Positions 1 to 64,000 of a stretch of DNA of 64,000 nt are shown one piece after another (the stretch's first letter is position 1; every line of letters begins with the position of its first letter). Location of the stretch: assembly GCA_038133845.1 (NCBI GenBank), contig JAYPUA010000004.1, forward strand, positions 16,971-80,970, given 5' to 3'. The translations under genes were made by a program, and so were the position numbers. Source of the stretch: Deltaproteobacteria bacterium (lineage in GTDB: Bacteria; SAR324; NAC60-12). The notes beneath the pieces were generated by a model, which was not told the DNA's origin, did no database searches, and saw only the letters and a list, made by a program, of their open reading frames with translations.

Positions 1-457
1 GCTTGCGGGCAACTTCGGCCCCAAGAACCGTGTCGAATGCTTGCCGGAAGACCTGCCCTTCTGCAAGTCGCAGGCGCTGTCGGCGTCCGTAGCGAAAGTG
101 CTGGAAGTATTCCGGAGTGGTCCCCAGGACCCGGAACCCTCGATGCGAGTCTCCCAGGGAAAGCGGAATCGTCCAGCGTACCCGAGGGTCCTTCCGGAAA
201 GCTTCATAACTCTCCCAGCTCAGGTTGTTCGGGGCGTTGCCAATCCGAAAGACCGAATAGAGCAGGAGTTGGAGCGAACCCCCGCGCGCGCCGACGATGA
301 GGTCGGTGCCGGAGACGGCGCTGGCGAAGCTGCTCCGGATGCTCTTGCGGATCTGCTCCACGCCCAGCAGGAGCATCACGCTGACCATGATCGAAAAAAC
401 CGTCAGCATTGCGGTGCCCCGCCGGTTCCAGAGAGACTTTCCGATCAGCCTCAGCAT
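1..457 (-). CDS. FtsX-like (DUF214) ABC transporter permease, N-terminal part. The gene runs off the window edge.
   Basis: Reverse-strand translation from the ATG at 457 reads MLRLIGKSLWNRRGTAMLTVFSIMVSVMLLLGVEQIRKS..., typical of MacB/LolC-type permease N-termini. Its start overlaps the stop of the upstream ATPase (ATGCTGA). It is not in the ORF track because there is no stop inside the window. Confidence 0.6.
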   Translation of the reverse strand, partial: MLRLIGKSLWNRRGTAMLTVFSIMVSVMLLLGVEQIRKSIRSSFASAVSGTDLIVGARGGSLQLLLYSVFRIGNAPNNLSWESYEAFRKDPRVRWTIPLSLGDSHRGFRVLGTTPEYFQHFRYGRRQRLRLAEGQVFRQAFDTVLGAEVARK

Positions 458-1167
458 GGACCTCCGGAGGCTGAAGCTGCGTGATTGAGCTCCGCAAGCG
501 AGAGCTGCCGGTCAAAGTGGAGGCCCAGATCGGCATCGTGGCTGACGAAGAGCAGAGCGCTCCCGGAGGCTCCGGACTCGCGGAACAGCAGCTCCAGGAA
601 GTCTTCGCGAGCATCGGCGTCCAGAGCCGAGGTGGGCTCGTCGGCGATGATCAGCTCCGGGCGTCCGATCAGCGCCCGAGCGGCGGCAACGCGCTGTTGC
701 TGCCCCACGCTCAACTCAGTCACCGGACGGTTGTTTCGCAAAGGCTCCCCCAGCCCCAGTGCCTGAAGCAGACGCTCCGCCTCCGGAATCCAGGTCCCGG
801 AAGAGCCAACCCGCTCCGCACGCTTCCGGGAAAAACGCAGCGGAAGCAGCACGTTCTCCGTCATCGAGAGGTAGGGCAGCAGGTTGAAGAGCTGAAACAG
901 GAACCCCAGGTGCGCTACCCGGAAAGCATCGCGCCGAGAGGAAGAGAGGAGGGACAGGTCCTGTCCAAGAACCTCTACGCTCCCGGAGTGAGCGAGCAGA
1001 ATCCCTCCGACCAGCGAAAGCAGCGTGGACTTCCCACTCCCGCTGGGGCCCTGCAAGAACACGCGCTCTCCGGACTCCAGAACAAACTCCGGGAGGTGCA
1101 GCAGGTCCCGGGTTCCTCCGGGCCAGCGGAAGTGAACGTGTTGCAGGTGCAGGACTGGAGGGGCCAT
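451..1167 (-). CDS. ABC transporter ATP-binding protein (LolD/MacB-type ATPase).
   Basis: Walker A GPSGSGKST, ABC signature LSVGQQQRV and Walker B IIADEPTSALD are all present. Confidence 0.9.
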   Translation of the reverse strand: MAPPVLHLQHVHFRWPGGTRDLLHLPEFVLESGERVFLQGPSGSGKSTLLSLVGGILLAHSGSVEVLGQDLSLLSSSRRDAFRVAHLGFLFQLFNLLPYLSMTENVLLPLRFSRKRAERVGSSGTWIPEAERLLQALGLGEPLRNNRPVTELSVGQQQRVAAARALIGRPELIIADEPTSALDADAREDFLELLFRESGASGSALLFVSHDADLGLHFDRQLSLAELNHAASASGGPC

Positions 1168-1171
1168 TCGG

Positions 1172-1759
1172 TCAGTCCCAGCCTTGAATGATCACGTCTC
1201 CTGCCTGCAGCGTCTGGGCGCCTTGCTGCTCATGCACCAGCCACTGCACCCGGATCTCCTCGGTCCGGGGGAACTCACGGAGCATCCCGATCTCCACGGC
1301 CTCCACGGCTTCCGGGTTGTGGCAGAGCCAGCGCCACTGAGCCTGAAATTCCGAGTGGGCCGTCTCGTGCCCCTCTTCCTCTGAGTGCTCATGCTCCGAA
1401 TCGTCCTCATGCTCTTCGTGACCTTGGTGCATTGCCGCATCCTTAAACAGCGTGTTCTCCACACGCACTCCCACCGGGAGGCACTCCGCTCCTTCAGAGA
1501 TCACAAACAGGCGCTCCGGATTCGTCAGCGTCTGCACTGCCTGAGCAAAGACCTCCCGGTCCGCATCCGCCTCCGGAGGGTGCTCAAATCCCACCAGACT
1601 CTCTGAAGGTGCCTCCCACTCCACCTGCAACAGCTCTCCCTCAAGCACCAGCATCAACTGGGCGACTCCATGCTCATGCGACTCCATCTGCCGAACTTGT
1701 GCCAGCGTAGTGGCTGCTACCAGACTCCCTACCAAGAGCATACTCCACATCCTCAACAT
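1172..1759 (-). CDS. Periplasmic His-rich metal-binding protein, DUF2796 / ZrgA-like.
   Basis: Signal peptide MLRMWSMLLVGSLVAATTLAQV and a His/Glu/Asp-rich stretch HQGHEEHEDDSEHEHSEEEGHETAHSE. It sits directly upstream of the ABC ATPase and FtsX-type permease, the same order as Vibrio zrgABC. The ORF-track start at 1783 is TTG; the first ATG is at 1759. Confidence 0.55.
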   Translation of the reverse strand: MLRMWSMLLVGSLVAATTLAQVRQMESHEHGVAQLMLVLEGELLQVEWEAPSESLVGFEHPPEADADREVFAQAVQTLTNPERLFVISEGAECLPVGVRVENTLFKDAAMHQGHEEHEDDSEHEHSEEEGHETAHSEFQAQWRWLCHNPEAVEAVEIGMLREFPRTEEIRVQWLVHEQQGAQTLQAGDVIIQGWD

Positions 1760-1786
1760 CTGTCTCTCCAAAAATGGGTTCAAAAT

Positions 1787-1809
1787 GTTTTGTTATACTG
1801 TAACAAAAC
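1787..1809. promoter_or_regulatory. Candidate Zur box. Inverted repeat GTTTTGTTA-N5-TAACAAAAC located 28 nt upstream of the zrgA-like start.
   Basis: The two 9-bp arms are a perfect inverted repeat. The TGTTA...TAACA core resembles proteobacterial Zur operators, and the position overlaps the expected -10/RBS region. Confidence 0.4.
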
Positions 1810-1934
1810 GCAGTCTAAAAACCTCCGAGCGGAAGGTCAAGCAAGATTTTGTTGGGGCCGTCGACGAGACATTCCGAGCGGGGATATTCTTATTTTGACT
1901 TGAAGCGGGGGGCTGAGTATCGTGCTGAGGTATT

Positions 1935-4277
1935 TTGAACCCTTGTACCATGGAAGAAACTTCGATGACAGAACTCGCCACTTCTCAGACCCCAGTGAAA
2001 TCCAAGGCTGGAGACTCTCTGCGCCGTGTAGAGGACTCGCGCCTGATCGTCGGCCAAGGCCGCTTCACGGACAACCGTCCGGATGCCGGAGAGCTTCACC
2101 TGCACCTGGTACGCTCCTACCTGGCCCATGCGCGTATTGTAAAGGTGGACCTGGACGCTGCCCGGAAGAGTCCGGGGGTCGTTGCGGTCTACACTGCGAA
2201 AGAGATGATCGCCGACGGGATCTCTCCCTTGCCGGCAGTGGAAGGGTTCAAGCGTCCGGATGGCGAGCCGATGGTCCACCCGGACTGGCACGCTCTATCC
2301 GATGGACGCGTTCGCTACGTAGGACATCCGATCGTGGCCATTCTGGCAGAAACCCAGGTTCAGGCTGCCGATGCCGCACAGCTGGTGGAGGTGGAATATG
2401 AAGAGCTTCCTGCCGCCGGGAACCTGGCTGCCGCCAGCGCTCCGGGAGCCCCACTCGTTTGGGAGGGGTTGCCGGACAATGCCGTGGCATACATGGGCTT
2501 TGGAAGTGAAGAGGCTGTGGAGCAGGCCTTTGCCCAGGCACACCAGGTGACCAGACTGGAGTTGACCAACAACCGCCTGGTGGGCAACGCGATGGAACCT
2601 CGGACAGTGATCTGCGAATATGACGCGGAGTCGGGACGCAGGACCATCCGACTGGGACACCAGCATCCCCACGGATTTCTGGCGACCTTGAAAGGCATCT
2701 TCAACGAGGAGCCGGAGCGGTTCCGGGTCATCGTGGAAGACATCGGCGGGGGTTTCGGGGTCAAGCAGAACACCTACGCGGAAGATGTGGTCGCAATCTA
2801 TGCGGCCGGGAAGCTCAAGCGCACGATCCGCTGGCGGGGAAGCCGGACGGAGGACTTTCAGGCCACGGTTCATGGGCGTGATCAGATCAACCGCGCGGAG
2901 TTGGCCTGTGATGCCGAGGGCAAGATTCTGGGCTTGCGGATCCTGACGCTGGGCAACATCGGGGCGTTTCCCACAGGAGCCGGGGTCGCCATTCCGCTGT
3001 TTGTCGGCCCCAAGGTGGCGACCTCGCTCTACCATGTCCCGGCATTCCGCCTCGAGGTTCTGGCCTACGCCTCTCATACCGCTCCGATGGGAGCCTACCG
3101 AGGGGCCGGACGTCCGGAGTCGATCTACCTGATGGAGCGCCTGATGGACCAGGCTGCCCGGGAGTTGGGGATCGACCCGCTGGAGATCCGGCGCAAGAAC
3201 TTCATCCCCAAGGAGTCGATGCCCTATACCAATCCGATGGGAGAAGTGTATGACAGCGGAGACTTCAACACCGTGATGGACCTTTGCCTGAAGCAGGCCG
3301 ATTGGGAGGGTTTTGAGGCACGTCGTGCGGAGTCGGCACAGCGTGGCAAGTTGCGTGGACGCGGGATCTCCTGCTACATCGAGTGGACCGGAGCCGAGTG
3401 GTCGGAACAGGTCACCCTGGTGGCCTCCGGAACAGGCACCTTCACCTGCTACTCCGGGACCCAGGCCATGGGTCAGGGCATCGAGACGGCCTACCTGCAG
3501 CTGCTCTCCGAGTCGATGGACCTCCCGCTGGAGCAACTCCGGGTCATTCAGGGGGATACCGACCAGGTCCTGGGCAAGGGCAGCTATGCATCGCGCTCGC
3601 TCTACATCGGAGGTTCGACCATCCGTGAGGGCTCCCAGAAGTTCATGGAGGCTGCCCGACAGCTTGCCGCCGAAGCGCTGGAGGCTGCTCCGGAAGACCT
3701 GGTCTATGCCGATGGACGATTCGAGGTCGTGGGGACCAACATTGGAGTCGGGCTGTTTGAGCTGGCGGCTCAGCAGCCAGAGCAGAAGATCTCCGTGGTT
3801 TCCAAGACCAAGATCCCCGTGGCCAGTTGGCCCAACGGAGCACAGATCGCCGAGGTGGAGGTTGACCCGGAGACCGGGATGATTCAGATGATGAGTCTGA
3901 ACTCGGTGGACGATGTGGGCAATGCGGTCAACCCGATGCTGGTGGCCGGACAGGTTCACGGCGGGATGGCTCAGTCCGTAGGACAAGCGCTCCTTGAGGA
4001 CACGGTCTACGACGAGAACGGACAGTTCATCAACTCGACCTTTCTGGACTACGCAATGCCTCGTGCGGACACAATGCCTTCGCTGCAGACGAACCTGTTT
4101 GGAGGCGAGCCCTGCCGCACCAACCCGTTGGGATCCAAAGGGGTTGGAGAATTGGGCACCGTTGGAGCGACTCCAGCGGTGGTCAACGCGGTGCTGGACG
4201 CCCTCAAGGAGCGCGGAGTCGAGCACCTGGAGATGCCGTTGACGCCTCAAAGGGTCTGGGCCGCGCTGAACGGCTGA
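1935..4277 (+). CDS. Molybdopterin-binding large subunit of the xanthine dehydrogenase / aerobic CO dehydrogenase family (CoxL-like, form II).
   Basis: The 780-aa product has an N-terminal RVEDSRLIVGQGRFTDN motif and the form-II active-site loop AYRGAGR (not the form-I VAYRCSFR). Alternative starts lie at 1950 and 1965. Confidence 0.8.
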   Translation: MNPCTMEETSMTELATSQTPVKSKAGDSLRRVEDSRLIVGQGRFTDNRPDAGELHLHLVRSYLAHARIVKVDLDAARKSPGVVAVYTAKEMIADGISPLPAVEGFKRPDGEPMVHPDWHALSDGRVRYVGHPIVAILAETQVQAADAAQLVEVEYEELPAAGNLAAASAPGAPLVWEGLPDNAVAYMGFGSEEAVEQAFAQAHQVTRLELTNNRLVGNAMEPRTVICEYDAESGRRTIRLGHQHPHGFLATLKGIFNEEPERFRVIVEDIGGGFGVKQNTYAEDVVAIYAAGKLKRTIRWRGSRTEDFQATVHGRDQINRAELACDAEGKILGLRILTLGNIGAFPTGAGVAIPLFVGPKVATSLYHVPAFRLEVLAYASHTAPMGAYRGAGRPESIYLMERLMDQAARELGIDPLEIRRKNFIPKESMPYTNPMGEVYDSGDFNTVMDLCLKQADWEGFEARRAESAQRGKLRGRGISCYIEWTGAEWSEQVTLVASGTGTFTCYSGTQAMGQGIETAYLQLLSESMDLPLEQLRVIQGDTDQVLGKGSYASRSLYIGGSTIREGSQKFMEAARQLAAEALEAAPEDLVYADGRFEVVGTNIGVGLFELAAQQPEQKISVVSKTKIPVASWPNGAQIAEVEVDPETGMIQMMSLNSVDDVGNAVNPMLVAGQVHGGMAQSVGQALLEDTVYDENGQFINSTFLDYAMPRADTMPSLQTNLFGGEPCRTNPLGSKGVGELGTVGATPAVVNAVLDALKERGVEHLEMPLTPQRVWAALNG

Positions 4278-4412
4278 ACCTTGCCGGAGCTCAGCCACAG
4301 ACCGGAGTGAGCACTTCACGGACTCCCAAATCCGTGAAGGCTCCCTGGTCGAGCTTCGGAAAAGCCGGAGCGCCTCCTCCCGCACTTCAGTCACCTTCGT
4401 CCCTCCGCTTGC

Positions 4413-5297
4413 ATGTTCAGTCACTTTCAGAACCTCAAGGCCTACAGCCTGCTGACCCCGGCGCTGCTGCTGATCACGCTCAGTGGAGTGATCCCGCTGG
4501 GGTTTGTCCTCTACTTCTCGCTGCACGACTCCTTCTTTGGCAACCACTACATCTGGGTCGGCACCACGTGGTACGAGCAGGTGCTCAGCTCTTCGGAGTT
4601 TCATGCGGCGCTGGCCCGGAGTCTGGGGTTCTCCCTGCTGGCCCTGGGGATTCAGCTCCCCTTGGGCATCGCGATTGCGCTCAAGCTGCCAACCGAAGGG
4701 GCCCTGGCCCGGATCTACCTCATCGTGCTGGCAATTCCCCTGCTGATGCCAGTGATTGTGGTGGGGTACATCTGGAAGTTCATGACGATTCCGGGAATCG
4801 GCCTGCTCAGCGGGATGGTGGAGGCCGGGCTGGGGCAAAAGTATGACATGAACAACCCACTGGTGGTCTGGATCACGCTGCTCCTGATGGACACCTGGCA
4901 CTGGACGAGCCTCGTGGTGCTGCTCTGCTATGCCGGACTGCGGACGATTCCCGGGCCCTACTACCAGGCTGCCGCGATCGACGGGGCCGGACGCTGGTCG
5001 GTCTTTTGGCACATCCAGCTCCCCAAGCTGAAGCTGGTGCTGCTGATTGCCGGGCTGCTGCGCTTCATGGACAGCTTCATCATCTACACCGAGGCCTACG
5101 TGATGACGAGGGGCGGCCCCGGAGTTTCAACCAACTTCCTCTCGCTGGAGTTGATCCAGACGGCAACCATCCAGTTTGACCTGGGCGAGGGCGGGGCGAT
5201 GGCAGTGATCTATGCTCTGATCGTCGTCGTCGTCTCCTGGATCTTTTTCTCGCGCATCGTTCCTCCGAAAGAGCGCGGGCGCACGGGGGCCGCGTGA
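4413..5297 (+). CDS. Carbohydrate-type ABC transporter permease (MalF/UgpA-like).
   Basis: Multi-TM protein with the EAA-loop AAIDGAGRWSVFWHIQLP. The ATG start was verified. Confidence 0.85.
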   Translation: MFSHFQNLKAYSLLTPALLLITLSGVIPLGFVLYFSLHDSFFGNHYIWVGTTWYEQVLSSSEFHAALARSLGFSLLALGIQLPLGIAIALKLPTEGALARIYLIVLAIPLLMPVIVVGYIWKFMTIPGIGLLSGMVEAGLGQKYDMNNPLVVWITLLLMDTWHWTSLVVLLCYAGLRTIPGPYYQAAAIDGAGRWSVFWHIQLPKLKLVLLIAGLLRFMDSFIIYTEAYVMTRGGPGVSTNFLSLELIQTATIQFDLGEGGAMAVIYALIVVVVSWIFFSRIVPPKERGRTGAA

Positions 5298-6100
5298 AGC
5301 CTCGGTTCTCCATACTCCCGGTCCTGTACCTGGCATTCCTGCTGATCCCGATCTACTGGTTGCTCACGATGAGCTTCAAGACCAACGCGGAGATCGGAGG
5401 GCAGCTCACACTCTACCCGCACCACCCGACACTGGCGAGCTATCGCTACATCCTCAGCGAGCCCAGCTGGTTCTGGGGCTACGTCAACGCCTCGGCATAT
5501 GTGCTGCTCAATGGGCTGCTCTGCGTCAGTGTGGCACTCCCGGCGGCGTATGCCTTCTCGCGATTTCAGTTCTTTGCCGCGAGGCCTTTGTTCTTCGGAT
5601 TCCTCGCGTTCCGGATGCTCTCTCCCGCCATCTTGCTGATCCCGATGGTCCAGCTCTTCTCGGACCTGAACCTGATCGACACCTACCTCGCGGTGGCCCT
5701 GGCCCACTGTTTCTTCAACCTACCCATTGCCATCTGGATTCTGGAGGGGTTCATCTCTTCGGTCCCCCGGGAACTGGACGAGTTGGCCCAGATTGAGGGC
5801 TACAGCTTTTCCCGCTTCTTCCGGAAGATCCTGATCCCGGAGATTGCCCCCGGATTGGCAGTCACGGTGTTCTTTTGCTTCATGTTCTCCTGGACCGAGG
5901 TGATCCTCTCCAACGCGCTGACAACGATCTATGCCAAGCCGATCGGAGCGATCATGTCCCGGGTCTCCAGCGTCTTTGTCGCCAACGTCGCCATGCTCTC
6001 GGCCGCTGGCGTACTGACGCTGGTTCCGGGGATCCTGGTGGTCATTCTGGTGCGCAAGCACCTCGCCCGCGGGTTCTCCCTGGGACGGGTGGACCTGTAG
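5294..6100 (+). CDS. Carbohydrate-type ABC transporter permease (MalG/UgpE-like).
   Basis: GTG start overlaps the stop of the upstream permease. EAA-loop LAQIEGYSFSRFFRKILIPEIAP. Confidence 0.85.
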   Translation: MKPRFSILPVLYLAFLLIPIYWLLTMSFKTNAEIGGQLTLYPHHPTLASYRYILSEPSWFWGYVNASAYVLLNGLLCVSVALPAAYAFSRFQFFAARPLFFGFLAFRMLSPAILLIPMVQLFSDLNLIDTYLAVALAHCFFNLPIAIWILEGFISSVPRELDELAQIEGYSFSRFFRKILIPEIAPGLAVTVFFCFMFSWTEVILSNALTTIYAKPIGAIMSRVSSVFVANVAMLSAAGVLTLVPGILVVILVRKHLARGFSLGRVDL

Positions 6101-6209
6101 TCTCCGGCATGACCACAGACATTTGGCTCGATTGTTTCCTCAACAATCCGAAAACTGAAGAGATCTTGCCACCAACATCATCATCTCTTTGTGAAGGAGA
6201 ACGAGACTC

Positions 6210-6968
6210 ATGAATTTGGAAGGAAAAGTCATTGTCATCACTGGAGCAGCCCAGGGGCTGGGTCGGCAATTTGCCTTGGACTGTGCCGCAGAAGGAGCGC
6301 GAGTGGCCCTGGTCGATCGAAGCCCGGAGCCTCTGGAGGCGACCCGGGCAGAGCTGGAGAACTCCGGAGCCGAGGTGAGAGCCTACACCGTGGATGTTTC
6401 CCAGGAAGAAGAGGTGGTCTCGCTGTACGAGCAGGTGGTGCAGGATTTTGGAGGACTGGATGCCAGCATCCAGAATGCAGGGATCCTCCGGGATAGCCTG
6501 CTGGTCAAGGAAAAAGACGGACAGATCCGCAAGTTCCCACTGGACAAGTGGCAGTCCGTAATCGACATCAACCTGACCGGAGTCTTTCTCTGCGGGAGGG
6601 AAGCAGCAGCCCAGATGATCCGACTGAAGCGCCCGGGGGTGCTGATCAACATCTCCAGCATCGCCCGGCACGGCAACTTTGGGCAGAGCAACTACTCGGC
6701 AGCAAAAGCCGGGGTGGCCGCAATGGCAGTGCTCTGGGCGAAGGAGCTGGCTCCATACGGCATCCGCGCCGCAGCGGTCGCTCCGGGCTTCACCGCGACG
6801 GAGATGGTCGTCTCCCTCAAGGAAGAGGTGAAGGCGATCTTCACCGAACAGGTCCCGCTGAAGCGCTTTGCAGAAACCCGGGAGATCTCGGACGGGGTGC
6901 TCTTCATCCTGAAGAACGACTACTTTACCGGAGAGATCATCGAGATCAGCGGCGGCGCCCGGATCTGA
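6210..6968 (+). CDS. SDR-family oxidoreductase (3-oxoacyl-ACP-reductase-like).
   Basis: N-terminal ITGAAQGLG Rossmann motif; NISS plus the YSAAK catalytic tetrad. Confidence 0.85.
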   Translation: MNLEGKVIVITGAAQGLGRQFALDCAAEGARVALVDRSPEPLEATRAELENSGAEVRAYTVDVSQEEEVVSLYEQVVQDFGGLDASIQNAGILRDSLLVKEKDGQIRKFPLDKWQSVIDINLTGVFLCGREAAAQMIRLKRPGVLINISSIARHGNFGQSNYSAAKAGVAAMAVLWAKELAPYGIRAAAVAPGFTATEMVVSLKEEVKAIFTEQVPLKRFAETREISDGVLFILKNDYFTGEIIEISGGARI

Positions 6969-6984
6969 TTTTTTGAAAAAGCTT

Positions 6985-7332
6985 ATGATGATTCAAAAAG
7001 CCATTGAGCACAAGCTGACAGAGGCCTTCGCTCCGGCCTTTCTGGAGGTGGAGAACGAGAGCCATCGTCACAGCGTCGCTCCGGGTTCAGAGTCGCACTT
7101 CAAGGTCACGGTGGTCTCCGGACAGTTTGAAGGCCTCAAACTGCGGGAGCGGCATCAGGCGGTTTACCAGGTGTTGGAGGAGGAGCTTTCCGGAGGAGTC
7201 CATGCGCTGTCCATCCGGGCTCAGACCCCCGAACAGTGGGAGGCCGCAGGAGGGAAAACGCACCAGACTCCGGACTGCCGGGGAGGCGATGGAGCGGCGA
7301 GGATGAGGGCGAATTCGGGGCGGCAAGCCTGA
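6985..7332 (+). CDS. BolA-family protein (IbaG/YrbA-like) with a C-terminal extension of about 25 aa.
   Basis: SHFKVTVVSGQFEGLKLRERHQAVYQVL...GVHALSIRAQTPEQW matches the BolA fold motifs. The ORF-track start at 6973 is TTG; the first ATG is at 6985. Confidence 0.7.
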   Translation: MMIQKAIEHKLTEAFAPAFLEVENESHRHSVAPGSESHFKVTVVSGQFEGLKLRERHQAVYQVLEEELSGGVHALSIRAQTPEQWEAAGGKTHQTPDCRGGDGAARMRANSGRQA

Positions 7333-7499
7333 CTCACAAAAGGCTTGTCAAAGCTTCAGGAGTTGCCAAACTTTTTTCACGCTGTGTGACTGAAGGCCCG
7401 CTGTGGCCCCCCAGATCCCGGGGGTTGAGCCTTCAGCGCTGTCGTTGTCTCCTCTCTTGAGAGAGGCAAGCCTCAACCTGATTCTCGCAAGGAAATCCA

Positions 7500-8000
7500 A
7501 TGGCCCAAATCACCCTGCGCGGCAACGCGATCAACACCTGTGGCGACCTGCCTTCCAACGGAAGCGCCGCTCCCCAGTTCACGCTGACCAACAAGGACCT
7601 CGGAGAAATGACTCTGGCGTCGCTGGCTGGAAAGAACGTGATCCTGAACATCTACCCCAGTATCGACACTCCCACCTGTGCGACGTCCACCCGGACCTTC
7701 AACGAGTTGATGTCCGGCAAGGAGGACACCGTGGTGGTCTGCGTGTCTGCGGACCTGCCGTTCGCGCAGTCTCGCTTCTGTGGTGCCGAAGGGTTGGAGA
7801 ATGTTCACACCGCCTCGACCTTCCGGAATCCGGAGTTCGGCGAGCAATTCGGAGTGACGATCATCGATGGGCCGCTGGCCGGATTGATGGCCCGGGCGAT
7901 TGTGGTGATGGATGGTTCCGGAAAGGTGGTTCACACCGAGTTGGTCTCGGAGATCGCCCAGGAGCCCAACTATGACGCGGCCATGAGCGCAGTGGCCTGA
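7500..8000 (+). CDS. tpx: Thiol peroxidase (atypical 2-Cys peroxiredoxin).
   Basis: The 166-aa product carries the Tpx motifs YPSIDTPTCATS and VSADLPFAQSRFC. Confidence 0.9.
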   Translation: MAQITLRGNAINTCGDLPSNGSAAPQFTLTNKDLGEMTLASLAGKNVILNIYPSIDTPTCATSTRTFNELMSGKEDTVVVCVSADLPFAQSRFCGAEGLENVHTASTFRNPEFGEQFGVTIIDGPLAGLMARAIVVMDGSGKVVHTELVSEIAQEPNYDAAMSAVA

Positions 8001-8003
8001 ACC

Positions 8004-9215
8004 CTAGCGCAAAGAGACGCCTTCGAGGGAGTCATCCCCCGGAGGCGCACTCTCCAAGACTTCCTTCCGGGCCACCAGCAAAAACAGCCTCCCGGCCTGT
8101 TTCATCGGACCGGCAATGCGCTCGGCCCGCTCCCCATTTCCCCAGAAAATATCTGCCCGCCCGTGCCCACGGATTGCTCCGCCCGTGTCCTGAACCACAC
8201 CAAATCTCCGCAGAGGGCGCGGCTTGTTCTCTTCGGGGAAGGCTGCTGCCGGATAGGTGGTCTCCAGCCAGACCAGGCCACCTTTGGGAATCACTCGACG
8301 GTCCATGGCAATCGAACGTTCCGGAGTCAGCGGGACCTCGATGTTTCCCAGTGGGCCCTCCTCCACAAGCCGGAAGAAGGTGTAGCTCGGATTTGTTGTC
8401 AGGATCGACTCCACCTCGTCCGGATGCTCATAGAGGTACTGCTTGATCGACTGCAGGGACATCTGCTCCCGGGGAATTTTATCGAGCAGCAGACGCCCGA
8501 TGGCAAAGTAGGAGTGCCCATTCTGCCCGGCATAGTTCAGGCGAAGCAGCGTCCCGTTGTCCAACTGAACCAGCCCGGAGCCTTGAATCTGGAGGAAGAA
8601 GACCTCGATGTCGTTTTCCAGGTAGGCCAGTGGCTGGGCCCGCTGATCCAATGAATTCTGATAGACAATTTCAGAGCGATCGTCATACGGAATCAGGCGC
8701 TTCCCGGAGAGCTTCCCGCGCAGCGTGCGCCCCTCAAGTTCATCCGAGAAGGCTCCCAGGTCGGCTTCAATCAGGTCCTCCGGCATCGCGTAGAGAGGCG
8801 AGGCGAAGGCCTCCTCCTCTGGCTGAAGACGTCCGGACAGCACGGGTTCGTAGTATCCGGTGAAGAAGGCCCGTCCCTCTTCGTTGCGGCTTTCAAAGAT
8901 GTGGAAATCTGCTCGCAAGCGCTGCTCCAGTTCGTCCTCGGAGAGGGTCTGCTGGAGGAAGAGGAAGTGGCGCATCGAGGCCTCCATCTCCCGGGCGGTA
9001 TAGGTCCACTCTCCATAGGTGAAGCTGCGGTCATCCGGGAGCCGGCCGTAGTATTCCAGCGATCGCCTGATCGCTTCGGCAAGCCCGGCGTAGCCCCCAT
9101 CGTCCACAAGGTCAGGCAGCACGGCATCGGCACCGACCGGGTACAGCCCAGGCTTGGGCTGGTGGCTGCACCCAACCAGGAGCAGCAACAGCAACGGGAG
9201 GACATACCAGCGCAT
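8004..9215 (-). CDS. mltA: Membrane-bound lytic murein transglycosylase A.
   Basis: Lipoprotein signal LLLLLLVGCS. The product is about 400 aa with MltA-specific and 3D domain-like segments. Confidence 0.8.
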   Translation of the reverse strand: MRWYVLPLLLLLLVGCSHQPKPGLYPVGADAVLPDLVDDGGYAGLAEAIRRSLEYYGRLPDDRSFTYGEWTYTAREMEASMRHFLFLQQTLSEDELEQRLRADFHIFESRNEEGRAFFTGYYEPVLSGRLQPEEEAFASPLYAMPEDLIEADLGAFSDELEGRTLRGKLSGKRLIPYDDRSEIVYQNSLDQRAQPLAYLENDIEVFFLQIQGSGLVQLDNGTLLRLNYAGQNGHSYFAIGRLLLDKIPREQMSLQSIKQYLYEHPDEVESILTTNPSYTFFRLVEEGPLGNIEVPLTPERSIAMDRRVIPKGGLVWLETTYPAAAFPEENKPRPLRRFGVVQDTGGAIRGHGRADIFWGNGERAERIAGPMKQAGRLFLLVARKEVLESAPPGDDSLEGVSLR

Positions 9216-9223
9216 GACAACTC

Positions 9224-9877
9224 TCAGCTTGAGGAGGAATGAGGCGAAGGGTTTGGTGAGTCTGGAAGCCGGAAGCGTCCCTGTTCCAGCAAGGCGACGG
9301 TGGTCTGGTAGACGAGCTTGGCCAGGTGGTCAAACTCCAGATTCACCACCCCTCCCACGTCACGTTCTCCCATCAGGGTGCGCTCCAGCGTCTCCGGGAT
9401 CAGGCTCACGGAGAAGCCATCCGGGAAGACGTCCACCACGGTCAGGCTGATTCCGTCTAGCGCGATCCAGCCTTTGGGAACCAGGAACCGGGTCCAGGAC
9501 GGGTCGTGCTGGATGAAGACGTCCTGGTTGTTGGGGGAGCGGCGGATCTCCCGGATTGTCCCGGTCGTGTCGACGTGCCCGTTGACCTGATGTCCACCAA
9601 TCTCGTCGCCAAAGCGTGCGGCCCGTTCGATGTTGACCCGCTCGCCCGGCTGCAGGGCGCCGAGGTTGGTGCGCTGCAGGGACTCCTGGATCACGTCGAA
9701 CTCGGCCCAGCCATCCTGGATTTCAACCGCTGTCAGACAAGTCCCGTTGATCGCCACACTGGCGCCACGCTGTAGCCCTTCGGCCAGGTCCTCCAGCTGC
9801 ACCCGCAGGCGCCGCCCTCCTTGGCGCTCAAGCACCTGCGAGACTGCTCGGGTGCCCATGACAATTCCAGTAAACAT
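9224..9877 (-). CDS. ribE: Riboflavin synthase alpha chain.
   Basis: N-terminal MFTGIV, then INGTCLTAV and GHQVNGHVDTTGTI, showing the two lumazine-binding repeats. Confidence 0.8.
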   Translation of the reverse strand: MFTGIVMGTRAVSQVLERQGGRRLRVQLEDLAEGLQRGASVAINGTCLTAVEIQDGWAEFDVIQESLQRTNLGALQPGERVNIERAARFGDEIGGHQVNGHVDTTGTIREIRRSPNNQDVFIQHDPSWTRFLVPKGWIALDGISLTVVDVFPDGFSVSLIPETLERTLMGERDVGGVVNLEFDHLAKLVYQTTVALLEQGRFRLPDSPNPSPHSSSS

Positions 9878-9880
9878 GCT

Positions 9881-10249
9881 TCAGGAAGAAAGAGATTGTT
9901 TGAACGCATCCCGGAGGTACGCCACCGCGCTCTCCCGGATGCTGGGGAGCACCAGGGCGATGCCGCAGGCGTCCGTGATCAATCCGGGAACCAGAAGCAA
10001 CACTCCGCTGACCCAGATCAAGGTTGCATCCAGCAACTCTTCGGTGGGGAGTCGCTGGTTGCGGTGCTCCTGGAGGATGAGCATGATGATGGAGAAGTCC
10101 TCCTCACGCATCAGCCACAACCCGGCGGCCCCCGTCACCACGCAGAGGATCAGGATGGAGATCAGTCCGGATCCCGTGCTGGCCAGAGAGAGGATCAGGA
10201 TCTCCAGCAGCGGCACAAAAAACAGCAAGACCGTCAGCAGCCAGGCCAT
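9881..10249 (-). CDS. fxsA: FxsA family inner membrane protein.
   Basis: The 122-aa membrane protein carries the FxsA signature LLLVPGLITD. Confidence 0.7.
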   Translation of the reverse strand: MAWLLTVLLFFVPLLEILILSLASTGSGLISILILCVVTGAAGLWLMREEDFSIIMLILQEHRNQRLPTEELLDATLIWVSGVLLLVPGLITDACGIALVLPSIRESAVAYLRDAFKQSLSS

Positions 10250-10323
10250 GTTCTCCTTCTGCAGAGCGAATCCACGGACCTCAAGCTCACCGGAGGAAAC
10301 TCACCGTCACACCCGGGGTCCGC

Positions 10324-11064
10324 TCACGGCGTGGGGGGAACCACAGGATTCCCGGCCTGGATCCAGTGGGTGATGCCCTGCTTGACGTTGTAGACCTTCT
10401 GGTAGCCGGCCTGTTCGGTGATCAGCTGGGCGATCAGCGAGGTCCGGTTGCCAGTGCGACAAATCAGGATCACCTCTTCGCCTGGCTGAACGTACTCGGT
10501 GAACTTGCCGGGGAAGTCTCGGTTGAAGTTCCCTTGAGCGTCAAAGGCCGTGATCAGCTCGCTTCCAGAGACAACCCCGGTCTGCTTCCACTCTTCCACA
10601 CGCCGGATGTCCACAATCTTGACCTTGCGCTCCAAGAGCCTCTGCAGCTCCGCGTTGTCGATGTTCCGATAGCCGGGAGGGAGGACCTGGAGCAGCTCGA
10701 TCTCGAACTTCAGAGTTGCATTTGGAGGGATCACTCCACCCGCACCACGAGGACCATACGCCAGCTCCGGAGGAATGATCAGTGTACGCGTTCCGCCTTC
10801 CTTCATGCCGAGCACCCCCTGCTCCCAGCCAGGAATCACCTGTCCGTTGCCGATGGTGAACTGAAAGGGCTGGTTGCGCTCTCGGCTGGAGTCAAAGGAC
10901 GTACCGTCCTCGAGCCATCCGGTGTAGTGCACGGAGACCCGAGAGTGCTGTTCTGCCACGGCCCCGGTCCCCGAGGTTTCATCGCGGATTTCCAGCCCTG
11001 CCGCGCTCAGCCCCGACACAGACAGGAGCAGCGCTGCCAAAGAGAGAAAGGCTCCAAGCTTCAT
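10324..11064 (-). CDS. Secreted FKBP-type peptidyl-prolyl isomerase fused to a C-terminal rhodanese domain.
   Basis: Signal peptide. FKBP core [16 protein letters not shown]...[13 protein letters not shown], then a rhodanese active site ICRTGNRTS (CRxGxR). Confidence 0.75.
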
Positions 11065-11273
11065 GCGGCCTCGGTGCTGGCGCTGAACCCGGCCTGCTGG
11101 ACTGCCTGGATCAAGGACTCCGGAGAGGCTTCGCCCTCAACTCGGGCGGACTTTTCGTCCAGGTTCACCTCAGCCTCCTGTACACCCGGCACAGCTTTGA
11201 GCGCGTCCGTAACGGCGCTGACGCAGCCTTGGCACTTCATGCCGTCGATCTGAAGAGCGGTTGTTGTACTCAT
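11061..11273 (-). CDS. Heavy-metal-associated (HMA) domain copper chaperone, CopZ-like.
   Basis: GMKCQGC metal-binding motif (GMxCxxC). The start was placed at the internal MSTTTALQ rather than the longer ORF. Confidence 0.75.
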
Positions 11274-11428
11274 GAAAACTCCGGAAGCAAGAGAGGGAGT
11301 TCGAGACAAGAAGGGCTTCCCCAAAAGCACGGGCCTTCGGGGAAGCGGCATGGCAAAAGAACCAGTCTAGCCTCCCCTCCGAGGGGGCTCAAGCGTTCTT
11401 CGCTTGCAACCGGCCGAGCTTCGGTGAG

Positions 11429-14400
11429 CTACTCCAACTCCCCCTGGATCTGAACAACCGCCTCCTCCAGCGCATTCAGCGTCTCGGGGTTGGCGTCTTC
11501 CCAGAGTTGGCGCTCGTGGGCCTCCAGCAACCGCTGTGCAGCGTCTCGGAGAGCGAGGGGGTTGTGCTCCCGGAAGAAGTGCTGTTGCTCCGGGTCGAGC
11601 AGCAGCTTCTGGGCGACCTCCTCGTACTGGTAATCCGCAACAATGTCGCAGGTCGCATCGTATCCGAACAGGTAGTCCACCGTGGCCGCCATCTCGAAGG
11701 CGCCCTTGTAGCCGTGTTCACGCATCCCGGAGATCCACCTGGGGTTGAGGACGCGGCTGCGAAAAACCCGGTTGAACTCTTCCTTGAGTGTGCGGATCTT
11801 CACCCGATCCGGATTGGCTGAGTCTCCGTGGTAGGTCACCGGAGCCTGTCCCCGCAACTCAGAGACCGCCGCGTGCAGGCCTCCTTGAAACTGGAAGTAG
11901 TCGTCAGAGTCGAGCAGGTCGTGCTCCCGGTTGTCCTGATTCTGGTGCACGATCTCCACAGAGGAGAGCCGGTCTCGGAGCAGGGCGATCTCTTCGCTGC
12001 TGGAACCGTCTGCGCGGTAGGCGTGCCCGCCCCATTTGAGGAAGACCTCCGTCAGGTCTCCCCGCGACTCCCAGGTTCCGGCATCAATGAGCGGAAGCAG
12101 GCCGGTCCCATAGCATCCGGGTCCAGAGCTGAAGACTCGCAGCTCCGCGAGCTGTTCGGCGACCTCTGCGGCGTGACCGGATTGCTTGAGCTGCTGCTGG
12201 TCGCGAAGCCAGGCGGCACGGATCGGGTTCTGGTCTTCCGGCTCATCCAGGGCGGCCAGGCGCTTGGGGATGGTGGCAAGCAGGCGCATCGCCTCTCCAA
12301 AAGCGTCCCGGAACATCCCGGAGACCCGGAGCACCACATCGACCCTCGGGCGTCCAAGCTGTGAGAGCGGGACGATTTCAAAATCGACCACTCTCCCGGA
12401 AACCGGCTCCCAGACCGGCTCACACCCCCAAAGCCAGAGCGCCTGAGCGAGATCATCTCCTCCGGTGCGCATGTTGGATGTTCCCCAGATCACGAGGGCC
12501 AAGGTCCGGGGCCACTCCCCGTGGTCGCTCCGGTAGCGCTCCAGCAGCTCCTCTGCGAGCCGCTGCCCGCACCTCCACGCAGTCTGGGTGGGAATCACCC
12601 GCGGATCAACGGAGTAGAAATTCCGCCCGGTCGGCAGCACATCAACCCGGCCTCGTGTGGGCGCCCCGGAGGGTCCGGGAGCGAGAAACTTTCCGGAGAG
12701 GCCATCCAGCAGCCGCTGCGGTTCCAGGGCGCAGCGTTCCAGACGCGGCAAGAGGGTCTCGTGCAGCCAGCACCGCAGGGTGTGCAGGGCCTCCTTCCGG
12801 GCGACCGGGACATCGACAACGTCTTCAGGCAGCGCCTCCGGAGCCTCCGAGGCCACCCCGCACTCGTACGCCACCCAGCCTCGTGCCTGCTGCTCCACCT
12901 GCTCCCGCTCAGTGATCGAGAGGGTCTCCAGGTCGAAGCTCGAAGGCTGGCCGAGCAGCGCCTGCAGCAGCCCGGGACGCTCCACCGAAGACATCCGGAG
13001 CAGGCTCAGCAGAAAGTCTACTCGACGTGACTCTTGGGGGACCTCTCCAAAGATGTGCAATCCGGAGCGGATCTGGCTCTCCTTCAGCTCGCACAGGTAG
13101 TTGCTGAGCGCATTGAGCCAGTCGTCCTCCTCCGGAAGCTCTTCTCTCCACGGAGCCTCTTCGAGCAGGTGCTCGATCTGATGCTCAAGTTCATGAGCAC
13201 GTTCCGGATAGAGCGTTTCGCAGTGGGCGTGTTCTTCCAGCAACCGCTCGACACGATCCAGCTCATCGTACAACCCAGCCCGGGTGAGCGGCGGCGTGAG
13301 GTGATCGACGATCACTGCAGAGGTCCGACGCTTGGCCTGCGTGCCCTCTCCGGGATCGTTGACAATGAACGGGTACAGGTGCGGCACAGGCCCCAGCACA
13401 GCCTGCGGAAAATCCTCCGGCCCCAGCGCAACGCTTCGTCCGGGCAGCCACTCGAGGTTGCCGTGCTTTCCAAAGTGGATGAGGGCGTGAGCCTGAAAGT
13501 GTGTCCGGATCCAGTGGTAGAACGCGAGGTAGCGCGGGGGAGGGGAGAGTTCCGGGTCGTGGTAGATCGCCTGGGTCTGCAGGCCAAACCCGCGCTGAGG
13601 CTGAATCCCGATGAAGACGTTTCCAAAGCAAATCCCGGAGACCGGAATCGGTGCTTCGGCCAGATCAGAGAGGTCCCACTGCTCCTGCAGGCGCTCACGC
13701 ATGGCCTGAGGGAGTCGGGAGGTGAACTCTCTCAGCTCTGCCGCAGGAACCCACTGGGCGAGCGGTTTGCCGTAGCTCTGCTCTTCGTCATTCGTGATTC
13801 CAGCCTGCAGTTCACGGATTAGCTGATCACCATCTTCCGGAAGCACCCCGACCTCGTAGCCTGCCGCCTTCAGGTGCTGCAGAAACTTCACGACGCTTGC
13901 CGGAGTATCCAGCCCCACCCCGTTTCCCAAGCGGCTGTCATGGTTGGGGTAGTTGGCCATGATGAGAGCAATCCGCTTCTCCGAGTTGGCCAGCTTCCGC
14001 AGCTGCACCCAGTTTCGGGCCAACTCTGCCACGTGAGCGACCTGATCCGGATCCGGGACGACCGCCTTTGCCTGGAACTCCAGCTCCGGGTGAGTCTCCT
14101 GAGCCTCCTTGAACCCCACGACCGTGGTCAGCACGCGACCATCGGTTTCCGGAAGCGCAACCGACATGGCCACGTTGGAAGGGCTCAGGCCCCGCGGATT
14201 CTTCATCCAGGCCTCCCGGTTCTCTGTCGAGGCGATCACCTGCAGGACCGGGCAGCCCAAGGTTTCCAGAAAGGAGACCCGCTCATCCAAGCGACCGATG
14301 GAAAAGCTTTGAAGCGTAAGCACCACATCCGGAGGCTCCAGTTCTGCCCGACGCAACAGCTCCTCCTGCGCTGCAGGCTCGCGCAGAGAGTAGGCATAGA

Positions 14401-14785
14401 ACGCGGAGACCTCGAGCCCGTACGTGGTCAGGGCCTCGGCAAGCGCATCCACCACGGCAAGATCGCCTGTCTGATGCCAGGCTCGATAGAAGGTGATCCA
14501 GACGCGTTGAGGCGGTGAGAGCGTGGGAGGAAAGAGGTCCATGTGTTGAAGTGCTTTTGTGACCATTGTTGTTCTGAGCGTTTTCAGCGCCGCGCCTTGG
14601 CGTGAAGCCATCGAGGTGGGCGGCACTTTCGAGGTGTCGCACAAGGTTTGAATTGTACGGATGTCCGGGGCACCCTGCAACAGGGACGTCGCAAACAACC
14701 TTTCGCATGAATCCGCAGCGTCATGTAGGGCGTTGCGGTCTTTTTGCCTTGCCGGTCGAGTGGTTCTCTCGTATGTTCCGAACAA
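11429..14785 (-). CDS. CobN / Mg-chelatase large-subunit family protein. The N-terminal domain appears absent or degenerate.
   Basis: CobN motifs are present (VWITFYRAWHQTGDLAVVDALAEAL, FGKHGNLEWLPG). The first ~85 codons of the ORF look non-proteinaceous. The recognisable homology begins near MDLFPP, which corresponds to about residue 170-200 of canonical CobN. Confidence 0.65.
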   Translation of the reverse strand: MFGTYERTTRPARQKDRNALHDAADSCERLFATSLLQGAPDIRTIQTLCDTSKVPPTSMASRQGAALKTLRTTMVTKALQHMDLFPPTLSPPQRVWITFYRAWHQTGDLAVVDALAEALTTYGLEVSAFYAYSLREPAAQEELLRRAELEPPDVVLTLQSFSIGRLDERVSFLETLGCPVLQVIASTENREAWMKNPRGLSPSNVAMSVALPETDGRVLTTVVGFKEAQETHPELEFQAKAVVPDPDQVAHVAELARNWVQLRKLANSEKRIALIMANYPNHDSRLGNGVGLDTPASVVKFLQHLKAAGYEVGVLPEDGDQLIRELQAGITNDEEQSYGKPLAQWVPAAELREFTSRLPQAMRERLQEQWDLSDLAEAPIPVSGICFGNVFIGIQPQRGFGLQTQAIYHDPELSPPPRYLAFYHWIRTHFQAHALIHFGKHGNLEWLPGRSVALGPEDFPQAVLGPVPHLYPFIVNDPGEGTQAKRRTSAVIVDHLTPPLTRAGLYDELDRVERLLEEHAHCETLYPERAHELEHQIEHLLEEAPWREELPEEDDWLNALSNYLCELKESQIRSGLHIFGEVPQESRRVDFLLSLLRMSSVERPGLLQALLGQPSSFDLETLSITEREQVEQQARGWVAYECGVASEAPEALPEDVVDVPVARKEALHTLRCWLHETLLPRLERCALEPQRLLDGLSGKFLAPGPSGAPTRGRVDVLPTGRNFYSVDPRVIPTQTAWRCGQRLAEELLERYRSDHGEWPRTLALVIWGTSNMRTGGDDLAQALWLWGCEPVWEPVSGRVVDFEIVPLSQLGRPRVDVVLRVSGMFRDAFGEAMRLLATIPKRLAALDEPEDQNPIRAAWLRDQQQLKQSGHAAEVAEQLAELRVFSSGPGCYGTGLLPLIDAGTWESRGDLTEVFLKWGGHAYRADGSSSEEIALLRDRLSSVEIVHQNQDNREHDLLDSDDYFQFQGGLHAAVSELRGQAPVTYHGDSANPDRVKIRTLKEEFNRVFRSRVLNPRWISGMREHGYKGAFEMAATVDYLFGYDATCDIVADYQYEEVAQKLLLDPEQQHFFREHNPLALRDAAQRLLEAHERQLWEDANPETLNALEEAVVQIQGELE

Positions 14786-14950
14786 GCTGGGGCTCTGGAA
14801 TCACCCTGAACCCTGGCGCGTTTCCTGAGTCCCCAAAGAGCCCCCCCAATGCCATGGGGCAGCTGCCGATCGCAGAGTGCGAGAGTACCCCTTGGCAGGC
14901 TCCAAATTCAAGCACGGGAACAGGAGAAACTCCATTGTGAAAAAAGCTTC

Positions 14951-15526
14951 ATGGCATCGAAGAAGTTCGCGTCAGTATATCAGGTAAAGGCTACTCTAGA
15001 CTACATTCGGCCTCCAATTTGGAGGCGGTTTCAGGTGCCCAGCCACATCACTCTGTATGATCTGCACAGAGTTCTGCAAGTTGTGATGGGGTGGGAGGAT
15101 GCACACTTGCATCAATTCATAATTCAAGGGCAATTTTTTGGACTTCCTGAAGATGACATACTTGACGAGGAGATTATTGATGAACGCAAAGTGACGCTCA
15201 ATCAGATCCTGGTTCAGGAGAAGATGAAATTCAAATATGAGTACGACTTTGGGGACAGCTGGTCCCACACAATCCTGGTTGAAAAAATCCTGGAACCAGA
15301 GAAGGGTGTCCTCTACCCTGTGTGTCTGAAAGGAAAACGCAACTGTCCACCGGAAGACTGCGGTGGTGCTCCTGGATACGACTACTTGCTTGAGGTCTTG
15401 AAGAGGCCCGAAAGCAAGGAGTACAAGCAGTACAAGGAGTGGCTCGGCGAGCCTTTTGACTCGGAAGAGTTTGACCTCCAGGAGATCAACAAAGCTCTCA
15501 AAAAAATCCGCAAAAAAATCTCATAA
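14951..15526 (+). CDS. Plasmid pRiA4b ORF-3-like family protein (PF07929-like).
   Basis: IRPPIWRRFQVPSHITLYDLHRVLQVVMGWEDAHLHQF matches the family core. Local GC drops to about 48%. Confidence 0.6.
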   Translation: MASKKFASVYQVKATLDYIRPPIWRRFQVPSHITLYDLHRVLQVVMGWEDAHLHQFIIQGQFFGLPEDDILDEEIIDERKVTLNQILVQEKMKFKYEYDFGDSWSHTILVEKILEPEKGVLYPVCLKGKRNCPPEDCGGAPGYDYLLEVLKRPESKEYKQYKEWLGEPFDSEEFDLQEINKALKKIRKKIS

Positions 15527-15549
15527 TGCTCACATGGCCTCGAGCTCAA

Positions 15550-15774
15550 ATGAGTTTAATCCTCAAGAAAAAAATGATCTTGTTCAGCATTTTTGGGCTC
15601 CTGCTTGGTGGAGCGTTGGGGGCAATCGAGACGGTGTTTTATCAGTACGTCAATGACGAAGGGGTGCTGGTGGAGAGCTTCTTTATGCCGCTCAGCATCC
15701 TGAGCCTGTTTTTGGGCGGTGCAGGCTTGGTCGTTGCTGCAACCAGGTCCATGGCTGAAGCCATTCGCAGTTGA
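15550..15774 (+). CDS. Small two-TM membrane protein, hypothetical.
   Basis: Hydrophobic segments ILFSIFGLLLGGALGAI and LSILSLFLGGAGLVVAA. It lies inside the low-GC islet. Confidence 0.35.
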   Translation: MSLILKKKMILFSIFGLLLGGALGAIETVFYQYVNDEGVLVESFFMPLSILSLFLGGAGLVVAATRSMAEAIRS

Positions 15775-15780
15775 TGGCGG

Positions 15781-16179
15781 ATGCCGAAGCGAGCGATGAG
15801 CAGGATTCTGATACAGCTGTTGTTGGCTTCAGCACTCCTGTGTCCCTGGCCCACTCAGGCCGCACCACCGCAGGTGGGTGACCGAGTTGAAGGAGGCGTG
15901 TTCCTTTACAGGGAAGCCGTCGAGAGGTACTGGAACGACTGGGTCGGCTTTCCGCTGATGACGGACACGGCTTCGGCAACTCGTCAGGCTCGGTTGACGA
16001 TCGTGGGGGAGGGAAAAACAGCCCTGTTTATCGGAAATCTGAGCATCAACTGTGAGAGCGGGAAGTCTTTTTGGGAGAGCGCCGGAAGTCATTCGGAGTT
16101 CCTCTCAAGCGAAGAGGACGCCCGGAAGCTCGTCCCGGCTCCGGCTCTCCGCAATGCGGCACGGCTGTTCTGTGAGTGA
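15781..16179 (+). CDS. Secreted hypothetical protein.
   Basis: Signal peptide MSRILIQLLLASALLCPWPTQA. No recognisable domain. Confidence 0.4.
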   Translation: MPKRAMSRILIQLLLASALLCPWPTQAAPPQVGDRVEGGVFLYREAVERYWNDWVGFPLMTDTASATRQARLTIVGEGKTALFIGNLSINCESGKSFWESAGSHSEFLSSEEDARKLVPAPALRNAARLFCE

Positions 16180-16226
16180 GCGCAAAACCGGGAGCTCGGA
16201 AGCTCCCCGGCCAAGCACTCCAAGAC

Positions 16227-16354
16227 CGGGCAACGTGATTTTGCTCAACGGAGCCTCCAGTTCGGGCAAGTCAACACTGGCCCAAGATCTTCAAGCGAGG
16301 CTGGACGAGCCGTTCTGGCACTTTTCAATCGACCATCTGATCGCCCCAATATGA
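16227..16354 (+). pseudogene. N-terminal remnant of a chloramphenicol-phosphotransferase-like (CPT / zeta-toxin-like) P-loop kinase.
   Basis: VILLNGASSSGKSTLAQDLQARLDEPFWHFSIDHLI parallels the CPT N-terminus MIILNGGSSAGKS...LPEPWLAFGVDSLI, then stops after about 42 codons. The rest of the kinase is absent. Confidence 0.45.
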
Positions 16355-16445
16355 TTTGCGATTTCTTCGAGAACGGTATCTGTCAAGGCCGTTAAAACTC
16401 AAAGAAATCATCGTGCAAAAATTGGACTGCCCTCTCGAGTGGTCT

Positions 16446-17087
16446 TCAGGGCACAGGAATCGCTGAGATGAAGTCTTGGTAGTATGGCTGGTGGAACTCC
16501 CCCAGCAGGCGGGTCAACTCCGTCAGTGGGTCCGGATGGTCATCGACACGCAGGTTGCACCAAGGGAACGGTTGTTCCCGGATGGTCAGCAGCGCGGCAG
16601 ACTGTCGCCCCCTGCGGTCGCCTCCCGCCTCCTCTCCGGAGCGCAGGGCCCGAAGCAAACGCACCTCCAAGGCCATCCCGGAAGAGGCCTTCAAAGAGTT
16701 GACACAGGCGTCGACCACCTCGGGACCTGCCAGCAGATTTCCTGCAACGCTGTAATCCTCTCCTCCTTGATGTCCGGCCCAACCCTGGGCCTTAGCCCCG
16801 GTCCAAGCCCAGGACCTTCCGGAGGCATCCACGCCATGCACCTGCCGTGCGGGGGCTTCTGCATCCTGTGCCAACTCTTCCTCCAGCGCGGTCCTGATGT
16901 CTGCTCCGGAAGCCACTCGCTCCAGCCCCTGCAGCCCCAAGTGAGGATTCGTGGAGGCCTGGGTGGCAATGGCTCCCACTCTGGAGCGCAGGTGGGGGAC
17001 CAGCGCTCCTACGGCAAAGTGTCTCGTTGCGACCGCAACGCCAAAGTGATTCCGCTCCGGGTCTCGGAGGACAATGGAATAGGTCAT
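16446..17087 (-). CDS. DUF1028 family protein (Ntn-hydrolase-like).
   Basis: MTYSIVLRDPERNHFGVAVATRHFAVGALVPH matches the DUF1028 N-terminus; the Thr after Met is a possible Ntn nucleophile. The ORF-track start at 17144 is TTG; the ATG is at 17087. Confidence 0.65.
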   Translation of the reverse strand: MTYSIVLRDPERNHFGVAVATRHFAVGALVPHLRSRVGAIATQASTNPHLGLQGLERVASGADIRTALEEELAQDAEAPARQVHGVDASGRSWAWTGAKAQGWAGHQGGEDYSVAGNLLAGPEVVDACVNSLKASSGMALEVRLLRALRSGEEAGGDRRGRQSAALLTIREQPFPWCNLRVDDHPDPLTELTRLLGEFHQPYYQDFISAIPVP

Positions 17088-17113
17088 CAGGCTGCCTCGT
17101 TCAGGTTTTCTTA

Positions 17114-17162
17114 AATTTATCATGATAAATTGTTGACACCGCAAAATTTATCATGATAAATT
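17114..17162. promoter_or_regulatory. Two copies of a perfect 18-bp palindrome AATTTATCATGATAAATT (17114-17131 and 17145-17162) bracketing a -35-like TTGACA (17133-17138).
   Basis: The repeats are read directly from the sequence. Spacing: -35 TTGACA, 17 bp, then ATAAAT at 17156-17161. They lie in the divergent promoter between the DUF1028 gene and the SBP gene. Confidence 0.5.
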
Positions 17163-17214
17163 CACGATGTTGCCGCAAGAGGGCACTCTATCCCCACTCT
17201 CTTTGGAGATGAAT

Positions 17215-18780
17215 ATGATGAAAAAAGCTTTCCAGCGGCTGCTGCTTGCGAGCGCAGCCTTGCTCAGCTTTGGGCCGATGGCACACGCTGCTACCCCAAA
17301 GGACGTCCTGGTGGTCGCCCAGATCGCTGAACCGAAGTCCATGGATCCGCACACGGTCACGGCCGTGAACGACTTCCGAATCCTGATGAACGTGTATGAC
17401 GGACTGGTTCGCTATCGCAGCGGAACCCTGGAGGTCGAGCCCGGACTCGCCGAGTCCTGGGAGATCAGTGATGATGGCCGAGTATATACGTTCTCCCTGC
17501 GCCGCGGGATTCAGTTCCACGACGGCACCCCGTTCAACGCGGAGGCTGTCAAGTTCAACTTTGATCGGATGTTGGTCAAGGACCACCCCTTCGCAGAAAC
17601 CGGGCCATTTCCGCTCTCGTTCTTCTTCTCCGCCATCAAGGAGACCACGGTTGTCGATGAGCACACGGTGCGGTTCCGCATGGACGACCCGTACGCCCCG
17701 CTGCTCTCCAACCTGGCTTACCCGACAGGCCTGATCCTCTCTCCGGCCGCAGTGCGCAAGCACGGCAAGGACGTTGGGCGGAATCCCGCAGGAACCGGGC
17801 CGTTTCGCTTCCGGGAATGGAAGAGCAACCAGCATGTGATCCTGGACCGCAACGACAACTACTGGGACGGACGTCCCGGACTGAAGTCCGTGGTCTTCCG
17901 CCCGATCACCGACGCGAACACCCGGGTCGCCGAGATGCTTTCCGGTGGCATCGACCTGATGGTCGAAGTTCCTCCGGACAATGTGGCCACCTTCGCCTCA
18001 AACAGCAAATACGCTCTGCACGAGCAGGCCGGACCGCACCTCTGGTTCCTGATCCTCAACCTCAAGGAGGGCCCGCTGCAGGACAAGCGCGTGCGCCAAG
18101 CGCTGAACTATGCCATCGACAAGAAGGCCCTCGTGGAGAACGTGCTTCAGAACACCGCCACGGTCGCCAGTGGCCCGACGCCTGCCGCGTTCTCCTGGGC
18201 CTACAACGACTCGCTCCAGCCCTACCCGCATGATCCGGGCAAGGCTCGAGAGTTGATCCGAGCCGCAGGTGCCGAGGGCGCCACGCTGACCTTCTACGTC
18301 ACCGAGGGCGGCTCCGGGATGCTGGATCCGATCCCGATGGGCACCGCGATTCAGGCGGACCTGAAGGCCGTCGGCCTGAACGTAAAGATCGAGACCTACG
18401 AGTGGAACACCTTCCTGGGCAAGGTGAACCCGGGGCTTGCCGGAAAGGCCGACATGGCCGAGATGGCGTGGATGACGAATGATCCGGACACCCTGCCCTT
18501 CCTCGCCCTGCGCACCGCAGCCTGGCCGGATCAAGGCGGATTCAACTCCGGCTACTACTCGAATCCTCAGGTGGACGAGTTGCTGGAGCAGGCTCGGGTG
18601 AGCACCAGTCAGACCGTTCGTGCCGCGCTCTACAAGGAGATGCAGCGGATCGTGTACGAAGACGCACCGTGGGTTTTCGTGGCCAACTGGAAACAGAACG
18701 CGGTCACCGGAAGCAGCGTGCAAAACTTCGGGCTGGAGCCTTCCTTCCTGCTGTTGCTTCACAAAGTCAGCAAGAACTGA
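17215..18780 (+). CDS. ABC transporter substrate-binding protein, family 5 (DppA/OppA-like).
   Basis: Signal peptide MMKKAFQRLLLASAALLSFGPMAHA. GGAG lies 6 nt upstream of the ATG at 17215. The product is about 520 aa with the SBP_bac_5 architecture. Confidence 0.85.
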   Translation: MMKKAFQRLLLASAALLSFGPMAHAATPKDVLVVAQIAEPKSMDPHTVTAVNDFRILMNVYDGLVRYRSGTLEVEPGLAESWEISDDGRVYTFSLRRGIQFHDGTPFNAEAVKFNFDRMLVKDHPFAETGPFPLSFFFSAIKETTVVDEHTVRFRMDDPYAPLLSNLAYPTGLILSPAAVRKHGKDVGRNPAGTGPFRFREWKSNQHVILDRNDNYWDGRPGLKSVVFRPITDANTRVAEMLSGGIDLMVEVPPDNVATFASNSKYALHEQAGPHLWFLILNLKEGPLQDKRVRQALNYAIDKKALVENVLQNTATVASGPTPAAFSWAYNDSLQPYPHDPGKARELIRAAGAEGATLTFYVTEGGSGMLDPIPMGTAIQADLKAVGLNVKIETYEWNTFLGKVNPGLAGKADMAEMAWMTNDPDTLPFLALRTAAWPDQGGFNSGYYSNPQVDELLEQARVSTSQTVRAALYKEMQRIVYEDAPWVFVANWKQNAVTGSSVQNFGLEPSFLLLLHKVSKN

Positions 18781-18844
18781 CTGGTCCTCCGGAGGCTCCT
18801 CTCTCCGAGGACCTCCGGATTTTTCCCCAGGACTCCCTCTGCCC

Positions 18845-19801
18845 ATGCTGCGCTACACGCTTCATCGCCTGCTGTTGACCCTCCCGGTGCTCTTCGGCAT
18901 CTCCGTGGTGGTCTTCCTGATCATGGCGCTGATTCCCGGAGATCCGGCCACCGCAATTCTTGGAGCGTTTGCCACTCCGGAGAACGCGGCAAAACTGCGT
19001 GCGGAGCTGGGGCTGGATCGTCCGCTGGTGGAGCAGTACTTCACCTGGGCCGGGAACCTGCTTTCCGGAGACTTCGGGCGCAGCTATGCCCTCAACCGTC
19101 CGGTGCTGGACGAGCTGCTGGAGCGGCTCGGCCCAACCCTCTTGCTGGCCGGATCTGCACTCCTGCTCTGTGTGATGCTGGGAGTGGTCTCTGGACTGCT
19201 GGCAGCAGTGAAGCAATACACCTGGGTCGATCAGGCCCTGACGCTGTTCACGCTGCTGGGCATCTCGGCGCCTTCGTTCTGGCTGGGGCTGATGGCGGTG
19301 TCCTTGTTTGCCGTCCAGTGGGGCTGGCTCCCAGCAAGCGGGATGTACACCCCATATGGAGATGAGAGCTTCTCCGATCTCTTTCAGCATCTGCTGATGC
19401 CTGCCGTGACGCTGGGGCTTGTGGCCTCCAGCGTGATCGCCCGCTTGACCCGAACGAGCATGCTGGAGCAGCTCCGTCAGGACTACGTCCGGACTGCCCG
19501 GGCCAAGGGAGAGCGCGAAACGGCAGTGGTGCTCAAGCACGCCTTCCGGAACGCGCTGGTTGGCCTGGTTCCTGTTCTGGGGCTGCAGGCCGGCTTTGTG
19601 CTGGGCGGCGCCGTCTACATCGAAACGGTTTTTCAGTGGCCAGGCATTGGGCGGATGCTGGTCAACGCGATCTCGACCCGCGACATCCTGCTCGTTCAGG
19701 GCGGAGTGATGATGGTCGCAACACTCTACGTGCTGCTCAACCTTTTGGCCGATCTGCTTCAGCATGCGCTCGACCCTCGCATTCAGCAAGGCCATGCCTG
19801 A
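18845..19801 (+). CDS. ABC transporter permease (DppB/OppB-like).
   Basis: MLRYTLHRLLLTLPVLFGISVVVFLIMALIPGDPA is a canonical DppB N-terminus. Confidence 0.85.
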   Translation: MLRYTLHRLLLTLPVLFGISVVVFLIMALIPGDPATAILGAFATPENAAKLRAELGLDRPLVEQYFTWAGNLLSGDFGRSYALNRPVLDELLERLGPTLLLAGSALLLCVMLGVVSGLLAAVKQYTWVDQALTLFTLLGISAPSFWLGLMAVSLFAVQWGWLPASGMYTPYGDESFSDLFQHLLMPAVTLGLVASSVIARLTRTSMLEQLRQDYVRTARAKGERETAVVLKHAFRNALVGLVPVLGLQAGFVLGGAVYIETVFQWPGIGRMLVNAISTRDILLVQGGVMMVATLYVLLNLLADLLQHALDPRIQQGHA

Positions 19802-21713
19802 GGGTTCCTCTCCTGCCCGGGAGTTCTGGCAGCGGCTGAACCGCAACCGGCTGAGCACCTTTGGCCTGATCATGCTCGCCCTGTTCGGAGTCCTGTGCCT
19901 GCTGACGCCTTGGCTCTCCCTCCCTGATCCGGATGCGACCAATCTGGCCAACCGCCTCAAACCCCCGCTGCATCCCGAGCACTGGCTTGGAACGGACGAG
20001 TTGGGCAGAGACCTGCTCTCCCGCCTGCTCTGGGGAACCCGGGTCAGCTTGGCCGTCGGCTTTGTCGCGACCTTCGCGGCGGCCGTGATTGGCAGCACCA
20101 TTGGGCTGGTTTCCGGCTACTTTCAAGGCTGGGTCGACAGCCTGCTGATGCGCGTGGTGGACACCCTGATGGCCTTCCCGTACATGCTGCTGGCGCTGGC
20201 GATTGTCGCTGCGTTTGGTCCGGGACTGCTCAACGCTCTGCTGGCGATCGCCATTGTCAACGTCCCGTTCTTCGCACGAACCATCCGCGGCGCAACGGTC
20301 TCTCTGGCAAGGCGGGAGTTCGTGCTCGCCGCACGCCTGGGCGGTGCCAGTCATGCCGAGGTGCTGTGGCGGGAGCTGCTTCCCAACATCCTTCCGGTGA
20401 TTGTGGTCACGATCTCCACCACAGCAGGCTGGATGATTTTGGAAACTGCCGGGCTGAGCTTTCTTGGGCTCGGGGCCCAGCCTCCCACTGCAGACCTCGG
20501 TTCCATGCTTGGAGAAGGGCGCAAGCTGCTCTTCACCGCACCACACGTTTCAACCATTCCGGGGCTGGTGATCCTGGTGCTGGTGATTTCCCTGAACCTG
20601 CTCGGAGATGGAGTCCGGGATGTGCTGGATCCCCGCCTGCGGGGAGGGGCACTACGGAGCCCTCAGGCACGCACGGAAATTCAGCGAAACGCTTCCCCCA
20701 AGCCGGGGAACGCGGACTCCGGGAAGCTGGTTGTCCGGAGCCTGACCACGGAGCTGCTGCAGCATGGGAAGGGACAGCCTCTGGTGCGCGGGGTGGACTT
20801 TGCGTTGAGACCAGGAGAATGCCTGGGCCTGGTAGGCGAATCCGGATGCGGGAAGTCGGTGACCGCGCTGTCTCTCTCGGCGCTGGCGGCTTCGCCTCCG
20901 CTGCGGATTACCTCCGGAGTGGTGGAACTGGAAGGGCAGGATCTGCTGGGGCTCCCGCTTTCGTTGCTGCAGGACCTGCGGGGCAAGCGTGTGTCCTACA
21001 TCTTCCAGGACCCGTTGGCCACGCTGAATCCGGTGCTGACCATTGGCGAGCAGCTACTGCAGGTCATCCGGCGGCACCAGCCCGTCACCGAGGCTCAGGC
21101 CCGAACTCAGGCGCTGGAGTTGCTGCGCCAAGTCCGCATTCCTTTCCCGGAATCTCGCCTGAGCGCTTACCCACACCAGCTCTCTGGAGGCATGCGACAG
21201 CGTGTGTGCATTGCGATTGCGCTGGCCAACCGTCCGGATGTGCTGATTGCCGATGAACCCACAACGGCGCTGGACGTCACCATTCAGGCGGAGATCCTCG
21301 CGCTGCTGAATGAGCTGCGTCGCGACTCCTCAAGTCCGGAGCGCCAAGGTACCTCCGGACTCTCGGTGCTGTTCATAACACACGACCTGGGGGTGGTCTC
21401 CACGCTGTGTGAACGGGTCGCCGTGATGTACGCCGGAGAAATCGTGGAGCTTGGAGAGACGCACTCGGTGCTGGAGGCTCCGGAGCATCCGTACACCCAG
21501 GCACTGCTCCGCTGCACCCCACGTCTTGGCTCGGGAGATCGGCTCTCTGGAGGAATTCCCGGAACCCCTCCAACTCCTGGCGCCTTCCCAAGCGGGTGTG
21601 GCTTTGCCACGCGCTGCGAGCGGGCCTCCGCTCAATGCGAACGTCCGGTCACCTTGCGCACCATGGTCTCCGGAAGGCAGGTGCGCTGTGTCCTCGCGGA
21701 GGAGCATGCCTGA
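19795..21713 (+). CDS. Fused ABC permease (DppC-like) and ATP-binding domain (DppD-like).
   Basis: The N-terminal ~300 aa have the DppC motif [17 protein letters not shown]. The C-terminal ~330 aa have Walker A GESGCGKS, signature LSGGMRQRV and Walker [12 protein letters not shown]. The ATG overlaps the dppB-like stop. Confidence 0.8.
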
Positions 21714-22674
21714 CGCTCTTCTTGAGCTGGAGCAGGTGAGCAAGGAGTTTGTGCTCCACCGCAGCGGCTGGACCCAGCGGGCGACCACCTTCCGTGCTGT
21801 CAACCAGGTGAGCTGGAAGGTGCATCCGGGAGAGGCGCTGGGAGTTGTGGGAGAGTCCGGGTGCGGGAAGTCGACGGTGGCCCGCATGGCGGTTGGCCTG
21901 GAGCCGCCGACCTCCGGAACGATCCGCTTCAAGGGGAAGCCGCTGTCCACATGGCTTGAGCAGGATCCGCAGACGCTGCGACGCTCCGTGCAGATGGTCT
22001 TTCAGGATCCGGCTGGCTCGCTCAACCCGCGCCAGCGCATTCGAGAGATCCTGGATCTGCAGCTCAAACGGTTGACGCGCTTGGGCCCGGAGCAGCGCCG
22101 CCAGCGCATCCGAGAAGTGCTGCAGCAGGTACAGCTCCCGGAGTCGACACTGGAGCGCTTCCCGCACGAATTCTCCGGAGGTCAGGCGCAACGGATCAGC
22201 ATCGCACGGGCGCTGGTCTCCTTGCCGGAGCTGCTGCTGCTCGATGAGCCGGTTTCGGCGCTGGATGTCTCGGTGCAGGCTCAGATTCTGCTGCTGCTGG
22301 AGAACATGCGGCAGGAGCTTGGAGTCGCTTACGTCTTCATCAGCCATGACCTGGCGGTGGTGGAACAGTTGTGTCCGAACACGGTCGTCATGTATGCCGG
22401 TGCCGTCGCCGAACAAGGCCCCACGGAGCGGCTCTTTCGACACCGCCGTCACCCGTACACGGACCTGTTGGTCCGCAGCGTGCCGGTCCCGGGGACCCCG
22501 CTTCAGCTGAAAACCCAGGGTTCCGGCGAGGTTGAGGTCTTGCCCGGATGCTCGTTTCGCAACCGCTGTCCCCGGGCTTCGGAGACCTGTGCTCAGGTTC
22601 CGGAGCTACAGCCGGTTTCCGAAACATCCCCGCACTTATCTGCCTGCCACTATCCACTTGACGAGGACGTGTGA
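21706..22674 (+). CDS. ABC transporter ATP-binding protein (DppF/OppF-like).
   Basis: Walker [10 protein letters not shown], signature FSGGQAQRI and Walker B LLLDEPVSALD. Confidence 0.85.
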   Translation: MPDALLELEQVSKEFVLHRSGWTQRATTFRAVNQVSWKVHPGEALGVVGESGCGKSTVARMAVGLEPPTSGTIRFKGKPLSTWLEQDPQTLRRSVQMVFQDPAGSLNPRQRIREILDLQLKRLTRLGPEQRRQRIREVLQQVQLPESTLERFPHEFSGGQAQRISIARALVSLPELLLLDEPVSALDVSVQAQILLLLENMRQELGVAYVFISHDLAVVEQLCPNTVVMYAGAVAEQGPTERLFRHRRHPYTDLLVRSVPVPGTPLQLKTQGSGEVEVLPGCSFRNRCPRASETCAQVPELQPVSETSPHLSACHYPLDEDV

Positions 22675-23717
22675 ACCAATCGGACTCCTTTCTGCTGGAA
22701 ACGCTCAGGGAGCTGATGCGTATCCCCAGCCCGAGCGGTCGGACCGAGGAGGTCGCTGCCTGGACCTCGGAGCTGCTCCGGAGCTGGGGGCTGTCTCCGG
22801 AGCCGACGCGTCGGGGGGCGCTCAAGCTGCGGCTTCCCGGAGCCGACGCCACACGTGCTCGCGCCCTGACGTCGCACTTGGACACGCTCGGGGCGATGGT
22901 CCGGCATCTCAAGGACAACGGACGCTGTGCCCTGGCCTCCGTCGGCACCTGGTCCAGTCGTTTTGCCGAAGGCGCCCGCGTCACGCTGCACACGGACTCC
23001 GGAGATCTCCGGGGGACGATCCTGCCGCTGCTGGCCTCAGGACACGCCTACAACGAGAAGGTCGATCAGCAGCCTGTGAGCTGGGATCAGTTGGAATTGC
23101 GTATCGATGAACGCTGCGACAGCCGCTCAGACCTGCAGACCCTGGGGGTGCAGCCCGGAGACTTTGTCTCCGTCGACACCGGGACGGAGGTCCTGGAGAA
23201 CGGATTCATCTTCTCGCGGCACCTTGATGACAAGGCCGGAGTAGCGGCGATGCTGAATGCGATCCGGCAAATTGTGCAGGAGCAGTGTCCCCTCCCCTGC
23301 ACCACCGACCTCATCTTCACAGTCCGTGAGGAGCTGGGAGACGGAGGAGCCGCGGTGCTCACCCCAGAAGTCTGGGAATTGGTCACCATTGACAACGGCG
23401 TGCAGGCCGGGACCCAACACTCTCGGGAGTTTGGCGTCACCCTGGCCATGGGAGACAAGACGGGGCCCTTCGACCGGAGGCTGATCCGGCATCTGGAGCA
23501 GCTCTGCCGTGAGCACGGCCTGGCGCATCAGCGCGACCTCTTCCGGCACTACCGCTCGGACCTCGCCGCTGCCGTTGAGGCCGGATATGACGTCCGGACC
23601 GCCCTGATCGCCATCGGGCTGGACGGAAGCCACGGGCACGAACGCACCCACCTGGATGCGATCCGAACCGCCTCAGAACTGGCCCGGCTGTACCTGCTTT
23701 CTCCTCTGCTGGACTGA
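22671..23717 (+). CDS. M42 family metallopeptidase (glutamyl-aminopeptidase / CelM-like).
   Basis: GTG start overlaps the dppF-like stop. Motifs SHLDTLGAMV and HLDDKAGVAAM are present, with M42 architecture. Confidence 0.75.
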   Translation: MNQSDSFLLETLRELMRIPSPSGRTEEVAAWTSELLRSWGLSPEPTRRGALKLRLPGADATRARALTSHLDTLGAMVRHLKDNGRCALASVGTWSSRFAEGARVTLHTDSGDLRGTILPLLASGHAYNEKVDQQPVSWDQLELRIDERCDSRSDLQTLGVQPGDFVSVDTGTEVLENGFIFSRHLDDKAGVAAMLNAIRQIVQEQCPLPCTTDLIFTVREELGDGGAAVLTPEVWELVTIDNGVQAGTQHSREFGVTLAMGDKTGPFDRRLIRHLEQLCREHGLAHQRDLFRHYRSDLAAAVEAGYDVRTALIAIGLDGSHGHERTHLDAIRTASELARLYLLSPLLD

Positions 23718-23723
23718 GTTCGC

Positions 23724-24953
23724 ATGCTGAGAATCGACGGATCCCGCCTCTGGCGCAGTTTGATGGAACTGGCTCAAATCGGCGCAACTCCTGAAGGAGG
23801 GGTCGCCCGTGTTGCGCTCAGTGAGGAGGACCGTCAGGCGCGAGACCTCCTCCGGAAATGGGCCGAGCCGCTTGTGGATGAGGTTCATGTGGACGAGGTC
23901 GGGAACCTGTTCTTCCTCCGCCATGGGCTGGACCCGGAAGCCCCAATGGTTCTCACCGGCAGCCACCTGGATACCCAGATTCACGGAGGGCGCTTTGACG
24001 GCGCCTTTGGGGTCATGGCCGGCCTGGAGGTGCTCCAGACTCTGGCCGATGCAAAGCGCCGTCTCTCCTGTGGGGTGGGGCTGGTTTGCTGGACCAACGA
24101 GGAAGAGGCCCGCTACTGTCCCGCAATGGGGTCGGCGGTGTTTGTAGGCAAGCAGGATCCGGAGACCGCCTGGGCCTGCATCGGGACGGATGGCAGCGTC
24201 TTTGGAGAGCAGCTGGAACACATCGGATATCGTGGATCGCGGTGGCCGCTGAGGATTCACTCTTACTTGGAAGCCCACATCGAGCAAGGTCCGGTGCTTG
24301 AGCAGGAGGGGCTGGAGGTCGGGGTGGTCACCGGAGCACAGGGCCAGGTCGCCCTGGATGTTGAAATTCATGGTGAGGCCGGACACTCCGGAACCGTCCC
24401 CATGCCCCTGCGTCATGATGCAATGGCCTGTGCCACCGAGGCAACCCAGGCCTGCCGTCACCTGGTTCTGCAGGAGGGGCGGGGAGTCTTCACAGTCGGC
24501 TTCTTCACCATGGAGCCCAATTCCCGTACGACCATCCCCAACCAGGTCCGCCTGGGCATCGACCTGCGTCACCCGGATTCGTCCTCGCTCGACCAGCTCA
24601 AGGCAGAGCTGACTTGCACCCTTCAGGAGATCGCCCAGACCCACGGATGCCGGCTGGAAGTCCGTGTGCTGTTCCAGAAGGAGCCCGTGGTGTTTGACAC
24701 GCGCTGCATTCAGGCGGTTCAGATTGCAACGGATCAGCTCCAGTACTCCTCACGCACCATGGCCTCCGGAGCGTTCCACGACGCCTGCCTGGTCGCCACA
24801 ATTGCCCCCACCGGAATGATCTTTGTTCCCAGCCAGCACGGAATCAGTCATAATCCCACAGAATACTCTTCGCCTGAACAGTTGGAGCGCGGGGGCAACG
24901 TTCTGTTGCACGCGCTCCTGCAACTCGCCGAGAGCATTCCCAATACGTCATGA
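23724..24953 (+). CDS. M20 family amidohydrolase (allantoate amidohydrolase / N-carbamoyl-L-amino-acid hydrolase-like).
   Basis: GSHLDTQIHGGRFDG and WTNEEEARY motifs; about 410 aa. Confidence 0.75.
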   Translation: MLRIDGSRLWRSLMELAQIGATPEGGVARVALSEEDRQARDLLRKWAEPLVDEVHVDEVGNLFFLRHGLDPEAPMVLTGSHLDTQIHGGRFDGAFGVMAGLEVLQTLADAKRRLSCGVGLVCWTNEEEARYCPAMGSAVFVGKQDPETAWACIGTDGSVFGEQLEHIGYRGSRWPLRIHSYLEAHIEQGPVLEQEGLEVGVVTGAQGQVALDVEIHGEAGHSGTVPMPLRHDAMACATEATQACRHLVLQEGRGVFTVGFFTMEPNSRTTIPNQVRLGIDLRHPDSSSLDQLKAELTCTLQEIAQTHGCRLEVRVLFQKEPVVFDTRCIQAVQIATDQLQYSSRTMASGAFHDACLVATIAPTGMIFVPSQHGISHNPTEYSSPEQLERGGNVLLHALLQLAESIPNTS

Positions 24954-25690
24954 CTGAAGACCTCTCGAAGAACTCGCGCAAGCGCTCGGACCTGGTTGCC
25001 GAGCAAATCAAGGAAGACATCATCACCAAGCGGCTCCCTCCGGGAGAGCGGCTGTCTGATGAGAAGGACTTCCTGAAGACCTACCGAGTGAGCAAGGGGA
25101 CCATGCGGGAAGCCTTGAAGGCTCTGGAAGTGCAGGGGCTGGTCAATATTCGCACCGGGCCTGGAGGAGGAGCCTCGGTCTCTCGAGTGAGTGCCGAGAA
25201 GGCCAACGAGTTGCTCTGGAACTACTTCTTCTCCCGGAATGTCTCCATCGAGGACATCTACGCTGTCCGCAAACTGGTCGAACCGGAACTGGCGGCCAAC
25301 GTTGCGCAGCACCTTGACGAAGAAGACCTCGCGCTCCTGGAGCAGTCCGTCGGACACTGCTCGATCAAGGGTTTTGAGTCCAACGACCGGGCCCAGCGGA
25401 TTCAGGAACTCGACTTCCACCTCGTCCTTGCAGACGCCTGTCCGAACCCGGTCCTTTCCTTCTTTGCCAAGTTCATCCTCAGCCTGCTCGCCCGGATCAT
25501 CATCCATGAGGACATGACTCCGGATCCGCAGATCAGCGAGCGCCACAGCCAGCAAGGGCTGGACTACCATCAGGCCCTTCTCCAGGCATTCCGGGCCCGC
25601 GACCCGGAAAGTGCCCGGCAGGTCATGATCGAACACATGGAGGCTGCCGAGTCTTTCATGCTGCAAAATTACTACTCCCCTGCTCGCTGA
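24950..25690 (+). CDS. GntR-family transcriptional regulator, FadR/FCD subfamily.
   Basis: N-terminal wHTH (LPPGERLSDEKDFLKTYRVSKGTMREALKALEVQGLV) plus a C-terminal FCD domain. The start overlaps the M20 stop (ATGA). Confidence 0.85.
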   Translation: MTEDLSKNSRKRSDLVAEQIKEDIITKRLPPGERLSDEKDFLKTYRVSKGTMREALKALEVQGLVNIRTGPGGGASVSRVSAEKANELLWNYFFSRNVSIEDIYAVRKLVEPELAANVAQHLDEEDLALLEQSVGHCSIKGFESNDRAQRIQELDFHLVLADACPNPVLSFFAKFILSLLARIIIHEDMTPDPQISERHSQQGLDYHQALLQAFRARDPESARQVMIEHMEAAESFMLQNYYSPAR

Positions 25691-25769
25691 TTTTGGTTGT
25701 TCCCCTGAGGTCAGGCTGAAACCCCGATCTGGCGCTATTTTATTTAAAATTAGCAAAATCAGTATTTTA

Positions 25770-25861
25770 TTGATTTTGTCCCTAATTTTCCGTCAGGTTT
25801 TGATTTTTATAAAATACTGATATAATTATAAATTAATCACTGGACCTGAATTATTACAAGG
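25770..25861. promoter_or_regulatory. AT-rich promoter module A, paralogous to module B at 26460-26577.
   Basis: It shares the blocks TTGATT, AATTTYCCGTSAGTTTT, TTTGATTTTTA and ATTAWTCACT...TGAA...CAAAGG with the second module. It also contains the inverted repeat ATCAGTATTTTAT / ATAAAATACTGAT. Confidence 0.4.
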
Positions 25862-26043
25862 CGATGTTTGACGAAGCCCAGAGACTTTGGTCTGATTAAG
25901 CCGAGCTTGGAAACACCAAGGTGAGCCTTGCCCACCCGGTAGCAACATCAAAGACGAGGCCTTGATGTTTTCAGGTTCGTACAACTTCAAGTTTGATGCT
26001 CCGACCTCGGAGCCTGTCTGCAAACCTCATTTCGAGCGGAACT

Positions 26044-26283
26044 ATGAGATCTCACTTCAACCGCATTCCTCTTGAGCAAAAGATGAAGTACTACCCGGAG
26101 CAGGCCGCTCCGACCAGCGAGGACATCAACGCAGCCATGAGCGAATTCCTGGTCAGGGGAGGTACCATTCAGCGTATGAGCAACCACGAAGTTGCCAACG
26201 TATACCAGCGCAAGGCCTACAGCCGGAATGGGATGCTCCCATTGATGGACGACGACATGGACTTCTTCAACGACTTCACCTGA
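26044..26283 (+). CDS. Small hypothetical protein (~79 aa), Cys-free, with an acidic C-terminus.
   Basis: ATG at 26044 (MRSHFNRIPLEQKMKYYPEQ...DDDMDFFNDFT). It is flanked on both sides by AT-rich intergenic regions. No family recognised. Confidence 0.4.
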   Translation: MRSHFNRIPLEQKMKYYPEQAAPTSEDINAAMSEFLVRGGTIQRMSNHEVANVYQRKAYSRNGMLPLMDDDMDFFNDFT

Positions 26284-26459
26284 CCTCCCTGCCAAGCCCG
26301 GACTCCTGAGCTTCTCGGCCTCCAAACAGCCTGGGAGTCCTGCCCTTCTTCCCTTGAAGTCCCCCGCCCTCTGTTGATGAGCCAAACCGGGGCCTTCCCC
26401 CTTGTTTGTTTTTGACAAAGTAACCTCCCGCTACGAGACATTTTTCATAAAAATTATTT

Positions 26460-26577
26460 TTTGATTAAATTTCCCGTGAGTTTTCCCTCATCCTCCTTGT
26501 TCGATAAATTGGAAATTTTTTGATTTTTAGTAAATTTATTTGATTTAATCAAAATTATTCACTAAATTGAACAAAGG
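26460..26577. promoter_or_regulatory. AT-rich promoter module B, upstream of the rhodanese-YeeE operon. Paralogous to module A.
   Basis: Same conserved blocks as module A, plus the near-palindrome TTGATTTAATCAA. Confidence 0.4.
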
Positions 26578-26631
26578 TTCGCTCCGGTTGTTCCGGGGCA
26601 AGGTTTCCAACCCTCGTTGAGAGAGATTGTG

Positions 26632-27609
26632 ATGAAGTCGAAACTGTGGGGACTGCTCCCTTTCCTGCTGCTGTTCATGGCCACCGGAGCTCAGGCCGAG
26701 TTTTTCCAGCAGCCCCTCCTCTCGCCTCTGGAGTTGCACCGCCTCCAAGAGCAGCACCCGGAAGGCATTACGGTGGTGGACATCAGGCCACTGGAGCACA
26801 AGGTCCCCGAGGCGTCCTATACGGCAGGGCACATTCCGGAGTCCGTCTCTTCACCGTACGCAACCTGGCGCGGGCAGCCTGAAAATCCGGGGAAGATGGT
26901 GACTGTGGACAAACTCACCTGGCTGGTTCAGGCGTTGGGTGTGGAGCAGGATACTCCGGTGGTGGTGGTCCACCGGGGGGACTCTCCCAGCGATTTTGGT
27001 GCCGCAGCACGGGTGTACTGGTCGCTCAAGACCGCTGGACTGAGGGAGTTGGCGATTCTGGACGGAGGCTTTCAGGCGTGGCAGCAGGCCGGACTGCCGA
27101 TCTCCACGGAGGCACACACGGCGTTGCCCAGCGACTACGAAGTCCAGTTGAAGACAGCCTGGCTGGCTACCACTGCGGACATTGAGCAGTTGCTCAGTAG
27201 GTCCGAGGTTCAGTTGCTTGATGCGCGTCCGGAGGCTTTTTTTTGGGGAGAAAAATGGCATGGTGCTGCTGCACGTCCGGGAACGATCGCCGGAGCCGAG
27301 TTCTTTGACAACCACCGCTGGTTCCAACCGGAGAGCCCCTTGCTCGAACCCCCGGAGCGGCTGCGCAATTTGGTCCAGGAGCACCAGCTGGGACATTCAG
27401 AGGTGACGGTCTCCTTCTGCAACACAGGACACTGGGCGGCAACCAACTGGTTCGTACTCAGTGAGTTGCTCGGAGTGGAAGGGGTGAAGCTCTATCCGGA
27501 GTCGCTGGTCGAATGGTCCTCTGCCGGGCTCCCCATGGATCACGTCCCGGGAAGCCTGCGCTGGGCCTGGATTTCGACGCGGCAGTGGCTGAACGCTCAG
27601 TTCAACTGA
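26632..27609 (+). CDS. Periplasmic tandem-rhodanese sulfurtransferase.
   Basis: Signal peptide MKSKLWGLLPFLLLFMATGAQA, two rhodanese-like halves and an active-site Cys in CNTGHWAA. Confidence 0.8.
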   Translation: MKSKLWGLLPFLLLFMATGAQAEFFQQPLLSPLELHRLQEQHPEGITVVDIRPLEHKVPEASYTAGHIPESVSSPYATWRGQPENPGKMVTVDKLTWLVQALGVEQDTPVVVVHRGDSPSDFGAAARVYWSLKTAGLRELAILDGGFQAWQQAGLPISTEAHTALPSDYEVQLKTAWLATTADIEQLLSRSEVQLLDARPEAFFWGEKWHGAAARPGTIAGAEFFDNHRWFQPESPLLEPPERLRNLVQEHQLGHSEVTVSFCNTGHWAATNWFVLSELLGVEGVKLYPESLVEWSSAGLPMDHVPGSLRWAWISTRQWLNAQFN

Positions 27610-27611
27610 AG

Positions 27612-28757
27612 ATGACCTCCGTGAGCCTTTCCAGGTCCACCACGCTGCCTCGTGCCGGAAGTCCGGCGCGGAGGCGGGTGCTGCTTTCAGTCGGAGCGAT
27701 CCTGCTGGTGCTCACGCTGGCCATACACGCAGGGGTGAGACAGGGGCTGCTGCTCGCCATCGGCTTGGGGCTGGGAGCTACGCTGGAGGGCCTTCGCTTC
27801 GGGTTTGCCGGGCCGTGGCGCCAGGCGATCCTGAACCAGGATACCCGCGGGCTCAGGGCCCAGCTGCTCTCCATCGCCTTGGCCGCGGTGATGATGTTCC
27901 CCTTGCTGGGACAGGCTTCCGGGGAGTTGATCGGGGCTGCAGCTCCACTGGGGGTTGCAATGGTTCTGGGAGCGTTTGTCTTTGGGGCCGCGATGCAGGT
28001 GGTGCTTGGCTGTGGATCAGGGACGCTGGTCAACGCAGGTAGCGGCAACCTGACGGGGCTCTGGGTGCTCCCATTCTTTGTGGCAGGAAGCTTCCTCGGG
28101 ACCCTGCACCTGCCCGAGTGGAGCTTGTTAGGGAGCCTGCCTCCGGTGGTGATCAGTCATGAGTTGGGCACGGCGGGAGGCCTGATGGTCACTGCAGGTG
28201 GGCTGCTCGGGCTGGTGTTGGTGCTGCGACATCGCGCGGCTCCGGACGAGCAGAGGATCCCGCTACGGCTCTGGAAAGCCGCGGGGCTCCTGGCCGTTCT
28301 TGCCACGCTCAACCTCCTCGTCTCCGGGCAACCTTGGGGAGTCGTCTATGGCCTCGGGCTCTGGGGCGCGAAGCTGGCCCACTGGTCCGGAGTGGAGTTG
28401 AGCGGATTTGCCTTCTGGGATGCTCCCGGAAATGCCGGGCGGCTGGCGGAAAGCCTGCTGCTCGATGTGACCTCCGTAACCAACCTTGGCATCTTGCTCG
28501 GTGCCGGGCTGGCAAATTGCTGGAAGGGGGAGTTTGCGCCTCAGGTCACGCTGACCCCCAGGCTGTGGATTGCCGGCGCTGGAGCTGGGCTTTTGCTGGG
28601 ATATGCCTCTCGGTTGGCCTACGGCTGCAACGTGGGGGCATTTTTCAGCGGGATTGCCTCCGGAAGCCTCCACGGCTGGGTCTGGTTTGCTTCAGCTTTT
28701 GCAGGCTCCTGGGTTGGAGTGCGCCTGCGCAATCGTCTGGTAGGAGAAGTTCCGTGA
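27612..28757 (+). CDS. YeeE/YedE family inner membrane transporter (thiosulfate or selenium importer-like).
   Basis: The two duplicated signature Cys motifs VVLGCGSGTLVNAGSGN and RLAYGCNVGAFFSGIASGS. The start is 3 nt after the rhodanese stop. Confidence 0.8.
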   Translation: MTSVSLSRSTTLPRAGSPARRRVLLSVGAILLVLTLAIHAGVRQGLLLAIGLGLGATLEGLRFGFAGPWRQAILNQDTRGLRAQLLSIALAAVMMFPLLGQASGELIGAAAPLGVAMVLGAFVFGAAMQVVLGCGSGTLVNAGSGNLTGLWVLPFFVAGSFLGTLHLPEWSLLGSLPPVVISHELGTAGGLMVTAGGLLGLVLVLRHRAAPDEQRIPLRLWKAAGLLAVLATLNLLVSGQPWGVVYGLGLWGAKLAHWSGVELSGFAFWDAPGNAGRLAESLLLDVTSVTNLGILLGAGLANCWKGEFAPQVTLTPRLWIAGAGAGLLLGYASRLAYGCNVGAFFSGIASGSLHGWVWFASAFAGSWVGVRLRNRLVGEVP

Positions 28758-29118
28758 GCCCAACACGACAAATAACGATCCTGCTACTCTGGGGAATGTT
28801 GCTGGGGCTGCTTGTTCTGGATGCGCTACACAGCCTCCCCATCGACCGGTTCCAGTTGCCCCCGCCTCTGGCGTGGGGTTCCGGGAGTCTGGCCTCCGGA
28901 GGGTTTTGCGCAGTTTCTCCTCAGTAAGAGCCCCCGATTCCTTCTCCCCCAAACATCCATCAGGTCCTCAACCAAACCGCGAAACCATCTGCCCCTCAGC
29001 TTTCAGGTGGACCTATTCCAGATCCGGACTTGCAACCCTGAGGCTTAGCCATTATGTTCAGTTGTTGAACAATTTCTGCCAGAAGCAGGTTTTGGCAGAT
29101 TGCAAGTCTTGATTTTTG

Positions 29119-29685
29119 ATGAGACCAGAAGACCAGAGGGTGCTCAGTCTGCTTGAGGCCGTTGAGCAGAGCCCTTCCCTGAATCAGAGAGATCTGGCCC
29201 AGCATTTGGGTATCTCGTTGGGGATGACCAACGCGTACCTGCAGAAGGTCCTCAAGAAGGGCTTCCTGCGGGCCACGCAGGTTCAGCCACGCCGTTGGCT
29301 GTACTTCCTAACGCCTCAGGGGGCCTTGGAGAAGAGCCGGCTCAGCCTGAGTTACCTCCACCGGACCCTGGAGTCCTTCAAGGAACTCCGACGACGGACC
29401 GAGGAGATGCTGCTCCGCTTGGAGCAGCAAGGCGTCTCCGGGGTACACGTCTGTGGGGGTGAGGACCTGTCGGACATCGTGCAATTGTGTCTGGCCGGAA
29501 GTGAAATCCACCTGCTCTCTCAGATTCCCGAGGCGCAGCTGCGGGACTCCTCACAGGCCCTCCCTGAACTGCGCCACTCGGAGCGTCTCCTGCTTGCTGT
29601 GGTCGAGCCTGATCCTCAACTTTTGGAAGCCCTCCTTGCCCGAAACCTCAAGGAGTCCCGGGACTGGATTCGATTTCACTCCTGA
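29119..29685 (+). CDS. Winged-helix transcriptional regulator resembling EPS-associated MarR-family regulators (TIGR04176-like), with an extra C-terminal region.
   Basis: LGISLGMTNAYLQKVLKKGFL...RRWLYFLTPQGALEKSRLS matches the MarR_EPS pattern. The ORF-track start at 29116 is TTG; the ATG is at 29119. Confidence 0.5.
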   Translation: MRPEDQRVLSLLEAVEQSPSLNQRDLAQHLGISLGMTNAYLQKVLKKGFLRATQVQPRRWLYFLTPQGALEKSRLSLSYLHRTLESFKELRRRTEEMLLRLEQQGVSGVHVCGGEDLSDIVQLCLAGSEIHLLSQIPEAQLRDSSQALPELRHSERLLLAVVEPDPQLLEALLARNLKESRDWIRFHS

Positions 29686-29767
29686 GCCGTGCAGATTTGC
29701 CTGGAGGAGTCCGCTGTGAGGGCTCTCTGGCCACCAGAACAGCCCTCAAGTCCATGCGAACCCCTAC

Positions 29768-31363
29768 TCAGTCCAACTGGTCGTAGGCCTTGATTGTCAG
29801 GAAGTCCTCGAAGGCATCTGACGTGGCCAGGTCTTCGAGCAGGCGAGCGGCGTTCTCAAACGATGCTGCGTCGTAGGCGTCTCCGTATGCCTGCTGAATG
29901 TTCCCCAATTCTTCCGGAATCATGGCCTGCACCATCTCCTTGGTGATCTTGCGGCCGTCTTCCAGTTTGCCCTCCGGATGGCGAATCCACTGCCAGAGCT
30001 GAGCACGCGAGATCTCCGCAGTCGCAGCGTCCTCCATCAGGTTGTAGATAGCCACCGCTCCATTGCCCCGAAGCCAGGCCTCGATGTACTGAATCCCGAC
30101 GCTGATGTTGTTGCGCACCCCGGCCTCGGTGATCTGTCCACCAGGAATCTTGAAGTCCAGCAGCTGATCCGGTGTGATCTGAACGTCTTCACGCATGCGC
30201 TGTTTCTGGTTGATGCGTCCGGCCTCAAACGCCTCTGAGAAGACCTCGGTGCAGATGGGGACCAAGTCCGGGTGGGCGACCCACGACCCGTCAAAGCCGT
30301 CTCCGGCCTCCCGCTGCTTGTCTTCACGGACCTTCGCCAAAGCGACCCGGTTGACCTCCGGATCCCGTCGGCTTGGGATGAACGCAGCCATTCCGCCGAT
30401 CGCGTGGGCTCCGCGCTTGTGGCAGGTCCGGACCAGCAGTTCTGTGTAGGCGCGCATCAGCGGTGCAGTCATCGTGACCTGTGCCCGGTCAGGCCAGAGG
30501 AAGCCGGGGTCGTGGTGAAATTTTTTGATCGCGCTGAACATGTAATCCCACCGCCCAGCGTTCAGCCCGGCCATGTGCGTGCGGAGTTCGTAGATGATCT
30601 CCTCCATCTCAAAGGCCGCAAGGATGGTCTCGATCAGCACCGTGGCCTTCACGCTGCCCTGAGGTACACCGAGCGCGTCTTGAGCGCTGACGAACACGTC
30701 GTTCCACAGCCGCGCCTCCAGATGACTCTCCATCTTGGGCAGGTAGAAGTACGGACCAGTCCCCTTGGCCAGGGTGCGCTTGGCGTTGTGGAACAGGTAG
30801 AGCCCCGCATCCACAAGCGATCCGGAGGCCACTTCACCATCAATGAGAAGGTGCTTCTCCTCCAGATGCCACCCCCGAGGGCGCACCACCAGGACCGCCA
30901 GGTTCTCTTCGTTCAGCCGATACGCCTTGCCTTCCGGGCTGTCGAAGCCCAGAGTTCGCTCGTGAGCCGCAATCAGGTTGAGCTGTCCTTGGATCTGATT
31001 GAACCAGTTCGGAGTGTTGGAGTCCTCCAGGTCAGCCATGAAGACTCGGGCTCCGGAGTTGAGGGCGTTGATCATCATCTTCGCATCCACCGGACCGGTG
31101 ATCTCGCAACGCCGATCCTGCAGGTCTGCGGGAATCGGAGCGACCTGCCACTCGCCTTCCCGGATGTTCAAGGTCTCTTCCAGGAATCCGGGACGACGTC
31201 CTCCCTGGATGCCGCTGTGGACCTGGCGCCGATACTGAAGCAGTTCCTTGCGGCGGCTGTTGAACTTGCGGTGAAGCATCACCAGAAACTCCTGGGCCTG
31301 AGGAGTCAAGATGGACTCGAAGCCTGGGTGCATGGTTCCGGTGATTTGAATTCCCTCGGTCAT
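29768..31363 (-). CDS. aceB: Malate synthase A.
   Basis: The 531-aa product matches AceB over its whole length ([35 protein letters not shown]...). Confidence 0.9.
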
Positions 31364-31553
31364 ATCTCTCCTTGGATTGGGCTCGGATCAATGCCACCGC
31401 CCCTGTCCGGTGACTGTAGGTTGGTGCGACTGGGGAGTCCAGCACACCGTGGGAAATCGGCGGTCAAGTCAGTAAAGGTTTTTTCAGGCGAGGAATAGGG
31501 TCGCTCAGCAGAGCAGAAATGGGGCTTCGAGTGAAGCTTCGGCTGGGCGAAGG

Positions 31554-32312
31554 TCAGGCCTCCTCCACCTCTTCCATCTGTTCGATCAGCCGCTGTACCG
31601 CCTCCACAAGGGCGGCGCGCATCTCGGAACGCTCCTGAGGATCGTCCATCTTCAGAATGCGCTCGCAATAGCCGGTGAGTTGCTGCAGCGACTCAAATAC
31701 CTGCGCGTCGGCCATCTTGTAAACCCAGCTTGAGTCCTCCGGGTCAACAGGCTCCGGGAGTGGCTCCGGCAAGGCCTGCTGCTCCTTGAACCGCTTGAGG
31801 GTCTCTCTCAGCTCTCGAATGCTGGGGGCCGGCTTCTCGCCTCGTGCCTGATTCCAGACGGTCTCTCGCTCTTCCGGGGTCTCACAGCTGCTCAGCAAGT
31901 AGGCCCCAGAGGCGGTGTAGCGGGAGATCAGCTCCGGATGATCCGCATACGTCTCGGCCACCTTGCGGCACTGCATCGCCGAGGAGTAGGGCATGTTGAT
32001 GTTCTCCGTGTACCACGACTTGACCTGCTCCGTGGTCAGTCCGGACTTGCGCAGCGCCTTGTGCAGCGCGCTCAGGTGCAGGCCGAGCTGAAAGTAGTCG
32101 TCGGAGATGTTGTCGATGAAGCGGTTGATCTGCTCGACCACCAACTGCATGCGCTCCGCCCCTTCACTGAGGCTGAGTTGCTCCAGGCCCAGTTCAGGAA
32201 CAAAGAAGTCTCGCTGCGTTCGAGTCGGGGCCTTGGACTCCAGCAGCTCTGTGCTGCCTTCCTGGGCAATGGTGGACTGGGAGACCAGCTCGATCTTAAG
32301 CGACTTGGCCAT
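31554..32312 (-). CDS. Hypothetical protein encoded immediately downstream of ParA, overlapping it by about 17 nt. Candidate ParA partner or adaptor.
   Basis: About 252 aa with a Lys-rich N-terminus (MAKSLKIELVSQ), a predicted helical body and an acidic tail EQMEEVEEA. No ParB GxRR motif. Confidence 0.4.
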   Translation of the reverse strand: MAKSLKIELVSQSTIAQEGSTELLESKAPTRTQRDFFVPELGLEQLSLSEGAERMQLVVEQINRFIDNISDDYFQLGLHLSALHKALRKSGLTTEQVKSWYTENINMPYSSAMQCRKVAETYADHPELISRYTASGAYLLSSCETPEERETVWNQARGEKPAPSIRELRETLKRFKEQQALPEPLPEPVDPEDSSWVYKMADAQVFESLQQLTGYCERILKMDDPQERSEMRAALVEAVQRLIEQMEEVEEA

Positions 32313-33090
32313 GGCTGCGTCGTTCCTTTTCCCGTTGGGCAATGCGCTTCATGATCTCCTTGCACAAGGCATCATACATGTAGGCACCGCGGGTTCTCCC
32401 CGATCGGTAGTCAAAGATGTTCTGGTGAAAGGCCGGGGCTTCCTGAATGGAGACCGTCTCTTCGATCAGGTTGCTGAACATCAGCTCCGGCCACTGCTCT
32501 TGAAGCCCCTTGCGGATCGTCTGGGAGAGGTTGGTCCGGGTGTTGTAGCGAGTGATGGCAATCCCGAGCACTTCTGCCTGGCACTGTCCCAGGGATTGCC
32601 GCTGGAACTGGCTGATGTAGTTCATGATCTGGTCGCAACCGCTGTAGCCGAGGTAGTCCGTGACAACCGGGACGATCACATAGTCCACATACATCAGCAA
32701 GTTGCGGCTCAGGTCACTCCAGCTAGGGGCGGTGTCCACAATCACGATTCCCTGGCTGATCGGTTCCAGGAGCTTGCGCAGAAAGGTCTCGCGCTGTCGA
32801 GACTGAGCCAAGGACTGGGTCGCCTCGACGATCTCCGTCCCTCCGGAGGGGAGAAAGTAGAAGTGCCGATCCAGTTCAATGAACTCGAACTTCTGCACCC
32901 GCCCCAGGATCAGGTTGGCCAGGTTGCAGACGTGATCTCGCTGAAAGATGGTGGTGACGTTCGCCTGGACGTCCGAGTCGATCAGGAGCACATCGCGCCG
33001 AGCCTTGGCAATACGGGCCGCCAGATTGACGGAAAGGCTGGTCTTGGCCTGTCCACCTTTCATGGACATCACGGCGATTTTGATGCTCAC
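32296..33090 (-). CDS. ParA/MinD-family P-loop ATPase.
   Basis: Deviant Walker A SMKGGQAKTS with the signature Lys; length 264 aa. Confidence 0.8.
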   Translation of the reverse strand: MSIKIAVMSMKGGQAKTSLSVNLAARIAKARRDVLLIDSDVQANVTTIFQRDHVCNLANLILGRVQKFEFIELDRHFYFLPSGGTEIVEATQSLAQSRQRETFLRKLLEPISQGIVIVDTAPSWSDLSRNLLMYVDYVIVPVVTDYLGYSGCDQIMNYISQFQRQSLGQCQAEVLGIAITRYNTRTNLSQTIRKGLQEQWPELMFSNLIEETVSIQEAPAFHQNIFDYRSGRTRGAYMYDALCKEIMKRIAQREKERRSHGQVA

Positions 33091-33230
33091 ACAACTCCGG
33101 ATCAGATGAAAATGCGGTCAAAGTCGGATGCTGAAAAGGTATCAAGGTCGCCTCAAAAGACAAGCTGATGAGAACACCCGGGATGCTGGAGATCAGCGGA
33201 GCAGCCTGGAAGGGCGTATCGGCGGGAAGC

Positions 33231-34316
33231 CTACTCCGCCAGAACGAGCGTATCCTCCGGAGCCCAGCCGACCCAGAGCCGGTCTCCACGCTTGGGGCGG
33301 GCCCCGCTGCGGCTCGGGTTGGTGCGGATCGCACAGAGCAACGGCCCGGCATCGGTCTTCAGGTAGAAGTGGCTTTCGCTCCCGTAGTACACCACCGCAT
33401 CGATCACTCCGGGGAAAGAGAACAGCGGCTCCGAGAGCGGCTCGCTGGACACCCGCAGCTTCTCCGGACGGACCGCCAGGTGCATGGGGCCACTGAGCGG
33501 ACGGGAGTGGGGCACCTGCATCTCGCCCAATTGCTCGGTACGGACGTGCAGGGTTCCGGATTCAAGCCTCTCCGCCTCTCCAGAGAAGAGATTCATTCGG
33601 CCAATGAAGTCGGCCACAAACCGGCAGTTGGGGGACTCGTAAAGCTCTCCGGGCGGAGCGACTTGACGGACCACTCCGCTCTCCATCACGGCGATTCGAT
33701 CGGCCATTGAGAGGGCCTCATCCTGGTCGTGCGTGACGATCACGAACGTAATGCCCACGGCTTTTTGCAGCTTGACCAACTCGAGTTGCATCGCCTCCCG
33801 GAGCTTGGCATCCAGCGCCGAGAGCGGCTCGTCGAGCAGCAGCAGCCGAGGACGCTTGACCAGCGCTCGCGCCAGGGCCACCCGCTGTCGCTGTCCTCCG
33901 GAGAGCTGATCGGGCTTGCGCGAGCTGTAGCCTTCCAGCTTGACCAGCGCCAAGGCCTCTCGGACCCGCTGATCGATCTCCGTGCGGGGCGTGTTGACCA
34001 CCCGTAGCCCGTAGGCCACGTTGTCAAACACCGTCATGTGAGGAAACACCGCATACGACTGAAAGACCATGTTCACCGGACGTCGGTTCGGCGGGATGTC
34101 CTGGGTGTCCTGCCCGTCGATGGTGATGCTGCCTTCGCTGGGAAACTCGAACCCGGCCAGCATGCGGAGCAAGGTCGTCTTGCCGCATCCGGAAGGGCCC
34201 AGGAGCGCAAAGAACTCGCCTTCCCGGATGCTCAGGTTCACGCCATTGACGGCCGCAACACCGCCAAAGCGTTTGTAGACATCCCGGACTTCCAGAATGA
34301 CAGGACGTTCAGCCAT
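33231..34316 (-). CDS. Polyamine-type ABC transporter ATP-binding protein (PotA/PotG-like).
   Basis: Walker A GPSGCGKTT, signature LSGGQRQRVALARAL and a C-terminal TOBE-like domain. Confidence 0.85.
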   Translation of the reverse strand: MAERPVILEVRDVYKRFGGVAAVNGVNLSIREGEFFALLGPSGCGKTTLLRMLAGFEFPSEGSITIDGQDTQDIPPNRRPVNMVFQSYAVFPHMTVFDNVAYGLRVVNTPRTEIDQRVREALALVKLEGYSSRKPDQLSGGQRQRVALARALVKRPRLLLLDEPLSALDAKLREAMQLELVKLQKAVGITFVIVTHDQDEALSMADRIAVMESGVVRQVAPPGELYESPNCRFVADFIGRMNLFSGEAERLESGTLHVRTEQLGEMQVPHSRPLSGPMHLAVRPEKLRVSSEPLSEPLFSFPGVIDAVVYYGSESHFYLKTDAGPLLCAIRTNPSRSGARPKRGDRLWVGWAPEDTLVLAE

Positions 34317-35166
34317 GAGCAGAGTCTCCAAGCTGGTCGCCAGCACGGCTTTGCAGCCACAGGGCAAGGGTGGTCATGATCAGGGTGATGGCAATCAAGA
34401 CAGCCGAAGCGGCGTTGACCTCCGGAGTCACCGAGAAGCGAATCATCGAGTAGATCTTGATCGGGAAGGTCAGCGTGTCAGGCCCGGAGGTGAAGAAAGT
34501 GATCACAAAATCGTCCAGTGAAAGGGTGAAGGCGAGCAACCCGCCGGCGATCAGTCCGGGACGCATGTGAGGGACAAGAACGTCCTTGAAGGTCTGCCAT
34601 TCTCCAGCGCCAAGATCCTTTGCCGCCTCCTCCAACTCCCGGTTGAAGGTGGCCAGGCGTGCGCGGACGACCACCGTGACAAAGGGGAAGCTGAAGGAGA
34701 TGTGGGCGATGGTGATCGCACCAAGATTCAGCGGCCACGGCAGCCCGGCAGGCCACCCCACTCTGGAGAAAAAGGCCAGCATTGCGACCCCCATGCAGAT
34801 CTCCGGGATGACGATCGGAAGCGACATCGCCCCCTCGTATCCAGCCTTTCCGGGGAAGCGGAAGCGCCAGAGGAGGACCGCCGTCATCGTTCCCAGCACC
34901 ACGCTGATCAAGGTACTGAAGAAGGCGATCGTCAGCGAGTTGAGGAAGGCTTCCATCAGCGAAGAGTTGTTCCAGGCCTTCTCATAGTAGCGGAAGGTGA
35001 ACCCACGCCAGACGATGTTGCGGCGGCTGTCGTTGAAACTGAAGGCCACAAGCGTAACGATCGGGGCATACAGGAAAACGAAGGTGCCCAACAGAACCAG
35101 CCGCATCCAGGTCCGGCGGCCATAGTCCAGGGGGCCGATCGGGTTTCGGGGCTTTTTTGAACTCAT
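34309..35166 (-). CDS. Polyamine ABC transporter permease (PotC/PotI-like).
   Basis: Six-TM permease with an EAA loop (EEAAKDLGAGEWQTFKDVLVP). Confidence 0.85.
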   Translation of the reverse strand: MSSKKPRNPIGPLDYGRRTWMRLVLLGTFVFLYAPIVTLVAFSFNDSRRNIVWRGFTFRYYEKAWNNSSLMEAFLNSLTIAFFSTLISVVLGTMTAVLLWRFRFPGKAGYEGAMSLPIVIPEICMGVAMLAFFSRVGWPAGLPWPLNLGAITIAHISFSFPFVTVVVRARLATFNRELEEAAKDLGAGEWQTFKDVLVPHMRPGLIAGGLLAFTLSLDDFVITFFTSGPDTLTFPIKIYSMIRFSVTPEVNAASAVLIAITLIMTTLALWLQSRAGDQLGDSAHG

Positions 35167-36080
35167 GTGGCCTCCAGTCCGCTTCTTCGGGTGTACACGG
35201 CACGCACGGCCAGCGCGAAGAAAGTCAGGTACATCAGCAGGAAGGAGAGCGCAGAGCCAAAAGGCCAGTCGTTTGCCGACTTGAACTGGCGTTCGATCAC
35301 GTTGGCGATCATCTGGCTATCCGTCCCTCCCAGCAGGTCCGGGGTGAGGTACGACCCGAGCGCCGGGATGAAGGTGATGATCACTCCGGAGATGATTCCG
35401 GGAAGTGCCAAGGGCACGATCACGGAGCGGAAGGTGCGCCACTGCCCGGCTCCCAGATCCAAGCTGGCCTCAATGTAGCTTCGATCCATGCGATCCAGCG
35501 CCGCATAGAGAGGCAGAACCATGAAGGGGAGGTGGACGTAGACCAGACCGTAGACCACGGCGAAGTTGTTGTAGAGCAGCTCCCAGCGAGTGAAGCTCTC
35601 TCCAAGCAGTTGCCACTCGCCGAGCCCCAGGAGGCGGAGCAGACCGTCGGCGGCCTGCCAGATCAGCTCCAGCAGGTCGTTGAGGTAGCCGTTGGTACGC
35701 AGCACCGCAATCAAGGCGTAGGTCCGGATCAGGAGGTTGGTCCAGAACGGCAGGATCACCAGCAGCAGCAGGATCGGCTTCCAGCGATCGCTGGCAAAGG
35801 TGATCGCCAGGGCGACCGGGAAGGAGATCACCAGACAGAAGAAGGTCGTCAGCCCGGCATACCAGAAGGACTTGAGGAAGATCTGCAGGTAGAGGGGCTG
35901 GAGCGCACGCAGGTAGTTGTCCAGCGTGCCGGTGATGGCGACCTCGAGGATGCCTTGCTTCTCGCCAAAACTGAGCCCCCAGATCAGGGCCAGCGGCGCC
36001 AGGAAGAAGGCAAACAGCCAAAACGTCGGAGGGAGCCCCAAGGACCAGAAGGCCCGGGGCGATTTTCGCCAGTAATCCAC
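35163..36080 (-). CDS. Polyamine ABC transporter permease (PotB/PotH-like).
   Basis: EAA loop EASLDLGAGQWRTFRSVIVP. Confidence 0.85.
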   Translation of the reverse strand: MDYWRKSPRAFWSLGLPPTFWLFAFFLAPLALIWGLSFGEKQGILEVAITGTLDNYLRALQPLYLQIFLKSFWYAGLTTFFCLVISFPVALAITFASDRWKPILLLLVILPFWTNLLIRTYALIAVLRTNGYLNDLLELIWQAADGLLRLLGLGEWQLLGESFTRWELLYNNFAVVYGLVYVHLPFMVLPLYAALDRMDRSYIEASLDLGAGQWRTFRSVIVPLALPGIISGVIITFIPALGSYLTPDLLGGTDSQMIANVIERQFKSANDWPFGSALSFLLMYLTFFALAVRAVYTRRSGLEAT

Positions 36081-36146
36081 CTCAGCTAGCGAAGTACGGA
36101 GTTCGTAGAGCGTGGGCCTGTCCGAAGACAGGCCGTTCGGAAGGAA

Positions 36147-37229
36147 TCAGGCTGCAGAGATGCGCGTCCAGGCTTCGTCAAAGAGGCGCTGCATGGCCTC
36201 TCCACGATACTTGGACGACTCGCTTCGCTTCAGGACCGCATCGGTGGGGAAGATCGCCGGATTGCCCCGGTAGTCGTCCCCCAGCTTGGCCTTGGCCGCG
36301 GCGTTCGGCGTGGCGTACTGGATGAAGTCGGCAATCAGCGCGCCCGCGTCGGCATCCAGCAGGTAGTTCATGAAGGCGTGTGCGTTCTCAGGATGCGGCG
36401 CTCCCTTGGGGATGCAGAGGCAGTCCTGCCACAAAAGCGTGCCTTCCTTGGGCACGATGTAGGCGATGTCGTCATCCTCCTCTTGAACCTGAATGATGTC
36501 TCCGTTGTACTCCATCGTCAGGTCGACCTCTCCAGAGAGCAGCAGATCCTGGCCGTTGTCCTCGGCAAAGACCTTGATGTGCTTCTTCTGCTTGATCATC
36601 AGGTCCTCCACTGCCTTCACTGCGGCTGGATCGGCGGTGTTCAGAGAGTGCCCCAGGTACTTCATGGCCACAGGGATGGTTTCGGACGGGCTGTTGAGCA
36701 CCGCGATCCTCCCGGAGTACTCGCTGGAGGCAAAGAGGGCCGACCAGCTGTCCGGAACCTTGGACACCTTGGATTTGCGGTAGCCGATACCGATGGTGCC
36801 CCACATGTAGGGCAGGCTGTAGGCACGCTTGGGGTCAAACGGCGCGTCCTGAAATGCCGGGTCGATGTTCTTGAAGTTCGGGATCTTCGAATGGTCGAGC
36901 TTGACGAGCATGTTTGCTCGGATCATGCGCTCCACGAAGTCGTTGGTCGGAACAATCACGTCATACCCCGGGTTGCCCTCCTTGAGCTTCGCAAACAGTT
37001 CGTCGTTGTCGGCAAAGAGGTCCATGGTCACCTCCACGCCGGTGGCCTTGCGGAAGTCGTCCAGCGTGGTCTCTCCGATGTAGGTGTCCCAGTTGTAGAA
37101 GTTGAGCTTCTTCTCTTCAGCGCTCCATCCTTCACCAGGCAGGAAGGTCAGCCCGGCGGCCACGGCCCCCAGGCTTTGAAGGAAGTGACGTCGGGAAACT
37201 CCGGAACGGCGTGTGGTGCGTGTGGTCAT
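36147..37229 (-). CDS. Polyamine-binding periplasmic protein (PotD/PotF family) with a Tat-type signal.
   Basis: RRHFLQSLGAVAAG twin-arginine motif, followed by PotF-like NFYNWDTYIGETTLDDF. Confidence 0.8.
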   Translation of the reverse strand: MTTRTTRRSGVSRRHFLQSLGAVAAGLTFLPGEGWSAEEKKLNFYNWDTYIGETTLDDFRKATGVEVTMDLFADNDELFAKLKEGNPGYDVIVPTNDFVERMIRANMLVKLDHSKIPNFKNIDPAFQDAPFDPKRAYSLPYMWGTIGIGYRKSKVSKVPDSWSALFASSEYSGRIAVLNSPSETIPVAMKYLGHSLNTADPAAVKAVEDLMIKQKKHIKVFAEDNGQDLLLSGEVDLTMEYNGDIIQVQEEDDDIAYIVPKEGTLLWQDCLCIPKGAPHPENAHAFMNYLLDADAGALIADFIQYATPNAAAKAKLGDDYRGNPAIFPTDAVLKRSESSKYRGEAMQRLFDEAWTRISAA

Positions 37230-37348
37230 GGGATTGCTCCAGCAGAAGGTTCAGCAAAAACACACCGGACGATCTCCTGATCACCCGGCGCAGAAAAAGT
37301 CAGGGCGCTTCGTCGAGGACTTTCAGCCCTCACAAACGCGTAGGGGCC

Positions 37349-38716
37349 TCAGCGACGGCCCAACTCCTCGGCAAGTTCGTTGAGCGTCTTGAGCGTCTTC
37401 TCGTAGATCTCGTCCAGGTGCGCGCGCGTGCTGATCAGCGGCGGAGAGAGGATCATGGTGTCCTTGACCGCACGCATCACCAGCCCGTTGCGAATGCACA
37501 GGTCCCGGCAACGGGTTCCGACCTGTCCCCGGTTCGCAAAGAATTTCCGGGAGGACTTGTCGTCGACCAACTCCAAGGCACCCAGCAGCCCTACATTGCG
37601 GACCTCTCCAATGAGCGGGTGGTCCTGGAACTGTGACCAGAGCTGACGCAGGTACGGTCCGGTATCATCGCGGACCTGCTCGACCAGGCCTTCGCGCTCA
37701 ATGATCTCCAGGTTTCGTGAGGCCACCACGCAGGCCGCGGGGTGTCCGGAGTAGGTGAACCCGTGCGCAAACTCCTTGCCCTTCTCGATGATCACCTCCG
37801 CAACGCGGTCGGCGACCAGCACCCCGCCAATTGGCAGGTATCCGGAAGAGAGGCCCTTGGCAATCGGCATCAGGTCCGGGCGGATGTTGAAGTACTCGGA
37901 GCCAAACCAGTATCCAGTCCGTCCAAACCCGCAGATCACTTCGTCGGCAATCAGCAAGATCCCATACTGATCGCAAATGCGCTGGATCTCTGGCCAGTAG
38001 GTCTCCGGAGGAACAATCACTCCGCCTGCCCCTTGAATGGGCTCTCCGATGAAGGCCGCGACGCGGTCGACTCCCAGCTCAAGGATCTTCTTCTCCAACT
38101 CTCCGGCCGCCTTGAGCCCGTACTCTGACGGGCTGAGGTCCCCTCCGTTTTCATACCAGTAGGGCTGCTCGATGTGGACGATGTCCGGAATCGGGAGGTC
38201 GTCGATCTCGTGGATGAACTTCTGCCCGCCCATGCTCGCTCCGGCGACGGTGCTTCCGTGGTAGCCGTTGATGCGGCTGATGATCACCCGCTTCTGGGGC
38301 AGCCCCTGCAGCTTCCAGTAGTTGCGCACCATCCGGAGCACCGTGTCGTTGGCCTCGGATCCGGAGTTGACGTAAAATACATGGTTGAACTGAGGCGGGC
38401 TGAGGCGGGCCAGCTTCTCTGAAAGCTCAATCGCCGGAGGATGTGTGCACTGAAAAAAGCTGTTGTAGTAGGGCAGCTGCTGCAGCTGCTCATAGGCCGC
38501 CCGCGCCAACTCCTCACGCCCGTAGCCCACGTTCACACACCACAGCCCGGCCATGCCGTCGATCACCTGCTTCCCCTCGGAATCCCACAGGTAGACTCCC
38601 TCGGCCCGGGTAATCACCCGAGTCCCCTTTTGCCCCATCTCCTTGGTGTCGGTGAAGGGGTGCATGAAGTGCTGGGTGTCGAGAGACTGCCACTCGGAGG
38701 TAGTGTGGTCGAGCAT
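37349..38716 (-). CDS. Class-III (omega) aminotransferase, putrescine/beta-alanine--pyruvate aminotransferase-like.
   Basis: The 455-aa product is of AT-III family type (NSGSEANDTVLRMVRNY). It directly follows the polyamine importer. Confidence 0.85.
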   Translation of the reverse strand: MLDHTTSEWQSLDTQHFMHPFTDTKEMGQKGTRVITRAEGVYLWDSEGKQVIDGMAGLWCVNVGYGREELARAAYEQLQQLPYYNSFFQCTHPPAIELSEKLARLSPPQFNHVFYVNSGSEANDTVLRMVRNYWKLQGLPQKRVIISRINGYHGSTVAGASMGGQKFIHEIDDLPIPDIVHIEQPYWYENGGDLSPSEYGLKAAGELEKKILELGVDRVAAFIGEPIQGAGGVIVPPETYWPEIQRICDQYGILLIADEVICGFGRTGYWFGSEYFNIRPDLMPIAKGLSSGYLPIGGVLVADRVAEVIIEKGKEFAHGFTYSGHPAACVVASRNLEIIEREGLVEQVRDDTGPYLRQLWSQFQDHPLIGEVRNVGLLGALELVDDKSSRKFFANRGQVGTRCRDLCIRNGLVMRAVKDTMILSPPLISTRAHLDEIYEKTLKTLNELAEELGRR

Positions 38717-38909
38717 AAAAAACTTTCGCAGGAGAAGAAGGGGGGAGTGCAGGCAGACGGATGCCTGAATCTTCCAAGGAAGACTACGCTATCGTGTTCT
38801 CAAAAAACAGCAAGCTTGCTTGATCTTGTGCTTTGAGGCGATTTTGCAAGCATGATCCAGTTTTCTCCAAAATGCAGCCCCTTCTGCCGCACCTTCGTTT
38901 GAAAACCCG

Positions 38910-39836
38910 ATGAACCCGCCTGAGCCGCAGTCCGAGCACAACACCCTCTTCGGCAAGCCTGCTGCCGAGGAGATCCGCAACGAAGTCCGGGAGCGGGCAG
39001 CCTGGTTTGCCGAGCAGGGTTGGCCCGTCAAACTGGTCTCGGTGACGGTGGGAGAGGTGGCCGATGCGGCGCTGTACGTTCGAAACCAGAAGCGAGTGGC
39101 CGAGCAGTGCGGGGTCTCCTTCGAGCAGCGCAACTACCCGGTTTCAGTCTCCCGCGAGGAGCTGCTGGCCATCCTGCAGGCGCTGAACAGCGACCCCCGG
39201 GTCACCGGGGTCATCCTCCAACGTCCGGTGCCGGAACATCTGAACGTCCGGGAGCTGCAGTCGGCCATTCACCCCCTCAAGGATGTCGAGGGCATGCACC
39301 CGGCCTCCATCGGAAACATTGTCTACCGCGACTTGGAGCTGGCCCCCTGCACAGCCACTGCGGCAGTGGAAATGCTCAAGCGCACCGGGCTGCGGCTGGA
39401 GGGACTGAACGTGGTGGTCATTGGACACTCGGAGATTGTGGGCAAGCCCATCGCCTTTCTGCTGCTTGCAGAAGGCGCCACGGTCACGGTCTGTCACCAC
39501 ATGACCCGGAACCTGGCCGTTCACTCTCGGGCAGCAGATGCGATCTTCGTGGCGGTTGGCAAGCCTCGCCTCCTCACGGCAGACATGGTCAAGCCCGGAG
39601 CCGCGGTGATTGACATCGGTATCAACCAGGTACTGGAGCCCGATGGCTCTTCCCGAACGGTGGGAGATGTCGATTTTGAGGAGGTCCGCAAGATCGCCGG
39701 ATGGGTCACTCCGGTCCCGGGAGGTGTGGGCCCTGTCACCGTCTCGATCTTGATGCGCAATGCTCTCAGCGCTGTGGAAAAACAGCGCCAGCACTATCAG
39801 TCCATGTTTGACGCGTCCGCGCTCAACTCTCTTTGA
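38910..39836 (+). CDS. folD: Bifunctional methylenetetrahydrofolate dehydrogenase/cyclohydrolase.
   Basis: FolD motifs PVPEHL and GHSEIVGKP; about 300 aa. Confidence 0.9.
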   Translation: MNPPEPQSEHNTLFGKPAAEEIRNEVRERAAWFAEQGWPVKLVSVTVGEVADAALYVRNQKRVAEQCGVSFEQRNYPVSVSREELLAILQALNSDPRVTGVILQRPVPEHLNVRELQSAIHPLKDVEGMHPASIGNIVYRDLELAPCTATAAVEMLKRTGLRLEGLNVVVIGHSEIVGKPIAFLLLAEGATVTVCHHMTRNLAVHSRAADAIFVAVGKPRLLTADMVKPGAAVIDIGINQVLEPDGSSRTVGDVDFEEVRKIAGWVTPVPGGVGPVTVSILMRNALSAVEKQRQHYQSMFDASALNSL

Positions 39837-39845
39837 GGGATACCG

Positions 39846-40928
39846 ATGACTCCAACTTCAACGCGATCCTGGCTGGCCCTGGGACTGATGAGCGGCACCT
39901 CGGCCGACGGCATCGACGCTGCGCTACTCCGGACCGATGGCGTGCGCATCCAGGAACAAGGACCAACGCTGGGCAAGGAATTGCCGGATTCACTGCGCCA
40001 AGGGTTGCTCGACCTGATGCGGGATGTGGGAGATCGCCAGAGTCTGGAGGAGGAGTTCACCCGGAAGAACGCCAAGGTGGTGCAGAGCCTGCTCGAACAG
40101 GCAGGGCTGGAGGCCTCGGAGGTTGACCTGATCGGTTTCCACGGACAGACCTTGCGACACCACCCGGAGTCCGGATGGACCGATCAGCTTGGAGATGGCG
40201 CCTTGCTCGCTCGCCTGACCCGGATCCCGGTGATCAACGAGTTCCGTCTCAACGACATGAAGCATGGCGGGCAGGGGGCTCCGTTTGCGCCGCTTTATCA
40301 TCAGGCGCTGGCAGAGTCGCTCCCCAAGCCGCTTGTGGTGCTGAACCTGGGCGGCGTCGGGAACGTCACCTGGCTCGGAACCTCCGGAGCGATTCTGGCC
40401 TTTGACACCGGACCCGCGAACGCCTTGATGGACGACGTGATGCAGTCCCGGGTAGGAGAACGGTACGACCGCGATGGGGCGCAGGCCTCGAAAGGGACGG
40501 TCGATGGCTCCTTGCTGAAGCGCTGGATGCAGCATCCTTACTTCACCGCGCCGGCCCCAAAATCGCTCGACCGCAACCAGTTTGAGGTCTCGGAGGTCTC
40601 GACGCTCTCCACCGCTGACGCGCTGGCGACGCTGCTGGAGTTTACGGTGGAGTCTGTGGCCGCAGCGAACGTCCTCTTTCCGGAAGCCCCGCAGGGATGG
40701 GTGGTTACCGGAGGCGGGCGGCGCAACGCCTGGCTGATGAAACGCCTGCAGGAACGCCTGCAGGTTCCCGTGCAGCCTGTGGAATCGGTCCAGTGGTCAG
40801 GAGACGACCTGGAAGCCCAGGCCTTCGCCTTCCTCGCAGTGCGCAGCCACCTTGGGCTCCCGCTCTCCCTCCCGGAGACGACCGGAGTCGCCCAGCCGGT
40901 CAGCGGAGGGCGGCTGCACCGCCCGTGA
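39846..40928 (+). CDS. anmK: Anhydro-N-acetylmuramic acid kinase.
   Basis: N-terminal GLMSGTSADGIDAAL signature. Confidence 0.85.
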   Translation: MTPTSTRSWLALGLMSGTSADGIDAALLRTDGVRIQEQGPTLGKELPDSLRQGLLDLMRDVGDRQSLEEEFTRKNAKVVQSLLEQAGLEASEVDLIGFHGQTLRHHPESGWTDQLGDGALLARLTRIPVINEFRLNDMKHGGQGAPFAPLYHQALAESLPKPLVVLNLGGVGNVTWLGTSGAILAFDTGPANALMDDVMQSRVGERYDRDGAQASKGTVDGSLLKRWMQHPYFTAPAPKSLDRNQFEVSEVSTLSTADALATLLEFTVESVAAANVLFPEAPQGWVVTGGGRRNAWLMKRLQERLQVPVQPVESVQWSGDDLEAQAFAFLAVRSHLGLPLSLPETTGVAQPVSGGRLHRP

Positions 40929-40968
40929 GCACCGCCCACGCCAGCTTTTTCACAAAATGTGAGACCGC

Positions 40969-42396
40969 TCAGGTCAGCAGAGTCGGTGCTGCCGTGAAGG
41001 ATTCGGTATCGGAAAACGGATAGGTCCCGCGGGGGAGATGGGTGAAAGAGAGGCTGGTGATGTCCGGAGGGACACATCCGGAGCCGACGACCAAGGCGTG
41101 CCGACGCGCAAACTGGGCGACCTCCGGAACGAGGTAGCCCAGCTTGACCACCACCACCGCAAAGGATTCCGGAATGAGCCCCAAGCGGGTGAAATCCTCC
41201 TGCAGGTGAAACGTGCGGCGCTGCTCCGTGAGGACCACGGTGACCGTCTCGCTTCTGAGCACAACACACGCTCCTCGGCCATCATCCGGAGCACTTTTTA
41301 CGAGGTGGAAGTCGACCTCAACGCTCTCCCCTGACGCATCCAGCGACGCGCCCACTCTCAGCTGAACCTGGGCGCACTCCGGGAGGTGCTGAACCTGCCG
41401 AACCGCTGGGGCATCGGCAACCCCTGCAATCAGGGTCCGGGCAACCCCGGAAGCCAACGCGGCCTTGAGCAGCTCTGCAGAATCACCGACTCCGCCTGCG
41501 GTGGGGTTGTCCGACGCATCAGAGAGCACCACAGGACGCTCGCCGGGCTCCTCGGCCCAGCGGAAGGCCTGCTCCGGAGTCCACAAAGGGACATCGCTCT
41601 GAAAGTCCCGGCGGGCCTCCCAGTAGCACTGAGCGAGCTGCGCACAGCGCTTCTGGGCTTGCTCCGGAGTGCTCGCGTAGCAGATCGCCGAAGCTGCGGC
41701 ACGGGGCTCGTCGGCCCAGGCATAGCCCACAAACAGCGAAGCGTCCTGCATCCCGGGCTCCTGGGAGCAACTCTCCACCTCGGCCCAGATCTCCTTTCCC
41801 GGCGACCACTCGGTCGAGGTCTGCTCGCCAGTGAGCAGCACCGGAATGCGCTGATAGGCCACATGCCAGCGCACGCCCTCCCAGCGCTGAGACAGCAGCC
41901 GCGCTGCTCGCTGCCGGGTCTCCCGGACATCAATGTGTGGCGCGGTGCGGTAGGCCGTCAACGCGTCGAGATGCCGACAGAGCTCCGGAGAAATGTTCCC
42001 GTGGGGGTCCATCGCCGCAATGATGGGGAGGTCGCCAACGACCCCCCGGATGTCACGGAGCAGGTCCGCCTCCGCATCCTGGAGGCCTTCGACAAACATC
42101 GCCCCGTGCAGGTCCAGCAGCAGGCCCTCCGGGGCCGCTTGGGCCAACGCTTCAAGAAGCTGCTGCTTGAGTTCCTGGTAGCAGCGTGGGGAGAGCGGTC
42201 CGCCGGGCATGGCACGTGCGAGAAAGCCCCCGGCCAGTTGGGTGTTTGGGAGCACGGAGAGGAAGTCCTGGGCCGCTGGGCTCTCTGAAAGCCGTGAGCC
42301 GTCAAAGATCCGAAAATCGAACCGCTCGGTGCGCAGCGGAGAGAAAGTGCTGGATTCGGTGGCGATTCCGGCCAGAGCCAGCCGTCGGGGGCTCAT
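40969..42396 (-). CDS. M81 family metallopeptidase (MlrC / DUF1485-like).
   Basis: N-terminal LAGIATESSTFSP and an overall length of 475 aa match the MlrC N/C-domain organisation. Confidence 0.65.
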   Translation of the reverse strand: MSPRRLALAGIATESSTFSPLRTERFDFRIFDGSRLSESPAAQDFLSVLPNTQLAGGFLARAMPGGPLSPRCYQELKQQLLEALAQAAPEGLLLDLHGAMFVEGLQDAEADLLRDIRGVVGDLPIIAAMDPHGNISPELCRHLDALTAYRTAPHIDVRETRQRAARLLSQRWEGVRWHVAYQRIPVLLTGEQTSTEWSPGKEIWAEVESCSQEPGMQDASLFVGYAWADEPRAAASAICYASTPEQAQKRCAQLAQCYWEARRDFQSDVPLWTPEQAFRWAEEPGERPVVLSDASDNPTAGGVGDSAELLKAALASGVARTLIAGVADAPAVRQVQHLPECAQVQLRVGASLDASGESVEVDFHLVKSAPDDGRGACVVLRSETVTVVLTEQRRTFHLQEDFTRLGLIPESFAVVVVKLGYLVPEVAQFARRHALVVGSGCVPPDITSLSFTHLPRGTYPFSDTESFTAAPTLLT

Positions 42397-42404
42397 GACG
42401 GTGT

Positions 42405-43307
42405 TCAGGTGGCTCGGTGCTCTGCCGGAGCCTGCCCGCTTCCGACGAGGAAGCAGCCGTGGTTGGCATCTCGACGAGGCGTCAGGGTACGGAGTCCGTA
42501 CTGCTCCTGTAGCAGAGGACGGAAGGTGTCGGCCATGCCGCCGGCGAGGTAGATGTCTCCCGGATCGTCAGGATCGACCAGGGTGAGCAGGCTGTCGGAG
42601 ATCTCCTGGGTGGCCCGGTCCAGCAAGTCACGGGAGAACGCGTCTCCCTCCGCAGCAGCCTCCACGACCCACGGTGCCAGACTCCCGTAGTCTGCCGGCT
42701 TGGCGTTCTTGAGCCAGCTGAGCTTGACCTCGCGCCCGGTGCCAATGTGGGCGTTCAGGCGTTCCCGGAGCGAGGACGAGGCGTGTGGAGAGCGGCTTCC
42801 ATCCTCCCACTGCAGCCAGCGTCGGATGGTCTCCAGCCCGACCCAGGCCGCGCTGCCCCGGTCTCCGGCGATCATGCCCCAGCCTCCACTGATCCTGCTG
42901 CTGCCATCGGGATACAGCCGGTGCACCACCGAGCCCGTCCCGATGATCATCAAGGTCCCGGGTGCCCCTTCACCGGCACCCACCAGAGCGGCATAGCCAT
43001 CGGTGAGAATCCGGGGCTGCCGGAAGCCTGCAAGCTGCTCCAGCAGCGCCTTGCGGATCCGGGAGAGTTCGGCACCAGCCAGTCCGGCAACCAGGCGGAT
43101 CTGAGAGGTCTGAGGGTCCTCCGGAAGTCCCAGCGCCTGCGCGACGCTCCGCCAGACGCTCTGCAGGCTGTTCATCGTGTCCTCCACGCCCCACCAGGCA
43201 TTTGCCGCTGGTCCGGAGGCTCGGGCCACGATCTCTCCGTTGCGGTACATCACCCCCCGGCAGTTGGTCGCGCCTCCGTCCACCGTCAGAATCCACTCGT
43301 CCGCCAT
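42405..43307 (-). CDS. BadF/BadG/BcrA/BcrD-type ATPase, N-acetylglucosamine-kinase-like.
   Basis: N-terminal ILTVDGGATNCRG and GTGS motifs of the ASKHA sugar kinases. Confidence 0.65.
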   Translation of the reverse strand: MADEWILTVDGGATNCRGVMYRNGEIVARASGPAANAWWGVEDTMNSLQSVWRSVAQALGLPEDPQTSQIRLVAGLAGAELSRIRKALLEQLAGFRQPRILTDGYAALVGAGEGAPGTLMIIGTGSVVHRLYPDGSSRISGGWGMIAGDRGSAAWVGLETIRRWLQWEDGSRSPHASSSLRERLNAHIGTGREVKLSWLKNAKPADYGSLAPWVVEAAAEGDAFSRDLLDRATQEISDSLLTLVDPDDPGDIYLAGGMADTFRPLLQEQYGLRTLTPRRDANHGCFLVGSGQAPAEHRAT

Positions 43308-43308
43308 G

Positions 43309-44454
43309 CTACCTCAAGCCGAAGGCATCCAGACGCTTCCACAGAGGCGTCAGGTCCCGGACGGTTCCGGAGAGCCGGGCCTCGTCCAGTTCCAAGGCCA
43401 CCAACCCGGCTTCAAGCGCATCCACGATCGACACCGGGAGCGTGTCCGTCTCCTCCCGGAAGTAAGCTGCCAGGTCGGCTACCATCATCTCATCTGCGCC
43501 ATAGTGCCCGGATGGGTCTTTTGAGGTGCTGGCGTAATCCTGGTCCAGCAGGCGTTTTCCGGTGCGAGCCTCGGTGATCCGCAGGTAACCACGCATAAAG
43601 TCCCCCTCGGCCATGCCCTGCGCCCCGATCACACAGAAGCGCCGGTGCTGATCCGGAGTGTTGAGGTTCGTGTGGAACACCATCCCGGCGCCGCTCTCGA
43701 ACTCCATGGTCGCGGTCTGGAAGTCGATGATGTCCGCATCGGAGCGGAAGGGATCCTCTGCAGCCTCCCAATAGGAGCGCTTGACCTGGTACACGTCGTC
43801 GTGTGCTCCCTCCGGAGGCGCGTGTTCCGGAACGAAGGAGCGCCGCCCGCCAAAGCTGGCCACCCGCACTGGGCGACATCCGGCGATCATGTTGTAGAGG
43901 TCCAGGTCGTGGCAGCACTTTTCCAGCATGAACCCTCCGGAGTAGGCCACCTTGCGCCGCCAATCGCGCATGAAGAAGGATCCGTGATACGGCGCGATGT
44001 GTTCGTTGGCCTCCATCGAGGCGACCGGTCCCAGCCAGCCTTGACGCATTCCCTCCCGGAGGTCGCGCATGTGTCGCGAGTAGCGCAGAACCAGCCCGAC
44101 CAAGACTCGGTCGGCCCCGTACTGGGCCAGCAACTCTGCCAGCTCAAAGGTCTGCGCCTCGTTGGTGACGACCGGCTTCTCGGTGAAGATCCGGACCTTG
44201 GCCTCCAGCCCGGCCCGGATGTGCTCCAGGTGGAGGTGGTTGGGCGAGCCGACAAACAGCAGGTCGGGCCTGGTGTCGGAGAGCATCGCTGACACGCCCG
44301 GGAAGCTCTTCAAGGGCGTGGTGACGCCGAGGCGCTCCAGCCCACAAGGCGAGGGGTCGACGTAGCCCACCACCTGAAGCTCCGGAAGAACCTCTCGGAG
44401 CAGTTTGATTACGTGTGCAGAGCGCAGTCCGAGCCCTGCAATGGCTACGCGCAT
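43309..44454 (-). CDS. Gfo/Idh/MocA family oxidoreductase.
   Basis: N-terminal Rossmann fold MRVAIAGLGLRSAHV...GSPNHLHLEH. Confidence 0.8.
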   Translation of the reverse strand: MRVAIAGLGLRSAHVIKLLREVLPELQVVGYVDPSPCGLERLGVTTPLKSFPGVSAMLSDTRPDLLFVGSPNHLHLEHIRAGLEAKVRIFTEKPVVTNEAQTFELAELLAQYGADRVLVGLVLRYSRHMRDLREGMRQGWLGPVASMEANEHIAPYHGSFFMRDWRRKVAYSGGFMLEKCCHDLDLYNMIAGCRPVRVASFGGRRSFVPEHAPPEGAHDDVYQVKRSYWEAAEDPFRSDADIIDFQTATMEFESGAGMVFHTNLNTPDQHRRFCVIGAQGMAEGDFMRGYLRITEARTGKRLLDQDYASTSKDPSGHYGADEMMVADLAAYFREETDTLPVSIVDALEAGLVALELDEARLSGTVRDLTPLWKRLDAFGLR

Positions 44455-44481
44455 GAGTCTCCGTGAAGGATGAGTTGCAGA

Positions 44482-45588
44482 TTAGAGCAAGACGGAAGGC
44501 ACTTCCCGGCGTCGCAGCGCAGTTCCGGAAGAGGCGAACGCATGCAGGTCCCGGGGCTCAATGTTCAGGTGAATCGTCTCTCCCTCACGCACTGACGCGT
44601 CCCCCGGAAGCATCGCACAGAAGCTGGAGTTTCCGGAGACGCTCCCGTAAGCCAGCGCCGAGCCGCCCAGGCGTTCCAGAACCTCGATCTGCATCGGCAG
44701 GCCCGCCCCGGAGGTGGAGAGGTTCAGGTCTTCCGGACGGATTCCGATCTCGATCGGCTGCCCGGCGAGGTCCTCTTGAGGATCGACGGGGAGCAGGATC
44801 TGGCCCAATCCAGCCAGTTCGATCTCCACTCCAGAGTCGCTTGCCGACACACAGGAGGCGGAGAGAAAGTTCATCTTTGGATGCCCGATGAACCCGGCAA
44901 CGAATCGGGTCTGCGGGCGGTGGTACAGCTCCATCGGGGTTCCGAACTGCTCAATCACCCCCTTGGAGAGCACGACAATCCGGTCGGCCATCGTCATCGC
45001 CTCCACCTGATCGTGGGTGACGTAGATCATGGTGGCGTTCAGGTTCTGATGGAGCTTGGACAACTCGACCCGCATCTCCCCACGCAGAGCCGCGTCCAGG
45101 TTGGAGAGTGGCTCGTCAAACAGGAAGACCTTGGGCTGCCGCACGATGGAGCGTCCGATGGCCACGCGCTGGCGCTGCCCTCCAGAGAGCTGTCCGGGCT
45201 TGTGCTTGAGGCGGTCGGTGAGTTGCAGCGTCTCTGCTGCCTGCATCACGCGCGCCCGCAACTCCCCCTCAGGCATCTTGGCCACCCGGAGCGGAAAGGC
45301 AATGTTCTCAAACACCGTCAGGTGCGGATAGAGCGCGTAGGACTGGAAGACCATCGAGATGCCCCGCTCGATCGGAGGGGCTTCGGAGACCTCCTCGCCG
45401 TCAATCATCAACTCACCGCTGCTGGCCTCTTCCAGTCCGGCAACGATGCGGAGCAAGGTCGTCTTCCCACACCCCGAAGGCCCCACAAACACCACAAACT
45501 CCTTGTCCTTGATCTCGAGGCTGATGTCGTGAAGCACCTGAGTGCTTCCAAAGCTTTTGTTGATGTTCTGCAACGTGACGGTGGCCAT
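44482..45588 (-). CDS. Sugar ABC transporter ATP-binding protein (MalK/UgpC-like).
   Basis: Walker A GPSGCGKTT, signature LSGGQRQRVAIGR and a C-terminal TOBE domain. The start was placed at the MATVTLQNI ATG. Confidence 0.85.
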   Translation of the reverse strand: MATVTLQNINKSFGSTQVLHDISLEIKDKEFVVFVGPSGCGKTTLLRIVAGLEEASSGELMIDGEEVSEAPPIERGISMVFQSYALYPHLTVFENIAFPLRVAKMPEGELRARVMQAAETLQLTDRLKHKPGQLSGGQRQRVAIGRSIVRQPKVFLFDEPLSNLDAALRGEMRVELSKLHQNLNATMIYVTHDQVEAMTMADRIVVLSKGVIEQFGTPMELYHRPQTRFVAGFIGHPKMNFLSASCVSASDSGVEIELAGLGQILLPVDPQEDLAGQPIEIGIRPEDLNLSTSGAGLPMQIEVLERLGGSALAYGSVSGNSSFCAMLPGDASVREGETIHLNIEPRDLHAFASSGTALRRREVPSVLL

Positions 45589-45703
45589 GGACTCAGCCTC
45601 GCTTGGGGTCGTGTGTTGGGTATTTGGTTGTCGGGAAATGGCCTCCGGGAGATTCCCGGAGGCCACCTCGGCAGGGAGTCCCTGCCGAGGTGCAACAGGA
45701 GGG

Positions 45704-46921
45704 TTACTTGTACTCCTCCAGCTCTTCTGCTGCCTGAGCGATCAGTTCGGCAGCCGTGCCTTCACCCAGCACCACCCCCTGAATCATGCTGTTCATCACC
45801 CGCTGCAGGGCCTTGTAGTCCACGAACAGCGGCTCCGGGCCTCCGGAGCCGATCGGGTCGACGAAGACCTTCCAGTAGGAGTTGTTGACATAGTAGGGAT
45901 TGCTGACCATGCTCTCGTACTTCATGATCGGGGTCAGCCCCCAGCTCATGTCCAGATCGTACTGCGCATCTCCGGAGGAGAGGTCGCGCGCCAGCTCCAT
46001 GGCCAGGCTTTCGTGGCCGGTGCCCTTGAAGACGGCAATCGAGTCGGTGATCAGCAGGGTCCCATTGGTTCCGCTTGGACCGGCGGGGATCGGGACCACC
46101 AGTGACTTGATGGTCTTCTTGTGCTGCCCACGGGCCCAGGGGCCGTCGATGTACATGGCGACCTTCTCGTCGTTGTAGAGGTCTCGGATCTGAGAGCGCT
46201 CAAAGGCGGTTGGGCCTTCTTGAGCCACCTCGACCAGTTTCCCGTAGAACTCCAAGGCCTCAATCGCCTCCGGGCTGTTGAGCTTGATCTCGTTGGTGTC
46301 CGGATCAATCACACGTCCGCCGTTGCTGTAGAGGTAGTTCAGGAACTGGTGCATCGTGTTGTCAAAGTCCCGTGCTACCAGGCCGACTCCGGCAATCCCG
46401 GTGTTGTCCTTGATGGCCTTGGCCATGGCATGCATCCCCTCCCAGGTGTGAGGCTGAACGCACTGCAGGCCGGCACGCTCAACGATCCCGCAGTTGATGA
46501 ACAGCGCCTTGGTCGAGAAGGCATGGGGGAAGCCCCAGAACTTGCCCATGTGACTGACTGTGTTCAGGACACCTGGCTGGTAGTTGCCCTGATCTCCTTC
46601 CGGAATGGCGACATCCACAATCAGGTTGTTCTCGGCAAGCTGCTTGAGGGTCCGCGATCCCATGTAGGCCAGGCTGGGAGGATCTCCTGCGGCCGCCAGC
46701 GTCATGGACTTGTCCTGACAGGTTCCCCAGGGGACGGCTTCGATGTTGACCTTCACTCCGGACCGCTTCGCCATGAAGGCGTCGACGATCTTCTGGTCTG
46801 CAGGGCGCACCTCGCCTCCGCACATGATGAAGTTCAGATTCTGAGCCTGTACGGCTCCGGCGACAAGGGAGGCTCCTGCGGCAATCAGCAGGGACCGAAT
46901 CATGTTTTTCATCAGACTCAT
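45704..46921 (-). CDS. Extracellular solute-binding protein, family 1 (sugar ABC transporter SBP).
   Basis: Signal peptide MKNMIRSLLIAAGASLVAGAVQA; about 400 aa. Confidence 0.8.
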   Translation of the reverse strand: MSLMKNMIRSLLIAAGASLVAGAVQAQNLNFIMCGGEVRPADQKIVDAFMAKRSGVKVNIEAVPWGTCQDKSMTLAAAGDPPSLAYMGSRTLKQLAENNLIVDVAIPEGDQGNYQPGVLNTVSHMGKFWGFPHAFSTKALFINCGIVERAGLQCVQPHTWEGMHAMAKAIKDNTGIAGVGLVARDFDNTMHQFLNYLYSNGGRVIDPDTNEIKLNSPEAIEALEFYGKLVEVAQEGPTAFERSQIRDLYNDEKVAMYIDGPWARGQHKKTIKSLVVPIPAGPSGTNGTLLITDSIAVFKGTGHESLAMELARDLSSGDAQYDLDMSWGLTPIMKYESMVSNPYYVNNSYWKVFVDPIGSGGPEPLFVDYKALQRVMNSMIQGVVLGEGTAAELIAQAAEELEEYK

Positions 46922-47084
46922 GTTTGACTCTCTGTTGAAATGGCGTTCAAAAAAGATGGAAGCACCAAAACGGCTTCGACATCCTACTTTGTTGCAGTGT
47001 TGCGACCTAAGAAGAAAAAACGTTCCGGGAAGAACATTCTTTCAGGCTTCATGGCATAGGCGGTCTCCATTCAGGGTTGCAGCT

Positions 47085-47927
47085 TCAGGACTTGACCGCT
47101 CCGGCGGTCAACCCCGCCATCAGGTACTTTTGCAGGAAGAGGAAGATAAACAGCACCGGGAGGATGCCGATGATGCTGGCGGCCATCATCTCGTTCCAGA
47201 TCACGCTTTGGTAACCGATGAATTCGAAGATTCCGGCAGGCAGTGGCATGTAGTCGCGGTTTTGGTTGAAGGTGACGGCAAACAGGAACTGCTGGGCGTA
47301 GGCCCCGATGAAGGTCGCCACCCCCACAACGATCAGCCCCGGAACGGCCAGAGGCAAGACCACCCTGCGGAGGATGTACAGCCGAGAGGCTCCGTCCACC
47401 CAGGCGGACTCCTCCAACTCCACCGGGATCTTCTCCAGGTAGGCCTTGAGCAACCAGATGCCGGTCGGGACCAAAAAGGCGGCCCCCGGGACAATCATCG
47501 CGGCGTAGGTGTTCAGGAGCCCCATGGTTCGCAAGAGCTTGTAGAGCGGAATCAGCAAGACCGCTCCGGCGAACATGTTGATGGCCAAAAACATCCCCAT
47601 GCTCAAGGCCTTGCCCTTGAAGTCGATCCTCGCGTAGGCGTAGGCCGCCGGGATGACAAACAGCAGGCACAGGGCGGTGGTGACCGTGGCCAGGAAGACG
47701 CTGTTGACGATGTAGCGCGGTAGCTTGGGCACCGTCTCCCAGATCTTGGAGTAAGCCTCGAACGACATGTCCTTCGACCAGAACTGGTAAGGCGAGCGGA
47801 ACAGGTGCTCCAAGGGGCGCAGAGAAGCGAGGAACATCTCGACAAACGGCAACAGGATGAAAGTCAGGAAGACCAACACACCGCAGTAGATGCCAAACTT
47901 CTGGAGAGGGCTGTAGCGGTCCATCAT
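47085..47927 (-). CDS. Sugar ABC transporter permease (MalG-like).
   Basis: EAA loop ESAWVDGASRLYILRRVVLP. Confidence 0.85.
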   Translation of the reverse strand: MMDRYSPLQKFGIYCGVLVFLTFILLPFVEMFLASLRPLEHLFRSPYQFWSKDMSFEAYSKIWETVPKLPRYIVNSVFLATVTTALCLLFVIPAAYAYARIDFKGKALSMGMFLAINMFAGAVLLIPLYKLLRTMGLLNTYAAMIVPGAAFLVPTGIWLLKAYLEKIPVELEESAWVDGASRLYILRRVVLPLAVPGLIVVGVATFIGAYAQQFLFAVTFNQNRDYMPLPAGIFEFIGYQSVIWNEMMAASIIGILPVLFIFLFLQKYLMAGLTAGAVKS

Positions 47928-47930
47928 GGT

Positions 47931-48848
47931 TCAATCCACCTTGTAGCGCTGGTTGAGCTTGTGCAGAAGCCAGAGGTAGAGCAGCGAGAAGGCGGAGAGC
48001 AACAGCACCACCATCACCGCTCGCGTGGCGCCCATCCCGAACTTGTAGTTGGAGATTGCCATCTTGTAGGTATCGATGATCAGGGTCGTGGTCGCTCCAC
48101 GCGGACCGCCTTCGGTCAGAATCCAGATGATCTCGAAGCTGTTGAATGTCCAGATAGCCGAGAGCAGGGCCATGGTCACGATCACTGGCATGATCTGAGG
48201 GAGCGTGATGCGTCGGAAGCGGTACCAGCGAGAGGCCCCGTCAACGTAGGCCGCCTCGTAGAGGTCCTGAGGCACCCCCTGCATCGCCGCCAGGAAGAAC
48301 ACCGTGACCATCGGGGTACCGACCCAGACGTCTGTCACCACTGCAGAGTAGAAGGCGCTGCTCTTGTAAGCCAGGAACTCAAAGGGACCGTCGAGGATCC
48401 CCGAACGCATCAGCACCCCGGAGATGATCCCGAAGTGCCCGTTGTACAGCCAGAGCCATCCGATGCAGCCAATGGCAATCGGGACGATCCAGGGCGGCAT
48501 GACCAGCACCCGAAAGACCGCGCGGCCCGGGAGTTTGGCGTTGAGCAGCGTCGCCCCAATCAACCCCAGAAGCAGCTTCAGGCTGACCGAGAGGGCCATC
48601 CAGTAAAACGTCCGGCCGACAATATCCGGAAAGGTTCGACTGGAGAGGAGCTTCTCGTAATTCTTCCAGCCGATGTACTTCTCTCCCCCCAGCCCGGCGT
48701 TGGTGAAGGAGAGCCGGACCGTCTCAGCCAGCGGCCAGGCGACGACCGTGAGCATGTACAGCGCGGCAGGAGCGATCAGGAGCCACGCAAAAAACGGCTT
48801 TGAGCGGGTCAGGGATTTCCAGTTCTTCTGGGATGCACCAGCAACCAC
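47931..48848 (-). CDS. Sugar ABC transporter permease (MalF-like).
   Basis: EAA loop EAAYVDGASRWYRFRRITLP. The start is placed at a GTG near 48848, because the longer ORF would overlap the GH20 gene. Confidence 0.75.
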   Translation of the reverse strand: MVAGASQKNWKSLTRSKPFFAWLLIAPAALYMLTVVAWPLAETVRLSFTNAGLGGEKYIGWKNYEKLLSSRTFPDIVGRTFYWMALSVSLKLLLGLIGATLLNAKLPGRAVFRVLVMPPWIVPIAIGCIGWLWLYNGHFGIISGVLMRSGILDGPFEFLAYKSSAFYSAVVTDVWVGTPMVTVFFLAAMQGVPQDLYEAAYVDGASRWYRFRRITLPQIMPVIVTMALLSAIWTFNSFEIIWILTEGGPRGATTTLIIDTYKMAISNYKFGMGATRAVMVVLLLSAFSLLYLWLLHKLNQRYKVD

Positions 48849-48868
48849 GGAGCGCTTTTGGAGAGAGG

Positions 48869-50764
48869 TTAGATCAGTTCGCCACAGTTCCAGCCTAGCG
48901 AGCGCCAGATGGGCTCGAAGGCCTGGGCCGCTCCACAAAACGGAGCCAACGGTCGTTTCCGAGACTCTGAACTCCAGGCAACCTCTGCGAGTGCCAGAAT
49001 CCGCGGAGCCAGCATCGGCTCCATCATTGCGTCCTCCTGAACGGTCTCTGACCACAGCTCACCCTGAACGCCGATGATGCGTTCCTCCAACTCGGGCTCG
49101 TCCGGAGGCACCGGATGCCACTCCAACGCATCCTGCATCCGGACATAGGCCGCCCAGTTCATGCCCCGCTCATGGGGTCGAGGGGTCGGAGCCATGTCGA
49201 AGTAAATGTGCTGCGCTGGACACATGACCACCTCGTAGCCGGCTCGGGCCGCCTCCAGCCCGGGGCCTTGTCCGCTCCAGGAGAACAGGATGCCCCCATG
49301 GCCCATGCCGCCCTGCTGACCCCGTCCTGCCTCCTCCCACGCCGCAGGACGTCCTCCGGACTGCACCACCAACTCTGCGGCGCGACGCATGGTCCACTCC
49401 TGTACATCGTCCGTGGTCTCCAGGCCCTGCTCCGCCTTCAGGCGCTGGACGGCAGGAGACTGTTCCCAAACCCTTGGGGGCAGCTCGTCACATCCCAGAT
49501 GGACCACTCCAAAGGGGAAGAGGCTCACGATCTCGGCAAGGAGCGGCCGCAGAAACGTCCAGACCTCCGGAACTGCGGGGTTGAAGGTGTTCTCCAGATA
49601 GCCCTGAACAGACTGCTCCCGGCTCTCGTCCTCCGGGTCACGAAACTCCGGATGCACCTGAAGCAAAGCCCAGGCGTGTGCCGGGATCTCGATCTCTGGC
49701 ATCACCTCGATCCCGAGAGCCTGGGCGTGCTCGACCACGGTCCGCACTTCCGCCTGAGAGTAGGTCCCGCCGAGAGGCCCAGCACCTCCGCCAAACAATC
49801 CGGGAATCCGCTGGTGATGCCCCCGGGACGCGGTTTCCTGGGCCAGTTCGGGGGCTGAGTCCAGCTCCAGGCGAAAGGCCTCGTCGTCAATGAAGTGCCA
49901 GTGAAAGCGGTTGAGCTTGAGCAGCGCCATCAGGTCGAGCAGGCGCAGGAGGCTCTCCACCTGATAGAAGTGACGGGCACAGTCGAGGTGCTGCCCGCGC
50001 CAGCTAAAGCGTGGTTGGTCCTGAAGCACTCCACAAGGCAGCGAACCGCCTCCGGTCTGACGCAACTGCAGCAGGCTGATGAGCGCATGGAGCGCCCCGC
50101 TGTGGTGCGCTGCTCTGAGGGTCACCGACCCTGGGGTGATGGCAAGGGCGTAGGCCTCCTCGGAGTCGGCTGAGTCAAGAGACTCAAACTGCAGAGTGAC
50201 TCCGGGACCCACCCAAGGAGGGAAACCGCAGCGCTGGGCCAGCGCCTCAACCGCCTGAAATGCTCCCTGAAGAAAATTCGGAGCCTCCGGAGAGAGCCGG
50301 AATCCAGCGCTGGCGTCGCAGCTTCCGATGCCTGCAGCCCAGGACTCTGGGTGCGGGATCAGGGACAGCTCCGGGGCCTCTGGAGAGAGTGGCTCCGGAG
50401 CTGCGACCGGCTCAACCGCGCTGAAGTCCAACGGCGTGGGCTCAACGTCGATCGTCGTACCGTCGGCAAGTGCCACGTACGGAAGCTGCGGTCCCCAGCT
50501 GACGTTGGCGGGATGGTGCCGTTCAAAACCGTAGGCAACCACCAACTCCCAGCTCTCACCGTTTCCCAGAGGCACCTCAGGTTCCGGAGCGACTTCCAGG
50601 AAGTTGGCGACCTGCCGGACCGTTCGAGCTCCGGAAACGACCACCGCCAGCGAGAGCAAGCTGAAGCAGAGGTGGAAGCCGGAGATCGGCTCGCCCGCGT
50701 TGTGCAGCCGCAGCTTCAGGCTTCCATCAGGCTGTACAGCTGAGGACAGGCGTAGCAACGGCAT
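48869..50764 (-). CDS. Glycoside hydrolase family 20 beta-N-acetylhexosaminidase.
   Basis: GH20 catalytic motifs HLDCARHF, FHWHFIDDEAF and PEIEIPAH. Confidence 0.8.
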   Translation of the reverse strand: MPLLRLSSAVQPDGSLKLRLHNAGEPISGFHLCFSLLSLAVVVSGARTVRQVANFLEVAPEPEVPLGNGESWELVVAYGFERHHPANVSWGPQLPYVALADGTTIDVEPTPLDFSAVEPVAAPEPLSPEAPELSLIPHPESWAAGIGSCDASAGFRLSPEAPNFLQGAFQAVEALAQRCGFPPWVGPGVTLQFESLDSADSEEAYALAITPGSVTLRAAHHSGALHALISLLQLRQTGGGSLPCGVLQDQPRFSWRGQHLDCARHFYQVESLLRLLDLMALLKLNRFHWHFIDDEAFRLELDSAPELAQETASRGHHQRIPGLFGGGAGPLGGTYSQAEVRTVVEHAQALGIEVMPEIEIPAHAWALLQVHPEFRDPEDESREQSVQGYLENTFNPAVPEVWTFLRPLLAEIVSLFPFGVVHLGCDELPPRVWEQSPAVQRLKAEQGLETTDDVQEWTMRRAAELVVQSGGRPAAWEEAGRGQQGGMGHGGILFSWSGQGPGLEAARAGYEVVMCPAQHIYFDMAPTPRPHERGMNWAAYVRMQDALEWHPVPPDEPELEERIIGVQGELWSETVQEDAMMEPMLAPRILALAEVAWSSESRKRPLAPFCGAAQAFEPIWRSLGWNCGELI

Positions 50765-51231
50765 CAGGGACGGATCTGGAGAATGGCCTCTGCCTCAAAG
50801 GTCATGCCGTTCGGCAAAGACCCCATGCCTACGGCCGAGCGGGCATGACGTCCGGCATCTCCAAAGACCTCGACCATCAGGTCCGAGAGTCCGTTGGCGA
50901 CCTTGGGCTGATCCGGATAGTCCGGAGTCGCTCGGACCATTGCCAGCAGCTTGACCACCTGCTCGACACGGTCCAGGGTGCCCAGAAGCGATCGGGCTGC
51001 AGACAGCAGGAAGAGCCCCGTCAGTCGGGCGTGGGCGTAGGCGGTCTCGGTGTCGACATCTGCCCCCACCAGTCCTAGCTCAAAGGTCCCATCTGGCTTG
51101 CGCGGTCCCTGTCCCGAGAGAAACAGCAGGTTCCCGGTGATCACTCCGGGGACGTAGTTGGCGACGGGTGTTGGGGTCTCGGGCAGGGTGATGCCCAGGT
51201 CCTGAAGTCGTTGTTCGTAGCTCATGTCCAC
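50764..51231 (-). CDS. RidA (YjgF/TdcF) family enamine/imine deaminase.
   Basis: The 155-aa product has Rid-family motifs (GNLLFLSGQ, PNGMTFEAEAI). Confidence 0.8.
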   Translation of the reverse strand: MDMSYEQRLQDLGITLPETPTPVANYVPGVITGNLLFLSGQGPRKPDGTFELGLVGADVDTETAYAHARLTGLFLLSAARSLLGTLDRVEQVVKLLAMVRATPDYPDQPKVANGLSDLMVEVFGDAGRHARSAVGMGSLPNGMTFEAEAILQIRP

Positions 51232-51251
51232 TCCTTCTTGCGGTGAGTTGT

Positions 51252-52250
51252 TTAGGTTGAGTTTCGTTCAATCAGTTGAAAGGAAACATCGATGATGTGC
51301 GGGGCTTGGTCTTCTCCCTCAAGGCGACGCAGCAGCAATTCTGCCGTCTTTCGCCCAATCTCTCTTCCGGAAACCCGGATGGTGGTCAGGCTCGGGTGCG
51401 TGTGCTGCGCGACCTCGAAGTCGCCAAACCCGGCAACAGCCAGTTGGCTGGGGAGGTCCAGACCCTGCTCTCGTGCTTCCGAGAGCACCCCGATCGCCAA
51501 GGTGTCACTGACGCAGATTACGGCATCCAGGTCTGGAACGCGAGCTTGGAGTTGACGCAGCACCTGCCGTCCGTACTCCATCCGGATTGGCGGCTGCCCA
51601 ACCCGCTCCACCACTTCTTCCAGCCCCAGGCGTTGCACGGTCTCTCGGTACCCCTGCAGGCGCTGCTCTCCGCGGTCATCATCGCGCATCCCAGAGATGG
51701 CAAAGCCGATTCGACGCCGACCACGGGCATGCAGGTATTCTGTCAGAGCCACGCCGCAGGCAAAGTTCGAGTAGCCGACGGCCGAGTCGATGGGCTGATC
51801 CGGGAGGTCCCAGATCTCCACTACAGGGACCTGCGCCCGATCCAACCTCCTGCGCGTCTCTGCGCCGTGATGTCTCCCCGTGACCACAATGGCCTGTGGG
51901 CGATGTCCCAAAAGCGCCTGAATCAACTCCTCTTCGCGCTTCAGGGAATAGTCCGTGGTGCCCATGAGCAGCTGATAGCCTTCCTGATGCAGCTCGGAAG
52001 ACAGGCTCTGCAGCGTGTCTGCAAACGGAGAGCTGTTGAGCAGCGGGACCAACGCGACGATGAAGCGGTTGCGCTTGGAAGACAGCGAACCCGCAGCCAG
52101 ATCCGGGACATACCCCAGCTCCTCAACCGCCCTCTGAACCCGCTCCAGTGTCCTGGGAGCGACCGCATCGGGAGTCCTCAGGGCCCGTGAAACCGTCATC
52201 TCGGAAACTCCGGCTCGCGTGGCCACCTCTCGCATCCGGACTGGCTTCAT
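51252..52250 (-). CDS. LacI family transcriptional regulator.
   Basis: N-terminal HTH VTMREVATRAGVSEMTVSRAL plus a periplasmic-binding-like domain. Confidence 0.85.
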   Translation of the reverse strand: MKPVRMREVATRAGVSEMTVSRALRTPDAVAPRTLERVQRAVEELGYVPDLAAGSLSSKRNRFIVALVPLLNSSPFADTLQSLSSELHQEGYQLLMGTTDYSLKREEELIQALLGHRPQAIVVTGRHHGAETRRRLDRAQVPVVEIWDLPDQPIDSAVGYSNFACGVALTEYLHARGRRRIGFAISGMRDDDRGEQRLQGYRETVQRLGLEEVVERVGQPPIRMEYGRQVLRQLQARVPDLDAVICVSDTLAIGVLSEAREQGLDLPSQLAVAGFGDFEVAQHTHPSLTTIRVSGREIGRKTAELLLRRLEGEDQAPHIIDVSFQLIERNST

Positions 52251-52430
52251 CCTGGTCTCTCCACTTACTCCATCACGCCGGCCTCAAGGAGGCCCTTAAA
52301 AGTCACAGAAGTTAACGATACCATCATCTGGTGTCAAGAGTTTTCAAACGCAAAAGCCCCTTGATCAGGTTGGCAGGATCAGGTTACGCTAGGGGCGTTC
52401 TTCGCTATTTTCAGCTCCAGCCAGCCGTTC

Positions 52431-55181
52431 ATGAGCACCTCCCCAAACGAAACCCCGATGATGCGTCAGTTTCTTGACGCAAAACGTGAGCATCCGGACA
52501 AGATCCTGTTCTTTCGGATGGGAGACTTCTACGAAATGTTTGGAGAGGACGCCGTGGTCGGAGCGCGGGTGCTGCAGATTGCCCTGACCTCGCGTGACAA
52601 GAAGAAGGAGGAGGCGCTACCGATGTGTGGGGTGCCGGTGCGTGCTTACGAGCAGTACCTGAACAAGCTCACGGCAGCCGGGTTCAAGGTCGCCATCTGT
52701 GAGCAGACTGAAGATCCGGCGCAGGCCAAGGGGCTCGTCCGGCGGGAGGTAGTGCGGATCGTCACCCCCGGAACCACCGTCTCCCCTCAACTCATCGACC
52801 CCGATCGCAACAACTACCTGCTCGCGCTGATGGGCGACCTGAAAGCCCGGAGGCTTGGGGTCAGCTTTGTCGATGTCTCCACCGGAGAATTTGAGCTGTG
52901 CGAGTTTGCGATGGACGAACTGACGCGCCTCTACGACTTTCTGCTGCAACTCGACCCGCAGGAAGTGCTGCTTCCGGAGAGCCGCTCTGCGGCAGAGTCG
53001 GATTTTCTGGAATCGCTGACCCGCCGGCTCGCCCAGTTGTTTGACTCCGGAGGTCCGACCGAAGAGGAGCGTCCCCAATCGGCAGCCCCCAGTCGGTTCC
53101 AGTTTGTGGACCAGTACCACTTTGACGAACAGTCCGCCCGCAAGCGGCTGCAGGGGCACTTCCGGACCGTAAATCTGGCGGGGTTCGGCGTCGAGGAGTT
53201 GGGGCTGGGAGTTCGGGCTGCTGGGGCGGTGTTTCAGTACTTGAGCGACACGCAACGGTGCGACCTCAGCCACCTGACCTCGTTGCGCCGGCACTCCGTT
53301 GAGCAGACGATGCTGTTGGACGAGACGACCATCCGGAACCTGGAGCTCTTTGAGGCACAGTCTGGGCTGAAGCGGCACACGCTGTTTCACGTGCTCGACC
53401 AGACGGTCACGCCGATGGGGGCTCGGCTGCTGCGGCAGTGGCTGCGGCGGCCGCTCTTGCACGTGGCAACCATTGAGGAGCGCCACGATGCCGTGGCGGA
53501 GTTCTCTGCACAGTTTCTGCTGCGCGAGGAGTTGCGAAACCAGCTCAAGTCGATTCAGGACCTGCCCCGTCTTATCGGGCGGATCAACCTCCCGGTTGTT
53601 GGCATCGCGGACCTTGTCGGACTCCGCGAGTCGCTTGAGCCGCTCCAGCAGCTGCCCATCTTCTATCAGCGTCTGGAGGCTTCACGTCTGCAGACAATCG
53701 GCGCGGAGTTCGACCCGCTCTCGGACGTGCTGGAGCTGCTGCAGACCCAACTCATGGAGCACCCCTCGCAGCGCCTCACGGAAGGGGGATACATCGCGGA
53801 GGGGGTCAGTACAGAGCTGGACGAACTGCGGGAGATCTCCCGAAACTCCAAGGAGTTTCTCAACCGGCTCCTGCAGCAAGAGCGCGATGTCACCGGGATC
53901 AGTTCTCTCAAGATCAGCTACAACAAGGTCTTCGGGTACTACCTGGAGGTCAGCAATGCTCACAAGGCCTCGGTCCCGGATCATTACATCCGCAAGCAGA
54001 CGCTGGTCAATGCCGAGCGCTACATCACCCCGGAACTCAAGGAGTTCGAGGAGAAGATCCTCACTGCCGAGGAGCGCATCGGGGTGCTCGAGCAGGAGCT
54101 GTTCCGAGAGCTGAAGGCTCAGGTTGTGGAGCAGACGGCACGTGTTCAGCAGACGGCACAGGCCGTGGCCGAGACGGATGTTCTGGCGACGCTCGCCCAC
54201 GTTGCCGAGCAAAACCGCTACGTGCGGCCAACCCTCCAGCCGCTGGAGGCCCCTCGGCACCTGAGCCTGCGTGGATCACGACACCCTGTCATCGAGCAGA
54301 TCCGCTTCGGTGAACCCTTTGTCCCCAACGACATCGCACTGAATGAGTCGGAATGCCGGCTGATGCTGCTCACCGGACCAAACATGGCGGGAAAATCCAC
54401 CTACATGCGTCAGGTAGCGCTGAACGTGCTGATGGCTCAGTGCGGAAGCTTCGTTGCTGCCGAGGAGGCATCGCTGACCCTGATGGACCGGATTTTCACC
54501 CGCGTGGGAGCTTCTGACAACCTCAGCCAGGGGCAGAGCACGTTTCTGGTGGAGATGAACGAGGCCGCCTCCATCCTGCACCACGCCTCGCGCAACAGCC
54601 TGGTCGTGCTGGACGAGATCGGGCGGGGAACCAGCACCTTCGACGGGATCAGCCTGGCCTGGGCCATTGTGGAGCACTTGCATGACACCGGAGCCTTGAC
54701 GCTCTGTGCGACGCACTACCACGAGTTGACCGCCCTGGCGCAGGAACTGGCAGGCGTGGCCAACTTCAGCGTGCTCGTTGAGGAGCACGGAGAGGAGATC
54801 GTCTTTGTGCGCAAGATCGTTTCCGGAGAGGCAAACAAGAGCTATGGGGTGCAGGTGGCCCGACTCGCCGGGGTTCCGGCTTCCGTGGTGGAACGAGCCC
54901 TGCAAGTGATGCAGGATCTGGAATCCTCTTCCGTCGCTCACCGGCTTCCGGAAGTGTCACGCCCACCCCGCCCCCAGCCCGTGTCCTCCAAAGAACCGAA
55001 ATCCGAGGTTCAGGAGTCACGAAACGGGTGGCTTCCGGAAGCGTCCCAGCTCTCCTTGTTCGCTGAAACGCCGGAGTGGGTGGAGCGACTTCAGACCCTG
55101 GATGTGGACCAGATCACGCCGCTTCAGGCACTCAACACGCTGCACGAGTTGGTGCAGCAGGCAAAAACCCAACCCTTGTGA
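52431..55181 (+). CDS. mutS: DNA mismatch repair protein MutS.
   Basis: The 916-aa product starts with the MutS N-terminus TPMMRQFLDAKREHPDKILFFRMGDFYEMF and carries Walker A GPNMAGKST. Confidence 0.95.
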   Translation: MSTSPNETPMMRQFLDAKREHPDKILFFRMGDFYEMFGEDAVVGARVLQIALTSRDKKKEEALPMCGVPVRAYEQYLNKLTAAGFKVAICEQTEDPAQAKGLVRREVVRIVTPGTTVSPQLIDPDRNNYLLALMGDLKARRLGVSFVDVSTGEFELCEFAMDELTRLYDFLLQLDPQEVLLPESRSAAESDFLESLTRRLAQLFDSGGPTEEERPQSAAPSRFQFVDQYHFDEQSARKRLQGHFRTVNLAGFGVEELGLGVRAAGAVFQYLSDTQRCDLSHLTSLRRHSVEQTMLLDETTIRNLELFEAQSGLKRHTLFHVLDQTVTPMGARLLRQWLRRPLLHVATIEERHDAVAEFSAQFLLREELRNQLKSIQDLPRLIGRINLPVVGIADLVGLRESLEPLQQLPIFYQRLEASRLQTIGAEFDPLSDVLELLQTQLMEHPSQRLTEGGYIAEGVSTELDELREISRNSKEFLNRLLQQERDVTGISSLKISYNKVFGYYLEVSNAHKASVPDHYIRKQTLVNAERYITPELKEFEEKILTAEERIGVLEQELFRELKAQVVEQTARVQQTAQAVAETDVLATLAHVAEQNRYVRPTLQPLEAPRHLSLRGSRHPVIEQIRFGEPFVPNDIALNESECRLMLLTGPNMAGKSTYMRQVALNVLMAQCGSFVAAEEASLTLMDRIFTRVGASDNLSQGQSTFLVEMNEAASILHHASRNSLVVLDEIGRGTSTFDGISLAWAIVEHLHDTGALTLCATHYHELTALAQELAGVANFSVLVEEHGEEIVFVRKIVSGEANKSYGVQVARLAGVPASVVERALQVMQDLESSSVAHRLPEVSRPPRPQPVSSKEPKSEVQESRNGWLPEASQLSLFAETPEWVERLQTLDVDQITPLQALNTLHELVQQAKTQPL

Positions 55182-55185
55182 TGGC

Positions 55186-55692
55186 ATGTCCTCTCACATT
55201 GCTGTATACCCCATCAGTTCCAATCCTCCCACATTCGGGCATGCGGACATCCTGACCCGTGCAGCCAACCACTTTGAGCAGGTTTACTGGGCTGCCGCGA
55301 TCAACCCTGCCAAGTCATACATGTTCACGCAGGAGGAGCGCATGCGGATGATGCAGGAGTATGTGGACCATTTTCAGCTCACCAACGTCACGGTGGATGC
55401 CTACATCGGCGCCACCATTCGCTATGTTCAGAGCAAGGGCTCTCGGGTCATCGTCAAGGGGCTGCGCAGCACCGACGACTTCCATCCGGAGCAGCAGCAG
55501 GCCTTGGGCAACGCGATGCTGGCCCCGGATGTGGAGACCTTCTGTCTCTTTGGACGGCCGGAGCGTTTCCAGATCAGCTCCTCGCTGGTTCGCGAGCTGG
55601 CGTTGCTTGGGGAAAGCATCGAGGCCTACGTGCTTCCCAGCGTGGCCCGCATGGTTGAAGACGCAGTACAACGATTTCAGGCACAGCAATGA
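55186..55692 (+). CDS. coaD: Phosphopantetheine adenylyltransferase.
   Basis: VYPISSNPPTFGHADILTRA (T/HxGH motif), VKGLRSTDDF and ISSSLVRE match CoaD. Confidence 0.85.
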   Translation: MSSHIAVYPISSNPPTFGHADILTRAANHFEQVYWAAAINPAKSYMFTQEERMRMMQEYVDHFQLTNVTVDAYIGATIRYVQSKGSRVIVKGLRSTDDFHPEQQQALGNAMLAPDVETFCLFGRPERFQISSSLVRELALLGESIEAYVLPSVARMVEDAVQRFQAQQ

Positions 55693-56450
55693 TCGTCTCT
55701 CTCTCGGCAATCGCTTCCCAGGACTCCGCTCTGCGCCAAAAGCGTGAGCAGTGGCTGATTGTTCTCTGGGGGCTGGTTCTGGCAATCAGCCTGCTGACGG
55801 CAGACTTTCAGGACCCGACCCTCTTTCATCCGGCTGCTCCGGTCGAAGGAATCTCCAACGGGCTGGGCGTAATTGGAGCGCTGCTTGGTGGAACTCTGCT
55901 GGAGTGGTTTGGAGCCTCGGCCTTGATGATGGGCTGGCTGCTGTGGCGGCTTCCCTTCACCCCAAGGCTGCTGCTGGAAGATCGCCCCCGGAGTTCCTGG
56001 TTCAGTCGACTTCTGCATGCTCTGCTGGCCGCCAGCTCTCTCAGCCTGCTGCACGGACTCTTTGGCACCGGACGCTCCCTGGGCGTAAGCCTGTTCTGGC
56101 ATGAAGGCTACCTGGGACAGGTCGGGCGTGCCTGGATTCTGGAGGCGGAGTGGCCGTGGCTGCACCTTGCGGGACTCGTCTCGGTTGCCCTGTGGAGCCT
56201 GATCCGGCTCACCCCCTGCTTTCAACTGAACCTGCCTTGGGCTGCGTGGTTCGCCCATTGGAGCAACAAGGCCTCTGCCTGGTCTGCTGCAAGCTCAACT
56301 CCGCGTTCTCCGCTTTTCCAGACTGTCCCTCGACGGAGGGTGGTCTCTACCCAGGAAGGGGCTGCCGGAGCTGCGCAGATGCTCAGCAGCTATGCGGCCG
56401 CTCCCCTTCCTCAATCCCTTTCTTCATCAAGCCATGAAACTCACGATTGA
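55689..56450 (+). CDS. Membrane protein consisting only of an FtsK-N-terminal-like 4TM domain. No translocase motor.
   Basis: DFQDPTLF...ISNGLGVIGALLGGTLLEWFGASAL parallels FtsK NPSDPSW...NLGGMPGAWLADTLFFIFG. The ATG overlaps the coaD stop. Confidence 0.5.
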   Translation: MIVSLSAIASQDSALRQKREQWLIVLWGLVLAISLLTADFQDPTLFHPAAPVEGISNGLGVIGALLGGTLLEWFGASALMMGWLLWRLPFTPRLLLEDRPRSSWFSRLLHALLAASSLSLLHGLFGTGRSLGVSLFWHEGYLGQVGRAWILEAEWPWLHLAGLVSVALWSLIRLTPCFQLNLPWAAWFAHWSNKASAWSAASSTPRSPLFQTVPRRRVVSTQEGAAGAAQMLSSYAAAPLPQSLSSSSHETHD

Positions 56451-56652
56451 ATACTGCACGATGTGAAGCTACCTGCCCCGTGCGACCAGTTTGGCCGCAG
56501 AGATCCAGCAGGAACTTGGCGTGGAAACCCAGCTGATCCCCAGCGACAGAGGTGCGTTTGAGGTCAAGAACGAGGGGACGCTGGTGTTTTCAAAACATCA
56601 GCAAGGAAGATTCCCGGAGCCGGGAGAAGTGGTGAGGCTGCTTCGGAAGTGA
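56434..56652 (+). CDS. SelW/Rdx-family selenoprotein with an in-frame TGA (Sec) at 56464-56466 inside a CTMU (CxxU) motif.
   Basis: Read-through translation: MKLTIEYCTM-U-SYLPRATSLAAEIQQELGVETQLIPSDRGAFEVKNEGTLVFSKHQQGRFPEPGEVVRLLRK, 72 aa. This matches the bacterial SelW-like pattern IEYCTxU...GGVFEV...DG.LVFSK...GRFPE. selB lies about 3 kb away. The gene is absent from the ORF track because of the TGA. Confidence 0.7.
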
Positions 56653-56695
56653 ACTCGGTGAACTCAAGGGGCTTGCGCCCCTTGCAATCCCATGC

Positions 56696-56914
56696 TTAGA
56701 AGTCGGCTTTGAGCGCGGCGCGGATTTCGCGCTTGATGTCCTTGTTGCGCTGCTTCTCTGCGTTCTCGCGCTTGAGTCGCTTGGCGACGGAAGGCTTGAC
56801 GTAGAACTTGCGCTTCTTGATCTCCTTGAACAGCCCCTCACGGATCAGGGTGCGCTTGAGTTGCATCATCGACTTGGACAGGTTGCCATCTCGGACTTCA
56901 ATGGTGATTGCCAT
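56696..56914 (-). CDS. rpsU: 30S ribosomal protein S21.
   Basis: 72-aa product MAITIEVRDGNLSKSMMQLKRTLIREGLFKEIKKRKFYVKPSVAKRLKRENAEKQ... Confidence 0.9.
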   Translation of the reverse strand: MAITIEVRDGNLSKSMMQLKRTLIREGLFKEIKKRKFYVKPSVAKRLKRENAEKQRNKDIKREIRAALKADF

Positions 56915-57067
56915 GAAACTTCTTGCTGGGATTGGTTGAGAAATCTGACAGACAGAAACTGAAACAGAACAAAATAAAATTTCTCTCGAAGAGATACAAG
57001 CAAAAAACGTTGATTTGGGCGAACACGCAAGCCGGCCCCGACAACCTTGGATGAAAAGGATCGTGGA

Positions 57068-57550
57068 ATGACCTTTACGACAGCAGACCTGTACGACCAG
57101 CACGAAGAGACCCTGCGGGTGGTTGCCCCGGGATTTCGCAGCTATGGAGGGCACTCCCGAGTCGCCGGAGCGGTCAAGACGCTCCGGGTCTTCGAGGATA
57201 ACTCGCTGGTTCGCAAGCTGTTGGAGCAGCCTGGAGGAGGGCGGGTGCTTGTGGTAGACGGAGGTCGCTCCATGCGCTGTGCGCTCCTGGGGGACAACCT
57301 GGCGCGCCTGGGGGTGGAGAACGGCTGGATCGGAGTGGTGGTCCAAGGCTGCATCCGGGATTCTGCAGAGATCCGCTCCATGCCATTGGGAGTCTGGGCG
57401 CTGGGTACGAACCCGCGCAAGAGCATCAAGCGAGGACGGGGCGAGGTGGAGGTGGAGATTGAGCTGGGAGGGGTGGCTCTTCGTCCCGGAGACTGGCTCT
57501 ATGCCGATGAAGACGGGATCGTGATTGCGGAGGGCCCACTTCCGGAGTGA
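57068..57550 (+). CDS. rraA: RraA family protein (RNase E regulator / 4-hydroxy-4-methyl-2-oxoglutarate aldolase-like).
   Basis: LYDQ...RVVAPGFRSYGG...GRVLVVDGGRS...GWIGVVVQGCIRD is the RraA signature. Confidence 0.8.
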   Translation: MTFTTADLYDQHEETLRVVAPGFRSYGGHSRVAGAVKTLRVFEDNSLVRKLLEQPGGGRVLVVDGGRSMRCALLGDNLARLGVENGWIGVVVQGCIRDSAEIRSMPLGVWALGTNPRKSIKRGRGEVEVEIELGGVALRPGDWLYADEDGIVIAEGPLPE

Positions 57551-57556
57551 GCCCCG

Positions 57557-59686
57557 TCACGGCAGTGCAACAAAGCGCCCCCGGCGGATCGTCAGCAGCT
57601 GCATCTCGCGCTGAATCTCTCCACTCTCATCAAAGCTCAGGCGTCCTGTTGCCCCTTCGAACGCCGGGAGGTCCAGCAGCGCCTGCCGCAACTCTCGGTG
57701 GCTGTGATTGCGTGGATCCCGGAGCAGGTGCTTGAGCAACTCCAGCGTGTCGTATGCGTAGGCGACGTAGCTGGAGGGGGCCTGATAGCTCGGGGCCTCG
57801 GCAAACATCTGCTCATAGGCATCCACAAACCGGCGCACTTCCGGACGCTCGCTCTGTGGGAAGAAGCTGTTCACGGTGACCAGCCGGCGCAGGCGTTCGT
57901 TGCCCTGAGCAAACAGCAGGGCCGGGTTGCTCCACCCGGAATCTCCCAGAAACAGAGTGTCCTCCAGCTGATAGACCGAAACGTAGGGCAGCATCACCTT
58001 CAGGTCGGAGATGCCCTGGCTTCCTGCTGCGACAAACACCGCGTCGAAGTTGCGGGTCGGTTCCCGCTTGTCCTTGAGTTCCTCCAGATTTTTCTCATCC
58101 TGAGCGGTGGTCTCCTTGCGGATCCCGGTGATGGTCTCAAACTCACGCAGGTAGCTCGCCTGCTGTGAGCCGTACTGTTCCACCGCGACCACTTCCACTC
58201 CCAGGCGTTGTGCCTCCTCCAGAAACAGCTCGATCTTCTCCTGCCCCTCCCGCTTTCCGGAGTAGAGCACAGCGACCCGCTGCACCTGATGGTAGTCTCG
58301 GGCGAAGAGAAGCAGGTCGTGCAGCTCCTGCTTCCAGCTCAAGTTGTTCCGGAAGGTGAATTCACCCAATTCGGCGATGCTGGAGGTCAGCGAGAGCGAG
58401 ATCAGCGGGACCTTCCAGATCTCGGCCTCGGCAGCGGCAGCTTCTGAGGTCCTGCGGGTGAGCGGGCCGATGATCGCCATCACGTGTTCCTGCTCCACCA
58501 ACTCCCGCACCGCCTCCCGGGTCTTTTCCGGACTGAGCTGAGAGTCGCGAATGACCAGCTCCCACTGCGGTTCCTGAGGCAGGAGTGCGATCTCAGGGTC
58601 TGTTTCCGGAGGAGACTCATCAGGGCTGGCTGGCACCTGTGGAGGTTGATGCAGCGCGAGCCGCAGGCCGTGCAGCGTCTGCTGCGTCAGGCGCGAGACC
58701 AGGGCGCTGTTGCTGCTCATCGGCAAGATCACTCCGATCCGGTAGGGCTGCACCTGCTGAGCCGCCTGGACTCGCTGTTGCAGGAAAAGCAAGGACTCCG
58801 TGAGCCCCTCCAACCCTACGCCCTGCATGCGAGGCAGCAACTGTGCGATCAGTCCGGAAGCCCGCTCATACTCTCCTTGGCGCATCAGCAGCCGGACGTA
58901 GATGCTCGGCAGGCTGCGCCGAAGCATCGGGAACTCCGGATGGAGGTCCACCAGACGATTGAGTTCTCGTGTGGAGGGCAACTCCTCCATCTCGGAGAGA
59001 ACCTCCTGAAGTTTCTTCGATGGATCCGGATATCGAGCATCCTGCAGAGCGTGCAGGTCCAGATTCAAGGCATCGAAGAGGCGTCCGGAAGCCCGCGCCT
59101 GCGCGGAGAGCATCTCCAGGAAGGTGATCCGGAACTTGCCTTCCAGCTCCGTGAGCACTCTCTCCTGCAAAGGCAGGATGGACTGAATCGGGAGGTCTTG
59201 CTCGAAGCGCGCCCGAGCCATCAGCCAGTAGACCGAAGGGGCGCTGGGATGGTTCGGATACCAGCCGAGAAACCGGCGGGCGGCCTGCTCGGCTTCCGGG
59301 AAGTTGCCCCGGAGCAGCTCAATCTGGCTGGTGAGCGCCAGAGCTTCCGCCTGCTCCAGCTGAGAGCTCACTTCACCCAAAACCGTCCGGGCCGCCTCCG
59401 GATCGGTGGAGGCCACACCCAGCACCTCCTGCGCCAGCGTGGGACGCGAGAGGAACTGCTCTTCCAGGCGGCTGCTGAGCCGCGAATTGTCGAGCGGGCG
59501 CGAGGGCAACTGCAGGACCAGTTGATGCTCCTCGGCCTCCGGAAGCTGGCGTTTCCACCACTCCGGATCCTGAAGCACGCTCTGTCCCCAGGCACTCCCG
59601 CACAGCAACAGGAGCCCTGCGAGCAGGGCCCCCCGGAGCTGATTTGGCCTAGAGCAGAAAGTAGAGCCCGAGGACCAGGACCACAT
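57557..59686 (-). CDS. LpoA-like outer-membrane lipoprotein: N-terminal TPR-like helical domain plus a C-terminal periplasmic-binding-protein type-I domain.
   Basis: Signal / lipobox-like ALLAGLLLLCGSAWG. C-terminal YRIGVILPMSS..., HVMAIIGPL and DAVFVAAGS blocks parallel the E. coli LpoA C-domain. The start is approximate. Confidence 0.5.
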   Translation of the reverse strand: MWSWSSGSTFCSRPNQLRGALLAGLLLLCGSAWGQSVLQDPEWWKRQLPEAEEHQLVLQLPSRPLDNSRLSSRLEEQFLSRPTLAQEVLGVASTDPEAARTVLGEVSSQLEQAEALALTSQIELLRGNFPEAEQAARRFLGWYPNHPSAPSVYWLMARARFEQDLPIQSILPLQERVLTELEGKFRITFLEMLSAQARASGRLFDALNLDLHALQDARYPDPSKKLQEVLSEMEELPSTRELNRLVDLHPEFPMLRRSLPSIYVRLLMRQGEYERASGLIAQLLPRMQGVGLEGLTESLLFLQQRVQAAQQVQPYRIGVILPMSSNSALVSRLTQQTLHGLRLALHQPPQVPASPDESPPETDPEIALLPQEPQWELVIRDSQLSPEKTREAVRELVEQEHVMAIIGPLTRRTSEAAAAEAEIWKVPLISLSLTSSIAELGEFTFRNNLSWKQELHDLLLFARDYHQVQRVAVLYSGKREGQEKIELFLEEAQRLGVEVVAVEQYGSQQASYLREFETITGIRKETTAQDEKNLEELKDKREPTRNFDAVFVAAGSQGISDLKVMLPYVSVYQLEDTLFLGDSGWSNPALLFAQGNERLRRLVTVNSFFPQSERPEVRRFVDAYEQMFAEAPSYQAPSSYVAYAYDTLELLKHLLRDPRNHSHRELRQALLDLPAFEGATGRLSFDESGEIQREMQLLTIRRGRFVALP

Positions 59687-59800
59687 CCGAAGCCAGCATG
59701 ACCCGGTTGACGGTTTGCTTCCCGGTTTCAGAGAGGACATCATAGTTGCGTTTGAAGAAGGTCTTGAGGACAAATCGGGACTGAGGGGCAAGAAAGTTCA

Positions 59801-61744
59801 TCATCCATCATGCAAAGTGGGCTCAGCGTTCAGCATTCCGGCGGTGCGCTGGTTCTCATGCCGAACGGTGAGGCGTTGAAGATCAAAGTATTCTAACAAC
59901 TCCACGGCATGCTTGCGAGAAATCCCGAGCAGGTCCTTGAACTCGATCACGCTCAAGGTCTGCGCCCGGGAGAAGTGCTCTCGCAAATGTTGGGTAATCT
60001 GCTCCAGAACCTCCGGGAGGTAGAACAGATCCTCTGCAATCCGGATCAACCGGCGGTGATGCGATCCGTGCTTGAGCAGCGCGACCCCAGCTTTTTCATC
60101 CAGCTCAAGGGCCTCCAGCAGGTGTGTCCGTCGCAGCGGCTGAAAGCCCCCCTGCCGGAGCAGCTCCTCACAGCGCGAAAGCAGGGCCTCCTGGTCCGTT
60201 CCAGTCTCTGGCTGATGCTCCGGGTCGGCATAGGTCTGGTCTTCGTTGCGGAGCAGCGTTCCTTCTCGCACAAGCAACTTCAGCAACGCGTCCACTCGGG
60301 ATTCCTGCTGCAGCACCGAGGCCAGCTTCCCGGCAAGTTCCGGACGGGTCATGCCCGCGCGTTCCGGAAAGCGAGCGTGGTGGCCCTGGACAATGCGCAG
60401 CACGTAATGCCCCAGCCGGCGCAGGTGCTCCGGATGCCACCAGCGCTGTTCCTGAGCGTCCAGACACACGAGGCGCTGCTTGCTTTGAAGCCACTGAAGC
60501 AGCTTCTCCGCGCGCTTGATGGAGAGTCCCGACCGAGCCGCCAGCTCTTCCTGAGCCACCCCACGCATCGCCTGCAGGAAGACCGTATCCTCCACACGCT
60601 GCGCCTCGTCCTCTCCCCGGAGGCCTTCCAGACGCTGTGCCAGTTCGTGCATGACCCGTCGTGACTTTGCGGGTGCCGGATCCAGCACCCGCCCGCCTCC
60701 AATGGTCTGGACCGGCGAGTAGCTCCGCACAATGAAGCGATCCCCAAAGCGGCTGCTCACCGGTGCTTCCAGCCGGAGCTGACAGAGCCCCTGCGCCCCT
60801 GGAGTCAGCTGAGGCTGCTCGAGCAGGACGACCCGCCCAAGAACCTCTCGGGTTCCCAGATAGACCCGGACGCGCTGTCGGGTTTGCAGCGGCCGGGCCG
60901 CGTCTTCGAGCACCTGCAGTTCAACGTTGAGCATGAAGCTGTTCAGCAGCGATCCGGGAAGCGCCAGCTGGTCGCCGCGCTGAATTTCCTTGTGGTGCAA
61001 GGTGCTGAGGTTGAGCGCAGTCCGCTGCCCGGCAACCACCTTTGCCGCGGCCACTCCGTGAACCTGCATCCCGCGAATACGGGCCAAACGCTGCTGCGGA
61101 TACTGCATCAACTCCTCATCAATCCGGAGAGTCCCAGCGCCTGCGGTCCCGGTGACCACGGTTCCAAATCCCTTTGCCGCAAACGAGCGGTCCACGGCGA
61201 GGCGAAAGGGGGCCTCCGGATGCCGAGGCTGGGGCGCAAGTTGGAACAGGGCCTCGCGCAGCTCAGGCAGTCCCTGTCCACTGAGCGCGGAGACGTGATG
61301 AACCGGAGCCTCCCGGAGGAAAGTCTCCTGCACCAACTCACGGACCTCCTCGGCACAGAGTTCGACCAGGTCCGGATCCTCCACCTTGTCGATGCGGGTC
61401 AGCACAATCAACCCAGTTTGAATCCCGAGGAGGTTGCAGATTGCCAGGTGCTCCCGGGTTTGCGGCATCACCCCTTCATCGGCTGCGACAACGAGCAGCA
61501 CCGCATCCAGCCCTGAAGCTCCGGCGAGCATGTTGTGCACGAAGCGCTCATGTCCCGGAACATCGACAAAGGCCAGGGTGTTTCCCCCCTCGTCCTGCAG
61601 GTGAGCAAAGCCGAGATCAATGGTGATCCCGCGGTTCTTCTCTTCCTGGAAGCGGTCCGGATCCACTCCCGTCAAGGCCTTGACGAGCGTGCTTTTCCCG
61701 TGATCGATGTGCCCGCTGGTTCCCAGAACGAGGTGGCGTGCCAA
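59801..61744 (-). CDS. selB: Selenocysteine-specific translation elongation factor.
   Basis: N-terminal GTPase [16 protein letters not shown]...DVPGHERF...TRIDKV, followed by about 300 aa of winged-helix SECIS-binding region; 647 aa in total. Confidence 0.85.
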
Positions 61745-61751
61745 GAGGATA

Positions 61752-63512
61752 TCAGTGCGGCGTGGGTGAAGCGGAGGAGGCCGGGAGCGAGGCAGACCTC
61801 TCCTGGGAGGTGATGGAGAGGATCTCTTCCACAGTGGTCAGGCCGAGCAGCACCTTGTAGATCCCGTCCCGGCGCAGGGTGATCATGCCCTCCTGAAGGG
61901 CCGCGCGGCGGATGGAGTTCGAATCGCTGGTCTCCAGGATCAGCTGCTTGATCCCGTCACTCATCGGGAGCAGCTCGTGGACGCCGATGCGCCCGCGATA
62001 TCCGGTTCCCCGACAGGCGTCGCATCCAGCTCCCCGGTAAAGCTGTCCGCCCACCTGCTTCAGCGCCTTCTCGGAGATCCTCAGCTCACGGACCTGCTCC
62101 GGGTGCGGGACGTAGCCCTCCTTGCAGGACGGGCAGATGCGCCGCACCAGCCGCTGTGCGAGGACCCCGATGATGGTCGAGGAGACCAGGAAGGGCTCGA
62201 TGCTCATGTCGATCAGGCGGGTGATGGTGGCGGGCGCGTTGTTCGTGTGCACGGTGCTGAAGACCAGGTGTCCGGTCAAGGCTGCCTGAATGGCGATCTG
62301 TGCGGTCTCGGCGTCGCGCATCTCGCCCACCATCACCACATCCGGATCCTGACGCAGCACCGAACGCAGCGCGTTGGCAAAGGTCAGGCCGATCCGGTGG
62401 TTCACCTCGATCTGGCTGTAGCCCGGACGCTTGTACTCCACCGGCTCCTCGATGGTGATCACGTTCCGGGAGGTGTGGTCGATCTCCGAAAGCGCCGCAT
62501 AGAGCGTGGTGGTCTTTCCACTGCCGGTGGGCCCCGTGACCAGGATGATCCCTCCGTGCGAGTGGATCATCTCCCGGAAGGGAACCAGCAAGCGCTTGGA
62601 CATGCCCAGCTCCGGGAGGCTCAGCAGCTTCTCGTTGCGCTGCAGGAGGCGCATCACCACCTTCTCTCCGTGAACCGTGGGGACCGTGGAGACCCGGATG
62701 TCGATCTTCTTCCCGGCAATCACCACCATCGTCTGGCCATCTTGCGGCATGCTCTTTTGCGCGATGTCGAGCCGCGACATGACCTTGATCCGGTTGACGA
62801 CCGTCACATGGGCCGCCCGGGGCACCTGAGTCACCCGATGCAGAACGCCGTCAATGCGATACCGGATGTGGGTCTCCTGAGGGGCCGGGTCCACGTGCAC
62901 GTCGCTGGCCCCCTCCTTGACCGCCTGCCAAAGCAGCGAGTTGACCAGCCGCTTGACGGGTTCCTCGTCAGTGGCATCCAGCAGGTCTTCGGGCTCCTCC
63001 AGTCCGGAGATGCCGTCAATTCGCTCCTCGGAGTCCAATTGCTCGACGGCCTCTTCGCTCAGCCGGTTTTCCTGATCATAGGCTCGGTTGATGAAGTCCA
63101 GAACCGCCTGTCGAGGGACCACCACCGGAAGGACCGGGCACTGGAAGACCCGGGCCAACTCCTCCAGCGGCTCCAGGCGTCCGGGGTCGTCGATGGCCAC
63201 CTCCAGCCCTCCCTCGCTTCGTCCGAGCGGCATGCAGCTGAAGCGCTTGGCGTAGCGGATCGGAATGCGCTTGGTGAACTCGGCACTCAGGCTCTGGTTT
63301 TCCAGCGACTCGCGGAAGGGGAGGTCGCAACTCTGGGCCAGGGCCTTCTGAAAGACGACCTCCGAGACGGCCTTGTGCTTGATCAGCACCTCACGGAGCG
63401 CCTCGGGCTGCTGGCGATAGGCCACCAGCTGCTCGTGCAACGGCTTCAGCACAGCGGGGGGAAGGGCCCCGTTCTCCTGGAGGTGTTCGATGGCCGGGTG
63501 GTAGGAAGTCAT
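61752..63512 (-). CDS. GspE/PilB-family secretion ATPase (T2SS/T4P type).
   Basis: GSPII_E N-domain, Walker A GPTGSGKTT and a C-terminal tetracysteine motif CPSC...CDAC. Confidence 0.8.
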   Translation of the reverse strand: MTSYHPAIEHLQENGALPPAVLKPLHEQLVAYRQQPEALREVLIKHKAVSEVVFQKALAQSCDLPFRESLENQSLSAEFTKRIPIRYAKRFSCMPLGRSEGGLEVAIDDPGRLEPLEELARVFQCPVLPVVVPRQAVLDFINRAYDQENRLSEEAVEQLDSEERIDGISGLEEPEDLLDATDEEPVKRLVNSLLWQAVKEGASDVHVDPAPQETHIRYRIDGVLHRVTQVPRAAHVTVVNRIKVMSRLDIAQKSMPQDGQTMVVIAGKKIDIRVSTVPTVHGEKVVMRLLQRNEKLLSLPELGMSKRLLVPFREMIHSHGGIILVTGPTGSGKTTTLYAALSEIDHTSRNVITIEEPVEYKRPGYSQIEVNHRIGLTFANALRSVLRQDPDVVMVGEMRDAETAQIAIQAALTGHLVFSTVHTNNAPATITRLIDMSIEPFLVSSTIIGVLAQRLVRRICPSCKEGYVPHPEQVRELRISEKALKQVGGQLYRGAGCDACRGTGYRGRIGVHELLPMSDGIKQLILETSDSNSIRRAALQEGMITLRRDGIYKVLLGLTTVEEILSITSQERSASLPASSASPTPH

Positions 63513-63789
63513 GTGACAAATGGGGTGTCTTGTGAAGGCGCAAGGGCGTGATGTTTCCCAGGCAGGCTCCGGATGAGGACCCGATGAAAAACTTGGCGCT
63601 CCGGCCTTGATCTGTTAGGATTTTGCCAGTGAATCAAGTCATTGATCAAGCGCTGAATCCACCTCATGTGAAGGCCCTCTTTTGTATTCTCCTCCGTCAG
63701 CTCCATCTTCCAAGTCCGAGGGGCTGCCGAGCGGAACACCTTCACACCCGCCTCCTGTCAAGCTTCAGGGAACAGCCTTCCTCACTCAA

Positions 63790-64000
63790 TTGGAGCAGGA
63801 GTTGAAGGAGCTGGAGGCCCTGATCCTTCAGGACGTCCAGACAGACATCCCGCTGCTTACCCGCGTCGCCGAGCACATTCTCCGCTCAGGAGGAAAGCGT
63901 CTCCGCCCACTGCTGGTGCTGCTGGGAGCACGCAGTTTTGGCACCCTGGATCTTCCAATCCTGCAGGCCGCTCAGGTCGTTGAATACCTCCACACAGCCA
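63790..64000 (+). CDS. Polyprenyl diphosphate synthase (IspB-like), 5' partial, probably starting at TTG. It runs off the window edge.
   Basis: The frame reads LEQELKELEALILQDVQTDIPLLTRVAEHILRSGGKRLRPLLVLLGA, the canonical IspB N-terminus. There is no ATG in frame after the upstream stop. Confidence 0.55.
   Translation, partial: MEQELKELEALILQDVQTDIPLLTRVAEHILRSGGKRLRPLLVLLGARSFGTLDLPILQAAQVVEYLHTA

Follow-up and report, generated by a model that had tools for sequence, protein, structure and literature searches.

Background

What does a ParA-type ATPase position when the gene beside it encodes nothing recognisable as ParB? ParA/MinD ATPases are universal spatial organisers, their adaptors decide what is positioned, and many ParAs are still "orphans". 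One such case lies in a stretch of 64,000 nucleotides from a SAR324 bacterium (contig JAYPUA010000004.1, assembly GCA_038133845.1), which we call the window. A first-pass annotation of this DNA saw in two adjacent genes a ParA-type ATPase with an uncharacterised partner and likened them to systems that position cargo other than DNA. Our analysis upholds the two-gene ParA-type module with a partner that is not a classical ParB; it does not uphold the analogy with fast-evolving adaptors for non-DNA cargo. In our view the partner probably represents a new type of ParA adaptor, with DNA as its most likely cargo.

The locus

Both open reading frames lie on the minus strand, where the first-pass annotation had placed them. 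The features of the locus are as follows.

32296..33090, minus strand: parA-like gene, 264 aa, deviant Walker A ATPase (open reading frame and sequence; Pfam AAA_31 and CbiA)
31554..32312, minus strand: gene of the partner, an all-helical protein of 252 aa that Pfam does not place directly in a family (open reading frame; 142 homologs; AF2 models)
32296..32312, minus strand: 17-nt overlap of the parA 3' end and the start codon of the partner (read from the sequence)
33136..33163, minus strand: conserved non-coding block upstream of parA, TTGTCT, 16 nt, TGaTACCTT (alignment across loci)

The parA-like gene starts with GTG (MSIKIAVMSMKGGQAKTS), a start that is kept across all related loci. The partner starts with ATG (MAKSLK...), and 8 nt upstream of it there is an AAGGA sequence resembling a Shine-Dalgarno. 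The overlap, earlier estimated at about 17 nt, is exactly that and suggests translational coupling; in other clades the spacing of the pair ranges from -17 to +181 nt. The neighbours of the pair in the window are malate synthase (aceB) downstream and a PotABCD-like ABC transporter upstream.

The non-coding block lies about 45-75 nt before the parA GTG and has a promoter-like layout. In the form CTTGT.TT.T...G....CATG.TA...TT it aligns over the window, loci L007-L014 and the marine clade. Because a simple sigma-70 consensus scan matches just 7/12 positions and does not call the block, we go no further than to infer that it may be a promoter or operator.

Distribution and conservation of the pair

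The simplest way to dismiss such a locus is to regard the two genes as chance neighbours, or one of them as a mis-called reading frame. Nothing specific speaks for this apart from the partner having no database family of its own, and synteny effectively refutes it. The two genes stand side by side in 26 of 27 species-representative SAR324 genomes, and also in locus L001 and the window, while their flanks vary. The partner has 142 full-length homologs with an invariant core, that core is modelled with confidence (AF2 pLDDT 88.5 for the core alone), and the 17-nt overlap ties the two reading frames together. We regard a chance association as hardly credible.

The pair lies on the chromosome, in a single copy, and is peculiar to the SAR324/Lambdaproteobacteria lineage, where it is spread across deep clades. 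Related contigs that carry it are as long as 0.86 and 3.47 Mb and the GC content of the pair is native and unremarkable, both in agreement with the chromosomal metabolic setting, free of any evident plasmid, that had been proposed for it. The partner homologs are essentially all from SAR324, and a profile search among 1.84 billion representatives recovered only 3 full-length clusters at 50% identity. ParA homologs are at least 60% identical inside SAR324 and then fall to 33% or less, so that the two proteins form equally sharp lineage-specific clades. ParA and partner behave as one unit, a vertically inherited, SAR324-specific two-gene module. In one lineage (L031) the pairing is broken and the partner occurs without an adjacent ParA. 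One of the genomes with a homolog, "Deltaproteobacteria bacterium TL4", carries no MAG label and may come from culture.

The partner had been thought to evolve fast, like McdB and other adaptors for non-DNA cargo. This is not borne out, since its homologs are 42-72% identical, with a near-invariant core (top-residue frequency 0.78), and the protein is strongly conserved across the phylum. Nor do the flanks hold the conserved cargo gene that such an analogy would lead one to look for. They differ by clade: the window has aceB and pot, another clade has xerC/D-like genes and IDH or queD-like genes, and the marine clade has lepA/pfaD-like/VCA0040-like/atp. No cargo gene recurs beside the pair in the flanks compared, and carboxysome or Rubisco genes are absent from the flanks of every clade examined, though a cargo locus may lie farther away. 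In six loci of one clade a co-oriented recombinase of the XerC/D type (with a SAM_1 N-domain) lies directly upstream, which is weak guilt by association for a DNA role.

The ParA ATPase

Pfam assigns the ParA to AAA_31 (2.9e-29; 102.7 bits, cutoff 27) and to CbiA (5e-18; 65.6 bits, cutoff 25.4). Its deviant Walker A motif reads MKGGQAKTS (KGGQAKT), with the signature residues Lys11 and Lys16; the SAR324 clade keeps K11, G12, G13, K16 and T17 without exception, and Soj shares them. The Walker A' residues D38/D40 and the Walker B residue D119 are likewise invariant there. Judged by these motifs and by the family HMM, the protein belongs to the ParA/MinD (deviant Walker A) superfamily, as the first-pass annotation held, and is an active-looking ATPase of the Soj-like kind (small, type Ib-sized).

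The earlier comparison with McdA fares less well. The nearest solved structure is Soj of T. thermophilus (1wcv, E 3e-26), while McdA is matched at E 7e-7; among proteins of solved structure, the DNA-segregation ATPases Soj, HpSoj and delta come nearest, with McdA and FleN far behind. By its relatives, then, the ATPase looks DNA-type. Against the NCBIfam model NF041546 (ParA_partition) it scores 70 bits, under the 180-bit cutoff, and it reaches no other NCBIfam equivalog cutoff.

In Soj of B. subtilis, R189 in IPRNIRLSEAP is a conserved arginine for non-specific DNA binding. The Soj segment IPRNVRLxEAP aligns with IEE(S/T)VSIQEAP in all 15 SAR324 ParAs, which have Ser at the R189 position. With this arginine missing, one cannot take it for granted that the protein binds the nucleoid by the known route; other basic residues of the protein could replace it.

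The partner protein

The partner is divided into three parts, again on the minus strand.

32253..32312, minus strand: aa 1-20, conserved N-terminal peptide (alignment conservation; AF2 disorder)
31773..32144, minus strand: aa 57-180, DUF3102-like helical core (hhalign, profile search, Foldseek, core model)
31572..31721, minus strand: aa 198-247, C-terminal two-helix hairpin (AF2 model)

About 56 aa precede the core, and they consist of the conserved peptide and a variable acidic linker. The peptide has the consensus MAKxLKINLxSQSEIxQEG, in which K/R3, L5, L9, Q12, I15 and G19 are invariant or nearly so. Hydrophobic residues thus come together with a conserved K/R, in a segment predicted to be disordered (AF2 pLDDT <50). 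ParB N-terminal peptides are a described ParA-binding motif, which is also found in other partners (PMC12462528, PMC10241942), and because of its likeness to this motif we propose aa 1-20 as a candidate ParA-binding and activating motif. The N-terminus had been called Lys-rich. Residues 1-20 have a net charge of 0, with one near-invariant K/R at position 3. The C-terminus, described as acidic, is so in the window sequence (net -7); in the family as a whole the median is only -1.

Within the core, the segments NMPYSSAMQC(R/K)KVAE and RYTASGAYLL are near-invariant. We consider it a putative HTH-type DNA-binding domain; it is not basic, having a median net charge of 0 across the family. The helices of the hairpin (202-221 and 225-247) are modelled by AF2 with a pLDDT of 85-91, and they are a candidate dimerisation element.

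Is the partner a ParB?

The partner matches no Pfam or NCBIfam family, ParB/Srx and RHH included, and neither it nor any of 28 homologs matches a ParB family even at E up to 10. The GERRxRA box of the ParB/Srx CTP-binding domain is absent from the family alignment. The claim that the protein has no ParB signatures is therefore sound as far as a CTPase domain and RHH are concerned. Direct searches of Pfam, NCBIfam, PHROGs and PADLOC gave matches at noise level only; searched by sequence with the family profile, P0261 or a DUF3102 profile, the PDB yielded no relative, only coiled-coil noise; and Foldseek found nothing significant in the PDB for the full-length model.

For the core model alone, the top PDB match is the Spo0J-parS complex of H. 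pylori (4umk_D), with a probability of 0.96, TMq of 0.60 and rmsd of 3.5 A at an E-value of 0.5, which is not significant; the alpha domain of Raf1, a helical domain that is not related, does almost equally well. The profile comparisons are no more encouraging. Aligned by hhalign with the ParB DNA-binding domain, the partner core gives a non-significant probability of 0.8%, and DUF3102 gives a result that is also non-significant; the registers of the two comparisons do not agree. Because of these profile results we put no weight on an alignment of the partner to ParB made by eye. The structural link between the core and ParB is weak and not statistically secure. A hint of NtrX/HTH_8 in the partner was weak, fell on the long helix at aa 52-91 and led nowhere, and the HTH_8 annotation of the homolog P0092 concerns the C-terminal tail of a 226-aa protein on a 785-nt contig, which is probably chimeric.

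A ParB would be expected to have its site. The parS sequence is TGTTNCACGTGAAACA, and a parS-like site was not found near the operon. Repeat finding gave no iterated repeats near the pair, scanning of 28 loci gave no palindrome kept across clades in the operon +/-300 nt, and the spacers and flanks that we inspected hold nothing centromere-like that is common to clades. Neither a canonical ParB nor a second ParA was found in the window and the fetched SAR324 loci, about 0.4 Mb in all. A literature search for SAR324 partition proteins found nothing. The first-pass annotation had named one outcome that would speak against its reading, namely a known ParB/ParG-type binder with a parS nearby; the partner is not recognisable as one, and no parS-like repeat or palindrome was found beside it.

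A divergent DUF3102 core

What the core does resemble is DUF3102 (PF11300). By hhalign it matches a DUF3102 set at 98.6% (E 9e-16) and an independently assembled DUF3102 alignment at 96.4% (E 1.4e-9). Four DUF3102 proteins are among the significant profile matches (E <1e-3 in 1.84 billion sequences), and Foldseek against BFVD matches viral DUF3102 proteins at a probability of 1.0. The PF11300 model of Pfam itself matches neither the partner of the window nor any of 28 homologs at E up to 10. The core is a divergent DUF3102 domain, homologous by both profile-profile and structure comparison.

Phages and plasmids carry DUF3102 genes in their early or replication modules, where the neighbours are SSB, DnaD/DnaC loaders, helicase, Prim-Pol and HTH regulators. 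Because of this company, the likeness to DUF3102 points towards DNA. The top solved-structure match of the core, which is to the DNA-binding region of ParB, points the same way at the non-significant E-value given above. Our search of the literature on DUF3102 found no functional or experimental report.

The same company invites another suggestion. The pair could be a domesticated replication or partition cassette of a phage or plasmid that is now mainly regulatory, acting on replication initiation, transcription or the division site (as in Soj-DnaA, MipZ or Noc-like cases), rather than moving a cargo. This would fit with DUF3102 relatives being found almost exclusively in mobile-element contexts, with the tyrosine recombinase directly upstream in one clade and with the lineage that retains the partner without an adjacent ParA. 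However, the recombinase is of the XerC/D type and not a typical phage integrase, and the pair, with its native GC content and single copy, has been inherited over deep SAR324 clades. No relatives of the partner turned up in plasmids (by tblastn) or among the phages and viral contigs scanned, and the full set of ATPase motifs, together with the conserved N-terminal peptide, argues for a working cycle of ParA and partner. We think this origin, as an account of present function, unlikely.

What might the module position?

The explanation that we prefer is that the partner is a ParB-analogue adaptor that lacks the CTPase domain and links DNA to ParA; we would put it at about even odds (roughly 0.5). 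Against it count that no binding site was found near the pair, that the likeness to ParB is not statistically secure, that the core is not basic, that the ParA is without Soj's arginine, that DUF3102 has neither a reported function nor, in the contexts examined outside SAR324, a ParA neighbour, and that L031 breaks the pairing. If the reading is correct, the N-terminal peptide, held on its disordered acidic linker, would attach to the ParA dimer and raise its ATPase activity, in the manner of the N-termini of ParB, ParG, MinE and McdB. The DUF3102-type core would bind the cargo, most likely DNA via an HTH-like surface, and the C-terminal hairpin would dimerise the partner and so pair two N-terminal peptides. 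What such a module would segregate or position, by the usual ParA diffusion-ratchet, is the chromosome or a defined region of it. Our data show the gene pair with its conservation and coupling, the intact ATPase motifs, the DUF3102 homology and the layout of the domains; that the peptide touches ParA, that the partner binds DNA and what the cargo is are inferred. A bolder form of the proposal, in which the SAR324 chromosome is segregated by a DUF3102-type centromere binder without CTPase and a divergent Soj-like ParA, either replacing ParB or beside it, seems to us improbable.

The cargo may also be something other than DNA. The partner would then tie some protein assembly to the ParA gradient, as McdB, ParP and TlpT do; this could be a microcompartment, a storage granule, a chemoreceptor or another cluster. 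Several observations lean this way: the partner belongs to no DNA-binding family recognisable at sequence level, the ParA does not have the arginine of Soj for non-specific DNA binding, and a centromere-like site was not found near the pair. The partners of ParA/MinD ATPases are also extremely diverse (PMC10241942). It is curious, too, that the alpha domain of the Rubisco assembly factor Raf1 comes second among the structural matches of the core, though its E-value is as weak as that of Spo0J. Yet no cargo gene is kept beside the pair across clades, the ATPase is much nearer to those of DNA segregation than to McdA or FleN, the homologous DUF3102 family belongs to phage and plasmid replication or early modules, and the partner does not share the fast evolution or low complexity of McdB. 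We consider this possibility doubtful, though worth keeping in view beside the DNA adaptor that we favour.

Significance

Whichever cargo is right, the adaptor family has clear boundaries. Its range is a single marine phylum, SAR324, which is abundant and for the most part uncultured; there it is conserved, single-copy and tied to its own clade of ParA, and it builds on a fold, DUF3102, that many phages and plasmids have. Should the partner bind DNA, the ParA-linked centromere binders would gain a third structural class in addition to the ParB type (HTH and CTPase domain) and RHH, and the phylum would be able to run chromosome or locus positioning without the ParB clamp. If it binds a centromere, this would also be the first function, that of a DNA-binding adaptor, for the DUF3102 fold. 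If it binds a protein cargo, there would be a new positioned structure in SAR324. Either way, the pair is a concrete and testable handle on DUF3102.

Comparison with known systems

The DUF3102 proteins of phages, phage-plasmids and plasmids share with the partner the homologous helical core and a helical or coiled-coil C-terminal region. Unlike the partner, they have no N-terminal peptide and linker (12-16 aa precede their core), and in the contexts examined outside SAR324 none is encoded beside a ParA. The partner for its part differs from a typical DUF3102 protein in being missed by the Pfam model.

In McdAB, ParC/ParP and PpfA/TlpT a ParA-family ATPase likewise goes with a partner that is confined to a lineage and lacks a ParB domain, and whose N-terminus is expected to act (PMC10241942). 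The SAR324 pair differs in having no adjacent cargo operon and an ATPase that is weakly McdA-like (E 7e-7, compared with 3e-26 for Soj). McdB-type partners are disordered, fast-evolving and of low complexity, whereas the SAR324 partner is conserved and structured.

The type Ib plasmid systems (ParF/ParG of TP228, delta/omega of pSM19035, par2 of pB171) are also two-gene operons with a small ParA that lacks an N-terminal HTH, and a promoter-like block also stands upstream of their parA. Their partner, too, is unrelated to ParB, and it touches ParA via a flexible N-terminal tail, a role that we only propose for the SAR324 partner. Their partners are, however, small ribbon-helix-helix proteins of about 70-80 aa, while ours has 252 aa and is all-helical in the models, with no beta-strand ribbon. 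The SAR324 pair has no iterated centromere repeats upstream, and it is chromosomal and phylum-wide rather than plasmid-borne.

Chromosomal ParABS (Soj/Spo0J) has the same small Soj-like deviant Walker A ParA with its partner encoded immediately downstream. The layout of the SAR324 partner recalls that of ParB: an N-terminal peptide (MAKSLKIEL, compare MAKGLGKGI of B. subtilis Spo0J), a linker, a core of helices that has the DNA-binding region of ParB as its top, though not significant, structural match, and a C-terminal helical element. The differences are that the partner has neither the ParB/Srx CTPase domain with GERRxRA nor a significant sequence or profile tie to ParB, that no parS was found at the pair, and that the ParA lacks an arginine of the R189 type and falls under the ParA_partition cutoff.

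A precedent for what we propose comes from an archaeon. HpaB of Haloferax volcanii, a protein of about 150 aa with an RHH motif that serves a secondary replicon, is unrelated to the DUF3102-like fold of the SAR324 partner. But in HpaAB, too, a ParA homolog was accompanied by an uncharacterised, lineage-specific partner, and that partner is a centromere-binding ParB analogue that acts via its N-terminal region (bioRxiv 10.1101/2025.11.19.689047).

The gene pair and its neighbourhood

The ParA-type ATPase and overlapping partner proposed in the first-pass annotation are both real ORFs, and the neighbourhood of aceB and polyamine transport genes is as it described.

32296-33090, minus strand: parA-like ORF, 264 aa, GTG start; protein begins MSIKIAVMSMKGGQAKTS
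31554-32312, minus strand: partner ORF, 252 aa, ATG start, MAKSLKIEL...
Downstream of the pair: malate synthase (aceB)
Upstream of the pair: PotA-like ATPase with TOBE_2, two permeases and an SBP_bac_8 binding protein (pot-like operon)
Upstream, beyond the pot-like genes: class-III aminotransferase, then FolD

The end of parA overlaps the partner start by 17 nt, with AAGGA 8 nt upstream of the partner start codon, and the GC content of the pair is unremarkable. The GTG start of parA recurs, with its sequence context, at every related locus. In Pfam the parA product matches AAA_31 (2.9e-29) and CbiA (5e-18); for the partner no family was found in Pfam, NCBIfam, PHROG or PADLOC. Nearby, window positions 26617-29685 hold a small sulfur-handling cluster: the genes of a rhodanese-domain protein (26617-27609) and of a membrane protein of the Sulf_transp family (27513-28757), which overlap at their ends, and after them that of a winged-HTH regulator (HTH_24, 189 aa; 29116-29685), convergent with aceB.

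Distribution and synteny

We found 142 partner homologs of about 245-260 aa, whose named sources are SAR324 cluster bacteria, "Candidatus Lambdaproteobacteria" or "Deltaproteobacteria bacterium TL4". The family is narrow: across 1.84 billion cluster representatives, searched exhaustively by HMM, there were three full-length clusters at 50% identity and otherwise only fragments. ParA identity is at least 60% among SAR324 sequences and drops abruptly to at most 33% in the next tier, ordinary Soj-like ParAs. With each GTDB species represented by a single genome, a scan gave 27 partner loci, no more than one in any genome and all of SAR324 type; their contigs reach 0.86 Mb, and a further homolog lies on a 3.47-Mb contig. 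parA is immediately upstream of the partner in 26 of the 27, as well as in the window and in a further fetched locus, L001, with gaps from -17 to +181 nt. The flanks differ between deep clades.

Window: aceB and pot-like operon
Six-locus clade: XerC/D-type recombinase upstream; IDH or QueD-like gene downstream
Marine clade: lepA, pfaD-like gene, pair, VCA0040-like gene, atp operon

The search for a conserved cargo gene, suggested earlier, was run on these flanks, and none travels with the pair between the clades compared. Because the two genes stay adjacent while their flanks change, parA and partner are a self-contained, vertically inherited module.

Two loci or groups of loci deserve mention. 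In L001 and five others (e.g. L014, L020, L028, L030) a co-oriented XerC/D-type tyrosine recombinase gene (Phage_int_SAM_1 + Phage_integrase) immediately precedes parA; its 25-nt distance from parA in L001 (recombinase at 8249-9163) suggests a xer-parA-partner operon in this clade. L031 (6001-6732 of the 620-kb contig CBDDTI010000745.1) encodes a divergent homolog, P0241 (42% identity), directly downstream of malQ (4-alpha-glucanotransferase gene) and without an adjacent ParA; its N-terminal peptide is intact (MAKQLDVTF..QSQI). If L031 has a ParA at all, its gene must lie in another place.

Cis elements

Iterated repeats are absent on both sides of the pair, and no palindrome in the operon or the 300 nt on either side of it is shared between clades; the recurrent ones are clade-limited and inside coding sequence. 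Most clades share one element upstream of parA.

33136-33163: conserved non-coding block, TTGTCT-N16-TGaTACCTT

Its layout looks promoter-like, but the block is too weak a match for a consensus promoter scan to call, and it is absent wherever parA directly follows the upstream gene. In the marine clade (L024; L012/L018/L032; L015/L016/L017/L027) the parA-partner spacer is 94-181 nt long and carries lineage-specific elements, such as four tandem AAACCTGA units in L024 (5907-6000) and a TTGCGGTCTTGATGAACGCAA hairpin in L012, L018 and L032, neither of which is conserved across clades.

The ATPase

All catalytic residues of ParA are invariant in the SAR324 clade. No NCBIfam equivalog cutoff was reached; the nearest solved structures are as follows.

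T. thermophilus Soj: 3e-26
8ray, another ParA-family protein: 9e-21
H. pylori Soj: 8e-17
delta of pSM19035: 1e-9
McdA: 7e-7
FleN: 6e-6

The Soj segment IPRN(I/V)RLxEAP, which holds R189, the arginine that B. subtilis Soj requires to bind DNA non-specifically, reads IEE(S/T)VSIQEAP in every SAR324 ParA examined (window 32458-32487, residues ~202-211).

The partner and DUF3102

An alignment of 28 homologs and per-segment statistics divide the partner as follows.

aa 1-20: conserved N-terminal peptide, consensus MAKxLKINLxSQSEIxQEG
aa 21-50: variable acidic linker
aa 51-182: very conserved core, top-residue frequency 0.78, with motifs NMPYSSAMQC(R/K)KVAE.Y and RYTASGAYLL
Between core and C-terminal region: variable second linker
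After the second linker: moderately conserved C-terminal region

Neither the Lys-rich N-terminus nor the acidic C-terminus described earlier is general across the family. AF2 predicts disorder for the first 39 residues, a seven-helix bundle for the core and a C-terminal two-helix hairpin; the core-only model (window 31767-32171) has pLDDT 88.5 and pTM 0.75. One homolog, P0092 (226 aa, 63% identical to the partner over 70% of its length), has a Fis-type HTH_8 domain at its end (aa 181-218); it comes from a 785-nt metagenome contig, and the arrangement is probably chimeric, through assembly or a frameshift, and not genuine.

The core is a divergent DUF3102 domain (PF11300), as several comparisons agree. 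Among the weak but library-wide significant matches of the family profile (E 2e-5 to 7e-4), four proteins carry DUF3102 over the matching region. With hhalign the family matches these four at 98.6% (E 9e-16) and a separately assembled 30-member DUF3102 alignment at 96.4% (E 1.4e-9), partner residues 57-180 aligning with DUF3102 positions 13-146. Foldseek pairs the predicted full-length model with viral proteins annotated DUF3102 at probability 1.0. Some 56 aa precede the core, against 12-16 aa in DUF3102 proteins, and this region is a SAR324-specific addition.

The literature reports no experimental function for DUF3102. Phages, phage-plasmids and plasmids carry its genes in their early or replication modules, typically with HTH regulators, SSB, DnaD/DnaC loaders and helicases as neighbours, and others lie close to Prim-Pol or recombinases; no ParA stood beside them in the phage, phage-plasmid and plasmid contexts inspected. 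A domesticated mobile-element module with a regulatory role is a live but rather unlikely alternative reading of the pair. On a Cytobacillus plasmid (L035; NZ_CP071710.1, 26409-29235) the DUF3102 gene directly follows genes for a PcfJ-domain protein and an AcrIIA9-family anti-CRISPR, near an SSB gene, a layout that recalls the leading-region or anti-defence islands of plasmids.

Possible resemblance to ParB

Against the PDB, the core-only model comes closest to the H. pylori Spo0J-parS complex, chain D (probability 0.96, TMq 0.60, rmsd 3.5 A over 136 columns), but the E is 0.5 and the next match scores almost as well. The Rubisco accumulation factor Raf1 alpha domain (6kkm; TMq 0.54, probability 0.90, E 0.5) comes second, which is worth noting since some SAR324 are reported to fix carbon; this match probably reflects generic helical-bundle similarity. 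Profile-profile comparisons of the partner and of DUF3102 with a small ParB DNA-binding-domain alignment were non-significant and mutually inconsistent in register, and the partner has no ParB/Srx CTPase domain, which agrees with the reported absence of ParB signatures. Likeness to ParB is therefore a structural and contextual lead, and homology is not established by it.

Proposed mechanism and cargo

ParA/MinD partners are described as acting via a disordered N-terminal motif with hydrophobic residues around K/R (PMC12462528, PMC10241942). If this partner behaves like all those characterised so far, its conserved N-terminal peptide would dock on the ParA dimer in the ATP-bound state and set off hydrolysis. 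The C-terminal hairpin may dimerise the adaptor, presenting two peptides, and cargo binding would fall to the DUF3102-like core.

We favour DNA as that cargo, at about an even chance (0.5), because DNA-segregation ParAs are the ones nearest to this ATPase, DUF3102 is found in replication modules, the top structural match is the ParB DNA-binding region and, in one clade, a Xer-type recombinase gene runs in the same orientation as the pair. Counting against DNA, no site was found near the pair, the core is not basic, ParA is without the Soj DNA-binding arginine and the ParB match is statistically weak; positioning of a non-DNA cargo by the pair, as first proposed, is a less likely but live alternative, ahead of the regulatory module.

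Comparison with known systems

The pair would operate in the manner of type Ib or chromosomal ParA systems, and its partner is set apart from known ones by the defining features of each. It is without the CTPase domain that defines ParB and, unlike RHH binders, it is all-helical. The supposed likeness to fast-evolving McdB-type partners is not supported, as the partner is not fast-evolving (core frequency 0.78) and shows no carboxysome linkage in the flanks compared. HpaAB of Haloferax volcanii (bioRxiv 10.1101/2025.11.19.689047) recently set the example of a ParA paired with a novel centromere binder that is specific to its lineage, although HpaB, unlike the partner, is an RHH protein. We rate the SAR324 pair as a ParA module with a new class of adaptor derived from DUF3102.

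Follow-up and report, generated by a model that had tools for sequence, protein, structure and literature searches.

The window analyzed here, a stretch of 64,000 nucleotides of DNA, carries on its plus strand a small gene for a SelW-like protein of the Rdx family with an in-frame UGA codon, an RNA hairpin within the coding sequence downstream of that codon, and, 3.1 kb from selW, a gene for the selenocysteine (Sec)-specific elongation factor SelB (Table 1). The genes of the locus are, in order, mutS, coaD, one for a 4TM membrane protein, selW, the convergent rpsU, rraA, one for an LppC/ANF-receptor-like protein, selB and gspE/pilB. Two metagenome-assembled genomes (MAGs), L011 and L012, the second of which is labelled 'Deltaproteobacteria bacterium', preserve this arrangement from mutS to selB.

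Downstream of selW, a perfect 7-bp inverted repeat begins 14 nt past the stop codon. A terminator scan did not flag this repeat because it has no T-run, and it is a possible bidirectional terminator. The convergent rpsU gene, encoding ribosomal protein S21, is 98.6% identical in L011 and L012, as against 57-78% for its neighbors; the ORF list stretches it to a 216-residue ORF with a TTG start, which is certainly too long.

Elsewhere in the window, a gene for a rhodanese-domain protein adjoins one for a YeeE/YedE-type 'Sulf_transp' membrane protein, the latter scoring only 86 bits against the selenium-metabolism YedE/FdhT model (cutoff 350). The two may form a sulfur- or selenium-handling pair; since their ORFs overlap by about 100 nt, one of the two starts is probably mis-assigned. 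Also encoded in the window is the large subunit of a molybdopterin oxidoreductase (glyceraldehyde dehydrogenase/aerobic CODH/xanthine dehydrogenase type). It falls below all equivalog cutoffs and weakly matches TIGR03311 and TIGR03313, two models of selenium-dependent molybdenum hydroxylases.

Table 1. Features of the window, with positions counted from its first nucleotide
Feature	Position	Strand	Evidence or remark
Full SelW-like (Rdx family) selenoprotein CDS, predicted	56434..56652	+	72 codons including Sec, plus stop codon
Redox motif C-T-M-U (TGC ACG ATG TGA)	56455..56466	+	Aligned to CTQC of PDB 2fa8/3dex
In-frame UGA, predicted to be read as selenocysteine	56464..56466	+	TGA in 79/80 homologous loci (best 80 of 247 relatives)
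Bacterial SECIS core hairpin, UGCGACCA-GUU-UGGCCGCA	56481..56499	+	Folds, covariation, synonymous-site freeze
Shortened 53-residue ORF (TTG start), called instead of the full gene	56491..56652	+	ORF list; identical to P0001
GC-rich inverted repeat AAGGGGC-TTGC-GCCCCTT	56666..56683		Between convergent selW and rpsU
rpsU, ribosomal protein S21	56696..56914	-	
selB, selenocysteine-specific elongation factor	59801..61744	-	TIGR00475, 365 bits (cutoff 242)
Molybdopterin oxidoreductase large subunit	1935..4277	+	
Rhodanese-domain protein	26617..27609	+	PF00581, 76 bits
YeeE/YedE-type 'Sulf_transp' membrane protein	27513..28757	+	PF04143, 154 bits

The UGA codon lies in frame within a SelW-like coding sequence

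Reading through the UGA, the plus strand encodes a protein of 72 residues, MKLTIEYCTM[U]SYLPRATSLAAEIQQELGVETQLIPSDRGAFEVKNEGTLVFSKHQQGRFPEPGEVVRLLRK, whose gene opens with the codons ATG AAA CTC ACG ATT GAA TAC TGC ACG ATG TGA AGC (ATG at 56434, the Cys codon TGC at 56455-57, the in-frame TGA at 56464-66) and closes with a terminal TGA at 56650-52. The coordinates, the C-T-M-[TGA] motif and the 72-residue length given in the original prediction, which had been made from the DNA sequence of the window, were all reproduced by this translation. Its statement that no ORF covers the interval requires correction, as the ORF list holds a 53-residue ORF that starts with TTG in the same frame and spans the C-terminal 74% of the gene, and selW shares its first 17 nt with the end of an upstream ORF of 253 residues (55689-56450) that is read in a different frame. 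Conservation of the upstream membrane protein is confined to residues 20-188, and the last ~65 codons of its ORF in the window may therefore be a lineage-specific extension.

An earlier start, the ATG at 56392, was ruled out, as all homologues begin at M-K/R-[ILV] and many have a nearby upstream in-frame stop. When the start regions were compared (window 56400-56450; positions 3960-4003 in both L011 and L012), no Shine-Dalgarno sequence was found before the window ATG; in L011 and L012, AAGGAG precedes the start of the orthologue by 6-9 nt. Translational coupling to the upstream ORF is a plausible route of initiation for the window selW.

The read-through product belongs to the SelW/Rdx family

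With Cys placed at the TGA, the read-through translation matched the Rdx profile of Pfam (PF10262) at 76.3 bits (cutoff 22.6; E=2e-21), with residues 2-72 aligned to positions 1-74 of the 74-position profile. The score was 69.2 bits (E=3.5e-19) with X at the UGA position, Cys thus raising it by 7 bits, and 45.2 bits for the 53-residue fragment alone, the 19 residues ahead of the TTG start that gene callers drop being worth 24 bits. The protein also exceeded the cutoffs of the NCBIfam models TIGR02174 'CXXU_selWTH' (59.9 bits; cutoff 34.2) and NF041051, an equivalog for the 'SelT/SelW/SelH family (seleno)protein' (92.3 bits; cutoff 88; E=1.6e-26), and it aligned over its full length with the solved structures of Atu0228 (2fa8; E=9e-11) and SAV_2001 (3dex; E=2e-9). 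In these alignments, the second Cys of the I-x-Y-C-T-Q-C segment of both structures falls on the UGA of the window.

Membership of the SelW/Rdx family, as originally proposed, is thus borne out by all three profiles and by the PDB alignments. The check suggested at the time, an alignment of the read-through product to PF10262, returned clear similarity, and the placement of the UGA at the redox position of the CxxU motif agrees both with the structures and with the codon usage of the homologues described below. Judging from its full-length sequence homology to these solved structures, the window SelW is predicted to adopt a thioredoxin-like fold.

The UGA codon is conserved among homologues and truncates their gene calls

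When one genome per species was scanned for the pattern, 247 relatives were confirmed by tblastn; the loci L011-L090 are the best 80 of these. Among these best 80 of 247, the tblastn match begins at query residues 1-5, and the codon aligned to the UGA of the window is TGA in 79 loci and TGC in one (L074). Their translations read M-x-[ILV]-x-I-x-Y-C-x-x-* and then N-Y-x-P-R-A-A-G-L-A-A-E-L, so that the frame is conserved on both sides of the UGA, in the ten upstream codons as well as in the C-terminal blocks. Relatives with a plain stop and a product cut off after 10 residues, which the original prediction had named as evidence against itself, were absent from this set, no member of which ends there while lacking a conserved frame downstream. 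The record titles of the homologues name Acidobacteriota (Thermoanaerobaculia, Holophagae and Terriglobia), Planctomycetota, Eisenbacteria, Krumholzibacteriota and Binatia, and further Myxococcales, 'Deltaproteobacteria', Desulfomonilaceae, Deinococcus, Armatimonadetes, Dehalococcoidia and Chitinispirillaceae.

A protein search returned 13 close homologues, all of them mis-called in the databases. Twelve begin past the UGA, at (M/L)PRATSLAA or later, right after the CxxU motif. The sole full-length entry, P0002, shows Trp at the aligned position; the codon in its DNA is TGA, and the ENA gene model used a Mycoplasma-type code (code 4). The mis-called set includes NCBI entries named 'SelT/SelW/SelH family protein' and a fragment of 43 residues (P0006), and the loci concerned are P0002-P0013, L012 (GenBank contig JAYOTF010000007.1) and L091 (967-1206). 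A fragment identical to the 53-residue ORF of the window (P0001) occurs on 14 JGI metagenome contigs, where it is named 'selT/selW/selH-like putative selenoprotein'. The original description of the gene as unannotated consequently holds for the full gene with its active-site half, which is uncalled, and fails for the 53-residue fragment, which JGI already names a putative selenoprotein. That gene callers truncate selW in this manner is attributable to the encoding of its selenocysteine by an in-frame UGA.

A covarying hairpin follows the UGA codon

Downstream of the UGA, the window RNA folds into a hairpin of 7 pairs (3 + 4) with one A.C mismatch (56485/56495) and an apical loop at 56489-56491. 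The hairpin of the original prediction, GCGACC-AGUUU-GGCCGC, maps to 56482-56498, and an additional U-A pair extends it to 56481-56499. We compared this element with the published model of the bacterial SECIS (PMC13188914, Fig. 2), which describes a loop of 3-9 nt, usually with G[G/U] in the first two positions, a spacing of 16-37 nt from the UGA, an upper stem of 4-16 bp and a minimum free energy (MFE) of -7.5 kcal/mol or lower. The apical loop GUU (or A-GUU-U, following the pattern N1-G-U-N-N2) agrees with the model in its length and in its G, and the spacing between UGA and loop, 22 nt (56467-56488), lies within the published range. The upper stem, with 7 pairs and one mismatch, and the free energy of the core, -6.4 kcal/mol, are marginal; the core alone reaches -7.5 kcal/mol or lower in 71 of 81 sequences. 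The comparison with bacterial SECIS models that had been proposed as a check therefore came out in favor of loop, G and spacing, with a marginal stem and MFE and no match in Rfam.

Folding of a 55-nt segment gave -14.3 kcal/mol, a value that depends on a lower helix (CCUGC/GCAGG). This helix was rejected and left out of the element, as family-wide it does not outperform controls with shuffled flanks (5.3 enclosing pairs versus 6.1, 81 sequences). Rfam searches, at gathering thresholds for the whole window and at permissive E-values for 56380-56700, returned nothing relevant, and there is no curated model. Single-sequence folding against dinucleotide shuffles revealed no excess stability (z=0.17 and -0.01), and the case for the hairpin is hence a comparative one.

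For the comparative analysis, we used a gap-free alignment of 81 sequences, in which the helix comprises columns 18-24 paired with columns 30-36. Across this alignment, 88.5% of the helix cells are paired, compared to 17-58% after displacement of the 3' partner by 1-3 columns. Changes on both sides were detected in 5 of the 7 pairs, amounting to 36 such cells versus 7.8 +/- 2.4 in shuffles, and the covariation score was 0.209, compared to 0.059 in shuffles and 0.004-0.077 in the slid controls; none of 500 shuffles reached any of the observed covariation measures. Several compensatory changes alter the protein, namely GCC-ACC...GUG-GCC (Thr/Val, L014), GCU-UCC...GAA-GC (Ser/Glu, L038 and L058) and GCC-GAC...UCG-GU (Asp/Ser, L087), as expected if the pairing, beyond the peptide, is under selection. 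Most of the 81 sequences have GGUCU (46), GUU (15), GUC (12) or GGGCU (4) as the apical loop, all but one (80/81) carry G in its first two positions, and the offset of the hairpin from the UGA is the same in essentially all homologues examined.

The hairpin of the window also bears signs of constraint at short evolutionary range. Its 19 nt are identical in the window, L011 and L012, even though the neighboring proteins are only 57-78% identical, and synonymous differences among the three are absent from codons 16-22 (0/7) while affecting 28 of the 42 other amino-acid-conserved codons (Fisher p=0.0014). The A.C mismatch is common to the window, L011, L012 and some Binatia, and the equivalent pair is unpaired in 15 of 78 distinct sequences, indicating that the mismatch is tolerated elsewhere. 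A SECIS-like hairpin close to the UGA, as originally suggested, is thus upheld by its fold and by covariation in 81 sequences. The only Cys (TGC) form among the best 80 loci, L074 (4028-4075), has a partly degraded hairpin with 4 pairs and a 7-nt loop. This remnant looks like a fossil SECIS left after replacement of Sec by Cys, and fits the Sec-to-Cys conversion described in PMC1794560.

Decoding of the UGA codon

The selB gene that had been noted near the locus was verified by its match to TIGR00475, and lies on the minus strand. It is complete, its product comprising the Pfam domains GTP_EFTU, Beta-barrel_SelB, SelB-wing_2 and SelB-wing_3, of which the wings constitute the mRNA-binding end; an exact look-up of the window SelB sequence returned no record. 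With ARAGORN, the 64-kb window yielded no tRNA of any kind, tRNA-Sec included, and neither selA nor selD was detected in it (NCBIfam on selected ORFs, including 37 further ones; JGI Pfam labels for 44-52 kb). To our knowledge, SelB has no role besides Sec insertion; given an intact selB, we assume that the remaining Sec pathway is in place, with selA, selD and selC presumably located elsewhere in the genome.

We conclude with high confidence that the plus-strand interval 56434-56652 is a genuine and functional gene for a SelW/Rdx selenoprotein with the active site Cys8-Thr-Met-Sec11. A decaying or truncated gene, in which the UGA terminates translation to leave a 10-residue peptide, or in which the TTG at 56491 starts a 53-residue fragment devoid of the redox motif, would be in keeping with the product that gene callers report, which is exactly this fragment, with the missing Shine-Dalgarno sequence before the ATG at 56434, with a hairpin core weaker than in most homologues, and with a window in which the rest of the Sec machinery is not seen. 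We nevertheless consider it very improbable. All 10 conspecific metagenome contigs retain both the TGA and the hairpin, and within the ORF they differ only at 56541 (CCC to CCA) and 56638 (CTG to TTG), both synonymous changes, which argues against a decaying pseudogene. Furthermore, the TGA is shared by 79 of the best 80 of 247 homologues together with ten upstream codons conserved in frame, the 19 residues ahead of the TTG contribute to the Pfam score, the hairpin displays covariation and, within the lineage of the window, no synonymous change, and selB is intact.

Less probable still is decoding of the UGA as Trp, Gly or Cys, by reassignment of the code or near-cognate suppression and without selenium. 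The translation of P0002 with Trp at this codon would point in this direction, but it is an artefact of the Mycoplasma-type code applied to a TGA codon. Among the ordinary stops of the window, moreover, TGA is the most frequent, ending 14 of 22 confident genes (including mutS, coaD, rraA, selB and gspE); being a normal stop here, it has not been reassigned, and any reading of the selW UGA as Sec must be local. In addition, the site is that of the catalytic Cys/Sec of the family, and a SECIS-type hairpin and selB are present alongside. Finally, a chance ORF that is no gene at all, for which nothing speaks except the short length, is refuted by the Pfam and NCBIfam E-values, by the 247 tblastn-confirmed relatives and by a place between the membrane-protein gene and rpsU that is kept in L011 and L012, and its probability is negligible.

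Proposed mechanism of Sec insertion and function

For the selenoprotein reading, we infer Sec insertion itself, the mode of initiation and activity on a redox substrate from the well-studied bacterial Sec pathway, on which the following mechanism is modelled. Translation of selW would initiate at the ATG (56434) and, with the ribosome at the UGA (56464-66), the C-terminal winged-helix domains of SelB would bind the G-U-containing apical loop of the hairpin at 56481-56499. SelB-GTP would then bring Sec-tRNA(Sec) to the A site, such that selenocysteine is inserted in place of termination and elongation proceeds to the TGA at 56650, completing the 72-residue protein. The product would be a small thiol/selenol oxidoreductase with the Cys8/Sec11 pair at the start of its first helix, and this pair would be expected to alternate between the selenol/thiol and the selenenylsulfide states, a Cys-Sec cycle that has been proposed for SelW-like proteins (PMC1088965).

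The hairpin might conceivably act beyond recoding, as a SelB-titrating or selenium-sensing element that ties SelW expression to SelB and to the selenium supply. This reading, which includes the supposition that the window selW lost its Shine-Dalgarno sequence, takes its context from the fixed selW-selB neighborhood, from the frozen, sub-optimal hairpin of the window, L011 and L012 with its conserved A.C mismatch, and from the overlap of the window selW with the upstream ORF, and we regard it as a speculative and very unlikely addition.

Implications for selenoprotein annotation

The chief value of the window selW lies in annotation, as the active-site half of the gene is absent from the public calls for this organism and for 13 close homologues. 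It follows that automated pipelines would under-count the use of Sec in uncultured lineages. The difficulty of recognizing Sec-encoding UGA codons has been discussed (PMC12013277), and truncation is a known weakness of gene callers. The subfamily defined by GRFPEPGEV is nearly always of the Sec type (79/80 among the best 80 of 247), with a fixed hairpin offset, and should therefore make a handy marker of Sec decoding in MAGs. The locus also shows clearly how a hairpin in the RNA and a helix in the protein (P-R-A-A-G-L-A-A-E) have evolved in concert. The understanding of selenoprotein biology is left unchanged by the window selW.

Comparison with known systems

The eukaryotic members of the SelW/Rdx family (SelW, SelT, SelH, SelV and Rdx12) belong to the same Pfam family as the window protein (PF10262) and have the CxxU motif in the same position. 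The eukaryotic SECIS is a kink-turn element located in the 3' UTR and read by SBP2 and eEFSec. In contrast, the SECIS of the window is a short hairpin within the coding region, predicted to be read directly by SelB. In this respect it resembles the SECIS elements of E. coli fdhF and fdnG and the bSECISearch consensus (PMC13188914), likewise hairpins 3' of the UGA, with an apical G-U and the loop 16-37 nt away, although the window sequence is unrelated to the fdhF SECIS, its core is short (7 bp with a mismatch) and it has no Rfam model.

The solved structures of Cys-containing Rdx proteins (2fa8 Atu0228, 3dex SAV_2001, 2obk, 2oka, 2p0g and 2ojl) share with the window protein the I-x-Y-C-T-x-[C/U] motif and the L-R-A helix. 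They differ from it in having CxxC, about 105 residues with extra termini, and G-[FG]-P-x-P, whereas the window protein is a minimal Sec form of 72 residues with GRFPEPGE at the corresponding site.

Bacterial SelW-like selenoproteins with a CxxU motif have been described since 2004-2005. They form one of the most common bacterial selenoprotein families known (PMC1088965, PMC1794560). In the Sargasso Sea data they were the most abundant selenoprotein family, with 48 Sec and 7 Cys forms (PMC1088965), and the selenoproteomes of Geobacter, Desulfotalea, Symbiobacterium and others include them as well. Cys homologues are few or none in Sec-decoding organisms, and their rarity led the authors to propose Sec as the ancestral state (PMC1794560). 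The bacterial SelW-like proteins of Zhang and Gladyshev (PMC1088965, PMC1794560; TIGR02174, NF041051) have the same ~70-80 residues as the window protein, the same N-terminal CxxU after the first strand, and a SECIS directly 3' of the UGA whose small apical loop contains a G, and their Sec forms outnumber Cys forms, as they do here (79 versus 1 among the best 80 of 247). The window selW is accordingly a member of this known family, from which nothing structural sets it apart, and it differs only in a slightly weaker hairpin, a missing Shine-Dalgarno sequence and the proximity of selB, 3.1 kb away.
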